From the NCBI RefSeq assembly GCF_964194025.1, contig NC_134477.1:31806001-31870000 (forward strand): 64,000 nucleotides of DNA. Direction: 5' to 3'. The DNA is from Convolutriloba macropyga. Its lineage: Eukaryota. This document shows, one piece after another, positions 1 to 64,000 of this stretch. Position 1 is the stretch's first letter, and every line of letters starts with the position of its first letter. A model generated the notes under the pieces. The model searched no databases. It saw only the letters and a list, made by a program, of their open reading frames with translations, and was not told where the DNA came from. Position numbers and translations under genes: made by a program.

Positions 1-436
1 TTTGTTCTGGATTGTGTTTGTTTCAAATTATCTCATAGCTTTATTGAAAAAAATTGCTCATTCCAGCATAACGCTGCTGTATGAAATGATTTTCGGTTCG
101 TGAATTAAGCATTTTCCAAGCCAAAATTATTTTGACAAAACAAAGGAAGACAATTAATTTTGAGTAAGAATTAAGGAACAGCAGACCATTATGTTGATTG
201 TAAGCTCTAAATGTTCTGTTTGTTTACGTACGCTACCGTATCAAATGATTTCTGGTGCTATGGGGGGCAACTTGAAGTTATTGACTTTTTGTTTGTGGTG
301 TGGGTGTTTTAACTGTAGTTACTGTGATTGTTATTTGCTGTTTCACCAACTCACGTTCATGTCAATTGTCCCTCAGCAGTTTGGTTAGATTTGAAACTGG
401 TTGATTATATGTTGTTGTAAGTTCTGTAAAATTTCC

Positions 437-603
437 ATGTTGACACATTTTCACTGTACTTGTTGGTCATATATCGCCAACGTATGTTGCATGCCAGAAA
501 CTTAGAATGAAAGTTGTGGACACCCGGCATGATGTCACAGCTGCTTTTGCTGTCGATGCTTACGCTAGAACAGTTCAAGGCATCGAATTGGTTGCTGTTG
601 CAG
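437..603 (+). pseudogene. Decayed partial copy of the ILVBL coding sequence
   Basis: Aligns by eye to 23843-24010 with about 24 mismatches and one 1-bp deletion over 168 nt (~85%), e.g. gacacccggcatgatgtcacagctgcttttgctgtcgatgcttacgctagaa vs gacacccggcatgaggtcacagctgcttttgctgccgatgcttacgctagaa. Confidence 0.9.
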
Positions 604-929
604 AAGCTTTTTTCTGCGAGCAAAAATAACAAATCTAGCAAATACCTTACTTGGTAACAAATCACATTATTAAGTAGATTATTTGGTAAGAACTTTGGCT
701 TTCAATTATTGCACACCAATCTTTGGATCCGAGCCAGTCGCTCAACTTATTCTTTATAATAACTTTTTTTTCTTCGGCAGTACCACTTTTTAATTCAAAT
801 TTTTTTCTACTAATTTTAATAAGTACCCAGCTCAATTCATTTATAATTTGAAGTACTGCACATGAGCGGCTATTATAGTGCCAAAAAATAATAAACGCAA
901 TTACAAAGTCATCACCGAATAATATAGAG

Positions 930-2265
930 CGTTTTGCGTATATCCAAAATAAATCTAATTTAGCTTGAAAACTGCGTTTTATTTGAATTTTGATTTCAAA
1001 CTATCATGACGATAAAGAGGATACGAGAACAGTTGTCGGCATTTGACCAGAAAGAATGCATCATTTCAGTCTTAAACTGGGTCGTACATATTCTTTTGCA
1101 TAATAAAGAAGTTTTGAAGTTCAAAAGTATTGGTTTTTCAGATAAAAATGCAAATATTTTGAGTTGAACACCACATAAGGGAAAAAGTAGAATAGATATT
1201 TGAACTCAAGAGTACTAAAAACGGAAACGTCTCGAGTTGGAAACTGAAAAGGAGGAAAAGAAAAAAAACTATAATTAGTTCAATACTTTTGCAAAGATTT
1301 TTACGGTGTGTGATATCTGGCTGGTGGAGAGTTCTGCCACCAAAGAACAAATCAAAAAATTTTACCATCAAGTGAATATAATGACACACACCGACGCTGG
1401 TGGAGATATAAATTATTCAAAATAGTCAATTTGCATGCCACATTTAAGTCTACGATGCAGCACAAGAATCCTACAATATTTTTGGATTATAACATGCAGA
1501 GAAAATACTTAATTATAAAAACTTGCCCCAATTTTTTTTAAATAAAAAGGAAATGTTTTCTATATACTAGGAAAATCATTTGAAAAGAGTTCAATTAATA
1601 TAATATCGGAATACTGAATAAACAATACAATCTGCTTTTAATAAGTAGAAGGCACTGTGAGTGTAACACGTTTATACAAAAGAGCACCATAATTCATGGG
1701 TTTCAAGGTCAGTTTCAATACATCGCTTAAATCCTATTTAATTGCCTGATTTACGACTGACACAATTTTGATAGGTGTCAGAAAATAAAATTAGACATTG
1801 CATAAAGCAAACTCCGGGCAGCAAGCAATATCAAAGGAAATGAAATACCCTTCTAAACTTGATGAGTTTATCACGGTGATGGACTTGGAATTTGGTATTA
1901 ACCAAAGAAGGGACTTTATTACATCATTCAACACCAATCCTTCATTCGAGGTAACCACTCTGTCAATTTTTAACTTATTTTGGCAGTTTTATCTTTTGTA
2001 TAATTTACTGTTAATTTCGACTTGTTCTTCGTTGTCTTACAAAGTACCACGCTCAATTATCTACACATATTGTTTTTTGTGTTGTGTTGTAGTTTGTTCA
2101 CCTAGGTTGTTTGCACGCTCAGACGTACGCACTATAATTTTTTAAAAAAATTTACTAGGTAATGGTACGGGTTCTGCAACTGAGGTTTGCATAAAATACC
2201 GGGTTGGGGCGCAAACGGAAAAAGTCTGCTCTGGTTTAATAATTTATGTTAAATTAATCATCGCT
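930..2265 (+). repeat. Old diverged repeat, copy 1 (contains J-domain relic)
   Basis: Blocks 1040-1300, 1310-1620 and 2010-2265 align colinearly to 2700-2960, 3935-4220 and 4220-4485. Confidence 0.8.
1219..1486 (+). pseudogene. Decayed DnaJ/J-domain ORF, copy 1
   Basis: Frame from 1219 reads KRKRLELETEKEEKKKNYN*FNTFAKIFTVCDIWLVESSATKEQIKKFYHQVNIMTHTDAGGD, then after frameshifts ...VYDAAQESYNIFG. This matches the J-domain pattern, with HPD mutated to HTD. Confidence 0.7.
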
Positions 2266-3060
2266 CTTTTGATTATACTTTTACCTTTTAAGAAATTATA
2301 TTCTCGCCTCTAGTTTGGGTTTAAGTGAGTCTCCCGACTTCTTCACAGCCGTTATCGCTCTCAAGTACGTCAAGAACAAAATAAACGATGTTTGCGCGCT
2401 TCAAATTTAATAAGCAAGGTGTGTCTGAAGTCTGGAGATGGAAACTTTGTCAAAATAATGAGTACGACTGCGGCAGAAGAAATTTCAGGCTGTCCTTACA
2501 ATCTTTTTAATTAGATAATATTCAGAAATCTGCAATATGCCGGGGTTTAATACTGAATATTAAAATAGAGTACCTGCTTATAGCAGTAGTTTTCCATATT
2601 AAAACTACATTGATTTTTTCTCTGAATTTTATCAAATAAAATCAAAGAACCAATTTTTGCTTGAAAATTGCCTTTTAAATTGAATATAAGACGGTAAAAA
2701 GGACAGAAAAACAGCATCCTTTAAGTTTTAAACTTTGTCGTGCATGTTTTTTGCCTAACAAAATAGCTTTGAATTTCAAAAATATTGGTTTTTCAGAAAA
2801 TAATGCTATTATTGTGAATTGAAGACCACATAGAAAGAAAATTAAAACAATTTTTTTGAAATCAAAATTACTAGAAAAAACGAAAGTTCTCGAGTACGGT
2901 ACTAAAGAGGAGAAAAAGAAAAAGAAATATTATTAGTTCAAGACTATTGCAAACATTAGCAACGTATCGAATTCGGAGCCAATGAAAAAAATTGGAGAGG
3001 ATAAAAAATTTAATGAATTCAAAACAATAAGAATAATTATAAACGTGGCGATTTTGATTT

Positions 3061-3062
<2 letters not shown>

Positions 3063-3106
<44 letters not shown>
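3063..3106. repeat. (TA)n microsatellite
   Basis: About 22 perfect TA units next to an assembly gap. Confidence 0.95.
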
Positions 3107-3109
<3 letters not shown>

Positions 3110-3125
3110 GTGGCGACTTATATTT

Positions 3126-3277
3126 NNNNNNNNNNNNNNNNNNNNNNNNNNNNNNNNNNNNNNNNNNNNNNNNNNNNNNNNNNNNNNNNNNNNNNNNNNN
3201 NNNNNNNNNNNNNNNNNNNNNNNNNNNNNNNNNNNNNNNNNNNNNNNNNNNNNNNNNNNNNNNNNNNNNNNNNNNNN
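3126..3277. other. Assembly gap (others at 9072-9220, 15320-15624, 36320-36612)
   Basis: Runs of N. Confidence 0.99.
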
Positions 3278-3935
3278 CTAATTTTTAACAGAAGATTCTA
3301 TTATAGTCCAGAGTTGTGTAAATTTCTATCTTAGACTTCTCCGGCAGTGTACCGATTTCAATAATGTCTATCTCGTTTTCGAAAGGGGTCCACCGGAGAA
3401 CTGTTGGCAACTACAATTATCTGCTTAGGAGCGTTTCATGCTGATACGGAGTTGCAGAGCCAGTGCATTCTGTTAGAATAGTTGAATATTACAAACTTCT
3501 TCACTTCAAATAGACTTAATCGAGCTTCAACAAATGTAGACGGACCATTGCGATACGGCTAAAAACGGACAAAAGAGGCAATGACCAATTTGAGCGCTTA
3601 ATGTACGAAGCTCACAGACAACCAAATGGCGCGGCAGTTCGAAACCCCAGAGTAGAAATTGATTGAAACCTTGAAAAGAAGGTTGCCTATTTTAAGATTA
3701 ATTCAGCTTAAAAGAAAAAAGTGGCCGAAAAACTAAAAAAAAAACTTGAAAAATTGCGGTCAAAGTTTCCACAGCTGGAAAATGGCAACCGGTAGTTGGC
3801 AATTGAGTGCCGGAGGAAGAACACTGTCTATGATAGAAAACAAACTTCTTTTAGTAACTGAGGAATTCAAAGCTAAGACCACTGGGAAACGTCTTTTTGA
3901 ACAACACTGTACTCACTTGTTCTGCTACGTTTTGC

Positions 3936-4112
3936 GATATTTTGATGGTGAAGAGTTCTGCCACTAAAACACAAATTAAAAAACATTGCCACAATGTGAA
4001 ACTATTGACATAACCCGATGCTGGTGGAGATGAAAAATTATTCAAAATCATGATCTTCGCATGCCAGATTTTGGTCTACGATGCAGCACAAGAAGTTTAC
4101 AATATTTTTTGG
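3936..4112 (+). pseudogene. Decayed DnaJ/J-domain ORF, copy 2
   Basis: A single frame reads DILMVKSSATKTQIKKHCHNVKLLT*PDAGGDEKLFKIMIFACQILVYDAAQEVYNIF. The stop at 4011-4013 occupies the His position of HPD. Confidence 0.75.
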
Positions 4113-5040
4113 AGAAATTATTGAATGATAATCAGGCGCCTCAATTTTTTTTAATATAAGAAGTAAATAATTTCAATAAACTAGGAGATTCATTTGACAC
4201 AAGTTCGATGAATATAACCTGCTGTTCATTTCAATTTCTTCTTGATTTTTTACGATTTACCACGCTCAATTAACCACATACATCGCTTGGTCGGATTTTT
4301 TTTCAACTTTTTGCCCAGATTAAATGGTGCAAATTGTTTGCAAACCCAAACACATCCGCAATACTTTTACACAAATATTTACAAGGTAATAGCACGTGGT
4401 ATGTAACAGGGGTTGCATAACGTAGAGGGGGAGGCACAAACGGAAAAATTCTGCCCTGATCTAATTACTCATGTTTATTTAATCTTTGACATTAGTAATC
4501 TTTAATTTAACAAAACTTTAATATATGATTAAATTTTTATTTTTGGTGTTGCATAGAACTCTTTCCAAAACACCATGAACTAGACTTCCTTGATATGGCA
4601 GTCTACGTTGATGAACAAAGAAATGTCTACTCTAAATAGTAATAGAGTCCAACAGACGCTGGAGCATTTATAAACTTCCGTAGCTGCGCTCCCCTCCAGC
4701 ATATAAGAAGAACTGTAGTCTTTTTTCGATCTACAATCAACTGTTGTTATTTTAACGAGGCCCTCAAAACCAATAAATGTATATGGCAAAGAAATCAATA
4801 TCCGGAAAAATGGTCATAAAGCATTGTTAATCAGACAACTGGAGAAATTTTAGGATAATCTGAGAACACTGCAAAAACAACAGAGTAATGCAATTCAAAT
4901 GTTAAGCTAACGCAGCAGGACATACCAACACTTTTCGTACAGTATAGAGGCCAATTAAGCATTAGACTTAGGAAAAAGCAGCAAACTATAGCGCATCTTA
5001 CAGTGATCTGCCCAACGCGGATACTGTAGTAACCCCAACG

Positions 5041-5654
5041 AACAGGACGTATGACAAGCCTGTAAACTGCAAAATGTAGATTAATATTCAAAAATTTTAC
5101 ATTTTTTATTAGCTACAGAAACAGACTGTAATCAATAGTGAAGCGGATTTTATCAGAACAAAAGAAAACGTATCATTAATAATGATGGGAATCATTACAG
5201 GTTTCGAGCTTGTCGGGTTGCGTCTATGAATGTTTGTTCTTATCGATATTCGTCCAGCAGATAAACCTGGTATCTATTAGCTTAAAGAACAGGACACATG
5301 CGGGTAAGAATAACCAAGAGATAATTTCAAATCGAATAGAGAAAGTGGTTAAAAAACCCAAGATAAAATAACCACTGATATGACTACAACCAACGATCAT
5401 AACATAAACCTCAACTCATAAATACCAGCTGCTTTTTTCAGTGGCAATATAACTCTTTCAAAATTGCTTGTGTTACATAAATTTATTCTTTAAAACTTAT
5501 TCAGATTCAACTCTGTAACATTTGCTCCATATTTCTTGTTTGTAATTTAAATAAAGGCTGTGACTTTGAAAATTTTCTTCGGTTTACACCCGAGAAGTAA
5601 AATTATAAGAAAGCCCCCAATCAAAACGGCATCACCATAAAGTGCACGGATATT
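5041..5654. repeat. Diverged direct repeat, copy 1 (partner 8163-8867)
   Basis: Shared blocks such as gggtaagaat.acca.gaga, agaaagtggt.aaaaaacc.aagat, tttattctttaaaactta and tgcacggatatt. Confidence 0.85.
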
Positions 5655-6499
5655 ACACTCTTGACAGAGTTTGTAATGTTTTAAAAAGTTGAAAATTTCA
5701 AAAACTTTTTCGTCAGGAAGACAAACAAGAAAAGCACTTTAATTCGAGACAAAATTACACGGGAACCAAAGTAAGTTTTGAAAAAAAAACAAGATTTGTG
5801 ATAACAATTCAAAGTTCAAATCAGCTCTTCGTTGTTCTTGCATACGTTACTAGTACCATATTTCTACGAATATCATTTTCCCATCGGAATGCCTAGTGAG
5901 AATTTACTCGTGAGGGAGGTATCTATTGCTTGTTTATGGAAAAAAGAACTGTGTGCGGAGATTGTACAGCATATCAAATGAGTAGAAATAACAAATCAAA
6001 TTTACACAGTTGTTGTTTTATTGTGGATGACTTATAGTACGCACCACACCGGCGGCTTTGTTAGTTTTTCGCAAAAGTTTGAGTTGTTGAGTACGAACGG
6101 TGAAACAAAAACAACAAAAACAGTTAAACTGCGAGACAGTTCTGCTTTAAACGAAAAATAAAACTGTTTAAATCGGTCAGACATAAAAAAAACGATATAA
6201 TAATGGAATACTAACACACCTAGTTTTTTTTCAAATAACTATAGCAAACAATAGAAAAATAAAATTTTAGAAGTTGTTCAAATTGGAGTTTAGTTAAAAA
6301 TAGCTCGAAATTTATGAAAACCTAGTTGGGACAGTCACCAATAGTACGACTGTTTATTAAAATTTTTTAATATGAAAAAATTTAGTTGATTAAATTTTTA
6401 AACAGTAAAATAAATTAATTATTATATATTTTCAAAAAAAAAGGAGAGCACAGATTTTAGTGACGATCAATTCTCTAAATATTTTAGAAAAAGTAGTCT

Positions 6500-7900
6500 T
6501 TTAAACAACAAAAAGGTTTTAAAAGGACAAAATTCAAATAATGGAACGTTAAAATTGCAACTGATTTGACTTCCAGAATGCTTTCAACGGAAGCGTTCAC
6601 CAGTTCAAACGACTTGGAGATCTCCTCGACGTACTTTGAGCTACTAGCGGAATTACAAAAATGGAATAAAAAGAAAGAGATCCCTCGCGCCAAAAGGATG
6701 AAAGGCCGCAAAAATTCGCACTTTGGCTGCAAACATCTGACATGGGGTTCTATGGCACTTTACCGCAAGCTACATGAGAGAACAATTATGAGGGAGTTAA
6801 AGTTTTTTGAGAACACTATAGCAAAAAAAACTGTTGTTTGCCGGGGGCGGCTAGCTTGCCGCATACAGCAGCCAGGAGAAAAACTGACTGAATTTCTTAG
6901 ATATATAAAGCAGTTGGTTCTGAATGCTTATCCAACGGAATCGCAACATATCAAAGATCATCTTGTTTTGAGAAGATTCCTAGAATAAATTAACTATAGT
7001 CGGCTGAAAATAGATTTTGGGAAACAAATTGACGACAAGGACATGAGGTTCCAAACAGTTTTGTAACAAGCGTTGCATCTGGATTCTGTTACCAGAATAG
7101 AAGAGGAAGAACAAACACCAAAAGTTGCAGTTATTAGGATGAAACGATAGATTTAGTGGACACCGTCAACCAGCTGGTAAATCGATTGTGATTAGATGAC
7201 AAACGGCGTAAAAAGCATCGAAATTGATCGATGAAACGAAGCAGTTCTCGGGGAATTTGCGGTATCAACAGAAGTGATAAAGGACAACAAAATGACGGAT
7301 TCAGTGATAGGTGACGTTTCCCAACGCCAGGACCTAGCCACTTAGACAAATCTTTTGGAAGAGATGAACCGTCTAGCAAAAGCGATAGGCAGGAGTTTAA
7401 GTGCAGAGCCTGTGGACAAGAAGAACACATTCTGACGAAATGTCAAAATTTTTCCTTTTGTGGTAGTTTCCAACACTTGAACTGCCCTTCAAAAAGAAAA
7501 CCACTGAGAACTGTAATGTCATTAGAGTTTGTTCTACAAATACAATTAAATGTCTAAATGAAGAAATCATATTTCATGGGACAGATGCGTTGGATTGAGA
7601 GACACTGGAAGTATTATATTGCTTTTGAGCTGGTCCACATACGAAAAACCGGCAAGGCTGGGAATGGTGCAAGCATACACAAAATGAGTGTGAAAAATAG
7701 GAAGAGTAATGCTGCTGGTACAGTTACTGCCAAGAAAATTGGAAATTGAGCAAGAATTTGTGATAACCGCAGAGGGATGTATAAAAGATCTGCTGGGAAT
7801 TGACTCCCTGAAAATCACTAAATGTGTACCGAACTTACAGGAAAAAAAGCTTTATAGCTTTCAGTTTTAAACTTCAATACCGCTTACCACAGAGAGATCG
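6500..7900 (+). mobile_element. Decayed Ty3/Gypsy gag region
   Basis: ORF 6566-6988 contains the gag-like RGRLACRIQQPGEKLTEFLRYIKQLVLNAYP..LVLRRFLE. A CCHC zinc knuckle CRACGQEEHILTKC lies at 7402-7443. Many stops and frameshifts. Confidence 0.8.
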
Positions 7901-8162
7901 CAGGGTGTTCAGGTTTTTGCAAAGGAGGGAGTGTTTAGCTTGGGAGCTGGAGAAAGCCGAGGAGGGACCTTTTCAAGATTATTTTTCAGACAAAGATTAT
8001 TATGGCCGACAAGAAAACCCAAAACCAAGAAAACCCGAAAATGATAAATACAGAAAGGAGAAAACAGAAGACTATTTGATTTCAAGTATGGGCCCATAAG
8101 AAAAAATTCTGGGTGAGTGGAACACAGATTCCTTAAGAGGGAGAAATTACAGTAACTCACAA

Positions 8163-8867
8163 GAACAGAACGTATCACATGCTTGCAGATGACACAACAC
8201 AGACACTCTTTGGAAACTTCACAATTTAAACAGGCAACAGGCAACAGAAACAGAGTTTAATCAAGAATAAACCAGATTTTAACTGTACAAAAAAGCATCT
8301 TAATTTACGATAGGAATCATTACGGATTTCGGTCTTTAGGGGTTAGGTCGATGAGTGTTTTTTAACGGTATTTCGTCTTTGGTTTATTCACCACTTTCTT
8401 TAACCGGTTTGGGATTTTCCCATGGTTATTCTTACCCAAAGGAGTCCTATTATTTAAAAAAAGGTGAAAAGTTGAAAAGTTTAACTTTTATTTTCATAAA
8501 AGGACTCGTTTGGGTAAGAATGACCATGAGAAAATCCCAAACCGATTAAAGAAAGTGGTCAAAAAACCAAAGATGAATAACCATTGATATGACCTCAACC
8601 AACGACCATAATTAAAATCTCAAATCTAAAAGATCAACTGCCTTTTTCCTAGGCAACAAAACTCTTTCATATTTGTTTCTGTAAAAACTCTTCTTAGAAG
8701 TTTATTCTTTAAAACTTAGTTAGATTCAACTCGTTAACATTCGCTCAATAATTCTAGTTTGTAATTTAATTGAAGGCTTTGACTTTGAACTTCAAATAAC
8801 AACAGAAAATTTAAGTGCTTAGAAAAACCCCCATCAAAACGGTATCAGCATAAACTGCACGGATATT
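8163..8867. repeat. Diverged direct repeat, copy 2 (partner 5041-5654)
   Basis: Colinear with 5041-5654 apart from an internal inverted duplication. Confidence 0.85.
8364..8585. repeat. Long inverted repeat (90-bp arms, 42-bp spacer)
   Basis: 8364-8453 is the reverse complement of 8496-8585, with 11 mismatches and no gaps. Confidence 0.92.
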
Positions 8868-8871
8868 TATA

Positions 8872-9035
8872 AAAATAAAAACATGTTTACCATCATTAAA
8901 TTTAGTTTTGACCAGCATCTAAAACGGCAACTGGTACTCAAAATAATATGTATTGGATGCAGTTCCACCTATGCCGGGCAAACTTGCAGACATATAACCA
9001 CGCGGATGGCGGAGCATCAAGAAAAGACTCATCGG
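8872..9035 (+). mobile_element. Penelope-like element GIY-YIG endonuclease relic
   Basis: Frame from 8916 reads HLKRQLVLKIICIGCSSTYAGQTCRHITTRMAEHQ, matching the Penelope CxxC..Y(V/I)GQT..R..EH pattern. It is preceded by KIKTCLPSL. Confidence 0.8.
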
Positions 9036-12000
9036 TGAAATGATAATTGAGTAGCTTCTGCTGTGTCGTAANNNNNNNNNNNNNNNNNNNNNNNNNNNNN
9101 NNNNNNNNNNNNNNNNNNNNNNNNNNNNNNNNNNNNNNNNNNNNNNNNNNNNNNNNNNNNNNNNNNNNNNNNNNNNNNNNNNNNNNNNNNNNNNNNNNNN
9201 NNNNNNNNNNNNNNNNNNNNGTTTCAGATGCTGAATAAAAACTTGCAATAAACGGTGTTTCATTTGAGCAACACGACATTATTATTCAACATCTGTCATG
9301 AAGTTCCCACCTCCTGGTCTTCCGATGGAGCCAACCCAAGAGCAATGGTCTTGGTGAAAGCGATGCTTTTTTTATGGTTGAACAATCAATGGAATTATGG
9401 AAGAATCTCATAAATTGACATTTCTCAGATCATGCGCAGGGTCAATACTCTTTACAATTATCGTGGGAGCAACTACTTTCACCGAATCAATCGGTATTCT
9501 GGATGCTCAGTTCAAGAAGCCTTCTAAAATTATATACGCCAGACACCAAGTCCTTTCGTGCAAGCAGCAAGATGATGCGTGCATAACAGCGTTTTTCCAT
9601 TGACTAGGGATTCTTGAGCGCTGTGAATGCAAAATACCTCACTGTTTATCAACACAAGGACATACTTCTTCACGATGATCTAGTGGATGGTCTTAAATCT
9701 GACACAATACGTCTTTGACTTTTTGGAATTGGCGGACTCGAAAACTTCACTTGAGATATGCATTTCACTCACCAATGCAATAAAAGTATCCGCCAATTTC
9801 TTCCGCTCACTCAATGCTAGCTCAGACACTCCGCCATCTACATCTAATGCATGCATCGGAAATATCGCTGCTGTCAATAAAAGAAGTGCTCAACCATGAA
9901 AGGTTCCGAATTGTAATTGTGGATTTTGTGGTCTGAAGACACATCCACGGACTAAATGCGCAGCTCAATGAAGTACGTTTCTGAAATTTGGCAAAAAAGG
10001 GCATTGGGCAGCAGCGTGTATGTCAAATTTTGCAACTGTCGCATCGGATAATGGCGAACAAATAACTTCTGTACTACGCAGTGTGAAGACAACGAACGAA
10101 GTGACAAGTTCTCCCAATAGAATCTAGGAAAAAAAGTTTGTTGGCGAGGACTGCTCTTTTCATGTTAGAGCGCTTATTGATCCTGGCTCCACTCATTTAT
10201 TTTTAGCGGCTGACGTGTGTGAGCAGTTGCAATTAAAAATCCAGCAAATGAAATCAAAATCTCGTCGCGTCGAAAAGAATTTCCCATTCATGGATTTTGT
10301 AGTGCTTTAGTGAGCATGAATAACTTTTATTATACTCTTTCTTTATCTCCGGATAGTCATTTAATTCGTAGCGCAATCATTGTACTGGGTGTACTCTCGC
10401 AACATGAAACAGTCTTACTTGAAATTTTTGGAAAAAGGACTTAGTTGGACGTTTCTAATTTGACGCAAATCTAGACCCATCGTAACGAAATCCAGAAACT
10501 CAAACAAAGAAGATTTTATGAGTATATGCAGAATGAAAATTCGGATCTGCTAAGGAAAGGAAGAGTTCATTGCTCACCATCTCCATGGCGAGCTCAGGCG
10601 TTTGTTGTAAAAGGTCAAAAATGACGAATGGTAATTGACTACTCCATGACAGTCAGTTTATCTACCAGTCTTGATTCGTATCTGTTTCCCAATATGGAAG
10701 AGCTGCTGAGCAACGCTTCTAAATATCATTTTTCTCAAATTGTAACTTAAAGAGCGCTCATCATCAGGTACCAGTGAAAGAAGAAGATAAAAAGCTCACA
10801 TGTTTTGCAGTTTGGGGAAAGATTTATCGACTGAATTATCTTCCCTTTGGAGTAACTAACGAGTTACCTGCGTATCAATGAAATATAGACAATTTTGTTG
10901 ACTGAAGCAAGCTACAAAGGACCTACTCTTACCTTGATGATGAAATAATAGGCGGAAGATCAAAAGAAGAGCATGACAAGGACTTTAAAATTTTTCTTTT
11001 TGCTGCCGATAAATAAGGAATCATCTTAAATATGGACAAAGTTCTGTTCTGTCAAAAAGAACTTTCTATGCTAGGCTTCATCGTCTCCGAAAATTCTCAG
11101 CGGTCGGAACCAGAGAGACTGCGTGCTCCGAAGGAGTATCCGGTTCCAGGCAATGCGAAAACATTACGATGTTTAATTTGATTTTTTGCGTATAAAGCAA
11201 AATGGGTACCGCAATACTCAAGCAGAATTCAGCAGCTCTTGGAAGCTCCAAAACAATGACATCGTATCAAAGACATCAAGTCGCCGGTCATTGATGCTTT
11301 TAACCTTGGCCCGCGCAGATGCTGGTAATTTGCTTCTGGAAACTGAGCCTCTGGTAAGCCATGGAATCATGATTATCCCGAAATAGCAGCCAATAGCGTG
11401 TTTTTTTGCAAAAATTATTGCAGTGTGAGCGGAATCATTCAGGTGCGGAAACATTCAGAAAGGGTTCCACTTTGTTGAGGACATTTCAGGTTACAGTGAA
11501 GATTGATCAAAAGAGCATCGCATATATATTTTTTGCAGCAAAAATGAAAAAAGAACAATAAGCTCCTCCGCTGGCGAATCGGTTTTGCTGAATATCGCTC
11601 TAGTAAAGAATACAGATCTGAATGCAAAAATAAAGGTGTTGATGCGCAGATTAAATCTTCGTTTTCTCTCTGCACGATAATTTAGCACATCCTGGAGTGA
11701 TTAGATTTTGGCACTACATCAAAGCTAAGGACTTAACGCTCACTTTTGTGGACGTTTAGCAAGTTATCGCCACATGCGACACCAATCGGCGATTAAAACC
11801 CATATTTTACAAGCCTAGCCGGCATTGTCAGAAAAGCTCTTTCAGAAAGTTTTCCGTTTACTGAGGACATTTCCGGGTACTGGGATGGCCGATCAAAAAA
11901 GAATCGCTTTTATATTCTCGCAGCAAAAATTAAAAAAGAACTAGAATTCCCTCCGATGGCGAATCGAAGTTGCTAATTATCGCTTAAGTATTGAGTGCTT

Positions 12001-15000
12001 ATCATCAGGTAACATTGAAAGAAGAAGATAAGCAGCTCACAGCCTTTGAAGTTGGTCTCCGGAAACGGACGCCTCAGGGTAAGCCATTGATTCATGAATA
12101 TCCCGAAATAGCAGCTAATAGCATCATCTTTTGGAAACTTTATCGCAGTATGAGCGGAATCATTCAGCTGCGGAAAAAATGCCTTAGCCATTTTTGAATC
12201 TTTCAGAAAGTATCAGACTTTACTGAGGACATTTCCGATTAATGTGACGACCGATCAAAAGAGCATCGCAATTATATTTTTGCAGCAAAAAGGAAAAAAT
12301 GAACAAGAAGCCCCTCCAGTGGCGAAACGAACTTGCTGAATATCGCCTAAGTACTGAGTGCCTATCATCAAGTACCATTGAAAGAAAAAGATAACCAGCT
12401 CAAAGCCCTTGAAGTTTGGGGAAATTTTACGAACTAAATCGTCTTTCTTTTGGCGTAACTAACGCATTACCTGCGTTTCAAAGAAATATAGACAATTTCG
12501 TTGAACTAACAAGCTAAAAAGGACGTACTCTTACTTTGATGATAAAAAATTTGGCGGAAGATCCAAAATAGAGCAAGACTAGAACGTTAAAGTTTTTGTT
12601 TTCGCTGCCGAAAAAGAAGAAATCATCACCTTTAAAATTTCGATTCTGTCAAAAGCAACTTTCTATGCTAGGCCTCATTGTTTCAGAAATTCCTAAGCGC
12701 TCAGACCCAGAGAGACTGAGTGATATGAAGGAGTATCAAGTTCCGAGAAAATTGAAAGCATTACATCTTTTAATTTGAAATTTTGCGTATAATGCAGAAG
12801 GGGTCCCGCAATACTCAAGCAGAATACAGCAGCTCTTAGAAGCTCAAAATCATGGAGCTTTTCCGTTGAGTTCCACTGTCATTTCTCGTATCAACGACAT
12901 CAAGTCGCAGACCGCTTATGTTTGATTAACCTGGTCCCGCGCAGATGCTGTTCATTTGCTTCTGGAAAGTGACGCTATTGTGTACGCCATTGGCTCATGA
13001 TTATCTCGAAATTGTAGACAATAGCCTATTTTTTGCGAGCATTATCGCAGTATGAGCGGAATCATTCAGCTGCGGAAAAATGCCTTAGCCATTTTTAGAT
13101 CTTTCAGAAAGTATCAGACTTTACAGAGGACATTTCCGATTAATGTGACGACCGATCAAAAGAGCATCGCAATTATATTTTTGCAGCAAAAAGGAAAAAA
13201 TGAACAAGAAGCCCCTCCAGTGGCGAAACGAACTTGCTGAATATCGCCTAAGTACTGAGTGCCTATCATCAAGTACCATTGAAAGAAAAAGATAACCAGC
13301 TCAAAGCCCTTGAAGTTTGGGGAAATTTTACGAACTAAATCGTCTTTCTTTTGGCGTAACTAACGCATTACCTGCGTTTCAAAGAAATATAGACAATTTC
13401 GTTGAACTAACAAGCTAAAAAGGACGTACTCTTACTTTGATGATAACAAATTTGGCGGAAGATCCAAAATAGAGCAAGACTAGAACGTTAAAGTTTTTGT
13501 TTTCGCTGCCGAAAAAGAAGAAATCATCACCTTTAAAATTTCGATTCTGTCAAAAGCAACTTTCTATGCTAGGCCTCATTGTTTCAGAAATTCCTAAGCG
13601 CTCAGACCCAGAGAGACTGAGTGATATGAAGGAGTATCAAGTTCCGATAAAATTGAAAGCATTACATCTTTTAATTTGAAATTTTGCGTATAATGCAGAA
13701 GGGGTCCCGCAATACTCAAGCAGAATACAGCAGCTCTTAGAAACTCAAAATCATGGAGCTTTTCCGTTGAGTTCCACTGTCATTTCTCGTATCAACGACA
13801 TCAAGTCGCAGACCGCTTATGTTTGATTAACCTGGTCCCGCGCAGATGCTGTTCATTTGCTTCTGGAAAGTGACGCTATTGTGTACGCCATTGGCTCATG
13901 ATTATCTCGAAATTGTAGACAATAGCCTATTTTTTGCGAGCATTATCGCAGTGTGAGCGGAATCATTCTGCTACGGAAAAGGAAACTTTCGCCATTATTG
14001 AATCATTCAGAAAGGGTTCCACTTTGTTGAGGACATTTCCGGTTACAGTGAAGATTGATCAAAAGAGCATCGCATAAATATTTTTCTGCAGCAAAAATGA
14101 AAAAACAACAACAAGCTCCTCCGCTGGCGAATCGGTTTTGCTGAATATCGCTCTAGTATTGAATACAGATCTGGATGCAAAAATAAAGGTGTTGATGCGC
14201 AGATTAAATCTTCGTTTTCTCTCTGCACGATAAATTAGCACATCCTGGAGTGATTAGATTTTGGCACTACATCAAATCTAAGGACTTAACGCTCACTTTT
14301 GTGGACGTATAGCAAGTTATTGCCACATGCGACACCTATCGGCGATAAAAGCCCATATTTTACAAGCCTTGCCGGCCTTGTCATATTATTTACGCCTTAA
14401 AACTGTTTGACAGGATATCCATTGATCTAGTTCGTTCCAAGATTCCGTCCTTCAAGACAAGTAACGTCTATTTGCTCACGTTATAGACGATAACAGTCGA
14501 TTTCCTTTTGACTTCAGCATTAAGTATATTACAGCAACAGTGGAGGTTAACTAGAGTCGCATGTGTGCAGTGTTTTCTTCTCAGAAAGGGGACACGCCGA
14601 GTACCGTACATCGCTGTACAAACCTCAAGGTAACGGTTAAAACGAACGTTCCAATGGAGTTAATTGGAAGGCTGTTAGCTGTGTTTTGGATTCCAGTAAA
14701 CTTCCACAGAATAACTAAGAAACATTTTTTGGAGAGGCACTTTCTTCAATTAGAGGGCTGCTTTGTACCAGCACAAACCCCTCACTTGCCATTTTTGCAA
14801 TTCCCACGGAATTTCTTTGATTGGTTGTTGAAAGGCAATACAGCGTACCCGAGAAATTTTGTATGAAGGAAATCTGATCCTCTCGTAGAAGCTGTAAAAA
14901 TAACAGACGTTACTAGCGAAAATGTCGTTCAAGACTGACATCTTAGTGGACGGGAAAGCATTGTCTCTGCTCGAGACTTATCACGGTCTCCAGAATGTTA

Positions 15001-15690
15001 TTCAGACACTGCACTGAATGAGCAGCAAGCTGTTGTTTCTAAAGAAACTAAGAACACATCAAACTCACAGAACAAAACCATCACAGTGCAATTGTTAATG
15101 TCATCACAGTGCAAGAATGTCAATGTTTTCATGGCGAAGCGCCCGTAGTTCCAAAAGTGCTGGAGAAAGCACCACAGAAAACTTATAATCCAATGGCACA
15201 TCCAGAATTGGAAAAAAACGACGTGGACGCCTGAGAAACAGAGCGACGTGTTACGTTGGATTTTGAAATGCGAGGGCTGAATTCAATGATAATTGGGCGC
15301 CTTCTATTGTATTGTAATCNNNNNNNNNNNNNNNNNNNNNNNNNNNNNNNNNNNNNNNNNNNNNNNNNNNNNNNNNNNNNNNNNNNNNNNNNNNNNNNNN
15401 NNNNNNNNNNNNNNNNNNNNNNNNNNNNNNNNNNNNNNNNNNNNNNNNNNNNNNNNNNNNNNNNNNNNNNNNNNNNNNNNNNNNNNNNNNNNNNNNNNNN
15501 NNNNNNNNNNNNNNNNNNNNNNNNNNNNNNNNNNNNNNNNNNNNNNNNNNNNNNNNNNNNNNNNNNNNNNNNNNNNNNNNNNNNNNNNNNNNNNNNNNNN
15601 NNNNNNNNNNNNNNNNNNNNNNNNGTATTTTTTTAGATGTTGATTAAAAGCATACAATAAGCAGGTTTTCTTCTAAGCAACGCGACAGCC
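9036..15690 (+). mobile_element. Decayed Ty3/Gypsy LTR retrotransposon with internal pol duplications
   Basis: Gag at 9397-10020, protease ALIDPGST (~10170), RT SPWRAQAFVV..RMVIDYS, LPFGVTN and YLDD (10930-10941), RNase H and integrase (HPGVIRFWHYIK) in Gypsy order. LTR-like matching ends (tgaa..atgataattg; agatg.tga.taaaa..caataa..gcaac.cgaca) lie at 9036-9290 and 15277-15690, both interrupted by gaps. Confidence 0.88.
12140..13968 (+). repeat. ~901-bp near-identical tandem duplication of the RT-RNase H segment
   Basis: ORFs 12596 and 13497 are identical but for one residue, at a constant offset of 901-902. Confidence 0.95.
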
Positions 15691-16189
15691 CGTAAGTCAG
15701 CATGTTAGTTGTTAGTGTTTATTTGGTTGTTGTGGATTTTCAGGTTGTCCTGAGGAAATTTCTTGCTCTTGTTTGTTTAGAAACGTGACCACTGATCTTG
15801 GCATACGTGGCAATCACATGCCAGCTGCCAAGAACACACATTTTGCTTTGAGAAATTCCTTTAATGATTTTTCATAAGCTTTATAATTTAGGTTTTTAGA
15901 CCGATCGGATTCAAAAAATCCGCTTCGGTTCCAATAATATCAAAATTCCGGCTCATTCGGTAGAAGAACTCATGTCGAACTCTTTCGGTCGGTTCTGGCC
16001 TTTTGGAGCTTAGTGAATAGAGTTTTTGTTTTTTCTGCGTCACGCGAATTAGGAATGGGGAACGAGTAGATCTTTTGCTGCAGTAAAATCTCAAAGAAAA
16101 ATAGCCTGTTTGCTCAAAGATACCCAGAGAGAGTCAGTGAATCTACTCGTAACAGAAGCTCCTCGTAGTTAGGATTGCAATTGTTTGTT

Positions 16190-16450
16190 ATTCACTTCGG
16201 TATTCTCTCTTGAAACCCATATCGTTTCTGCAAGTTCAATATAGACACGTGAATGAACTGGACCCCATGCGTCAAAATCGGCAGTAGCAACAATTTGTAG
16301 AGACACATTTTGACTATTTCGTTCAAATTGTTCAACAGTTCTCTTCTCAAGTAGTTCGTTGGTCTTTTTAATTGATTTTTTAAATGCTCAGACCAGGTTA
16401 GCGAAGTATTGATAACTACACCAAGGTCTGTTTGTGATTTTTGTGGCAAT
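16190..16450 (-). mobile_element. LINE reverse transcriptase C-terminal fragment
   Basis: QTDLGVVINTSLTWSEHLK...LYKLLLLPILTHG matches the LG..D..L.W..H and LY..LxxPIL.YG RT-thumb region. Confidence 0.75.
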
Positions 16451-17269
16451 CACGCGCGTTTGATGTGCGTATAATAGATCAGTGCAGTGTGCCCAAAAAC
16501 TCATGGCTCTTAAATCGTTACATATAAAACAAAGAAAGCCATTGCTCTACACCCAGGACAAGTACCGTAGCCAGGGGTTGACATTGAAATACTAGTCATC
16601 ATTCGTCATAATTCGAAAGTTAAACTCTATTGAATCAAAAAACTGAAATGTTCCAAAACGTAACCGAAACTTTGGAAAGTCCCCAAGAACTTCAAAAATC
16701 TAAATTCAGTGATCTCGAATAAAAGATTAAAAACTTCAGAAACTTTAGCCAATAAACACTATTCCGAAAACCTTCTATTGAGTGTCTTCTTAATTATTTG
16801 AACTTAAATCCTTTTCATTGTTGCACTTTGCGTGATTATGCTAGAAAAAGCAAAAACATTTGTTTTGTAAATGGAATAACATTAATTTGCATTTTACAAA
16901 AAACAATTTAATTGAACTAGATTTTTAACAACTAATTTATTTTCTTTTGGTGAAATTAGATTTTCTATCTTTTGAGTGAACTAAGTGTCACCTGTTTGAT
17001 TTAACTAAGGTGTAACTGAAATGTTGAGATAAAATTTCTGTCAAAGTTTTTTATACGGCAGCGGCAGGAGAAGTGTCAGGCTGTTCCTACATTATTTTGC
17101 ATTAGACGGGATTCAGAATTCCGCAAACTGCTGGGTTATATTTTTGGAGCTCAAAACAAAGTACATCTTTTTGGCAGTCTATTTTGTCTGATTTAACACT
17201 GATTTGAATTTTGAATTGAATAATTTCAAATACAATTAAGTAACTATTCGATGCACAGAGTGACTATAC

Positions 17270-17962
17270 AACAAACTAGACAACAAACTTGGTGTTTCGA
17301 TAGACAACAAACTAGACTTTGACAAGCATATCAGCATATCATGAGCAAGGTTAAAACAGCCAATGGAATCATTGCCCTAACAAAAAAGTGCTTCTCCAAC
17401 ATCACAGTGGAGATTTTCAGCGCTATATACAAGTCAGTCAGTTTATCGCATTTCGAATCTTGAAATCAAATTTGGTGCCCGCACTTGAGAAAACATATCA
17501 ACCTGATCGAAAATGTCGAAACTAGAGTCACAAAATTATTCAACCTTTTGAGAGAACTGGAAAATGAATCAAGACTAAGGATACTGAATTTTCCAACCCT
17601 TGCTTACAGACGGAAAAGAGGCACCATTTTAGAAATGTACACGCTAACAAACCAGTTTTACGATAGCAGTTCAAGTGAAAGATTATTTGAGCCTAACGCC
17701 AGAATCTCAACTGCAAACCAAAAGAAGGCGATGCTGAAAAATTAAAGTATCGAAAGCAGACGGAACTTCTTCACTGTGCGAGCGGCTAAAGACTGTAACA
17801 ATCCGCCAGAAGAGGTTACGTCTAGCACCAGTCTAGATATCTTCAAAAGAAGACTTATACAGGTACTGGGCTGACCTCCATACAATCATTTGAGATGTGG
17901 AATGGCACGATGGAGCTGGGCCTAGACGCCTGACGACCAGAAAACCTGACCAGACCTGACTA
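17270..17962 (+). mobile_element. 5'-truncated CR1-type LINE (RT C-terminus and 3' end)
   Basis: LGVSIDNKLDFDKHI, IWCPHLRKHINLIENV..RLRILNFPTLAYRRKRG, RRNFFTVR; short (acctg)-like terminal repeats at 17930-17960. Confidence 0.85.
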
Positions 17963-18989
17963 ATTTTTGCGTTTTGATTTTCGTTACAAAATTTGTATGT
18001 CGTTGTTGTTTTTTGTGACCCCCAATTACAAATTGTTGTTGTTGTTGTTGATGGGGATTTTCTTTACAGAATGGATTTCTCCCGATCAAAACAGTTATAA
18101 AAATTAGACCATGTCTCTCTGCAGTGTTGACAGTCACAACAGATCTGCCACGTGCAAACGTTTTCTGGTTTGTACCGCAGCATGATATCATTCCCCATTT
18201 GCTTTAGAACTCTGTGTTTTAAGCCGTGTTGATCTCCGAAGTCAATGCTGTGATGAAGTCTGTTGGCTATCCTCTGGGTGCGAAAGAAGAATTCGCCGCG
18301 AGATTTTTCGAGTCGTTTTTTCGTTAATTGTGTTGTTATATATCACGTTACTATGTAAAAATATTGCACTAGCACCTGGGGGTCATAAAAATTTTGCCAG
18401 TAAGCGGGGGGGGGGGCAAAACAAATAGATCCGTTCATTTTCTCATTCAATTGGGCCTGCTTATCGTGCATTTTTCCTTTCTATATAGATATCTTCAATT
18501 CATCAGTTAGCACTTAATTGAGCTTAAACTGGATTATTTTTTTGTGCAAGCGAATTGATCAAATAAAGTTTAATTGAGCTAAAATTGAATTTATCACCTC
18601 GTGCAAGCTTAGAGGTGAAAATTTGTAATCCGTTGGCCAAGTCATGCCCAAAACCAGCTAAGGAGGCAAACAACTATCACGGGGAAATAAAAATCTAAGA
18701 CATCAACAACAAATTTTTGAAATTAAAGTATTTTGTTCCGCTCTTGTTTTCCTTGATACGAGGCGCAGAGCCCTCTGCGAGATGCATTATAAAGCAACCA
18801 GCTGCAAAAATTCTTGAAAGAATACGACACTCGGACGCAAAAACATACATTTGGACGAACATAAGTTTCGCATTCCTTTCGCAGTTATCTATCTCGGAGG
18901 CTTCTGTGGTACTAAATGTGCAACTGAGGTTGATAATACGGGTCTTTCTCATTATACCCCCCATGAAAATATAGGCCCCCAGTATGTTA

Positions 18990-21900
18990 TTTTTTTTAAA
19001 CAAGTAAATTGAAAATATAACCCGGGGGTTAAATATCACAAGTTTAAAATTATATATACAAAATTAGTACAATGTTAAAAATCAAAATTAGTGGTTCCGT
19101 TTTTTAAAGGTAAAAATAACTTTTGAAGCCACCAACGTTCCTTTCCAACGGTACAAGTTTGAATTGTTGGAGCAGATGCCTTTTTAACATGCGTTTAAAC
19201 TTTGAGCGTGATCTGATAGTCCGGATTTCACGCGGAAGTTTATTCCATTTTTGGATGCTTCTTTTTTGTAATGATCGACTGCTCGACCTTAGGAGAATTA
19301 GCTGTTCAGATCTGTTTTTTTCTTACTAAGACATTACCACTCAGAGAAAAACTCTCAGTGTCTCAGTGCCATCTGATTTCAATAATGAAATATCATTCCT
19401 AAGTTTTGAAACGCTCATATGGCTTATTAAAAGTTCTGCAGGCAAAGTGTTAGATTTTACTGAGAGATCTGTAGATCTCTCAAACTTTTTTCTCATATAG
19501 CAAACTTTAATTCCCCAATTGATTTGTCGATTAATTCGCTGCATTGCAGAGAATTTCAAGTTTTGAAAAAATAGAGCACTGAACGTTAAATGAGAGAGGA
19601 CTAGGGATTTGAATAGCGTCAATCGTGCTTTCAGAGGCAACCGATAACGTATAAGATATATGGATCTAATCAATGTGGCCATATTTGACAGGACTTTGTT
19701 GAGTTGTAAATGAAACTTTAATTTAGAATCAATCATTATACCCAAGTATCTGCAGTGACTTTGTGGCTTAATTTCTTGTCCCCGTTAAACTATTGGATTA
19801 AAATTTTCATTTTCTTTCGAGACGCAAAGATTTTCAGTTTTACCGGTATTCATGGTTAATTGGTTTTCCTTTAGATAATTATCTGTTTTCTCCAGTATTT
19901 CAGAAACAGATTTTTCCAGTTCGCTGCCATTGTTTCTGCTAAAATGGAAACATGTGTCATCAGCAAATTGAATTATGTCGAAGTTTCCTTGTACCTTTTC
20001 TCGAAAATCATTAAAGTAGAGAAGAAAAACTAAAACTGTTACCTGTGGAACACCATGATTTGTTTCCAACCGTTTTGAGTAAACATCATTTATCTTAATA
20101 CACTGCTGTCTGTTTTTAAGAAATGAAGCAAATAAATCACTGCACATTCTGAAAAACCGTAAGCTTCAATCTTTTTGAGAAAAATTTCGTGCGATATTGA
20201 ATTAAATGCTTTAGCTAGATAAAAAAAAACAACAAATGAAATTTTTAGAGTTATCATAGTTTTCTTGTAATGCTTCGATTAAGTGTAAAACAGCATCTGT
20301 AGATGACTTATGTTTTTGAAATCCAAACTGTGTACCATTCAAGATTTTTTCTTTTTGCATAAATTCGTTAACCTGATTGAGAAGTATACGCTCAAAGAGT
20401 TTTGCAAACATAGGAGTAAATGAGATAGGCCTATAATTCTCACAAATTTTCACATCCCGTTTTTTGAAGACCGGACTAATGAAAGCAATTTTAAAGTTTT
20501 CCGGGAAAATATTCTGAATAATGCATGTGTTAAAAACAAACTGCAAATGGGTTCCAATTGCATAATTTACTGCCTTGATTGCCCAAGAATTTAAAACGCC
20601 TGGACCCGGAGACTTATTGTTGCCGAGTGAATCAATGGCATCATAGAGTTCCTTTTGTGTAACTGTTCTGAAGCAAAACTTTTCCCTAACTTCTATGCGA
20701 GAAACATTTGGAGCGCTCACATATTGTCCATTGTTTAAGCCTAATTTTTGAAAACTTTTATTGAGACAATTTGCAATATCAAGTTCATTTTCTAATTCTC
20801 TTCCACCATCGACTAGTTTGTCTTTCCCTTTGAGACACTCCCTTTCTTTGCCAGTTCTTTTTTTGATGAAACTCCATTGTTCTTTACTTGTTCGTAGATC
20901 TTTGAAAAATTGTTTGCAAAACTCGTTTTGGGCTGTTTTTAAACGTCTATTAACCCAATTTCTCTGATATTTGAAAATGGTATGCACTTGCTCCGATGGG
21001 TTCTTTTTCTAGTATTAAAAAGTCTATGTTTTTTCGTGATTTCTTCTCTCAGCTCTTTTGTTAGCCAAAGTTTTTCAGCAATTTTTCTTTTTGTTGAAAA
21101 CTTTTTATAAGTGGGGCGTTTAACTCTAGAGTAGCACTGCAAACGTTTATGAAAACATTGTACATGCTATTTCCATCTTCACATTGATATAAGTTACTCC
21201 AGTCCTGATTTGAAAGATCGAGACTAAATTATTTGCATCGAACTTTCTTTTGTTTCTACTGATAAAGCTTTGCTTCCTGTTTTTAGGTTAAACAAAAAAA
21301 TTGGTAGTATACAAAACAATCAAGTGATCCATTTCAACTGATGGGGAAAAAATCTGAACATCTTGAATTTGGTTTTTGCTGGAAAGCCCATGATCAATTA
21401 GTGTTACGTCTTGGCTGGTGGCTCGTGTTGGTTTTTCTGTGTTTGACAAGGTAAATCCTGAATTACTGGCAAACTCATCCAATAAAGTGGATTCTCTTTT
21501 GTTTAAATAATTGAGATTATAATCGCCAAAAAGCCAAACTTCGTCAGTGATTGAGTACGCCGAGGAAGTCTCTGATGTTAATTCGTCAATGAAAAAGTTT
21601 CCTAAAATTTTATTTGGACAATAAGAAGCATTAATTAGGATTTTGTTCACCAATAGTCCAGATATTTCTACCCATAAGGACTCAAAAAAGCTTTCATTGA
21701 ATACATTTAGATCATTTCGCTGTTTTGAAGATATGTCTCTAGGAACCCAGATGGCAACACCCCCACCCTTATTTACTCCTGTCTTTGATGACCTTGATTT
21801 TAAATAAAGTTTGTGCTTCGGACTCAAAAAACTCTCCGGATGAACATCTGTTTCGTTCAACCAAGTTTCAGTTAGGATCACTATTGTGTTTTGAGTCAAA

Positions 21901-22950
21901 CTTGTCAAAAAGTCAGTGAAAAAGTCATATTTGTTTTTTAAACTGCGTGCATTGAAGAGACAAATGCTTAGATTTTTGCAATCTTTTGTAACTATGTCTA
22001 TCAGCATGTCCGATTCACGAATCTGAGAAAAGGGACCCGGATTTAGATGAATATCACCACTTAGGAGCAAGCGCATGAAGTGTAAAAGAACTATTTTGCA
22101 CATATTCAAAAATCGAAAAAAGTGGAACCTAATTTTCACTTTATAATTATCATGATTTTGGTTGTGTGACATAACCGAATATATAAACTTTTCATTTGAG
22201 GTGCTAAGTAAAAAAGCAAAAACTATTAGTTTGGAAATGATCATTTTTGCTGACAAAAACCTTAAGTCACTCAACCAAAGGACTGATTAAAAACGCTGAA
22301 TTTGTCGCAGTGCAATGTTGTTTTGTGACACAGTAATATTATGCTGTTGATAATAGTTCAGATTACTCTTGACAATTTTTTGTACTCCAGCCAAATTTAA
22401 ATGAACACCATCATTAGATATTTCGGATGTTGTAATGTTGCATTTCAAAACCTCTACTTTTGTCCATTTAAATGTTCCGTTTAACTCTAAAGCTATATTT
22501 CCCAGTTTGCTTATTGAACTCTACAATTTCTATATTATTCGATTCACGCCCTTAATGGCCATTTTTAACTTGTGGAATTTCAGAAAGTAGAACTATATTG
22601 TGACCCATTAAGTTTTCCAATAGCGAACTGTTCTGATCCCGTAAATATCCGACTTCCGATTGGAATTGATCAATCATTCGACACTGGTACGCGTTTGCAT
22701 TATCTTTCAATTCTATCTGCTGCTTTTGTTTTTCAATGACATGGTTTTGTTCTGAAATCGTTTGAGCTTGTTTGTCGATTAATTGTTTCTGTTCTTGTAC
22801 GATTTCGTTTTTATGCTTTAACTGTTTTCGCATGTCCTCGATGGTGTTTGTAAGTCTTGAAAGTTCATTACTCAATTCAGTTTTAGTTCGCTGAGGCATT
22901 TTTAATCAAAACTTTGGTTGGATTTCGATTTACGCAGCAAATTGCATTTA
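18990..22950 (-). mobile_element. Near-full-length CR1/L2-group LINE, frameshifted
   Basis: ORF1 has a coiled coil (22552-22899) and the SGNH-esterase motif NDGVHLN (~22400). ORF2 has an APE endonuclease (NARSL, LTETWL, GGGVA, GDYN, LIDH, MDH; 21288-22274) and RT (YRPIS, QFGF, GVPQ, QFADD; 19341-20987). Confidence 0.93.
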
Positions 22951-23676
22951 CCAACTGTTCTGCTCTTTGACTTCTGCTGGGGTTATAGGTTATCTGACCA
23001 CTAAGCTGGGGGGCTATAATGGGAAAGACTCGATAGCAAATAGTGTTGCTGTAAGGGAGAGGAGGCTAGATACCCTATTAGTGTAGTCACATTTCAAACT
23101 TGTGGCGCGGCTCCTAGAACCTATCATATTGGTTTAAGTTCAAAATATAATATTGAAATACGCTGCCATGATGTTTCGTAGTGGGGTTTCTCTGTTCCGT
23201 CCATTGGGTGGATTATAACCCGTTTTTCCTTTTTCTATACAAGCTATGTTAAATGGGGTGTCTTGATCAGTATGAATTTCGCGATCGAAAATTTAGTTCC
23301 GATGATGACTATTTGAAAGTCTTGGAATTCATAGCTATTACTACTTTTATAACTTAATTTCAAATTATTTGGATTATTTGTTAGTAATTGCGGTTGACTC
23401 TATGTCCGTAATATTGGTAATCGAGCTTGGTATTTGAAACGTCAGGTTCTAATTGCCTCAATCGAGAGTTTGCTTTTATTGAACTGGCATTTGAGCTGCT
23501 GTTTAAAGTCCGTATACAGGTCAAAAACTATGTACATTCTCTATTGTTGCCCTTTAACGTCGTTGGGCGTGTTGGTAAACAGCAAATTGACCGGCTATCA
23601 GTACCACTTGAATAGATCTCTTGAATGGTTTGGTTTCTGATTTAAAAATTGAAATTTTCAGTTAAGTTATGAATTA

Positions 23677-25542
23677 ATGGATGTTGTATCAGCTGCTTCC
23701 ATTGGAACATCTCTCGTTGCAGGTGTTTCAGTTTTCATGTTTTTCCGTCGATTCAATATTTGGTATCAATTGTTTCACAAAACCGAAAAGCGCAGTGTTA
23801 AAAATGGTGGTTCTTTGGTCGCTCAGGTTTTGAAAGCTCATGATGTTGACACAATTTTCACTTTGCCCGGTGGTCATATATCACCAATATCTGTGGCATG
23901 CGAGAAGCTTGGAATCAAAGTAGTCGACACCCGGCATGAGGTCACAGCTGCTTTTGCTGCCGATGCTTACGCTAGAATAGGTCGAGGCATCGGAGTGGTT
24001 GCTGTTACAGCTGGACCTGGCCTAACAAATGTTGTTACTGCTTTGAAGAATGCCCAGATGGCGGAATCTCCTGTTTTACTGCTTGGTGGAGCGGCTGCAA
24101 CCATCCTTAAAGGCCGAGGTGCGTTACAAGACATTGATCAGATGTCATTGTTTAAGCCGGTTTGCAAATACTGTGTATCTATCAGAAAAGTAAGAGATAT
24201 CATTCCAACGTTGAAACATGCTATAAAAATTGCTCAATCAGGAGTTCCAGCCCCAGTTTTTGTTGAACTTCCTATCGACACACTGTATTCATATGAGGCA
24301 ATTAGCAAAGAGATTGGTGTCAAGCCAAATGCCAGAGGCTTAATTCAGAAGATTGTTAACTTATACTTGAATACTTACCTAAATAATTTGTTCTGTGGTG
24401 CGTTTGAAATTCGTGACTGCGAGCCACTGAAAATTGACATTCCAAAAGCCACCGATGCAGATGTTCAAGCTTCCGCCAAATTACTCTCGCGAGCTAAGAA
24501 ACCCGTATTTCTTATCGGCAGCCAGGCAATTATACCGCCGTGCCCTTTGCAAAACACTATCGTTGCCCTGGAATCCTTTGGAGTTCCCTGCTTTCTAAGT
24601 GGAATGGCTCGTGGATTGCTGGGCAGAAATAATCCGATCCATATTAGACAGAACAGGTCACAGGTACTGAAAGAAGCCGACTTAATAGTTCTTGCCGGTA
24701 CTGTGTGTGACTTCCGGTTGAGCTATGGAAGGTCTATTGGGAAGCAAGCTAAAGTAATATCTATCAACAGAGGGAAAGACTTAATGAAACTAAATAGTGA
24801 CATGTTCTGGAAACCTGAGATTGGAATAGTTGGGGATTCTGCAGATTTCATTGGACGGTTACACGCTGCGCTACCAGGTTACAAAGCTGACCATGCATGG
24901 GCGACAGATTTAAAACTCAGGGAAAAAGAAAAGGAAGATAAACATGTTGAGAAAGGTAAACTGGATGTCGACAGGTATCTCAATCCTCTACACGTGCTTC
25001 ACAAGGTTGAAGAGACTCTGAGCGATAACGCTATTTTGGTAGCCGATGGCGGGGACTTCGTTGCTACTGCTTCCTACATTCTGAGACCCCGAGGTCCGCT
25101 ACAGTGGCTAGATCCTGGACCCTTCGGGACCCTGGGAGTTGGAGCTGGTTTTGCGATCGGCGCAAAAGCTGCTAACCCCGATTCCGAAATCTGGATTATA
25201 TACGGAGACGGCTCATTGGGTTACTCGATAATCGAATATGATACTTACAGACGATTCAAAATTCCTGTTCTCTCAATTGTGGGTAACGATGCTTGCTGGA
25301 CGCAGATTGCCCGAGAGCAATTTCCAATGTTGGGAAGCAACGTTGGATGCATGTTGGAATTCTCTTCATATGAGAAAGTGGCAGAAGGATTTGGCGCGAA
25401 GGGCGTTCTTCTTCAAAGTAAAGAAGAAGATATCGGGGGAGCGATAGAACAGTGTAAGGCCAGTTTGCAGGACGGGAAATCTGCGCTCATCAATTGTCTC
25501 ATAGGCAAAACCGACTTCAGAGAAGGATCTATCTCGGTTTAG
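23677..25542 (+). CDS. ILVBL: ILVBL / 2-hydroxyacyl-CoA lyase 2 (acetolactate synthase-like, TPP-dependent), 621 aa, uninterrupted ORF
   Basis: N-terminal hydrophobic anchor, [28 protein letters not shown] (catalytic Glu), [25 protein letters not shown] motif GDG..GND, and C-terminal [11 protein letters not shown] typical of animal ILVBL. An acceptor-like ttttcag ends at 23661, just upstream of the ATG. Confidence 0.96.
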
Positions 25543-25918
25543 ATGAATACTGCTCTGCTCTGTTTTATTATCATCAGAAAATGCCTTATTGCCATTCTAA
25601 ATTTCTATACATTCAGAGATAAAATTTATATAGATCTTTGCTATGTTCTTTGCAGCGTTTTTGCTATAGTTCGTTACAATTTTACTTTCTAGATTCAGTA
25701 ATCTTACGTATGTTTTTTTTTCAACGAATACGTCGAAAAATTTTGTCGAGCATGTCTTAGCGAATTTTAGAATTTTTGTTTCTGAACAAAAACTGAGATT
25801 TTAATTGGACAACGCTGCTTAGTCTATGTTTTGAAATAACATCTTTTTGACGATGCTTATAAATAAAAATCGATTTGGCTTGAGAACTTGAACTAAATTT
25901 GATTCTAAAAGCTTTAAT

Positions 25919-28900
25919 GAGAGAGAGAGAGAGAGTTAATTCCTCTGAGTATAAACAAACATCAAAATATAACACATGACAAAATTTCCTACTTTTAGAG
26001 TTCAAGATCAGAAACGTCAAGTTATCATTGCATTATACATAAAACCATTGCACACTCAGAGAGGACAGTTTACGGATCCGACTGGATCACTGAGCACTGA
26101 CCTTAATTCTTTTTTTTTTACAATTGGATATGACTATTCAAAAAGAAAAAAAATTTCTCTTAAAAGACAATAGATGAAATTCTCAATTTATTTGATGGAA
26201 TTTTCAATTTTTGACAAAATTTTTTACCCCTTTAGAAACGCCGGCGACAGCAAATTGAATAATTTTGTGTTGTCTTCTTAATAGCTTATAAAAAAAAGTC
26301 CGCGAAAGGTGTACACAAAGTCCCAATTAGGAGATTGTTTTTGTTAATTCATAATTCGATAAAATGTAATTGTCTATAATCTTGTGCACCAGACTGACAA
26401 ACGAAAAACTAGAAAGTTCATTATAGTTTCGATGGTAACACATTGTTTTCAATAAAAAGATTAAGTAATTTGGCACCTCTGTATCTCAATGAATTCCTTT
26501 CGAACTTTCGTTTACACTTTGGTACTTTCAAAAACCATTGCAACGATCTTCTTGTGGAATTGTTTGATCGGGATTCGAAAGAAAATAACTCATTAAGATA
26601 TGTATCTGTGTGCATTTTATTACTGATTTTATTACAAATTTAAGAAGTTCATAAATATGCAATTCGTGAGCAGTTAAGACCTTGTATTTCTCAAAAAACT
26701 GTTACATTTTCTGTGTATTTCTGGAACAAAATGAGCCTGAGAGTTTTTTTGCAATAGAACTAAAGGTTGAAGGGAAGTAAAGCTTACACATCCATATATC
26801 AGCACACCATATTGAATGATTGGTTTGATATTTGATGAATAAAATTGGAATAAAACACGTTTTGGTACATAATGCCTTAATTTTGACACTATTCCGCACT
26901 GCATTGCTAACTTTTTCTTCCCATCCTCAATGTGCTCTGTGAATTTCAATTTTTTATCCAAACGAACTCTGAGATACTTGCAGCTTTCTGACTCAGGTAT
27001 ATTAACAGAATTTAATTTAAATACGGAAAAGCTATTGACATTAGAGGCGCTTTCCTATTTTAATATTCATTTGACAACTTTTTTCAGGATTAAGAGACAG
27101 CTTGCTGGCGTTGAGCCATTTCTCTACATTGACCAAATCCTTTTGCATTGATTCAAAATCTTTATTGACTGCTGTTAAGTTGGTATCATCTGCGAAGAGA
27201 AAAGTTCTGAAGACTTGGCACACGTCTGGAAGGTCATTTATGTATATTAAAAGTAGCGGGCCAAGAATCGAGCCTTGTGGAACACCACAGTTTAACTTCA
27301 ACCAGCTGGAGTTGCAATTATTGACTGAAACACATTGCTGTCTTTCCGATAAATAATCACTAATCCATCTTAGGCAAACTCTTCTTGTACCATATAGTTC
27401 AAGCTTTTGTAATAGGATTTGGTGGTCTATTGTGTCAAAAGACTTTATTAAGTCAATAAAAAATGTGGCTACCTGACAATTGCGTTTGCAATGGCATCAA
27501 TAGTGCTATGTTTTTTTCGAAAACCAAATTGATTAGGATGGAACAAACTGAAAGTTTCAAAGTAAGTATAAATTCGATTATACATAATGCGTTCAAAAAC
27601 TTTACTCCACACAATGGGAAGCGAAATTGGTCGGCCGTTATTTATCTCGTCCTTCGCCGCTGCCTTGTGCAGAGGTACAATTATAGCTTGTTTTAGAATA
27701 CTTGGAAATTTACCGTCTTTAAAAGATTTATTAACGAGATGAACAAGATGCTTGCAAATTAAGAAACCTGTTTTCTTAATCAAAATCGTACTAATATCAT
27801 CAACTCCCGAAGATGATTTTTCTTTGAGATCCTCAATTATTTGCAAGATTTCGTTGCAATTTGTTTCATAAAGCCACATACTCTGCAAAATATTAACCTC
27901 AGGATTAACAAAAATCTCATTTGGGATGTCTGCTTTTAGTTTCTGTTCTATACCTACAAAAAAAGTGTTGAGCTCGTTTGCAACATCTAGATTATCATCA
28001 ATTCTTCTACCATCTTTTATTAGATAAGGAACTTTAGAATTTTTAATAGTAATTCCCTTAAGCTCATTTAAAATTTATAAACTTGTTTTGAGTTTCCGAT
28101 GCATTTTGTGAACTTTTGCTCATAGTAAGAATTCTTTTTGGCTTTGATTGTTTTCTCCACTTTAGTTCGTAGTGCTTTAAATTTCTCTAATTTTTGGTTG
28201 TTCTGACGGTCTATTTTCCATGACTTGTGTGATTGGTTTCTTTTGCAGATCAAATTTTTCATATTTTTATCAAACCAATTAGGTTTTTTAATTGTATTCC
28301 TGCTTGACCTCCGATATGGTGCAAACATTGCTAATACTTCTTTTAAAGTATTTTGAAATCTGTCAAAAGCACAGTTTATACTTTCCGTTTTCTGGTATCT
28401 TATTGTAGCTAGTGATTCAGAAAGGTTATCAAGAAAAAGAAGACATTCTACTCAACGATTTGAGAAAACTGGTGTCACGAAAACCAATTTCTGGTGAACA
28501 ACTTTTGCTAAAAACCAATTTCTGGTGAACAACTTTTGCTAATCGTTTTCTGAATCCTTAAATTTTGTTACGAAAAAGTGATCTAAGCAAGTCGAGGTAT
28601 TTCGGCTAATGCGAGTTGGCTAACGACAACATGGTTGAAAACCATCTGATTGGATAGTCGATAGATATGATGACGTCATCAGATTTTTTATCTAGAACGT
28701 TGATGTTGAAGTCCCCACAAACAGTTATTCTGTCATAATTTTCATTGATGTTTTCCAATGTTTCATCGAGCTCAAAAATGAAATTCTGCCTGTTAATTCT
28801 GGGGGGATTATAAACCACTAACACGGCAATCTTTAACTCTCCGAATTTCAAGTGAACCAAAAGACTTTCATTCAATTTGCAATTCAGCTCCTCAATCAAG

Positions 28901-30245
28901 TTCACCTCATCACTTATCTGGATCATAATACCTCCACCCCTACCACTTCTTGATTTTGACAAGCAATTATTGTAATTTGCTACCTTGAATAAATTCGGAT
29001 CATCATTAACTGTTAGCCAAGATTCTGTTAAACATATGACGGAAGGCGGAGACTCAAAACAAGATATCAGTGTCTCTAATTCTCTAATTCTTTATGATGT
29101 TTTTTAATGGATCTAGTATTTAAGTGTAAAATTTTGAAGTGATTTGATGCAGATCTAATTTTGGTCGCTTTATTTAATCTAAGGGGTGAACTCTTATGTT
29201 GCAGACTCTTCACAGCACTCTTCGCTCCGATACAGCTGTTCCTCAATATCAGCAAGAATAGTCTCTTTGGCATTCGGCGAACCACTTCTAAGACTCATAA
29301 CAAAATCAATTAATTCGTCTGTATCAGCTCTCTTGCTTTTTAGTTCCTCCATTAGATTGGTATAGTCGCTGTTCTCAAAATTGTCACGCATACGCTTTAG
29401 GGAAGGCATTTTGGTCGATAAGGGTGTACCAGGCGCAAAAATTGGCTGTTTTGTTAGCTTTGGAACAGGCGTGTTATAAATAATTTCATTGACTTCCATC
29501 GAACCCGCTGTTGTCGTAGATATTTGGCTTTGCTTTTGTGGTAGATTCTTTTGATAATTGAATTTTTTTTCCATTTTACTAGCGACTGGTTGCAATTCAA
29601 TAATATCTTGAATAAAATTCAGTTCAAGATATCGCTTCATCCCATCTGACTCGAACTGAAAAAGTGGTGCCGAATTCTTAGTAGTAACTTTTAACTGTTT
29701 TGCTTGAGCCTCCTCTTTCAATGACTTGTCGTACTTGCTCAATCGCTCGAGAATAAAAACCGGTGTTCCATTATTTGGATTCCTATAATTCCGTAGCAAA
29801 CCCTTCCTGGTCCAGATTCTTTCCTTTTGGTCAAAATAGACGAACTTCGCGATAACTGGTGGTGGATTGAATGGCGATCCTCTGCCCAACGGATTGCACG
29901 CTTTTAAATCGCGGTTCAATGTTGACATTCAACACATTTTGAATAAGATCAATCACATCTGAGAGGTAGGTTCCATTTGAACTAAACGGTAGATTGCGAA
30001 AAATTAGACAATTTTTTGATTGATATCTTTCGAGTTGATTAACTTTGATCTTCATCTGTGTCACCTCAGATTCCAATTCGGCAATTCGTGCATTTTTTGC
30101 AATATTTTCTTCAATTAGGTTTTTCAAAATTTCCTTGGATGGTTCATCAAGACTCTCACTCTCATGCAATTTTTTCATTAGATCTCCCATGCCTCGCTGG
30201 CTCATCTCTAGAACTATTTAATAAGTTTATTACAACAATTAGGCT
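25919..30245 (-). mobile_element. Near-full-length CR1-type LINE, frameshifted
   Basis: ORF1 (30205-29194, one frameshift) has a coiled coil plus RRM-like LERYQSKNCLIFRNLP..PVIAKF. APE motifs HLNTRS, GGGI, YNPP, CGDFN; RT motifs RPISL, QFGFR, GVPQGSILGPLL, LFADD. Long 3' UTR ending in a (CT)n tail at 25919-25935. Confidence 0.93.
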
Positions 30246-30249
30246 AATT

Positions 30250-30832
30250 AATTGCTCTCAAACGGAATTTGTATTAATTTTATTAGACCCGCGGTCTTTT
30301 TAATGTGATTCTTTACTTGAGAATTGACATAAATCCATCCCTCCGTCGCCATTCCTAAGCCCGACGTTAGTCGCTTAGGTTTAAATGCTCTCAAGCAAAG
30401 TTTGTGGCAATTCTTTTAGTCTTGTTCTCTTTCTTATGCGTTTTTTCGTCCGACCCTTTTGACTTTTCGTGCTCTAAAACGCGATAAACAAGTAAAGCCC
30501 AGAGGACATTAAGTTCTCTTACAGTCTTACTATTCTTTACAAATGCGATTCACCAAAACTGCTTTGAGGAGACGATTTCATGTTGTCAAGGGCACTTCTT
30601 GATCTTTAAAGTTGACCCCTCAGTCATCGCCTACTCAACCCCCGTCCACACTTCCCCCTCCTTCACCTGGCGATTTGAACCCGCCTCTGTTCTAGCTTTC
30701 CCACAGCCCTCCCCCCATCGCTAGACACCCCCTCCGCTCCCCCTCTCCCTAATGCTAGCATCCCTAAGAAGCCGATCCCTACCGTAGCCAAGCACTCGAC
30801 GGTCGTTTGAGAGCAAATCGCCTGACTCGGTT
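30250..30832 (+). mobile_element. Non-autonomous Helentron-like (HINE/DINE-type) element, copy A
   Basis: aattgctctcaaacg (30250-30264) ... cgtttgagagcaaat (30804-30818) inverted pair, then cgcctgactcggtt. Shares the atgcgattcac..aaactg core and a C-rich tract with copies B and C. Confidence 0.65.
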
Positions 30833-31539
30833 ATGCTTAAAATTTTTGCTACCAACTTATTGGAACAGTCAGGCTATTTTTTTAAAAAGATTTTGGTCCT
30901 GTTTTTTTTCCGGACGAAATACCCAATGTCAAAATACTTAAGATGATAAATACTCTAATATTTTTTCTTATTGGTAGAATTATCAGAAAAACTTGGTAGC
31001 ATAACAATGCTGAAGTGAGATAATTTATGCTGTAATATAATGTTGAATATAAGGCTACTTAGTTTTCAAAATTGGTTCAGTTGGTCATGCCCGGGGTTAT
31101 GGCCATGCCTCAGCGGTAAAAAGCTTCAAAACTATAGATTTTGCATACATGTTATTCCGGAAAGTGTGGTAATCAATTTTTAATATGTGAGCATATTAGA
31201 TCTCATAGTTTCCAGACACATCCGGAAATAGATTAGTGATTCGTGATCAACTGGTCCACTTTGAATAGTATTAGATCTAAGCTACTTTATGGAGTCTATG
31301 TTTGTAAAAAAAATGTCCCTGTTCCCATTGAAGAGTGATCAAATAGTTTTTGAAAAAACAATGCACGCGTTGAACACACGATTGTGGGGTTTTCCGATGT
31401 TATACAGAAGCTCACTTATAAGTGACTTTTTATTGAAATTTGGAAAAATGGGAAATTTGACTGATCTCTCAATTATTTAGTCTTATCCACTAGCCGCTGG
31501 CGTAACAGAAACGCTCATGAAGTGAAAAATTGAGCAAAA

Positions 31540-33890
31540 TTGGAGAAAATTTAACAAGATCAGAGAACAACATCATATTGCCAGGAAGGGGCAACGCTCC
31601 ACTTCGTTTCCTTGCTCATAAATGTTTGATATTTTAAAGTAGCATTGTACAAAATGGGCAGGTAGGAGACCGAAAGGTACTTCTTTGCACTCGATGATAC
31701 TTATGAGGTTCCTGGCAACTGTGTATTTCTATTCACTAGTTAAAACTGCTATTCTAGCCCTGAACTGAATTTGTTCTGGGATAAGCTCAAAAATTCCAAC
31801 GTTCAGCTGAGGAGTTATGGTTTTTGTCTTTGAACGTCAGAATTGAATCGGCCGATATCGTAATTTAAAAAAATTAGAAATTATCACAAGTCCCCTTGAC
31901 AACAATTTTTGTGTCCTTGCGTTCTTTGAGTCACAAGAAAAGACTTTTTTTGACATTTTCTGCCTTTCGATTGGGTGCTCTCTTGTTTTTAAACTAATTA
32001 GACGGTTTTTCATGGTTGTGTTATCTGCTGTTGAAGTGATTTACAGTTTGCCTGTGAATCAAGTTTTTAGGCAGTTTTTCTTTCAACGAAATGATGCTCG
32101 CAGTTGTGAGCGTCCTCATTGAGATGCTCAGTGTAAGCAAGGGCAATTGTGTCAAACCGTTAAAAACTCTTCTATCGAGTAGTGTAATTTTTTTCTTTGG
32201 TAGAACTTACTTCGAAGGTTCATTTCTGGTTTGAAGCTGTCTTCTTAAAAGTGGTACCATTTTCCAGTATCTACGTTGCGGCTTCTGTCAACAGTAACAG
32301 CAAATGTTTGCCTGCCCAACAAGCAGTAAGTTTGATGGTTACGTTGATGAAACAGAAAAACGGAACATAAAACAAATCAAAATAACCAGTTTTCATCAAA
32401 TTGCCAAAATTATAGTCTTTTGCATGCTTATTACCTCGGAAACTGATAATAAGTTTTCCCCCATTTAGTTTACTCGATGTCATAATTTTGCAGAAAACGA
32501 AGTAACGGAAAATTTTTAGAGGCAAGATCAATTCGATTGAGTTGATATTTGATCAGCTGGCTCTCCTTTTAAAAACATGAGATATAACTTATCTTTTTAT
32601 GGTATGCTTGTAAAATTTCTAATTTTTTTATTCTCGAACTCGAAAACTGAACAACTAATTTATCAACGTTCCATAAACGCGTTAGCGCTTCGATTTTTGA
32701 GTATGCACATGTTTTCTGGAAAACAATTTTCAGGTGATGTGAATTTTAGTTTTTTCTCCACTAACTTGTTGCATAACCATGAATCCTAACTAAAAAAACT
32801 GGGCAAATTTGGAAAAGGTTTACGAATTAAAAAAACTTATCGCCATTGAGGACTCCGCTCCACTTCTTGTCACTGCCCTTAACATTAGTTCCTACCTGAA
32901 AATTCTAGTTAGTTGACCTTCTATTTGTTGATTGAAGCGTTAGAAGTACTTTTGTTCAATTGAAATCGTTATTTGTTTGCTTGAATATTTTTTACCTTTT
33001 TGATGCTAGTAAATAACATAGGTGTTGAAAGGCGCTTATGTGTACTTGAGGGTAATTCTAAGGTTCCTGACAACCGTGTATTTCTATTCCCTCGTTTTGC
33101 AAAAAAGCTGTTCCTGCCGTTAACTGAATTTGTTCCTTGACGGAACTTTTTGCTAGCTCACAAATTCCAAGGGTTCAATTACGTATCATCGTTCTTGTCT
33201 TTGAACGTTCCAAGTGAATCGGCTGGTATTGTACTAAAAAAGTAAAACGGTCTTCTAAAGTCTGCGTGACCTCAATTGTTCTGTTTATACGATCCTTTCG
33301 TCACAAGACGGAGACTCATGTAATTTTTCCGCCTTTCAGTTGCATTTTTCCCGTTTTTTAATTGCTCTCAAATGAATTTTGTAGCATCAATATTAGCCCT
33401 GCGGTCGTTCGATATTTGTCATGCGGTTATGCAAATTTTCGCTTGAAAAATTTTCCTTCTGATCTCTTGGACTTTTCGTATGCAAAAACGGGACAAAACA
33501 GGTAACTTTGGAGGGCGTTGAGGTCTTTCGAATTATAAGAGCCTTTCTGCTCACCCGACTCTAAGTATGTGATTCACCGAAGCTGTTTGGGAGACATAAA
33601 TTCGTGGTGTGATAGGCGGTTCTTAGATTTTGGCCCCCTCAGTTCGCCCTCACCTCCATTTTACGCCCCACTTCAATTAAGCTAAAGCTAGACTCTTCAC
33701 CGTAGCTAGCTATTGACGACACCGACTGCTCGCAAGCCGTTTGAGAGCAATTCGCCCGACGCTATTGGATTATGTTCACATTTGTTGATGATTTTTTGTG
33801 TACTTGTTTTATCTGCGTTTCAGTTGTGAGCGTTTTAAGGGTGATGCTCAGTGTAAGAAAAGCAGTTGCGTCGAACAGTTTAAAACTCAC
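31540..33890. repeat. Old direct duplication (about 31540-32170 vs 32800-33360 plus 33820-33890)
   Basis: Shared blocks aggttcctg.caac.gtgtatttctattc, aactgaatttgttc, ttgtctttgaacgt and cagttgtgagcgt..gatgctcagtgtaag. Confidence 0.8.
33360..33771 (+). mobile_element. Non-autonomous Helentron-like element, copy B
   Basis: aattgctctcaaatg (33360-33374) ... cgtttgagagcaatt (33738-33752), then cgcccgacgctattggatt. It begins right after a T-run and interrupts the second copy of an older duplication. Confidence 0.7.
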
Positions 33891-34232
33891 GATCAAATAA
33901 CAAAATTTTTCTTTCGATTTTATAGATTTAGTTCTGTGAAACAAATGCGTTTTCGGTTCATTGTAGATAGATTGCTCGTTGACATTTTTTTTCGCGGCTA
34001 TTTTGCTGATAGTTCGTCTACGTTCTACATCGTACTGTACTTCGTCAATGCGCTCGCTGTAGTTCTGTATGTTACGGTGTTGATCAGTTCTGACAAAGGA
34101 ATTGAAATAAAATCGGGGATTTTTAAATTTTACAAGTACTCATCAAAAGGAGATGGCTCGAATTAAAAATTTTTACTGTACACAACTGGTCGACTTTTTT
34201 GTATTATAAAGTACTGGGTAGTTTCAGGCTAA

Positions 34233-34589
34233 ATGGCAACATGTAATATCAAACGGATAAAACCATATCGAGATGACAATCATGGCAACAAACATGACCA
34301 CGAAAATGACGATAATACCTACTGCTATCAAGCTAAAGGAGGCTCGTGGGTCTACATACCAGAACTGATAAATCCATTCTCAGCTTTGAATGTGGGCAAA
34401 AATGCGAGTTTGGGCGAATGCAAGAGAGCCTTCCGAAGGCTAGTGGCGACTCCGAATCGCCAGAAACGGATGTTGGTTGCTTATGCCTGGCATATGCTAA
34501 CAAACGAGGTTTTGTATGCGAAGGGTGAAAAGAGTCTCTGTGATGTTTTCGACTACGCAATCAGCGGAGATACTTTGAATTTGGCACAG
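34233..34589 (+). CDS. Exon 1 of J-like/ankyrin/ART gene
   Basis: ATG at 34233. NPFSALNVGKNASLGECKRAFRRLV matches J-domain helices I-II. Ends cag|gtatac in phase 0, in the middle of an ankyrin-like repeat (DVFDYAISGDTLNLAQ). Confidence 0.8.
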
Positions 34590-35439
34590 GTATACCCTGC
34601 TTTATTTATCATTTTTTGCCAAGATATTTATTTTTGGTTTCAAAAATTTTTTTATATCGTGTGAAAGATGAACTCAAAAGCATTGTGAATATTTGCTGTC
34701 ATTAAGTATAGCTGGTTAGTCCTAATTTAGAAGACAACACTTCTAATTGTAATATACCAGTATAACTGTTTATAAAAGATCTGTAAAACTAAAAAAGTTC
34801 ATCAATTTAAATAAGGAGTCAAAGAAATCAGACGATAACATCTGGTTCCTTTACTATCATGAATGTGATATATGAAACCTCGGAAATCCGATTGAATTTT
34901 CAAAAGATGGATGCTAGCGAGTAACTTTTTGAGATTAAATTAGGCTATTTTTTTAAGAATGTATTTGAAGTTACTTGCGAAAACCTTTTCCTTGATTAAA
35001 AAGTCGACAGTCGCCTATTAGCATTAGTGAAGACTCAAACTCCATCAAACCTGTTTTGTTCTATTTGCCTGGCATTGAGTGATGGATTAGTGATGAGTGA
35101 TCACGTACTGCAATGCAATTGAATGAGTACAAGGGATTGCAACAAAGCTATGCGTAATGTAGGAGAGAATTGCATTTTTAGATCTTGAATTGTCTTGATT
35201 GATCGACTTCTGAATGATGAAATTCATATGCTTATCATCATAAAGTTTCTCATCCAAGTGAATTCAAAGAACCTGTAATTCCCTGTGAAAGCTGAAGTTG
35301 ATTGCTTGGCTTACAGTTTCTTATCGTTTAGTTTTACCTGTACTCGAAATCATGAGCAACTTTGATTTTGTTACATCAACTTGAATTTCTTTCTCAGGTA
35401 AATTTTTTTACAGTTTTTCATCCTTTTTGTGTTGCTTGT

Positions 35440-36319
35440 AAAGATTCTTTACTGCCCAAGAATTGTATGTTTACGAACTTCTTAAATTCGAATAAAAGCA
35501 GTAAAGAAAATGCATGTAGATACATATCTCAAGACTTATTTTCTTTTGAATCGGGATCAAACAATTCAACAAGATCCTTGAAATAGTTGTTGAAAACTCC
35601 TAAGTGTAAATGAGAATTCGAACGGAATTCACTGAGATACAGAGATGCCAAGTTATGACGTCCTGAACAAAATTTCGAATAAATCAAATACAAACTAATC
35701 GTGTTAACTTTTGTTTACATTCTTTGGTAAATTTAAGCAATTTCCTCTTGCGTAGCTCCAGATATTACAGTCAAGCATATACATTTTTTATCAGCTGAAA
35801 GCGCTAATTAATAAAGATTATTTCTCTCTTCTTTACCTCCTATTGTTCTTGATGAATTAAATTATTTAAGAAATTGTTTTTAGTTTTCAGACAAAAATAG
35901 TGGAATGCGTACTCAAACCGTTGTCGACTCGGCATCTGAAGAAAAGTTAGCTGCTTCGCCATTCTTCTCGCCTTTTACAAATTCTAAGTACTTGCTAAAC
36001 ATTAATGCATGCTAAGAAGACAGAAAAGCAATTTTCTTGATTAGAATAATAAAAAACAAGAAAACATATTGGTTGAAATTGTGAATTTTATACCGGATCA
36101 ATTTTTGTTACCACCCCCTGGAATATCCGAGGTTTCCTAATGGGGTGAAAAATTTTGTCCAAAATTGAAAATTCCGGTAAATAAGTTCAGAGTTTTGAGA
36201 AATTGAAGGGCTTTGTTTAGTGATCCATTGGATCCGTACTCTCCTCTCTGACTTTATCTAATTTTCCCGTATAATGAATAAGTAACTATAATGAATAAGT
36301 AACTTGAAGTTTTCTGATC
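35440..36319 (+). mobile_element. Intronic 3' remnant of the same CR1 family as 25919-30245
   Basis: 35450-35655 matches the reverse complement of 26470-26675. 36135-36319 matches the reverse complement of about 26005-26240. Confidence 0.85.
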
Positions 36320-37157
36320 NNNNNNNNNNNNNNNNNNNNNNNNNNNNNNNNNNNNNNNNNNNNNNNNNNNNNNNNNNNNNNNNNNNNNNNNNNNNNNNNN
36401 NNNNNNNNNNNNNNNNNNNNNNNNNNNNNNNNNNNNNNNNNNNNNNNNNNNNNNNNNNNNNNNNNNNNNNNNNNNNNNNNNNNNNNNNNNNNNNNNNNNN
36501 NNNNNNNNNNNNNNNNNNNNNNNNNNNNNNNNNNNNNNNNNNNNNNNNNNNNNNNNNNNNNNNNNNNNNNNNNNNNNNNNNNNNNNNNNNNNNNNNNNNN
36601 NNNNNNNNNNNNTCAAAACATCCATGAGATTTACATGAAATAATGAATCAAACGGTTTTGAAACCTGCAGGACACAGCATGCTGTGTCGTTACTATAGTT
36701 TCTGTTAGCAAAGGAAGTGCTTCTGTTGCGGAGCGTGTTCGTGTTTTTGTCCAAAATTTTATCTGCTTAGTGAGAGCAATGGGTTCGCGAGTTTAAAAAA
36801 ATCCTTGAACTTGTTAATGCGTTGACAAGTATAAGCGCACATGAGATCTTTGACAGTTCTTTATTCTAATATATTTCTCTTTTCGGCCGACTGTTTTTTG
36901 TGGGGCTCAAATTTTGCTTTTTAAAAGAGGTTTTAATTATTTAAATCTAAAAAAAGGAACAAAATTCAATCCATTATTGCTGTGCAAAAACAAATGAGTA
37001 GATTGCGCAAAACAAAATGGCAGTGCAAAAGTAATAATAATAAAAATTGCAATGTCATTACTGAAAGCCAATTTTTAGGGACTTGGCGATTTTTAGGGAC
37101 TTGATCTCGACGAGTAGTTTTTCCATAGTACATGAGAAATAGAATTGTTCTTTGCAG

Positions 37158-37932
37158 GAGCTGGCAAAGCATCCGAAAGCTGTGCACTGTACGGATACGT
37201 CTGATCATTCTCTTTTGTACGTTGCTGCTAGAAGCGGTTTTTACGACACATGTGAGTTCCTTCTAAGCAAAGGAGCATCGCCTCTTACAGCTTGTGGAGC
37301 TGCAAAGTCAACTCCATTACATGCCGCCGCTTATTACGGACATGAGTTGTTGTGCACCCTTCTAATCTCGAAAGGAGCTGATGTTGACGCCAAAAATGCT
37401 TTTGGAAATACTCCTATTGATGAAGCCTTAAATGACGAAGTCAGGCATAAACTACAGGGAGGTGGTCGAAACGATAAGATTTCGGTCTTATTCAAGACAG
37501 CTCAAGGTTTTGGTGATTATTCTATAGAAGATGTAACCCACAGAGGATATGTAATTGCACGCAAAATCAGGAAAAATCGCGAAGTACCTAAAAATTGGCT
37601 TCCTGCATGGCACGGAACAAAAATGAAATTTGTTAAGTCAATTCTGAAAAATGGACTGAAACCATCGGGATCTGAAGTTGAAGGAAAAATGATACAACCG
37701 CCGAAAGGTCACTATCAACTTGGTTCCACTCATTTTGGAATTAGGAATTGGGCAAATGCGGTGTTTATTTCTCCCAGCTTGATCTACTCAGGACATCCAA
37801 CGTACTCGGAGCGGGTTTTGATTCGTGGATCTCAGTGGTGTGTTATTGTTTGTGTGTTGTGTCGACCTGGTTCATTCGGTTCCTATCCGAGTACGATTGT
37901 TCGAGATGATCCAATTGACGGTGAACCTCTAG
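37158..37932 (+). CDS. Exon 2 of J-like/ankyrin/ART gene
   Basis: Acceptor tttgcag|gag in phase 0. Ankyrin repeats SLLYVAARSG, STPLHAAAYYGH, GADVDAKNAFGNTP; ART motifs AWHGT..SILKNGL, VFISPSLIYSG, CRPGSF. Donor g|gtttgt in phase 1. Confidence 0.9.
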
Positions 37933-39151
37933 GTTTGTTTTTAATAATCAATAATTCTCATGAAATTGTTTGGTCTGAAACGAATATAAAAAAGTTTGCG
38001 CTGCATTTATGAGTTTAAATGGCAGCGAAGTTTTTATTGTTTAAATTGCAAACAACTTGTTTTAATGGCTATCAAAAATTTTAATTGGCGTAGGGCCGGC
38101 CTTACTGAGGACTAGCTGGGAAAAGTTACTAATTGCTGCAACATTGTTTCCGAGCTTACCAGTTGTCACAATAATTAATAGTTTAATCAGGCACACGTTG
38201 GGGAAAATGAGTTCTAACCCTCAATGGAGCTTTTGATATTATTAATTTGCGGATAACTTTTGATTTGTCTGTCAGTTTTGACCTCTTGAATTACGCATCG
38301 GACAACGGTGGGTAGTAAAGGACTTAGGAGCTCATGAACCGATTGATACCAACTAATGGCTGTAAACAAATGTTGACGTTTTTCTGCCGAGATATGACTC
38401 TCTCAGAAGTTATGGGCCCGTGATGTAAAAATTGTCTAGTAGCAAGATGATGAGTTGATTATCAAAATATGTAGTCTACCCTACAGCAGAAAAGTTTACA
38501 AGTTTACAATCTTTACATTAAACAACGAAAGTGCCAGCTTTGTATTGTTGCTTTCTTTTCTCGTCTCCATCACAATGATGCCAAAAAGATCGATCGGGGC
38601 GATATTTAGGCAGTATATTGGGTTTGTTTGTAGAAGTAGTAATAAAATTTGATCCTTATTGTTGGTTTTTTATCATCGACTACAAGAATTTTGAGATAAA
38701 GAAGTTTGTCAGCTGTGTCCTGAAAAGCTTATATGCTCTGTACAACTGTTTGTGTTTTTGTCGATTATCATAGCTAAGTTTTGTGATTGTAAAAAATCTT
38801 GAACTGACAAACGTCATAGAATGAATCGGACGCCCAAAAAAGACAGGCTTTCAATCCAATCCACACTAAGTGCTAAGAAGGTGGATTAGTAATATGCGTT
38901 CGCAAAATGTTCCAACCCGTCATTTGCCAAGCAACTTGGGAAAACTTTTATCTAAGATGAATATCAACAGATTTGTACATAAGGGGTTTTCCACCTATTG
39001 GCATTGCGGGTAGACAAATGACTATATACTTCTTTTAAATATTTTTCAAATATTTTTTTGAAACGTTTAAAACGTCCAAATAAAACATTTTTCTCTCGAT
39101 GTCGGTTGAAAATGGTTATCGCCTGTTTCGTTCATCTTCTTTGTCAAAAAT

Positions 39152-39264
39152 CCCTGAGAAACAAATATTCTTGGGACACGTTTCTTCAAACCAAGTTTAT
39201 CACTTTAGGAATTAGAAGTGACTAACCTGATTTGAGATGTGTCTCAAGAATGTTTTTCTCAGGG
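39152..39264. repeat. Intronic palindrome / MITE-like hairpin
   Basis: ccctgagaaacaaatattcttgggacac...tcactt pairs with aagtga...gtgtctcaagaatgtttttctcaggg around a ~10-nt loop. Confidence 0.85.
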
Positions 39265-39976
39265 GGTATATACTCAACTTCGTAGAGGTTCTAAAGAATG
39301 GAGTTCAAAATTGAAAGAAAGCTTTTTTAGTTGCTGCAAAAAGTTGCTGCTTTGTGTAATTTTTAGAGTAAAAATTAATTAGCTTCCTTCTGGAATGCTT
39401 CCTGAGCACCAGCATCATACGTTCCAACTGCTATTGAAATTATGCAATAAAAAAAACAAAAATTGTATTGCAGCAGTGCCGAAACAGCTCAAACTCGATT
39501 GACGGATTTTCCAAAATGCAATTAGTTGTCTTCAATTGTTTGTCTTCTCTCGGAACTGGCATTATCGTTATATAATTTTTTGGCACATGAAAACTTGGCA
39601 GAAAATAACATGAGAAATATGAGAAAGTCCACCTTGACCTTTCTACCTTGACCTATTGTGCTTCTCGAATGTCAACCATTTGCACCTGAGTTCTTAAGTG
39701 TTATGAAATTATTTAGAAAATCAAACTACAATAAAAAAGACAATTAATGATCTACATCATTAATTACAGCAATTAAAAGTACTTGAAAATTTGAATCTTT
39801 CCTCTGAATTTGGATGTTATACATTAAATAATTTAAGCATTTGAAAATAATTTAATGTTAGAACAGGTAATTTAAGCATTTGAAACATAGGTATTTAAGC
39901 ATTATTTGTAAACAATTTATGCATTTGAAAATAATCTAATGTTACAACAGGTTAAAAAGTCTCCTCGATACTTTAG

Positions 39977-40161
39977 ATGCAGAGTGGCGCATTGACGTTG
40001 AAGGCGACGACCTAATTTGGCGAATGGGTAATCAATCTACCAGGGAAAGTTTGGTTGTCACCGGTGTGACTTTTGTTGATCTTGACTTCTTCGAACGAAT
40101 TGGAAACTCAAACTACCCCAATTACCGACAGGCTTCAAAACTGATCCACACAAACTACTAA
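39977..40161 (+). CDS. Exon 3 (terminal) of J-like/ankyrin/ART gene
   Basis: Acceptor ctttag|at completes a GAT codon in phase 1. Reads DAEWRIDVEGDDLIWRMGNQSTRESLVVTGVTFVDLDFFERIGNSNYPNYRQASKLIHTNY* and supplies the EW glutamate strand of the ART fold. Not in the ORF track. Confidence 0.82.
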
Positions 40162-40572
40162 GAAAATGACAGGAATTGAGAAAGAGAAATGCATCGATCG
40201 ATGATTTAACTGAATACATCTACATCTAGTTTGACTCGGTGTCTTTTATCTATTAATTGCAATTTTAGTTGTTTTGAATCCTTCTGTACATATGCGCAAA
40301 GCTACTGGTGCTTTCTTCAAATGGCCAGATTGCTGTTTAATTCTATCTCTGGTGCTCCGATCAATTATATTTTTTATACTGTAAAGATTTGTGATATTTT
40401 AGATTGACAAATTTAGAGTTTAATAGGTTGAACCTATTGTTAGTATTCATTAGATTGATCCTATCTGCAACTTTCATAATTAACTTTCACTGTATTGGTC
40501 TCAATAATATTATCCTGATTCCTTTGAGAAATCTATGCTGTGAGTTTGATCAAATTGCTTTTAGATGCATGA

Positions 40573-40926
40573 ATGAATGCTGGACAAACTTACAGGGTAA
40601 AACGATTAGAGAAGGCCCTCTTTGCTAGTGCTGATGTTTTCATCTCCAAAGTGTATGGCAACTTTTATGGTCCAAAGGTATGGCCGAAAATTCGGGTAGC
40701 GCTACAGCAACCTGAAAGAACACTGAAAATCTCAACTTCGTTTTTTAAGAATGATATTGGAACTGCGCCGCGCTTCGATATGGAACAAAGCTTGCTGCAG
40801 AGTTTTGATTCTCTAGATGCAAATTTTGACGAGCTGAGGCGCGATTTTGAATTGGTGAGTTAAGAAACAAATTGATTTATAATATGACTATTTTAGGTTG
40901 AGCAAGAAGACTTACAGTGCTTCTAA
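40573..40926 (+). CDS. Possible short gene or exon pair of unknown function (40573-40854 joined to 40897-40926)
   Basis: 94-codon open frame ending ttg|gtgagt, a 42-nt intron ending attttag, then VEQEDLQCF*. No recognisable domain. Confidence 0.35.
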
Positions 40927-41609
40927 AATTGAAGACTAAGTATACCACTGAAGTATAAAGTTGGCCCAAATTTTGTTTTCAAGCCCTCTTCCTTATGATG
41001 AGGAATATGACACTCTTGGGTCATGAGCCTGAACAGAAAGTATTCGAACAGAATTGGAGTTAATTTTGCTTTTTTCCCATTGCTTCGGTTTACCTTATCG
41101 CTACGTTATTTTGTTCTTATACCTGACGCACGAGGTGATAACCAATTTTTGAATAGCCCTTTGGGGAATCGAGCTCCTTGGAACCTGAAATTTATTTATG
41201 AAAATGAAACATGAGTGCTCTGGACAAAGAATTACTTATCATCCTGAATGTTGCGTCGAATATTGCAAATACTTCTATTCAAAATATGTGTGTTCAAAAA
41301 TGGAATTGTATGTCAATGTTTGCGGCATGGGGCAATATTTTGAATCACCCAGGTTAAAACCCGATCTGCTAAAGGACGTCGAATCTGTGTTTTAATGGGT
41401 AATATAGTGAAATGATAAAGAACAGTGCATTGATGTTTTTTACATGAGTTGGCATAGCTATCATGGAACAAAATATTTTTTATCAAGTGTCATTAAGCAG
41501 TTGATGTAATAGTTAGCAGTATTAATAGGCTGTTGACGTAATTTTCAGTATTATTGACAGTTCTACGCGCTTTTTGCTGTTAACAGATATCAAAATCAGT
41601 ATTAATATC

Positions 41610-44600
41610 AAATTTAATGTATTTGAATTTTTTTCACGGTTTGCTGCACCAGGGGCCCTGGGACAACCTCGAAGGCTGGATAATATGCTGCTGCATAGTT
41701 TCTAGAGTTAATGGAATGGTCATCAAGATTTTGTTCACTCCAGTTTTAGCAATTTTTTAATAAAATTTAAATTTTTCGAATTTTAGCAAGATTTTAAAAG
41801 TTACTGTTTTCAAAATTTGTGATTATTTGTCCTTTTCTGAGTTTAACGATCATTACTGGGCAACGGAACTTTTTATGTCTTGCAGATAGGTTACTTGACA
41901 AAACTCCAGAGATGAAAACTGATCCTGAAAATTTTTTTCACTGCGAAATCTGGAAACTTCTTTTAATTCTTGCACTTACCAGTTTTTTTTCTATTTTATT
42001 TAATTACTAACAAGACTAGAAAGCTAAGAGTCCCAGTTTTTTGTAATTTTTTTGGCATTTTCTAGATTTCTCCAGCCTCAAGAGGCACGGAAACCTCCTC
42101 TAGAATTTGATAATAGGCTACTGCATAGTTTATATATGTAATGGTATGTTTCTCAGGATTTTGATATCACAAATTTAAGGAATTTTTTTTAATGTTTTTG
42201 AATTTTTTTCACAGTTTGCTGTATCAGGGGCCCTGGAACATCCTCCAAGGCTGGCTAATAAGCTACTGCATAGTTTCTAGAGTTAATGGAATGGTTATCA
42301 AGATTTTAATTACTCCAGTTTGAGCAATTTTTAATAAAATTTAAGTTTTTCAAATTTTTGGATAATTGTTTATATTCCAAGTTTTTTGATCTTTATGAGC
42401 CAGTAAAACTATTTAAGGCTTGAAATAGAAATATTGGATAGTCTCTTGAGACAATGAAATTGTTTTGAATGTCTTAATATCTTAAATTTTAGCAAGATTT
42501 TAAAGTGTAGTGTTTTCAAAATATTTGATTTTCCTTTTCTGAGTTTAAATATCATTACTGGGCAACGAAACTTTTTATGTCTTGCAGATAGGTTACTTGA
42601 CAAAACTCCAGAGATAAAAACTGATCTTGAAAATTTTTTTCACTGCGAAATCTGGAAACTTCTTTTAATTCTTGCACTTACCAGTTTTTTTTTCTATTTT
42701 ATTTAATTACTAACAAGACTAGAAAGCTAAGAGTCCCAGTTTTTTGTATTTTTTTTTTGGCATTTTCTAGATTTCTCCAGCCTCAAGAGGCACGGAAACC
42801 TCCTCTAGAATTTGATAATAGGCTACTGCATAGTTTATATATGTAATGGTATGTTTCTCAGGATTTTGATATCACAAATTTAAGGAATTTTTTTAAATGT
42901 TTTTGAATTTTTTTCACAGTTTGCTGTACCAGGGGCCCTGGAACATCCTCCAAGGCTGGCTAATAAGCTACTGCATAGTTTAGAGTTAATGGAATGGTTA
43001 TCAAGATTTTAATTACTCCAGTTTGAGCAATTTTTAATAAAATTTAAGTTTTTCAAATTTTTGGATAATTGTTTATATTCCAAGTTTTTTGATCTTTATG
43101 AGACAATGAAATTGTTTTGAATGTCTTAATATCTTAAATTTTAGCAAGATTTTAAAGTGTAGTGTTTTCAAAATATTTGATTTTCCTTTTCTGAGTTTAA
43201 ATATCATTACTGGGCAACGAAACTTTTTATGTCTTGCAGATCGGTTACTTGAAAGAACTCCAGAGATAAAAAATGATTTTGAACATTTTTTTCACTGCGA
43301 AATCTGGAAACTTATTCTTTTGAATTTTGCACTTCGAATTTTAAGTTTTGCAGTCGAATCCCATCGTTGAAAAGGTCTTAGCTCTCTCTGCCTCTCTGTT
43401 GGCTGGGATTTTTTTCCTTCTTTCTTGTTCACTTTTTCTCTCTCACCCTATCTCTTGCTCTCTCACTGTCCCTCTCTCTCTTTTCTTAACTTTTTGTTGA
43501 TGCCGCACTTCAGCTGCTGTTTTGTGGCGTGATGTCATCTATTAGCTTCATTAACGGTGAACTATAGAAATGTTTTATTTTCAATGACTTAACTAGCACT
43601 TTTTAGGAAATAATTGTTAATTGATCTCAAACGCAGTTTGTTGCAAATATAATAATCCTGCTTATTTCGTACCCAGAAACGGGATAAAGAGGTAGCGCCC
43701 AGTGGGCATTAAGTTATCCTAGAGCCATTCAGCTCCCTAGTCTCCAAGTATGCGATTCACAGAAACTTTTGCAGACGTGCACCTATGGTATGAAGTGCAG
43801 TTCTTAGAGGTTGAAGACCCCCTCCCCCCACTGTTGACCCCCGCTCTATTGCAAGCCCCGCGCTGTTGCCCCCACCCGATCAGCCCCCGAGTGCATCCCC
43901 CTCCCCCGTGGCTAGCTACTGGCGAACATTCGATCGCTAAAAACACGCAAATTTATAATTTTCTAATTTTCAAGCTCTGGAAATTTTTGTCGTTTTTTGA
44001 GTTTTATCAGCCGTAGGTGTGAAGGAACCTCTTCTAGAGTTTGATTATAGGTTAATGCATAGTTTCTAGTGGTAATAGAATTGTTTCAACATTTTCACAT
44101 CAATATTAACCATTTTTTGACAAAACGTGCAATTTTCCATATTTTTTAGACTTTTTTTCATAATTCAGGTCTTTCCAGACGCAGGGGCCAGAAAACCTCC
44201 TTAAGGGTTCGATAATAGGTCAGTGAAAAATTTTTATAGGCCATGGAATAGTTTTCAAATTCCTAATATCACAAATTTTAGCAGTTTATTGATGAAACTT
44301 GCAATTTTTTCAGATTTTTGAAATTTTTTGGCGTCGTTTAGGTTGCTCGAGCCTCAAGATTCCAGTAACTTCCTTTAGGGTTCGAAAACAGGTTAATGTA
44401 TAGTTTCTAGATGTAATGGAATGTTTTTTTGGTGATTTTAACATTACTTCTTTAGATTTATTGTTATTATTCAGATTTTCTCAGCCTCAGGTGTCAGAAA
44501 AGCTCCGTTAGGGTTTTATAATAAGTTACTGAATTTTTTTTGCCATGGATTATTTGTCATTTCTGTATCAGAATTTTTGCAAATTTTTTTATTAACTTGC

Positions 44601-47600
44601 AATTTTTTCAAGTTTTTTGTAATTTTTTTGGCATTTTCTAGATTTCTCAAGTCTCAAGAGTCACGGAAACCTCCTCTAGAATTTGATAATAGGCTACTGC
44701 ATAGTTTATATATGTAATGGTATGTTTCTCAGGATTTTGATATCACAAATTTAAGGAATTTTTGTTTAATGTTTTTGAATTTTTTCACGGTTTGCTGTAC
44801 CGGGGCCCTGGAACATCCTCCAAGGCTGGCTAATAAGCTACTGCATAGTTTCTAGAGTTAATGGAATGGTTATCAAGATTTTAATTACTCCAGTTTTAGC
44901 AATTTTTAATAAAATTTAAGTTTTTCAAATTTTTGGATAATTGTTTATATTCCGAGTTTTTTGATCTTTATGAGCCAGTAAAACTATTTAAAGCTTGAAA
45001 TAGAAATATTGGATAGTCTCTTGAGACAATGAAATTGTTTTGAATGTCTTAATATCATAAATTTTAGCAAGATTTTAAAGTTCAGTGTTTTCAAAATTGT
45101 TGATGGTCCTTTTCTGAGTTTAACTATCGTTACTGGGCAACGAAACTTTTTATGTCTTGAAGATAGGTTATTTGACAAAACTCCAGAGATAAAAACTGAT
45201 CTTGAAAATTTTTTTCACTGCGAAATCTGGAAACTTATTCTTTTGAATTTTGCACTTCGAATTTTAAATTTTGCAGTCGAATCCCATCATTGAAAAGGTC
45301 TTAGCTCTCTCTGCCTCTCTCTTGTCTGGGATTTTTTTCCTTCTTTCTTGTTCACTTTTTCTCTCTCACCCTATCTCTCGCTCTCTCACTGTCTCTCTCT
45401 CTCTCTTTTCTTAACTTTTTGTTGATGCCGCACTTCAGCTGCTGTTATGTGGCGTGATGTCATCTATTAGCTTCATTAACGGTGAATTATAGAAATGTTT
45501 TATTTTCAATGACTTAACTAGCACTTTTTAGGAAATAATTGTTAATTGATCTCAAACGCAGTTTGTTGCAAATATAATAATCCTGCTTATTTCGTACCCA
45601 GAAACGGGATAAAGAGGTAGCGACCAGTGGGCATTAAGTTATCCTAGAGCCATTCAGCTCCCTAGTCTCCAAGTATGCGATTCACAGAAACTTTTGCAGA
45701 CGTGTACCTATGGTGTGAAGTGCAGTTCTTAGAGGTTGAAGACCTCTCCCCCCACTGTTGACCCCCGCTCTTTTGCAACCCCCGCGCTGTTGCCCCCACC
45801 CGATCAGCCCCCCAGTGCATCCCCCTCGCCCGTGGCTAGCTACTGGCGAACATTCGATCGCTAAAAACACGCAAATTTATAATTTTCAAAAACTTTTTCA
45901 AGCTCTTGAAATTTTTGTCGTTTTTTGAGTTTTATCAGCCCTAGGTGTGAAGGAACCTCTTCTAGAGTTTGATTATAGGTTAATGCATAGTTTGTAGTGG
46001 TAATAGAATTGTTTCAACATTTTCACATCAATATTAACCATTTTTGACAAAACGTGCGATTTTTATTCCATATTTTTTTAGACTTTTTTCATAATTCAGG
46101 TCTTTCCAGACGCAGGGGCCAGAAAACCTCCTTAGGGGTTCGATAATAGGTCAGTGAAAAATTTTTATAGGCCATGGAATAATTTTCAAATTCCTAATAT
46201 CACAAATTTTAGCAGTTTATTGATAAAACTTGCAATTTTTTCAAGTTTTTGAAATTTTTTGGCGTCGTTTAGGTCGCTCGAGCCTCAAGATTCCAGTAAC
46301 TTCCTTTAGGGTTCGAAAACAGGTTAATGTATAGTTTCTAGATGTAATGGAATGTTTTTTTTGGTGATTTTAACATTACTTCTTTAGATTTATTGTTATT
46401 ATTCAGATTTTCTCAGCCTCAGGTGTCAGAAAAGCTCCGTTAGGGTTTTATAATAAGTTACTGAAAATTTTTTTTTGCCATGGATTATTTGTCATTTTTG
46501 TATCAGAATTTTTGCAAATTTTTTTTATTAACTTGCAATTTTTTCAAGTTTTTTGTAATTTTTTTCGGCATTTTCTAGATTTCTCCAGTCTCAAGAGTCA
46601 CGGAAACCTCCTCTAGAATTTGATAATAGGCTACTGCATAGTTTATATATGTAATGGTATGTTTCTCAGGATTTTGATATCACAAATTTAAGGAATTTTA
46701 ATGTTTTTGAATTTTTTTCACAGTTTGCTGTAATAGGGGCCCTGGAACATCCTCCAAGGCTGGCTAATAAGCTACTGCATAGTTTCTAGAGTTAATGGAA
46801 TGGTTATCAAGATTTTAATTACTCCAGTTTGAGCAATTTTTAATAAAATTTAAGTTTTTCAAATTTTTTGGATAATTGTTTATATTCCAAGTTTTTTGAT
46901 CTTTATGAGCCAGTAAAACTATTTAAAGCTTGAAATAGAAATATTGGATAGTCTCCTGAGACAATGAAATTGTTTTGAATGTCTTAATATCATAAATTTT
47001 AGCAAGATTTTAAAGTTTAGTGTTTTCAAAATTTTTGATTGTCCTTTTCTGAGTTTAACTATATTACTGGGCAACGAAACTTTTTATGTCTTGCAGATAG
47101 GTTACTTGACAAAACTCCAGAGATAAAAACTGATCTTGAAAATTTTTTTCACTGCGAAATCTGGAAACTTCTTTTAATTCTTGCACTTACCAGTTTTCTA
47201 TTTTATTTTTTTACTAACAAGACTAGAAAGCTAAGAGTCCCAGTTTTTTGTAATTTTTTTGGCATTTTCTAGATTTCTCCAGCCTCAAGAGGCACGGAAA
47301 CCTCCTCTAGAATTTGATAATAGGCTACTGCATATTTTATATATGTAATGGTATGTTTCTCAGGATTTTGATATCACAAATTTAAGGAATTTTTTTTAAT
47401 GTTTTTGAATTTTTTTCAGTTTGCTGTACTAGGGGCCCTGGAACATCCTCCAAGGCTGGCTAATAAGCTACTGCATAGTTTCTAGAGTTAATGGAATGGT
47501 TATCAAGATTTTAATTACTCCAGTTTGAGCAATTTTTAATAAAATTTAAGTTTTTCAAATTTTTGGATAATTGTTTATATTCCAAGTTTTTTGATCTTTA

Positions 47601-50566
47601 TGAGCCAGTAAAACTATTTAAGGCTTGAAATAGAAATATTGGATAGTCCCTTGAGACAATGAAATTGTTTTGAATGTTTTAATATCTTAAATTTTAGCAA
47701 GATTTTAAAGTGTAGTGTTTTCAAAATATTTGATTGTCCTTATCTGAGTTTAACTATCATTACTGGGCAACGAAACTTTTTATATCTTGCAGATCGGTTA
47801 CTTGAAAGAACTCCAGAGATAAAAAATGATTTTGAACATTTTTTTCACTGCGAAATCTGGAAACTTATTCTTTTGAATTTTGCACTTCGAATTTTAAATT
47901 TTGCAGTCGAATCCCTTTTTTCCTTCTTTCTTGTTCACTTTTTCTCTCTCACCCTATCTCTCGCTCTCTCACTGTCCCTCTCTCTCTCTCTTCTTAACTT
48001 TTTGTTGATTCCGCACTTCAGCTGCTGTTATGTGGCGTGATGTCATCTATTAGCTTCATTAACGGTGAATTATAGAAATGTTTTATTTTCAATGACTTAA
48101 CTAGCACTTTTTAGGAAATAATTGTTAATTGATCTCAAACGCAGTTTGTTGCAAATATAATAATCCTGCTTCTTTCGTACCCAGAAACGGGATAAAGAGG
48201 TAGCGACCAGTGGGCATTAAGTTATCCTAGAGCCATTCAGCTCCCTAGTCTCCAAGTATGCGATTCACAGAAACTTTTGCAGACGTGTACCTATGGTGTG
48301 AAGTGCAGTTCTTAGAGGTTGAAGAACCCCTCCCCCCACTGTTGACCCCCGCTCTTTTGCAACCCCTGCGCTGTTGCCCCCACCCGATCAGCCCCCCAGT
48401 GCATCCCCCTCGCCCGTGGCTAGCTACTGGCGAACATTCGATCGCTAAAAACACGCAAATTTATAATTTTCAAAAATTTTTTCAAGCTCTGGAAATTTTT
48501 GTCGTTTGAGTTTTATCAGCCCTAGGTGTGAAGGAACCTCTTCTAGAGTTTGATTATAGCTTAATGCATATTTTCTAGTGGTAATAGAATTGTTTCAACA
48601 TTTTCAAATCAATATTAACCATTTTTTGACAAAACGTGCAATTTTTTTCCATATTTTTTAGACTTTTTTCATAATTCAGGTCTTTCCAGACGCAGGGGCC
48701 AGAAAACCTCCTTAGGGGTTCGATAATACGTCAGTGAAAAATTTTTATAGGCCATGGAATAATTTTCAAATTCCTAATATCACAAATTTTAGCAGTTTAT
48801 TGATAAAACTTGCAATTTTTTGTCATTTATTGTGTTTTATTAACCCCAGGTGGCAGGGAACCTCTTCTAGGCTTTGATTATGGGTTAATGCATATTTTCT
48901 AGTGGTAATGGAATGGTATTAATTTTTTAACATCAGATTCAGCATTTTTTTTGATAAAATATGCAATTTTTTTGGACACTTTTTTCATAATTCAGGTTAT
49001 TCCAGACTCAGGGGCCAGAAAACCTCCTAAGGTGTTCGTTAATAGGTTACTGAAAAATTTTAATTGGCCATGAAATAGTTTTCAACTTTTTAATATCACA
49101 AATTTCAGCAGTGTTTTGATAAAATTTGCATTTTTTTCAATTTTTTGAAAATTTTGGCGTCTTCTAGCGCTATCGAGCGTCAAGATTCCAATAAGTTCCT
49201 TTAGTGTTTGAAAACAGGTTAATGTATAATTTTCGCATTTTTTTATTCACTCTCCGATGAGAAGGAACCTCTTCTAGAGTTTGATTATAGGTTAATGCAT
49301 AGTTTCTAGTGGTAATAGAATTGTTTCAACATTTTCACATCAATATTAACCATTTTTTGACAAAACGTGCAATTTTTTTTCCATATTTTTTAGACTTTTT
49401 TCATAATTCAGGTCTTTCCAGACGCAGGGGCCAGAAAACCTCCTTAGGGGTTCGATAGTACGTCAGTGAAAAATTTTTATAGGCCATGGAATAATTTTCA
49501 AATTCCTAATATCACAAGTTTTAGCAGTTTATTGATAAAACTTGCAATTTTTTCAAGTTTTTGAAATTTTTTGGCGTCGTTTAGGTCGCTCGAGCCTCAA
49601 GATTCCAGTAACTTCCTTTAGGGTTCGAAAACAGGTTAATGTATAGTTTCTAGATGTAATGGAATCTTTTTTTGGTGATTTTAACATTACTTCTTCAGAT
49701 TTATTATTATTCAGATTTTCTCAGCCTCAGCTGTCAGAAAAGCTCCGTTAGGGTTTTATAATAAGTTACTGAAATTTTTTTGCCATGGATTATTTGTCAT
49801 TTTTGTATCAGAATTTTTGCAAATTTTTTTATTAACTTGCAATTTTTTCAAGTTTTTTGTAATTTTTTTGGCATTTTCTAGATTTCACAAGTCTCAAGAG
49901 TCACGGAAACCTCCTCTAGAATTTGATAATAGGCTACTGCATAGTTTATATATGTAATGGTATGTTTCTCAGGATTTTGATATCACAAATTTAAGGAATT
50001 TTGTTTAATGTTTTTGAATTTTTTTCACGGTTTGCTGTACCGGGGCCCTGGAACATCCTCCAAGGCTGGCTAATAAGCTACTGCATAGTTTCTAGAGTTA
50101 ATGGAATGGTTATCAAGATTTTAATTACTCCAGTTTTAGCAATTTTTAATAAAATTTAAGTTTTTCAAATTTTTGGATAATTGTTTATATTCCAAGTTTT
50201 TTGATCTTTATGAGCCAGTAAAACTATTTAAAGCTTGAAATAGAAATATTGGATAGTCTCTTGAGACAATGAAATTGTTTTGAATGTCTTAATATCATAA
50301 ATTTTAGCAAGATTTTAAAGTTTAGTGTTTTCAAAATTGTTGATGGTCCTTTTCTGAGTTTAACTATCATTACTGGGCAACGAAACTTTTTATGTCTTGC
50401 AGATAGGTTACTTGACAAAACTCCAGAGATAAAAACTGATCTTGAAAATTTTTTTCACTGCGAAATCTGGAAAACTTTTAGTTTTTGCACTTACCATTTT
50501 TTTGCTATTTTATTTAATTACTAACAAGACTAGAAAACTAAGAATCCCATCATGGTAAGTGGCCTT

Positions 50567-50602
<36 letters not shown>

Positions 50603-53576
50603 GTTGGGTTTCTTTCCTTCTCTTTCTCGTTCACGGATTCTATCTCACTCTCTCTCTCAATTCCCCCGCGCTGTTGCGCCCACCCCACTGTTGCCCCCCG
50701 GTGCATCCCCTCCCCGTGGCTAGCTACTGACGAACATTCGCTCGTTAAAAACCCGCAAATTGATAATTTTCGCAATTTTTTCAAGCGTTTTAAAATTTTT
50801 TGTCATTTATTGTGTTTTATTAACCCCAGGTGTCAGGGAACCTCTTCTAGGGTTTGATTATAGGTTAGTGCATATTTTCTAGTGCACATTTGCCCGCGCT
50901 GTTGCCCCCCCTGTGCATCCCCCTCCCCGTGGCTAGCTACTGACGAAAATTCGCTCGCTAAAAACACGCAAATTGATAATTTTTGCAATTTTTTCAAGCG
51001 TTTAAAAAATTTTTGTCATTTATTGTGTTTTATTAACCCCAGGTGGCAGGGAACCTCTTCTAGGCTTTGATTATAGGTTAATGCATATTTTCTAGTGGTA
51101 ATGGAATGGTATTAATTTTTTAACATCAGATTTAGCATTTTTTTTGATAAAATATGCAATTTTTTTGGACACTTTTTTCATAATTCAGGTTATTCCAGAC
51201 TCAGGGGCCAGAAAACCTCCTAAGGTGTTCGTTAATAGGTTACTGAAAAATTTTAATTGGCCATGAAATAGTTTTCAACTTTTTAATATCACAAATTTCA
51301 GCAGTGTTTTGATAAAACTTGCATTTTTTTCAATTTTTTGAAAATTTTGGCGTCTTCTAGCGCTCTCGAGCCTCAAGATTCCAATAAGTTCCTTTAGTGT
51401 TTGAAAACAGGTTAATGTATAATTTTCGCATTTTTTTATTCACTTGCATTTTTCAATTTCTTGCCATTTTCTAGATTTTTCCAGCCCCAAGAGCGACGGA
51501 ACCTCCTCTAGAGTTTGATAATCGGCTAATGCTTAGTTAATAGATTTAAAGTTATGTTTCTCAGGATTTTAATATCACGAATTCAAGCAATTTTTTTAAG
51601 TATTTGAAATTTTTTTCACGTTTGATTTTTTCCTGCACCTGGGGCACTGTGACCTCCAAGGCTTAATAATAAGCAGCTGCATATTTTCTAGAGTTAATTG
51701 ATTGGCTATCAAGATTTTAGTTACTCCAGTTTTGGCAATTTTTTTAATAAAATTGAATTTTTTCAAATTTTTTGGAAAATTATTTGTATTCCAAGTTTTT
51801 GGATCTTTATGAACCAGTAAAACTATTTAAAGCTTGAAATAGAGATACTGGATAGTCTCTTGAGACAATGAAATTGTTTTGATTATCTTAATATCATAAA
51901 TTTTAGCAAGATTTTAAAGTTTAGTGTTTTCAAAATTTTTGATTGTCCTTTTCTGAGTTTAACTATCATTACTGGTCAACGAAACTTTTTATGTCTTGCA
52001 GATAGGTTACTTGACAAAACTCCAGAGATGAAAACTGATCCTGAAAATTTTTTTCACTGCGAAATCTGGAAACTTCTTTTAATTCTTGCACTAACCAGTT
52101 TTTTTTCTATTTTATTTAATTACTAACAAGACTAGAAAGCTAAGAGTCCCATCATGGAAAATTGCCTTAGCTCTCTCTCTCTCTCTGTGTCGGTTGGGTT
52201 TCTTTCCTCTTTCTCGTTCACGGATTCTATCTCACTCTCTATCTCTCTCAATTCCCCGCGCTGTTGCCCCCACCCCACTGTTGCCCCCCCGGTGCATCCC
52301 CCTCACCGTGGCTAGCTACTGACGAATATTCGCTCGCTAAAAACTCGCAAATTTAAAATTTTTACATTTTTGTTAGCTTTTTGAAAATTTTTGTCATTCA
52401 TTGTGTTTTATTAACCCCAGGGTCAGGGAACCTCTTCTAGGGTTTGATTATAGGTTAAGGCATATTTTCTAGTGGTAATGGAATGGTTTCAAATTTTTAA
52501 CATCACCGGTTTTAGCACTTTTTTTGATAAAACTTACAATTTTTTTGGACACTTTTTCATAATTCAGGTCATTCCAGACTCAGGGGCCAGAAAACCTCCT
52601 AAGGTGTTCGATAATAGGTTACTGAAAAATTTTCATTACCCATGAAATAGTTTTCAACTTTTTAATATCACAATTTTCAGCAGTTTTGTGATAAAACTTG
52701 GTTTTTTAAAGTTTTTTGAAAATTTTTGGCGTTTTTCAGCGTTCTCGAGCCTCAAGATTCCAGTAACTTCCTTTGGGGTTTGAAAACAGGTTAATGTATA
52801 ATTTTCGCAAATTTTTTTTCAAATTGCATTTTTTTTTTGCATTTTCTAGATTTTTCCAGCCCCAAGAGCCATGGAACCTCCTCTAGAGTTTTATAATGGT
52901 TTAATGCTTAGTTAATAGATGTAAAGGTATGTTTCTCAGGATTTTAATATCACGAATTCAAGCAATTTTTTTAAGTATTTGAAATTTTTTTCACGTTTAA
53001 AGTTCTCAGGCACCAGGGGGCCCTGTGAATTCCTCCAAGGCTTAATAATAAGCAGCTGCATATTTTCTTATGGAAGGGTTATCAAGATTTTAATTACTCC
53101 AGTTTTGGCAATTCTTTAAGTTTAAGTTTTTCAAGTTTTCGGAAAATTATTTGTATTACAAGTTTTTGGATCTTTATGAGCCAGTAAATCTATTTAAAGC
53201 GTGATATAGAGATACTGGATAGTCTCTTGAGACAATGAAATTGTTTTGAATATCTTAATATCTTAAATTTTAGCAAGATTTTAAAATTTACTGTTTTCGA
53301 ATTTTTTGATTATTTGTCCTTATCTGAGTTTAACGATCATTACTGGGCAAAGAAACTTTTTATGTCTTAAAGATGGGCTACTTGACAAAACTCCAGAAAC
53401 AGAAAATGACTTTAAACTTTTGCGAAATCTGGAAACTTATTCTTTTAAATTTTGCACCTCGAATTTTAAATTTTGCAGTCGAATCGAATCATGGAAAATG
53501 TCTTAGCTCACTCTGGCTCTCTCTTGGCTAGGATTTTTTTTCCTTCTCTTTCTCGTTCACTTTTTCTCTCTCACTA

Positions 53577-53620
<44 letters not shown>

Positions 53621-54980
53621 TAACCTTTTGTTGATGCCGCACTTCAGCTGTTGTTGTGGCGTGATGTCATCTATTAGTTTCATTATCGGTGAATTATAGT
53701 AGAAATGTTTTATTCTGAATGACCTAACTAGCACTTTTTAGGAAATAATTGTTAATTGCTCTCAAACGCAGTTTGTTGCAACTATAATAATCCTGTTTCT
53801 TTTTTATGCTGTTTTTCGCTTGGCCGATTTTTCGTGACCCATTTGAATTTTCTTCTTGAAAATGGGATTAAGAGGAAGCGCCCATTGGGCTTTAAGTGCT
53901 CTTGGAGCCTTTGAGCTCTGTTTCACCTCAAACTGTTTTGCAGACTTATACTTATGGTGTGAAGGGCGGTTCTTAGAGGTTGAAAAGCCCCCACTTCTGA
54001 CCCCTCACCACTATTGCCCCACCCCCCGCGCTTTTGCCCCCCCACTGTTGCCTCTCGGTGCATCCCCCCTCCACCATTGCTACTGACGAAAAACTGCTTG
54101 CTAAAAACACGTAAATTTACACTGATTTTCACAATTTTTAAGCTTTTTCAGTATTTTTTGAAAGTTTTGTCAGCCCCAGGTATCAAGGAACCTCCTCTAG
54201 GGTTTGGTAACAAGTAACTGCATAGTTTTTAGTGGTAATGGAATGGTTTCAACGTTTAAACATCACCAATTTTAGCATTTTTTTTGGCAAAACGTGCATT
54301 TTTTTTCATTTTTGACACTTTTTTTTATAACTCAGGTTTTTTCAGACCCAGGGGCCAGAAAAGCTTCTTAGGGGTTTGATAAAAGGTAACTGAAAATTTT
54401 GTTTTGGCCCCGGAATAGTTTTCAACTTTTTAAGATCACAAATTTTAGCATTTTTGTTTCAATTTTTAAGTTTTTGAATATTTTCTGCGTTTTTTAGGTT
54501 TCTCCGGACTCAGTATTCCAGTAACCTCCTCTAGGGTTTGAACAAAATTTAATGTATAGTTTCTAGAAGTAATGGAATGTTTTTTGAAGATTTTAACATC
54601 CCAAATTTTAGCAATTTTTTTCAATTTATTTCAATTTGTCTGTTGACCATGAAATGGTTTGTAATATATTAATATCTCGAATTTTAGCAAGATTTCAAAT
54701 TTGTCTCAGAATTTTTGATTAGTTTTTGTCCTGTTTTGAGTTTAAAGTTTAACGATCATTACTCGAACGGCCAATAAAACTTTTTAAGCCTTACAGATTG
54801 GTTGCTTGACAGAACCCCGGAGCCAAAAAATGGTTTTGAACATTTTTTCATTGAGAAATCTTGAGTGTTCTTTTAAATTTTGCACTGATCAGTTTTTTTT
54901 CTATTTGTGTTAGTTACTAACAAGGCTAGAGAACTAAAATTTGGAGAGTAAAGTCCCATCATGCAAAATTGTTTAAGCTC

Positions 54981-55011
<31 letters not shown>

Positions 55012-55680
55012 TTCTCTCTGTCGGTAGATTTTCTTACTTTCTCTTTCTCGTCCCATTTTGCTCTCTCACACTATCTCTCTCTCTCTCTTTCTCTTTGCTT
55101 AACTTTTAGTTGATGCCGCACTTCAGCTGCTGTTATGTGGCGTGATGTCATCTATTATCCTCATTGACGGTGTATTATAGTAGAAATGTTTTATTTTAAA
55201 TAGATTTAATTAGCACTTTTTAGGAAACCATCGTTAATTGCTCTCAAACGCAGTTTGTTGCAAGTATAATAATCCTGTTTCTTTTATGCAGTTTTTCGCT
55301 TGATCGGTTTTTCGTCTGACCCATTTGACTTTTCGTCCCCAGAAACGCGATAAAGAGGTAGCGCCCAGTGGGTATTAAGTTATCTTAGAGCCTTTCAGCC
55401 CAATAGTTTCCAGGTATGCGATTCACAGAAACTGTTTTGGAGACTTATGGTGTGAAGGGCGGTTCTTAGAAATTGATCCTACACCCCCACCCACTGCCGC
55501 CACATCAGTCCCGCAATCAACTGTTGCACCTCCCCCCCCCCCCCCCCCACTGCGGTGAACCCCCGCTGACCTCACCTCACGCCCCCTCAAGCTAAAGCTA
55601 GCCTCTAAACCGTGGCTAGCTACTGACAAAGCCAACCGCTCTCTGGTCGGTTTAGAGCAATTAGCCCGACGTTAATCGGT
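41610..55680 (+). repeat. ~14 kb higher-order tandem array of ~130-175 bp monomers with (CT)n tracts and Helentron-like modules
   Basis: Recurrent monomer aacctcctctag.gtttgataatagg.tactgcatagtttcta.a.gtaatggaat..tt.tcaagattttaa.atcacaaattt. Higher-order blocks repeat (e.g. 705-bp offset 42081/42786). Module starts aattg(a/c)tctcaaacg at 43619, 45544, 48127, 53754 and 55236. Confidence 0.95.
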
Positions 55681-55682
55681 TG
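55236..55682 (+). mobile_element. Non-autonomous Helentron-like element, copy C (terminates the array)
   Basis: aattgctctcaaacg (55236-55250) ... cggtttagagcaatt (55648-55662), followed by the hairpin ccga-cgttaa-tcgg. Confidence 0.7.
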
Positions 55683-55707
55683 TTTAATCCTTCTTTGTTT
55701 TTTTTAG

Positions 55708-57329
55708 TGTTGTCTGCAAATTTTACTGCCTGTTCTTTTCTCTTTCCTCAAATTTCATGATTTTACCGCGTGGAAAAGAGTTGCACTATTCAATGAGAAT
55801 CCGTTACAAAATTTATCGAATATTCCGTCACTGTTATGCGCTATGAAAGTAATTTAATTTCAACGCCGAAAACAGAGACGTAAATTGGAATAAATTAACG
55901 AAATTTTGGTGATATAGGCCAAAATTTCAAAACAGCGATTTGTCGAGTAGATTAATCCCGTATTAACTGATACAAAATCAGTCACATTTGTAAGCAATCC
56001 TTTATTAACGGATCAAAAATTATGCACGTCTAGAATTAGTTTTAAAAAGTAGTAAGTCTTTTAATAAGTTATCCTTCAAAGTGTTATAGAGTAAGAAACG
56101 GAGTGGAGTTCCCATTGACTATTCAAATGAAGAACGGGCGCTGAAACAAAAGAGTCAACATTACAAGCTGATGAAATTAGAGGATGAAGTAACACGAAGT
56201 GGGGACTTCTACGATGAAGATATTTACTTCGATTACGATTCCTACAAAGTTCAGCAAGTTAGAACTAAAGGTAAATGGCAACGTCCGAATAAGAATTGAA
56301 TGTCCGCCATAATATATCGATATTGAAACGGCTTGGTATAGTCCGATATTGTCAATTTTTTCATGGTCACAATTCAATTTGATGATTTCTACTGTTAATA
56401 CTCATTCACATTCCCATAATCGTCAACTTACTTTCCATAGTTTTTCTCCTTTGTGCGCACTCAGGGATATAAATTTTCAGCCTGAAAGCAGATTACTTTG
56501 TTTTGTCGCTGAATACTCAAATCAGTACCCTCTGTACTAAATCAATTTATTTTATTCTAATACGTCATAACAAGCAGTGACGACGCAAGCGATGACGAAA
56601 ACGAACTTTGTTATACTGCTTTCAAATTATTTCAGAAAAAAGAATTAAGCTTTAATGTGTTTGTTTCATACTTTCAATTTAACACCATAAAGATTTGTAA
56701 GTGCAAAGGATTATGTGCTTTTAGCTCTGGCGGACGATGAGAATGAGGAACATCGGCTTTTGTCACATTTGGATGATGTATCTCAAAAGGAGATCAAACA
56801 GCGATTGGTGGATTTGTTGGGGTGCATTGAAAAGGAAGAAAGGGATGGCAGAGCAAGTGCAAGCGTTCTAAAGAATCAAACCGAGACAAACTATCCTGAC
56901 CTATTCGCCATTTCCCTTCTGAATTTGAAAAAGGTTAGTTTTACTCAAGTATTTCATATATTTTGACAAGAGTTAATTACACCGGAAACTCCTATTATGT
57001 ATATAAATTGTTACTCGCCCGATGAAGATGGAAGCAATTGGTTTTTTGTGTGTGATAGTTTTCGTTGTTTCAGTAGAATGACACATTTCTGGATCTGAAC
57101 AGCTCAGATGCATATTTCGTATCTCTATCACAGATAGTTAATCCTGAGTTAAGCTTCAATGCGTTGGTTTCTGACAGTTCCGAAACCTCTGTGTGCTATA
57201 GACGAAACCGCGTGTGCGAATCGCTGCGTATCCAAACAAAAGAAGATTATTCAAGGAATTCTATGATTTTCAAGCTGCTAGATGACTATGATTATCGTGG
57301 AGGGTTGTTCAGACGAGCTTTTAGCAAAA
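55708..57329 (+). CDS. Internal exons of an unidentified gene (55708-55848, 56090-56270, 56725-56933, 57077-57329)
   Basis: Four stop-free AG..GT-bounded segments with matching phases 0/0, 0/1, 1/0, 0/1: CCLQILLPVLF..LLCAMK, SKKRSGVPIDYSNEER..QVRTK, ALADDENEEHRLL..LLNLKK, NDTFLDLNSS..RRAFSK. No domain recognised; start and end not found. Confidence 0.5.
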
Positions 57330-60300
57330 GTGAGAGCTTTCCATGTTTTACTCTTCTTTTGTGCAATTTAAAAAAAAGTGTTGAGCGTGATTTCATTTTT
57401 TGTAATCTACTGATTAATAGCCGCGAAGCGATAAATGGGGCTGTTATTCGCCTGCTCCTGCTTTGAACAATTCAAAGAGTTCGAGTTGTATTGGTGTGCT
57501 ATCTTTTGTACGACTTGAAGAGAGGCTTTGGTGGATCGTTTTTATATCGATAATTTTTTGGGAGAATTTTAAATAGGATATAAAAAATGCCGCACTTGAA
57601 AACAAAGTGATAGGTCAAACGGTTGAACGAATCTAAGAGCATAAAGGAGAGTGTGATTTTTTTGACCCTACCGCAATTTTGAGGGAGGGAGAAAGGGAAA
57701 AGTGTGAAAAAGTTTTTGCTTAGCGAGCAAAATAGTTTTAGTGCACGTGCGGCATGAATAAAGCAGTTTATTTTAGTTTTTGACTGTTAAACTATATTAA
57801 CAAGTGACCGTACATATGCGAGCTTTTTTAACCATCTCAATGATATATTAGATGCAATCTTAAGCTATATTTGTGAATTCGCCGTTTTGACTTTTTAAAG
57901 CGGTTTCTGTCTGTGTTTTATAATGGTTTTGGTGAATGGCGTGGGTGACGTCTTTTTTCACTCTTATTGGAGCGAATTTTTTTTGTTCATTCGCATGATT
58001 TAGTTTTTGGTCACACGTGACTTACCTCACTCTGAAAAGTCTCTTCCTCACTCTCAAATTGACTTTTCTTTACTTTAGTTTAAGGAGGCAAGGTCAAGTG
58101 AGTGTGTGTCATTCTAATTGAAGCTTATTTAAGAGCAGCTAATAGAAGCAGCAACAAGTTATACAGATTCTTAATCAAAATATAACATCTCAGCCTTTAA
58201 TGAAAATAACGAATTTCTTTTTTGGTCCGTCTTTTCTTACCATCATCTTTTTGAGACTACAGAGCTACGAAGCTATCGCGGTTATTTGCTGGCAATCTGC
58301 CAGTTATGTTTGAACATGTTCTTAACTAGTCTTTTAACTGGGTCATTAATGTATTCTAATAATGCATAGGGCAGATAAAGGGTTCTAACAATTTTCTGGT
58401 TCTTATAATGTTTTATATATACAATGTTTTAGTTTTAGTTCTTCTGATTGTCCTTTTTCTTAGTTTATTTTTTATTTTTACTTTTTCTGACTTTGATACA
58501 ATTTTTTTGAAGAGTGGTGATGTTTTTAGTTTTGCCTGTTATTTTTTGTTGTCTTGATACTTGGTTTCAGTAATGATGGGTGTTACGCACTGACTTCCTC
58601 CTGGTTCGCGTGTTCCTCGTGGTTTTAGTGAGTTTACTATTCGGTGTAATTAATTTGAATAATTGGCATTTTAAAAGGACTTATTATGGATGTTTCATAG
58701 TGCGATTTTTAGCAGATATATTTTGAATAAAGTTAGCTAGTAATAGCCTTTTATTGAGCGGTTCGAATGCGTGATATATTCACTAGTTGCCTTGTATTTG
58801 AGTCGTTTTCTCGGTGTATTTTTAACTTTACTGAAGCCTGTTATAACTTAGCGTTTTCAAAAGATTTTCCAGTTCAATTTTTAGTTATTTTAACAGAAAT
58901 TATAACAAAGTTTCAGAGATGGAAATAAGAAGTTTCAAGATTATTGTCGAGTTTTTTTTATCAACTGATTGTCTGGCTGGTTCTCGGTTTTTTGGTGATC
59001 GTGGGTTCCACAGTGCTGTGCCGCTAATTGTATTGGTCCTTCGCAATTTTTTTTTGATCTACAAGTTGGCCAATTTCCGGCTTTTGTACGTCTCTTTGTG
59101 TTTGATAAGTACATATACAATTTCCATTTAGCACCTACTTTATCAGAATAATTACTTCAGCAAGTACATAATTTCTCACGAAGTTATTTACCAAATATGC
59201 GATTTCATCGTCAGGGAATTCAAAAAGATAAATATTGAGGCTTTCAGGGACTTAATATGTTTATCAGTAAACTGTCAATCTGCGGTTGTTTTTAGTAAAC
59301 ATGAACAAATAAGGTGTTACAGGCCTAGATGGTGATACTGGCTAGATATGGCCTTGAGATATCTTTGAATATGAACTAACTTATAGCACTATTGAAGTAA
59401 CACGAAGTGGGGACTTCTACGATGAAGATATTTACTTCGATTACGATTCCTACAAAGTTCAGCAAGTTAGAACTAAAGGTAAATGGCAACGTCCGAATAA
59501 GAATTGAATGTCCGCCATAATATATCGATATTGAAACGGCTTGGTATAGTCCGATATTGTCAATTTTTTCATGGTCACAATTCAATTTGATGATTTCTAC
59601 TGTTAATACTCATTCACATTCCCATAATCGTCAACTTACTTTCCATAGTTTTTCTCCTTTGTGCGCACTCAGGGATATAAATTTTCAGCCTGAAAGCAGA
59701 TTACTTTGTTTTGTCGCTGAATACTCAAATCAGTACCCTCTGTACTAAATCAATTTATTTTATTCTAATACGTCATAACAAGCAGTGACGACGCAAGCGA
59801 TGACGAAAACGAACTTTGTTATACTGCTTTCAAATTATTTCAGAAAAAAGAATTAAGCTTTAATGTGTTTGTTTCATACTTTCAATTTAACACCATAAAG
59901 ATTTGTAAGTGCAAAGGATTATGTGCTTTTAGCTCTGGCGGACGATGAGAATGAGGAACATCGGCTTTTGTCACATTTGGATGATGTATCTCAAAAGGAG
60001 ATCAAACAGCGATTGGTGGATTTGTTGGGGTGCATTGAAAAGGAAGAAAGGGATGGCAGAGCAAGTGCAAGCGTTCTAAAGAATCAAACCGAGACAAACT
60101 ATCCTGACCTATTCGCCATTTCCCTTCTGAATTTGAAAAAGGTTAGTTTTACTCAAGTATTTCATATATTTTGACAAGAGTTAATTACACCGGAAACTCC
60201 TATTATGTATATAAATTGTTACTCGCCCGATGAAGATGGAAGCAATTGGTTTTTTGTGTGTGATAGTTTTCGTTGTTTCAGTAGAATGACACATTTCTGG

Positions 60301-62600
60301 ATCTGAACAGCTCAGATGCATATTTCGTATCTCTATCACAGATAGTTAATCCTGAGTTAAGCTGCAATGCGTTGGTTTCTGACAGTTCCGAAACCTCTGT
60401 GTGCTATAGACGAAACCGCGTGTGCGAATCGCTGCGTATCCAAACAAAAGAAGATTATTCAAGGAATTCTATGATTTTCAAGCTGCTAGATGACTATGAT
60501 TATCGTGGAGGGTTGTTCAGACGAGCTTTTAGCAAAAGTGAGAGCTTTCCATGTTTTACTCTTCTTTTGTGCAATTTAAAAAAAGTGCTGAGCGTGATTT
60601 CATTTTTTGTAATCTACTGATTAATAGCCGCGAAGCGATAAATGGGGCTGTTATTCGCCTGCTCCTGCTTTGAACAATTCAAAGAATTCGAGTTGTATTG
60701 GTGTGCTATCTTTTGTACGACTTGAAGAGAGGTTTTGGTGGATCGTTTTTATATCGATAATTTTTTGGGAGAATTTTAAATAGGATATAAAAAATGCCGC
60801 ACTTGAAAACAAAGTGATAGGTCAAACGGTTGAACGAATCTAAGAGCATAAAGGAGAGTGTGATTTTTTGACCCTACCGAAATTTTGAGGGAGGGAGAAA
60901 GGGAAAAGTGTGAAAAAGTTTTTGCTTAGCGAGCAAAATAGTTTTAGTGCACGTGCGGCATGAATAAAGCAGTTTATTTTAGTTTTTGACTGTTAAACTA
61001 TATTAACAAGTGACCGTACATATGCGAGCTTTTTTAACCATCTCAATGATATATTAGATGCAATCTTAAGCTATATTTGTGAATTCGCCGTTTTGACTTT
61101 TTAAAGCGGTTTCTGTCTGTGTTTTATAATGGTTTTGGTGAATGGCGTGGGTGACGTCTTTTTTCACTCTTATTGGAGCGAATTTTTTTTGTTCATTCGC
61201 GTGATTTAGTTTTTGGTCACACGTGACTTACCTCACTCTGAAAAGTCTCTTCCTCACTCTCAAATTGACTTTTCTTTACTTTAGTTTAAGGAGGCAAGGT
61301 CAAGTGAGTGTGTGTCATTCTAATTGAAGCTTATTTAAGAGCAGCTAATAGAAGCAGCAACAAGTTATACAGATTCTTAATCAAAATATAACATCTCAGC
61401 CTTTAATGAAAATAACGAATTTCTTTTTTGGTCCGTCTTTTCTTACCATCATCTTTTTGAGACTACAGAGCTACGAAGCTATCGCGGTTATTTGCTGGCA
61501 ATCTGCCAGTTATGTTTGAACATGTTCTTAACTAGTCTTTTAACTGGGTCATAAATGTATTCTAATAATGCATAGGGCAGATAAAGGGTTCTAACAATTT
61601 TCTGGTTCTTATAATGTTTTATATATACAATGTTTTAGTTTTAGTTCTTCTGATTGTCCTTTTTCTTAGTTTATTTTTTATTTTTACTTTTTCTGACTTT
61701 GATACAATTTTTTTGAAGAGTGGTGATGTTTTTAGTTTTGCCTGTTATTTTTTGTTGTCTTGATACTTGGTTTCAGTAATGATGGGTGTTACGCACTGAC
61801 TTCCTCCTGGTTCGCGTGTTCCTCGTGGTTTTAGTGAGTTTACTATTCGGTGTAATTAATTTGAATAATTGGCATTTTAAAAGGACTTATTATGGATGTT
61901 TCATTGTGCTTTTTTTGAGCAGACATATTTTGAATAAAGTTAGCTAGTAATAGCCTTTTATTGAGCGGTTCGAATGCGTGATATATTCACTAGTTGCCTT
62001 GTATTTGAGTCGTTTTCTCGGTGTATTTTTAACTTTACTGAAGCCTGTTATAACTTAGCGTTTTCAAAAGGTTTTCCAGTTCAATTTTTAGTTATTTTAA
62101 CAGAAATTATAACAAAGTTTCAGAGATGGAAATAAGAAGTTTCAAGATTATTGTCGAGTTTTTTTTATCAACTGATTGTCTGGCTGGTTCTCGGTTTTTT
62201 GGTGATCGTGGGTTCCACAGTGCTGTGCCGCTAATTGTATTGGTCCTTCGCAATTTTTTTTTGATCTACAAGTTGGCCAATTTCCGGCTTTTGTACGTCT
62301 CTTGATGTTTGATAAGTACATATACAATTTCCGTTTAGCACCTACTTTATCAGAATAATTACTTCACCAAGTACATAATTTCTCACGAAGTTATTTACCA
62401 AATATGCGATTTCATCGTCAGGGAATTCAAAAAGATAAATATTGAGGCTTTCAGGGACTTAATATGTTTATCAGTAAACTGTCAATCAGCGGTTGTTTTT
62501 AGTAAACATGAACAAATAAGGTGTTACAGGCCTAGATGGTGATACTGGCTAGATATGGCCTTGAGATATCTTTGAATATGAACTAACTGATAGCACTATT
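56185..62600 (+). repeat. Near-identical 3.2 kb tandem duplication (56185-59392 and 59393-62600)
   Basis: Identical ORFs at offset 3208 (56349/59557, 56715/59923), with only scattered substitutions and homopolymer indels. Confidence 0.97.
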
Positions 62601-63149
62601 TTTGGATATTTAAAGGGAATTCATCACGTAACTATGAGGCACGAAATAGGCGAGTGACACTACCGGACTGTAGAAAATTTTCCATTAAAGTTTTGAGAAA
62701 GGACTTGTTTTTATAATTTTTCTATAAAAGATATATAATCTACACTGGTATAGGGATATACACTTGTTTTTGTTAGAGCCACCCAATTTTTGTTTTCTTA
62801 GAAAAGGTGTTGGAACGGAAGCAGTAAAGTGAAAGATAAGTAAAAGTTTAAAGACGAATGAAAATAAAGTTTAAGATGAACAAAGTTAAGACAAAGTCTA
62901 AGGCTGTTAAGGAAAATTAGAGGGTTAAGATGGGCTGATTCGGAAGAAGAAATATAAGACATAAAGTTAAAAGTGAGAGAAGAGGTTGGAATTATCACTA
63001 GAGTTCAATTCACTGAATGGAGGCTCTAAACTTGAATAAGATAGCATGAGTGTACTGGTTGAGGGAATGGCCTAAAGCACTGGTTAACTTCTGGGATTGA
63101 AGCACTGGTCTGAATATTAATAGTACTCAGGAACAGAACTTAATGGATA

Positions 63150-64000
63150 GAATGAGACTCAGTGGGATATACGATGAATACTTTTCAAACTATTTCAGAC
63201 TTTCAAGAACTCAAAAATTTCCTCTCGGATTGAAGCTGTTCTGTCCAGTTCGTCTTGTGTCGAAGCGTTCAATTGTGTTGAGTGACATTGTGGAGGTCCC
63301 TGGCATTGCTTTTTGTCTGTTTTCGTTTGAGGGTTCCCATGTCTTCTGGTGATATAACTGTTGGAGGCTTCTTTAGCTGTTTTGTGAGGTTTGCAAATAT
63401 ATCTGCTTTCAGATGTTTTAACAGGGAAACTACTGGGTTGAGCGGTACATTTGTTCCGTTTAGCTTCATAGAGTTCGGCACCATTCTTCGTACAAAGGCT
63501 ACTATATGGTATAAATACATGAAGAGGATATGCAAGACTAGGTTTCCGATGAAGACAATAATTGTTAGTGAGAGCGAAAGCTTGATTGGTTTGGAAGGCT
63601 CAAGTTTATCAGTTAAGGCTGGCTTGAATGACTTCATTTCAGTGGTAATTGGCTTTGCTATTTGGTAGAGTGAATCTGTTGATAACTATATTAGAATAAT
63701 TGAATTCAGTTTTGACTTCAATAAATCAAGGTTTGCTTCAGCGCTAATTTCGTATTTTGGTAGTTCGTCAATGTTTAGTACAGAGTCAACTAACTGTACA
63801 AGTGGATCAGGCAATTTAAGATTAACTCTCTTTGCTGGGAGGTACCGACAACTTGGTAAATAAGCTCTAAGTTCAATGTGGTCGCTGAACATGGTATGTC
63901 CACATTTTAATGTGGTTAAACAGATGTTGCAACCTTTATGAGGAATGTTGGTTTGTTGGCCGTTTCCGTCTATACCAATCTCACTAAGGGAAAAATCACT
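63150..64000 (-). mobile_element. Probable decayed LINE ORF2 fragment (end of APE domain and linker)
   Basis: GHTMFSDHIELRAY resembles the APE terminal SDH motif and is followed by frameshifted basic ORFs. No RT motif is visible in the window. Confidence 0.4.

Follow-up and report, generated by a model that had tools for sequence, protein, structure and literature searches.

NEURL4 is, to our knowledge, the least understood PARP-related transferase, with one activity paper and no structure. Its C-terminal ADP-ribosyltransferase (ART) domain was reportedly predicted by de Souza and Aravind in 2012. NEURL4 activity has been reported, with PAR made in vitro, and was described as DNA-dependent (PMC8932523, Cardamone et al. 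2022); the NEURL4 motif series is tabulated in PMC7955679 (Table 1), and the protein has been termed 'PARP-like' rather than PARP (PMC10450202). The ART domain follows NHR/neuralized repeats in a protein of about 1500 aa. The window, the whole 64-kb stretch of Convolutriloba macropyga DNA analysed here, encodes a protein of 438 aa in which a related domain follows a degenerate J domain and ankyrin repeats.

The locus is a genuine transcribed and spliced animal nuclear gene (Table 1). Specifically, three exons are joined at GT-AG sites in compatible phases into a CDS of 1317 nt (438 aa and stop) with no internal stop and no frameshift, and the coordinates, phases and boundaries are those given in the earlier note, which had described a hidden spliced gene. 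In one public sequencing run, the exons alone are covered and depth is zero in either intron, so the run behaves as RNA. One RNA contig joins 37932 to 39977 (aligned as 37929 to 39974, GT..AG, cut +3), while the junction 34589/37158 is represented by two RNA contigs with reciprocal overhangs, AGCTGGCAAAGCATCC after exon 1 and GAATTTGGCA before exon 2. Both junctions are therefore supported by spliced RNA, in the form of assembled contigs, not raw reads, from one run of one study. In addition, full-length homologues are colinear over both exon junctions without insertions, indicating that no coding sequence is hidden in the assembly gap; the gap (N, 36320-36612) lies wholly within intron 1 and leaves the reading frame unaffected. 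An artefactual gene model or a decaying pseudogene, with chance ORFs joined over the gap, is very improbable. The position of the gap between exons 1 and 2 and the fact that ORF callers give only a 286-aa exon-2 piece would fit such a reading, but spliced transcript contigs are present at both junctions, the ORF contains neither stop nor frameshift, and the protein shares 68% identity with one from Symsagittifera and retains all family-invariant residues.

The RNA contigs extend upstream to at least 34219 in the 5' UTR, and the 3' UTR continues past 40190. A 5' overhang on the RNA contigs, ATAAACTTATTAAA, has no + strand copy upstream within the 64-kb window and may represent either an upstream exon or a spliced leader. 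No evident signal peptide was found in the 438-aa protein.

Table 1. Coordinates of the gene and of the features of its product within the window.
Feature	Position	Strand	Remarks
Coding exon 1	34233..34589	+	aa 1-119, ATG to GT donor at 34590
N-terminal beta-hairpin, Y-x-x-x-G-G motif, aa 28-43	34314..34361	+	Family alignment; model of 52%-identity homologue
Degenerate J domain, aa 46-100	34368..34532	+	Helices I-III recognisable
Intron 1 (GT..AG)	34590..37157	+	Contains N gap 36320-36612 and high-copy repeat near 36960-37030
Coding exon 2	37158..37932	+	aa 120-377 and base 1 of codon 378
Ankyrin repeat block, aa about 105-233	37158..37499	+	Pfam; model of 52%-identity homologue
ART domain part 1, aa 242-377	37524..37932	+	WHGT, VFISPS, CRPGSF strand
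His271 (WHGT)	37611-37613	+	Coordinate mapping
Phe322 (VFISPS)	37764-37766	+	Coordinate mapping
Tyr329	37785-37787	+	Coordinate mapping
Intron 2 (GT..AG)	37933..39976	+	Absent from spliced RNA contig
Coding exon 3	39977..40161	+	aa 378-438 and TAA stop; ART domain part 2
Glu380 (D-A-E-W-R)	39982-39984	+	Coordinate mapping

A conserved beta-hairpin precedes the J-like domain. The HPD tripeptide of J proteins is essential for Hsp70 ATPase stimulation. The window family shares with J domains (DnaJ/Hsp40, PF00226) the helix I-II signature N-P-[FY]-x-x-L-x-[IV] ... A-S-x-x-E-[IC]-K-x-A-[FY] and the helix II/III hairpin, whereas PNR (aa 74-76, within PNRQKR) replaces the canonical HPD in the window protein, whose loop/helix III region also falls ~10 residues short of the canonical length. 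HPD is absent from every family member in the full-length and N-terminal alignments; at this position the family reads x-x-R-Q and conserves an R-Q-x-R motif. The domain is thus J-like, not a functional J domain. Its relationship to J domains is detected by comparison of the family N-terminal profile with J domains (hhalign, 96.7%, E 4e-10) and by an hmmsearch of the PDB, in which 53/53 sequence matches are J domains (best 3.5e-6), and Atlas features for the N-terminus indicate DnaJ. The HPD-less J-like domain of the earlier note is confirmed by these comparisons. Pfam DnaJ matches 14/21 family members below cut-off, and the window protein alone scores 13.6 bits against a cut-off of 27.8. The top Swiss-Prot match of the full-length model suggested an ACBD6-like N-terminus (rmsd 20 Å), which was rejected as an ankyrin-driven match.

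The ankyrin repeats, also named in the earlier note, are evident from Pfam (Ank_2, 73.4 bits, 2.3e-20; Ank, 51.2 bits, 9.6e-14, both above cut-off). They number three to four, and the first starts at 34545, in the last stretch of exon 1. When single exons were searched with Pfam, ankyrin alone passed, and PARP, Tpt1 and DnaJ were all sub-threshold. Tankyrases likewise carry ankyrin repeats N-terminal to an H-Y-E-class ART, and the repeats presumably recruit substrates in both. However, the tankyrase ART belongs to another clade, and tankyrases have five ARC clusters and a SAM domain in place of three to four repeats without SAM. The resemblance is one of architecture only and does not imply orthology. 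The tankyrase ARC matches returned by a PDB Foldseek search of the full-length model are generic ankyrin matches.

The structural evidence comes from models of two homologues, 68% and 52% identical to the window protein, and shows the C-terminus to be an ART fold of the PARP/diphtheria-toxin type, of the NEURL4 clade and the PARP-related H-Y-E class. Because the PDB Foldseek search with the full-length model was dominated by ankyrin proteins and uninformative on the ART and J parts, the C-terminal domain was refolded alone (pLDDT 85.7, pTM 0.83). The best 50 PDB Foldseek matches of this model are all PARP catalytic domains. VIA-align gives Z of 8.2 for PARP16, 8.1 for PARP10, 8.0 for PARP15 and 7.4 for PARP1, with diphtheria toxin, exotoxin A and Tpt1 at about 6; a Z of about 8 is 'middling' for this tool, and the weight of the result comes mainly from every row being an ART. 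In the Swiss-Prot AFDB, the top three Foldseek matches are NEURL4 of human, Xenopus and mouse (residues about 1375-1560, E 1.8e-7 to 8e-7), followed by PARP16 (E 4e-3), and the full-length model returns the same NEURL4 matches. Consistently, the family ART profile aligns with four NEURL4 C-termini, including that of the named hagfish NEURL4, with 94.3% and E 1e-7 over 94 columns (hhalign). Among Atlas features, the neighbours of the domain are PARP clusters. Foldseek and hhalign together show that the domain is closest to NEURL4 C-termini, as the earlier note had deduced from short motifs; the NEURL4 cores that it gave (HGS, LLS, ELE) agree with PMC7955679 Table 1 and with the NEURL4 C-termini examined.

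Pfam PARP scores 20.5 bits against a gathering threshold of 26.7, over aa 144-178 of the exon-2 piece only (~35 residues), and is sub-threshold in 19/20 relatives as well. A PDB sequence search with the ART profile gave only marginal matches to Tpt1 and PARP3 (E 0.03-0.9), and the sequence-only PARP/Tpt1 matches are sub-threshold and confined to the HGT region. The weak but repeated Tpt1/KptA matches there, the presence of Tpt1 (Z 6.1) and DarT (Z 5.2) in the fold list, and the DNA-dependence reported for NEURL4 (PMC8932523) would be expected of an active ART that modifies a nucleic-acid end or a small molecule, like Tpt1/KptA, DarT and some PARPs. We regard such a substrate as improbable: PARP catalytic domains and NEURL4 clearly outscore Tpt1 and DarT, ankyrin repeats are typically protein-protein modules, and no nucleic-acid-binding domain was found by Pfam in single exons.

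The window protein and NEURL4 share the series [WY]-H-G-[TS] ... [LF]-x-S-P-[ST] ... [VK]-[RK]-P-G-S-[FY] ... E-W, in both the ART is C-terminal, and a Pfam model exists for neither. The two proteins differ in length and in the modules that precede the ART, and NHR (PF07177) has no Pfam match in any of the three exons. A separate, true NEURL4 homologue with NHR repeats lies on the same contig at 45.96 Mb, about 14 Mb away, and reads H-C-P where the window gene has H-G-T. The window gene thus carries a NEURL4-type domain and is not the NEURL4 orthologue. The two ARTs are related at a distance that only profile methods detect, since pairwise BLASTP is not significant (E 0.38), whereas hhalign of the family ART profile against the same genome's homologue gives 82% (E 1e-5). 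With PARP/ARTD proteins (PF00644), especially the mono-ARTs PARP16, PARP10, PARP14/15 and PARP4, the window protein shares the ART fold, the HGT His, the Ser/Tyr region and the catalytic-position Glu. It differs from them in having no regulatory or WWE domain and in the replacement of the beta-2 Tyr by Phe, and NEURL4 surpasses them in Foldseek by roughly four orders of magnitude in E value.

The positions expected to line the NAD site are retained, the His and Glu as stated in the earlier note: His271 in HGT, Phe322 and the Ser in F-x-S-P-S, Tyr329, and Glu380 in E-W-R; the last of these stands in D-A-E-W-R at the start of the exon 3 part, which continues into the C-terminal helix. The motif triad is HGT / FIS / AEW (H-F-E), compared with HGS / LLS / ELE (H-L-E) in NEURL4. 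Conservation is H 181/181, F 204/204, S/T 201/204, Y 194/205 and E 179/188 in 208 family proteins, a set in which some 90% clusters are represented by several near-identical sequences.

The domain family comprises at least 727 cluster representatives at 50% identity. Named members come from acoels, rotifers, cnidarians and one diatom transcriptome, and the suggestion that the protein is lineage-specific is therefore wrong. The family is large, eukaryotic and unnamed, and appears to be uncharacterised. The host nuclear genome is 1.18 Gb in size. An ART profile search for paralogues in it matched only the window gene's two exons, which is a lower bound. One relative combines ankyrin repeats and the window-type ART with an ADP-ribosylglycohydrolase (PF03747, 3e-58), and another combines them with an R-S-E ART (PF01129).

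These data bear on whether the domain could be a pseudo-enzyme, namely an ART fold that acts as a scaffold or as a reader of NAD or ADP-ribose and has no transferase activity, as has been suggested for TASOR, PARP13 and LRRC9. The inactive ART folds of TASOR (Z 6.4) and PARP13 (Z 7.2) are among the structural neighbours, the beta-2 position holds Phe, and the designation of NEURL4 as 'PARP-like' (PMC10450202) points the same way. On the other hand, pseudo-ARTs typically have no His and/or Glu (PMC7955679 Table 1), whereas the NAD-site His, Ser, Tyr and Glu hardly vary among the 208 proteins, and the ADP-ribosylglycohydrolase fusion implies that a real modification is written. A pseudo-enzyme is thus unlikely, though slightly less so than an active enzyme with a non-protein substrate.

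We favour, with a probability of roughly three in four, a transcribed gene for a protein composed of a beta-hairpin, a degenerate J domain, ankyrin repeats and a NEURL4-clade ART that would act as an NAD+-dependent transferase. The protein would bind NAD+ and pass ADP-ribose to a substrate brought in by the ankyrin repeats; conservation of H, S, Y and E and the ARH and ART fusions support such a transfer only indirectly. Having no HPD, the J-like domain would be unable to stimulate the Hsp70 ATPase and may instead serve for docking or as a structural element, with its own conserved R-Q-x-R at the core. The mono-ART label of the earlier note goes further than these data, NEURL4 itself having been reported to produce PAR in vitro (PMC8932523). 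A role in stress or defence is speculation.

A NEURL4-type catalytic domain also occurs, in both animals and protists, in a compact format of 400-450 aa whose targeting module is of another kind. For expression, crystallisation and enzyme assays, small soluble proteins of this family would be far more tractable than NEURL4 with its 1500 aa. That the domain writes ADP-ribose is argued internally by its natural fusions with an ADP-ribosylglycohydrolase and with a second ART. The degenerate J domain suggests that ADP-ribosylation may be linked to the Hsp70 system. A bolder and doubtful extension is a widespread NEURL4-type branch directed at chaperones. If so, Hsp70-class chaperones or their clients would be bound but not activated by the HPD-less J domain, the ART would ADP-ribosylate the chaperone system, and ARH hydrolases, fused or separate, would remove the mark. 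The extension includes possible horizontal transfer of the acoel copies; these cluster with the diatom transcriptome sequence, not with the cnidarian or rotifer copies, and may therefore derive from an alga-like donor.

For annotation, prokaryote-style ORF calling reports just the 286-aa exon-2 piece and so sees merely an ankyrin fragment of this gene. Similarly, a Symsagittifera paralogue is named 'alpha-latrocrustotoxin-like' by NCBI because of its ankyrin repeats alone.

The window gene consists of three exons with GT and AG flanks (see table), with boundaries exactly as the earlier note had placed them. The spliced coding sequence of 1317 nt contains 438 codons plus TAA and has no internal stops. 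The bacterial-style ORF listing, previously described as incomplete, contains only 143-aa and 286-aa pieces and lacks exon 3.

Coordinates of the features described in the text (window positions unless another stretch is named)
Feature	Position	Strand	Remark
Exon 1	34233-34589	+	GT donor
Exon 2	37158-37932	+	GT/AG flanks
Exon 3	39977-40161	+	AG acceptor
His codon	37611-37613	+	exon 2
Glu codon	39982-39984	+	exon 3
N run	36320-36612		intron 1
High-copy repeat	~36960-37030		short; intron 1, within 36810-37209
Region of additional 5' letters	34205-34232		ahead of 34219
TPP-enzyme ORF	23677-25542	+	intronless, 621 aa; TPP_enzyme_N, M, C complete
RVT_1 fragments	20211-20987, 27469-27888	-	reverse transcriptase
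NEURL4 homologue	C10:45964815-45968435 (L019:4815-8435)	-	1207-aa single open frame, three neuralized repeats
DTC match	L016:9840-10037	-	small called gene, 558-kb eukaryotic metagenome contig
Family member P0005	L016:6001-7323

Four public sequencing runs contain DNA of the window gene. Three of them cover its introns and thus behave as DNA. Run X3 behaves as RNA, because its depth is confined to 34219-34590, 37155-37929, and 39974-40190 and is zero in both introns. Assembled contigs of this one run, from one study, support both junctions. Specifically, a 1208-nt contig omits 2044 nt with GT..AG ends, and moving the cut by +3 gives 37932/39977. At 34589/37158, a contig stopping at 34590 runs on into AGCTGGCAAAGCATCC, the start of exon 2, while a contig starting at 37155 has GAATTTGGCA, the end of exon 1, ahead of it. 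Full-length homologues align over both junctions without insertions; the exon 1/2 junction is colinear, for example, in a Symsagittifera paralogue, and the exon 2/3 junction in homologues P0002, P0003, and many others. The N run lies wholly within intron 1, 1.7 kb past the donor and 0.5 kb ahead of the acceptor. The X3 contigs and the colinear homologues, two independent lines of evidence, show that no coding sequence is lost in this gap, any optional exon there aside.

The X3 contigs carry 14 additional 5' letters, ATAAACTTATTAAA, which are not found on the + strand anywhere upstream within the window and may represent a distant 5' exon or a trans-spliced leader. At the intron-1 repeat, the depth of DNA-run contigs rises from ~40 to thousands, with many divergent overhangs.

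Sequence-only searches returned PARP and Tpt1 matches around WHGT, all sub-threshold. The predicted structures are those of homologues (P0002, P0003) rather than of the window's own spliced protein; the ART model is an AlphaFold prediction of P0002:113-311, the closest complete homologue, 68% identical to the window protein (pLDDT 85.7, pTM 0.83). All 50 best Foldseek matches of this model in the PDB are PARP catalytic domains. VIA-align against 48,161 chains ranks PARP16 (Z 8.2), PARP10 (8.1), PARP15 (8.0), and PARP1 (7.4) above diphtheria toxin, exotoxin A, Tpt1, DarT, and other ARTs; individual Z values are modest, and the list is ART throughout. The C-terminal ART fold proposed earlier is thus borne out by the homologue model.

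Among Swiss-Prot AlphaFold models, NEURL4 C-terminal domains (human, Xenopus, mouse) occupy the first three Foldseek ranks (E 1.8e-7 to 8e-7, identity 19-21%), followed by PARP16 at 4e-3. The full-length model of P0003 gives the same NEURL4 matches. The family ART profile aligns with four NEURL4 C-termini (hhalign 94.3%, E 1e-7, 27% identity, 94 columns), and the motif series runs parallel in the two sets, as the earlier note had claimed and in agreement with the NEURL4 triad printed as HGS/LLS/ELE (PMC7955679). The same profile matches the C-terminus of this genome's NEURL4 homologue (hmmsearch 12.2 bits, aa 1053-1160; hhalign 82%, E 1e-5), which among named proteins is most closely related to hagfish NEURL4 and a beetle NHR protein; pairwise BLASTP between it and the window ART gave no significant match. 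Because a domain search finds no NHR repeat in the window protein, it is a carrier of a NEURL4-type domain, not a NEURL4 orthologue. The NEURL4 homologue has Y-H-C-P where H-G-[ST] is expected and retains S-P-T, K-P-D-S-Y, and E-H-E-W. It lies ~14 Mb from the window on the same contig.

Counted over 208 family proteins, some of them near-identical cluster members, the active site is conserved at His (181/181), beta-2 Phe (204/204), Ser/Thr (201/204), Tyr (194/205), Glu (179/188), and Arg two residues past Glu (176/187). All six are present in the window protein, including the His and Glu reported before. Relatives carry fusions of Ank and NEURL4-type ART with ADP-ribosylglycohydrolase (PF03747, 3e-58), with an R-S-E ART (PF01129), or with IBR, and of the ART with TLDc or a trypsin-like peptidase; Atlas structure clusters bear out the Ank, TLDc, and trypsin architectures. 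These fusions point in the same direction as the active-site conservation, from which we infer a putative active NAD+-dependent transferase. NEURL4 has been reported to produce PAR in vitro (PMC8932523).

The ankyrin block claimed earlier is recovered as Pfam Ank_2 (2.3e-20), with three to four repeats in the predicted model. The HPD-less J-like domain is likewise upheld. Its family profile aligns with 11 canonical J domains drawn from this genome (hhalign 96.7%, E 4e-10), all 53 of its matches among PDB sequences are J domains (best 3.5e-6), and 14 of 21 family members have a sub-cut-off Pfam DnaJ match. ESM-Atlas feature neighbours are DnaJ clusters, a weak lead only. The window protein has PNR at the HPD site, where R-Q-x-R is conserved across the family, and the following segment is ~10 residues shorter than in J domains. 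In J proteins, loss of HPD rules out canonical Hsp70 ATPase stimulation, which the PNR replacement would therefore exclude for this domain.

In the literature searched, 'NEURL4-like ART' denotes a small non-Pfam family, namely NEURL4 and a few BLAST/JackHMMER relatives (PMC7955679, PMC7949102, PMC10450202). The architecture called unfamiliar in the earlier note is new in that our literature search found no paper combining ART, J domain, and ankyrin repeats. At E <= 1e-3 the ART profile matches 727 cluster representatives (50% identity), and at E <= 1e-10 it matches 347. Those with names represent acoels (Symsagittifera), rotifers (Rotaria, Adineta), cnidarians (Oculina, Paramuricea), and a diatom transcriptome (Odontella), contrary to the lineage specificity suggested earlier. 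We rate the protein as a known catalytic clade in a new, widespread architecture. Members are named 'uncharacterized', 'unnamed protein product', 'ankyrin repeat protein', or 'alpha-latrocrustotoxin-like', the last misleading because it is based on ankyrin repeats only. P0025 of Symsagittifera roscoffensis, 'alpha-latrocrustotoxin-Lt1a-like' at NCBI, has the same J-like, Ank, and ART layout, with the C-terminus truncated in that model.

A quick ML tree with 58 rows places the window protein, Symsagittifera P0002, and family protein P0022 in one clade (support 100) inside an eight-row clade (support 100) with Odontella and unnamed metagenomic sequences, separate from the cnidarian and rotifer clades. 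The tree has no root, its rows are mostly unnamed, and contamination can occur in MMETSP data, so the grouping is only a hint of patchy inheritance. Searching the genome with the ART profile found no second family copy, a lower-bound count. The gene with the match to the Deltex C-terminal (DTC) domain lies 2.5 kb from P0005; this domain is itself linked to ADP-ribose, and the proximity may be coincidence.

J-domain ORFs are very numerous in the genome, with 151 Pfam DnaJ matches, nearly all past the cut-off, among 910 first-look candidates (e.g. stretches L003-L014). Many of them sit in open frames that are 283 or 308 aa long and nearly identical to one another, a pattern suggestive of a J-domain gene family that is expanded or carried by a repeat. 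The TPP (thiamine-pyrophosphate) enzyme ORF, acetolactate-synthase/HACL-like, lies 9 kb upstream of the window gene, and the RVT_1 fragments on either side of it are decayed retroelements.
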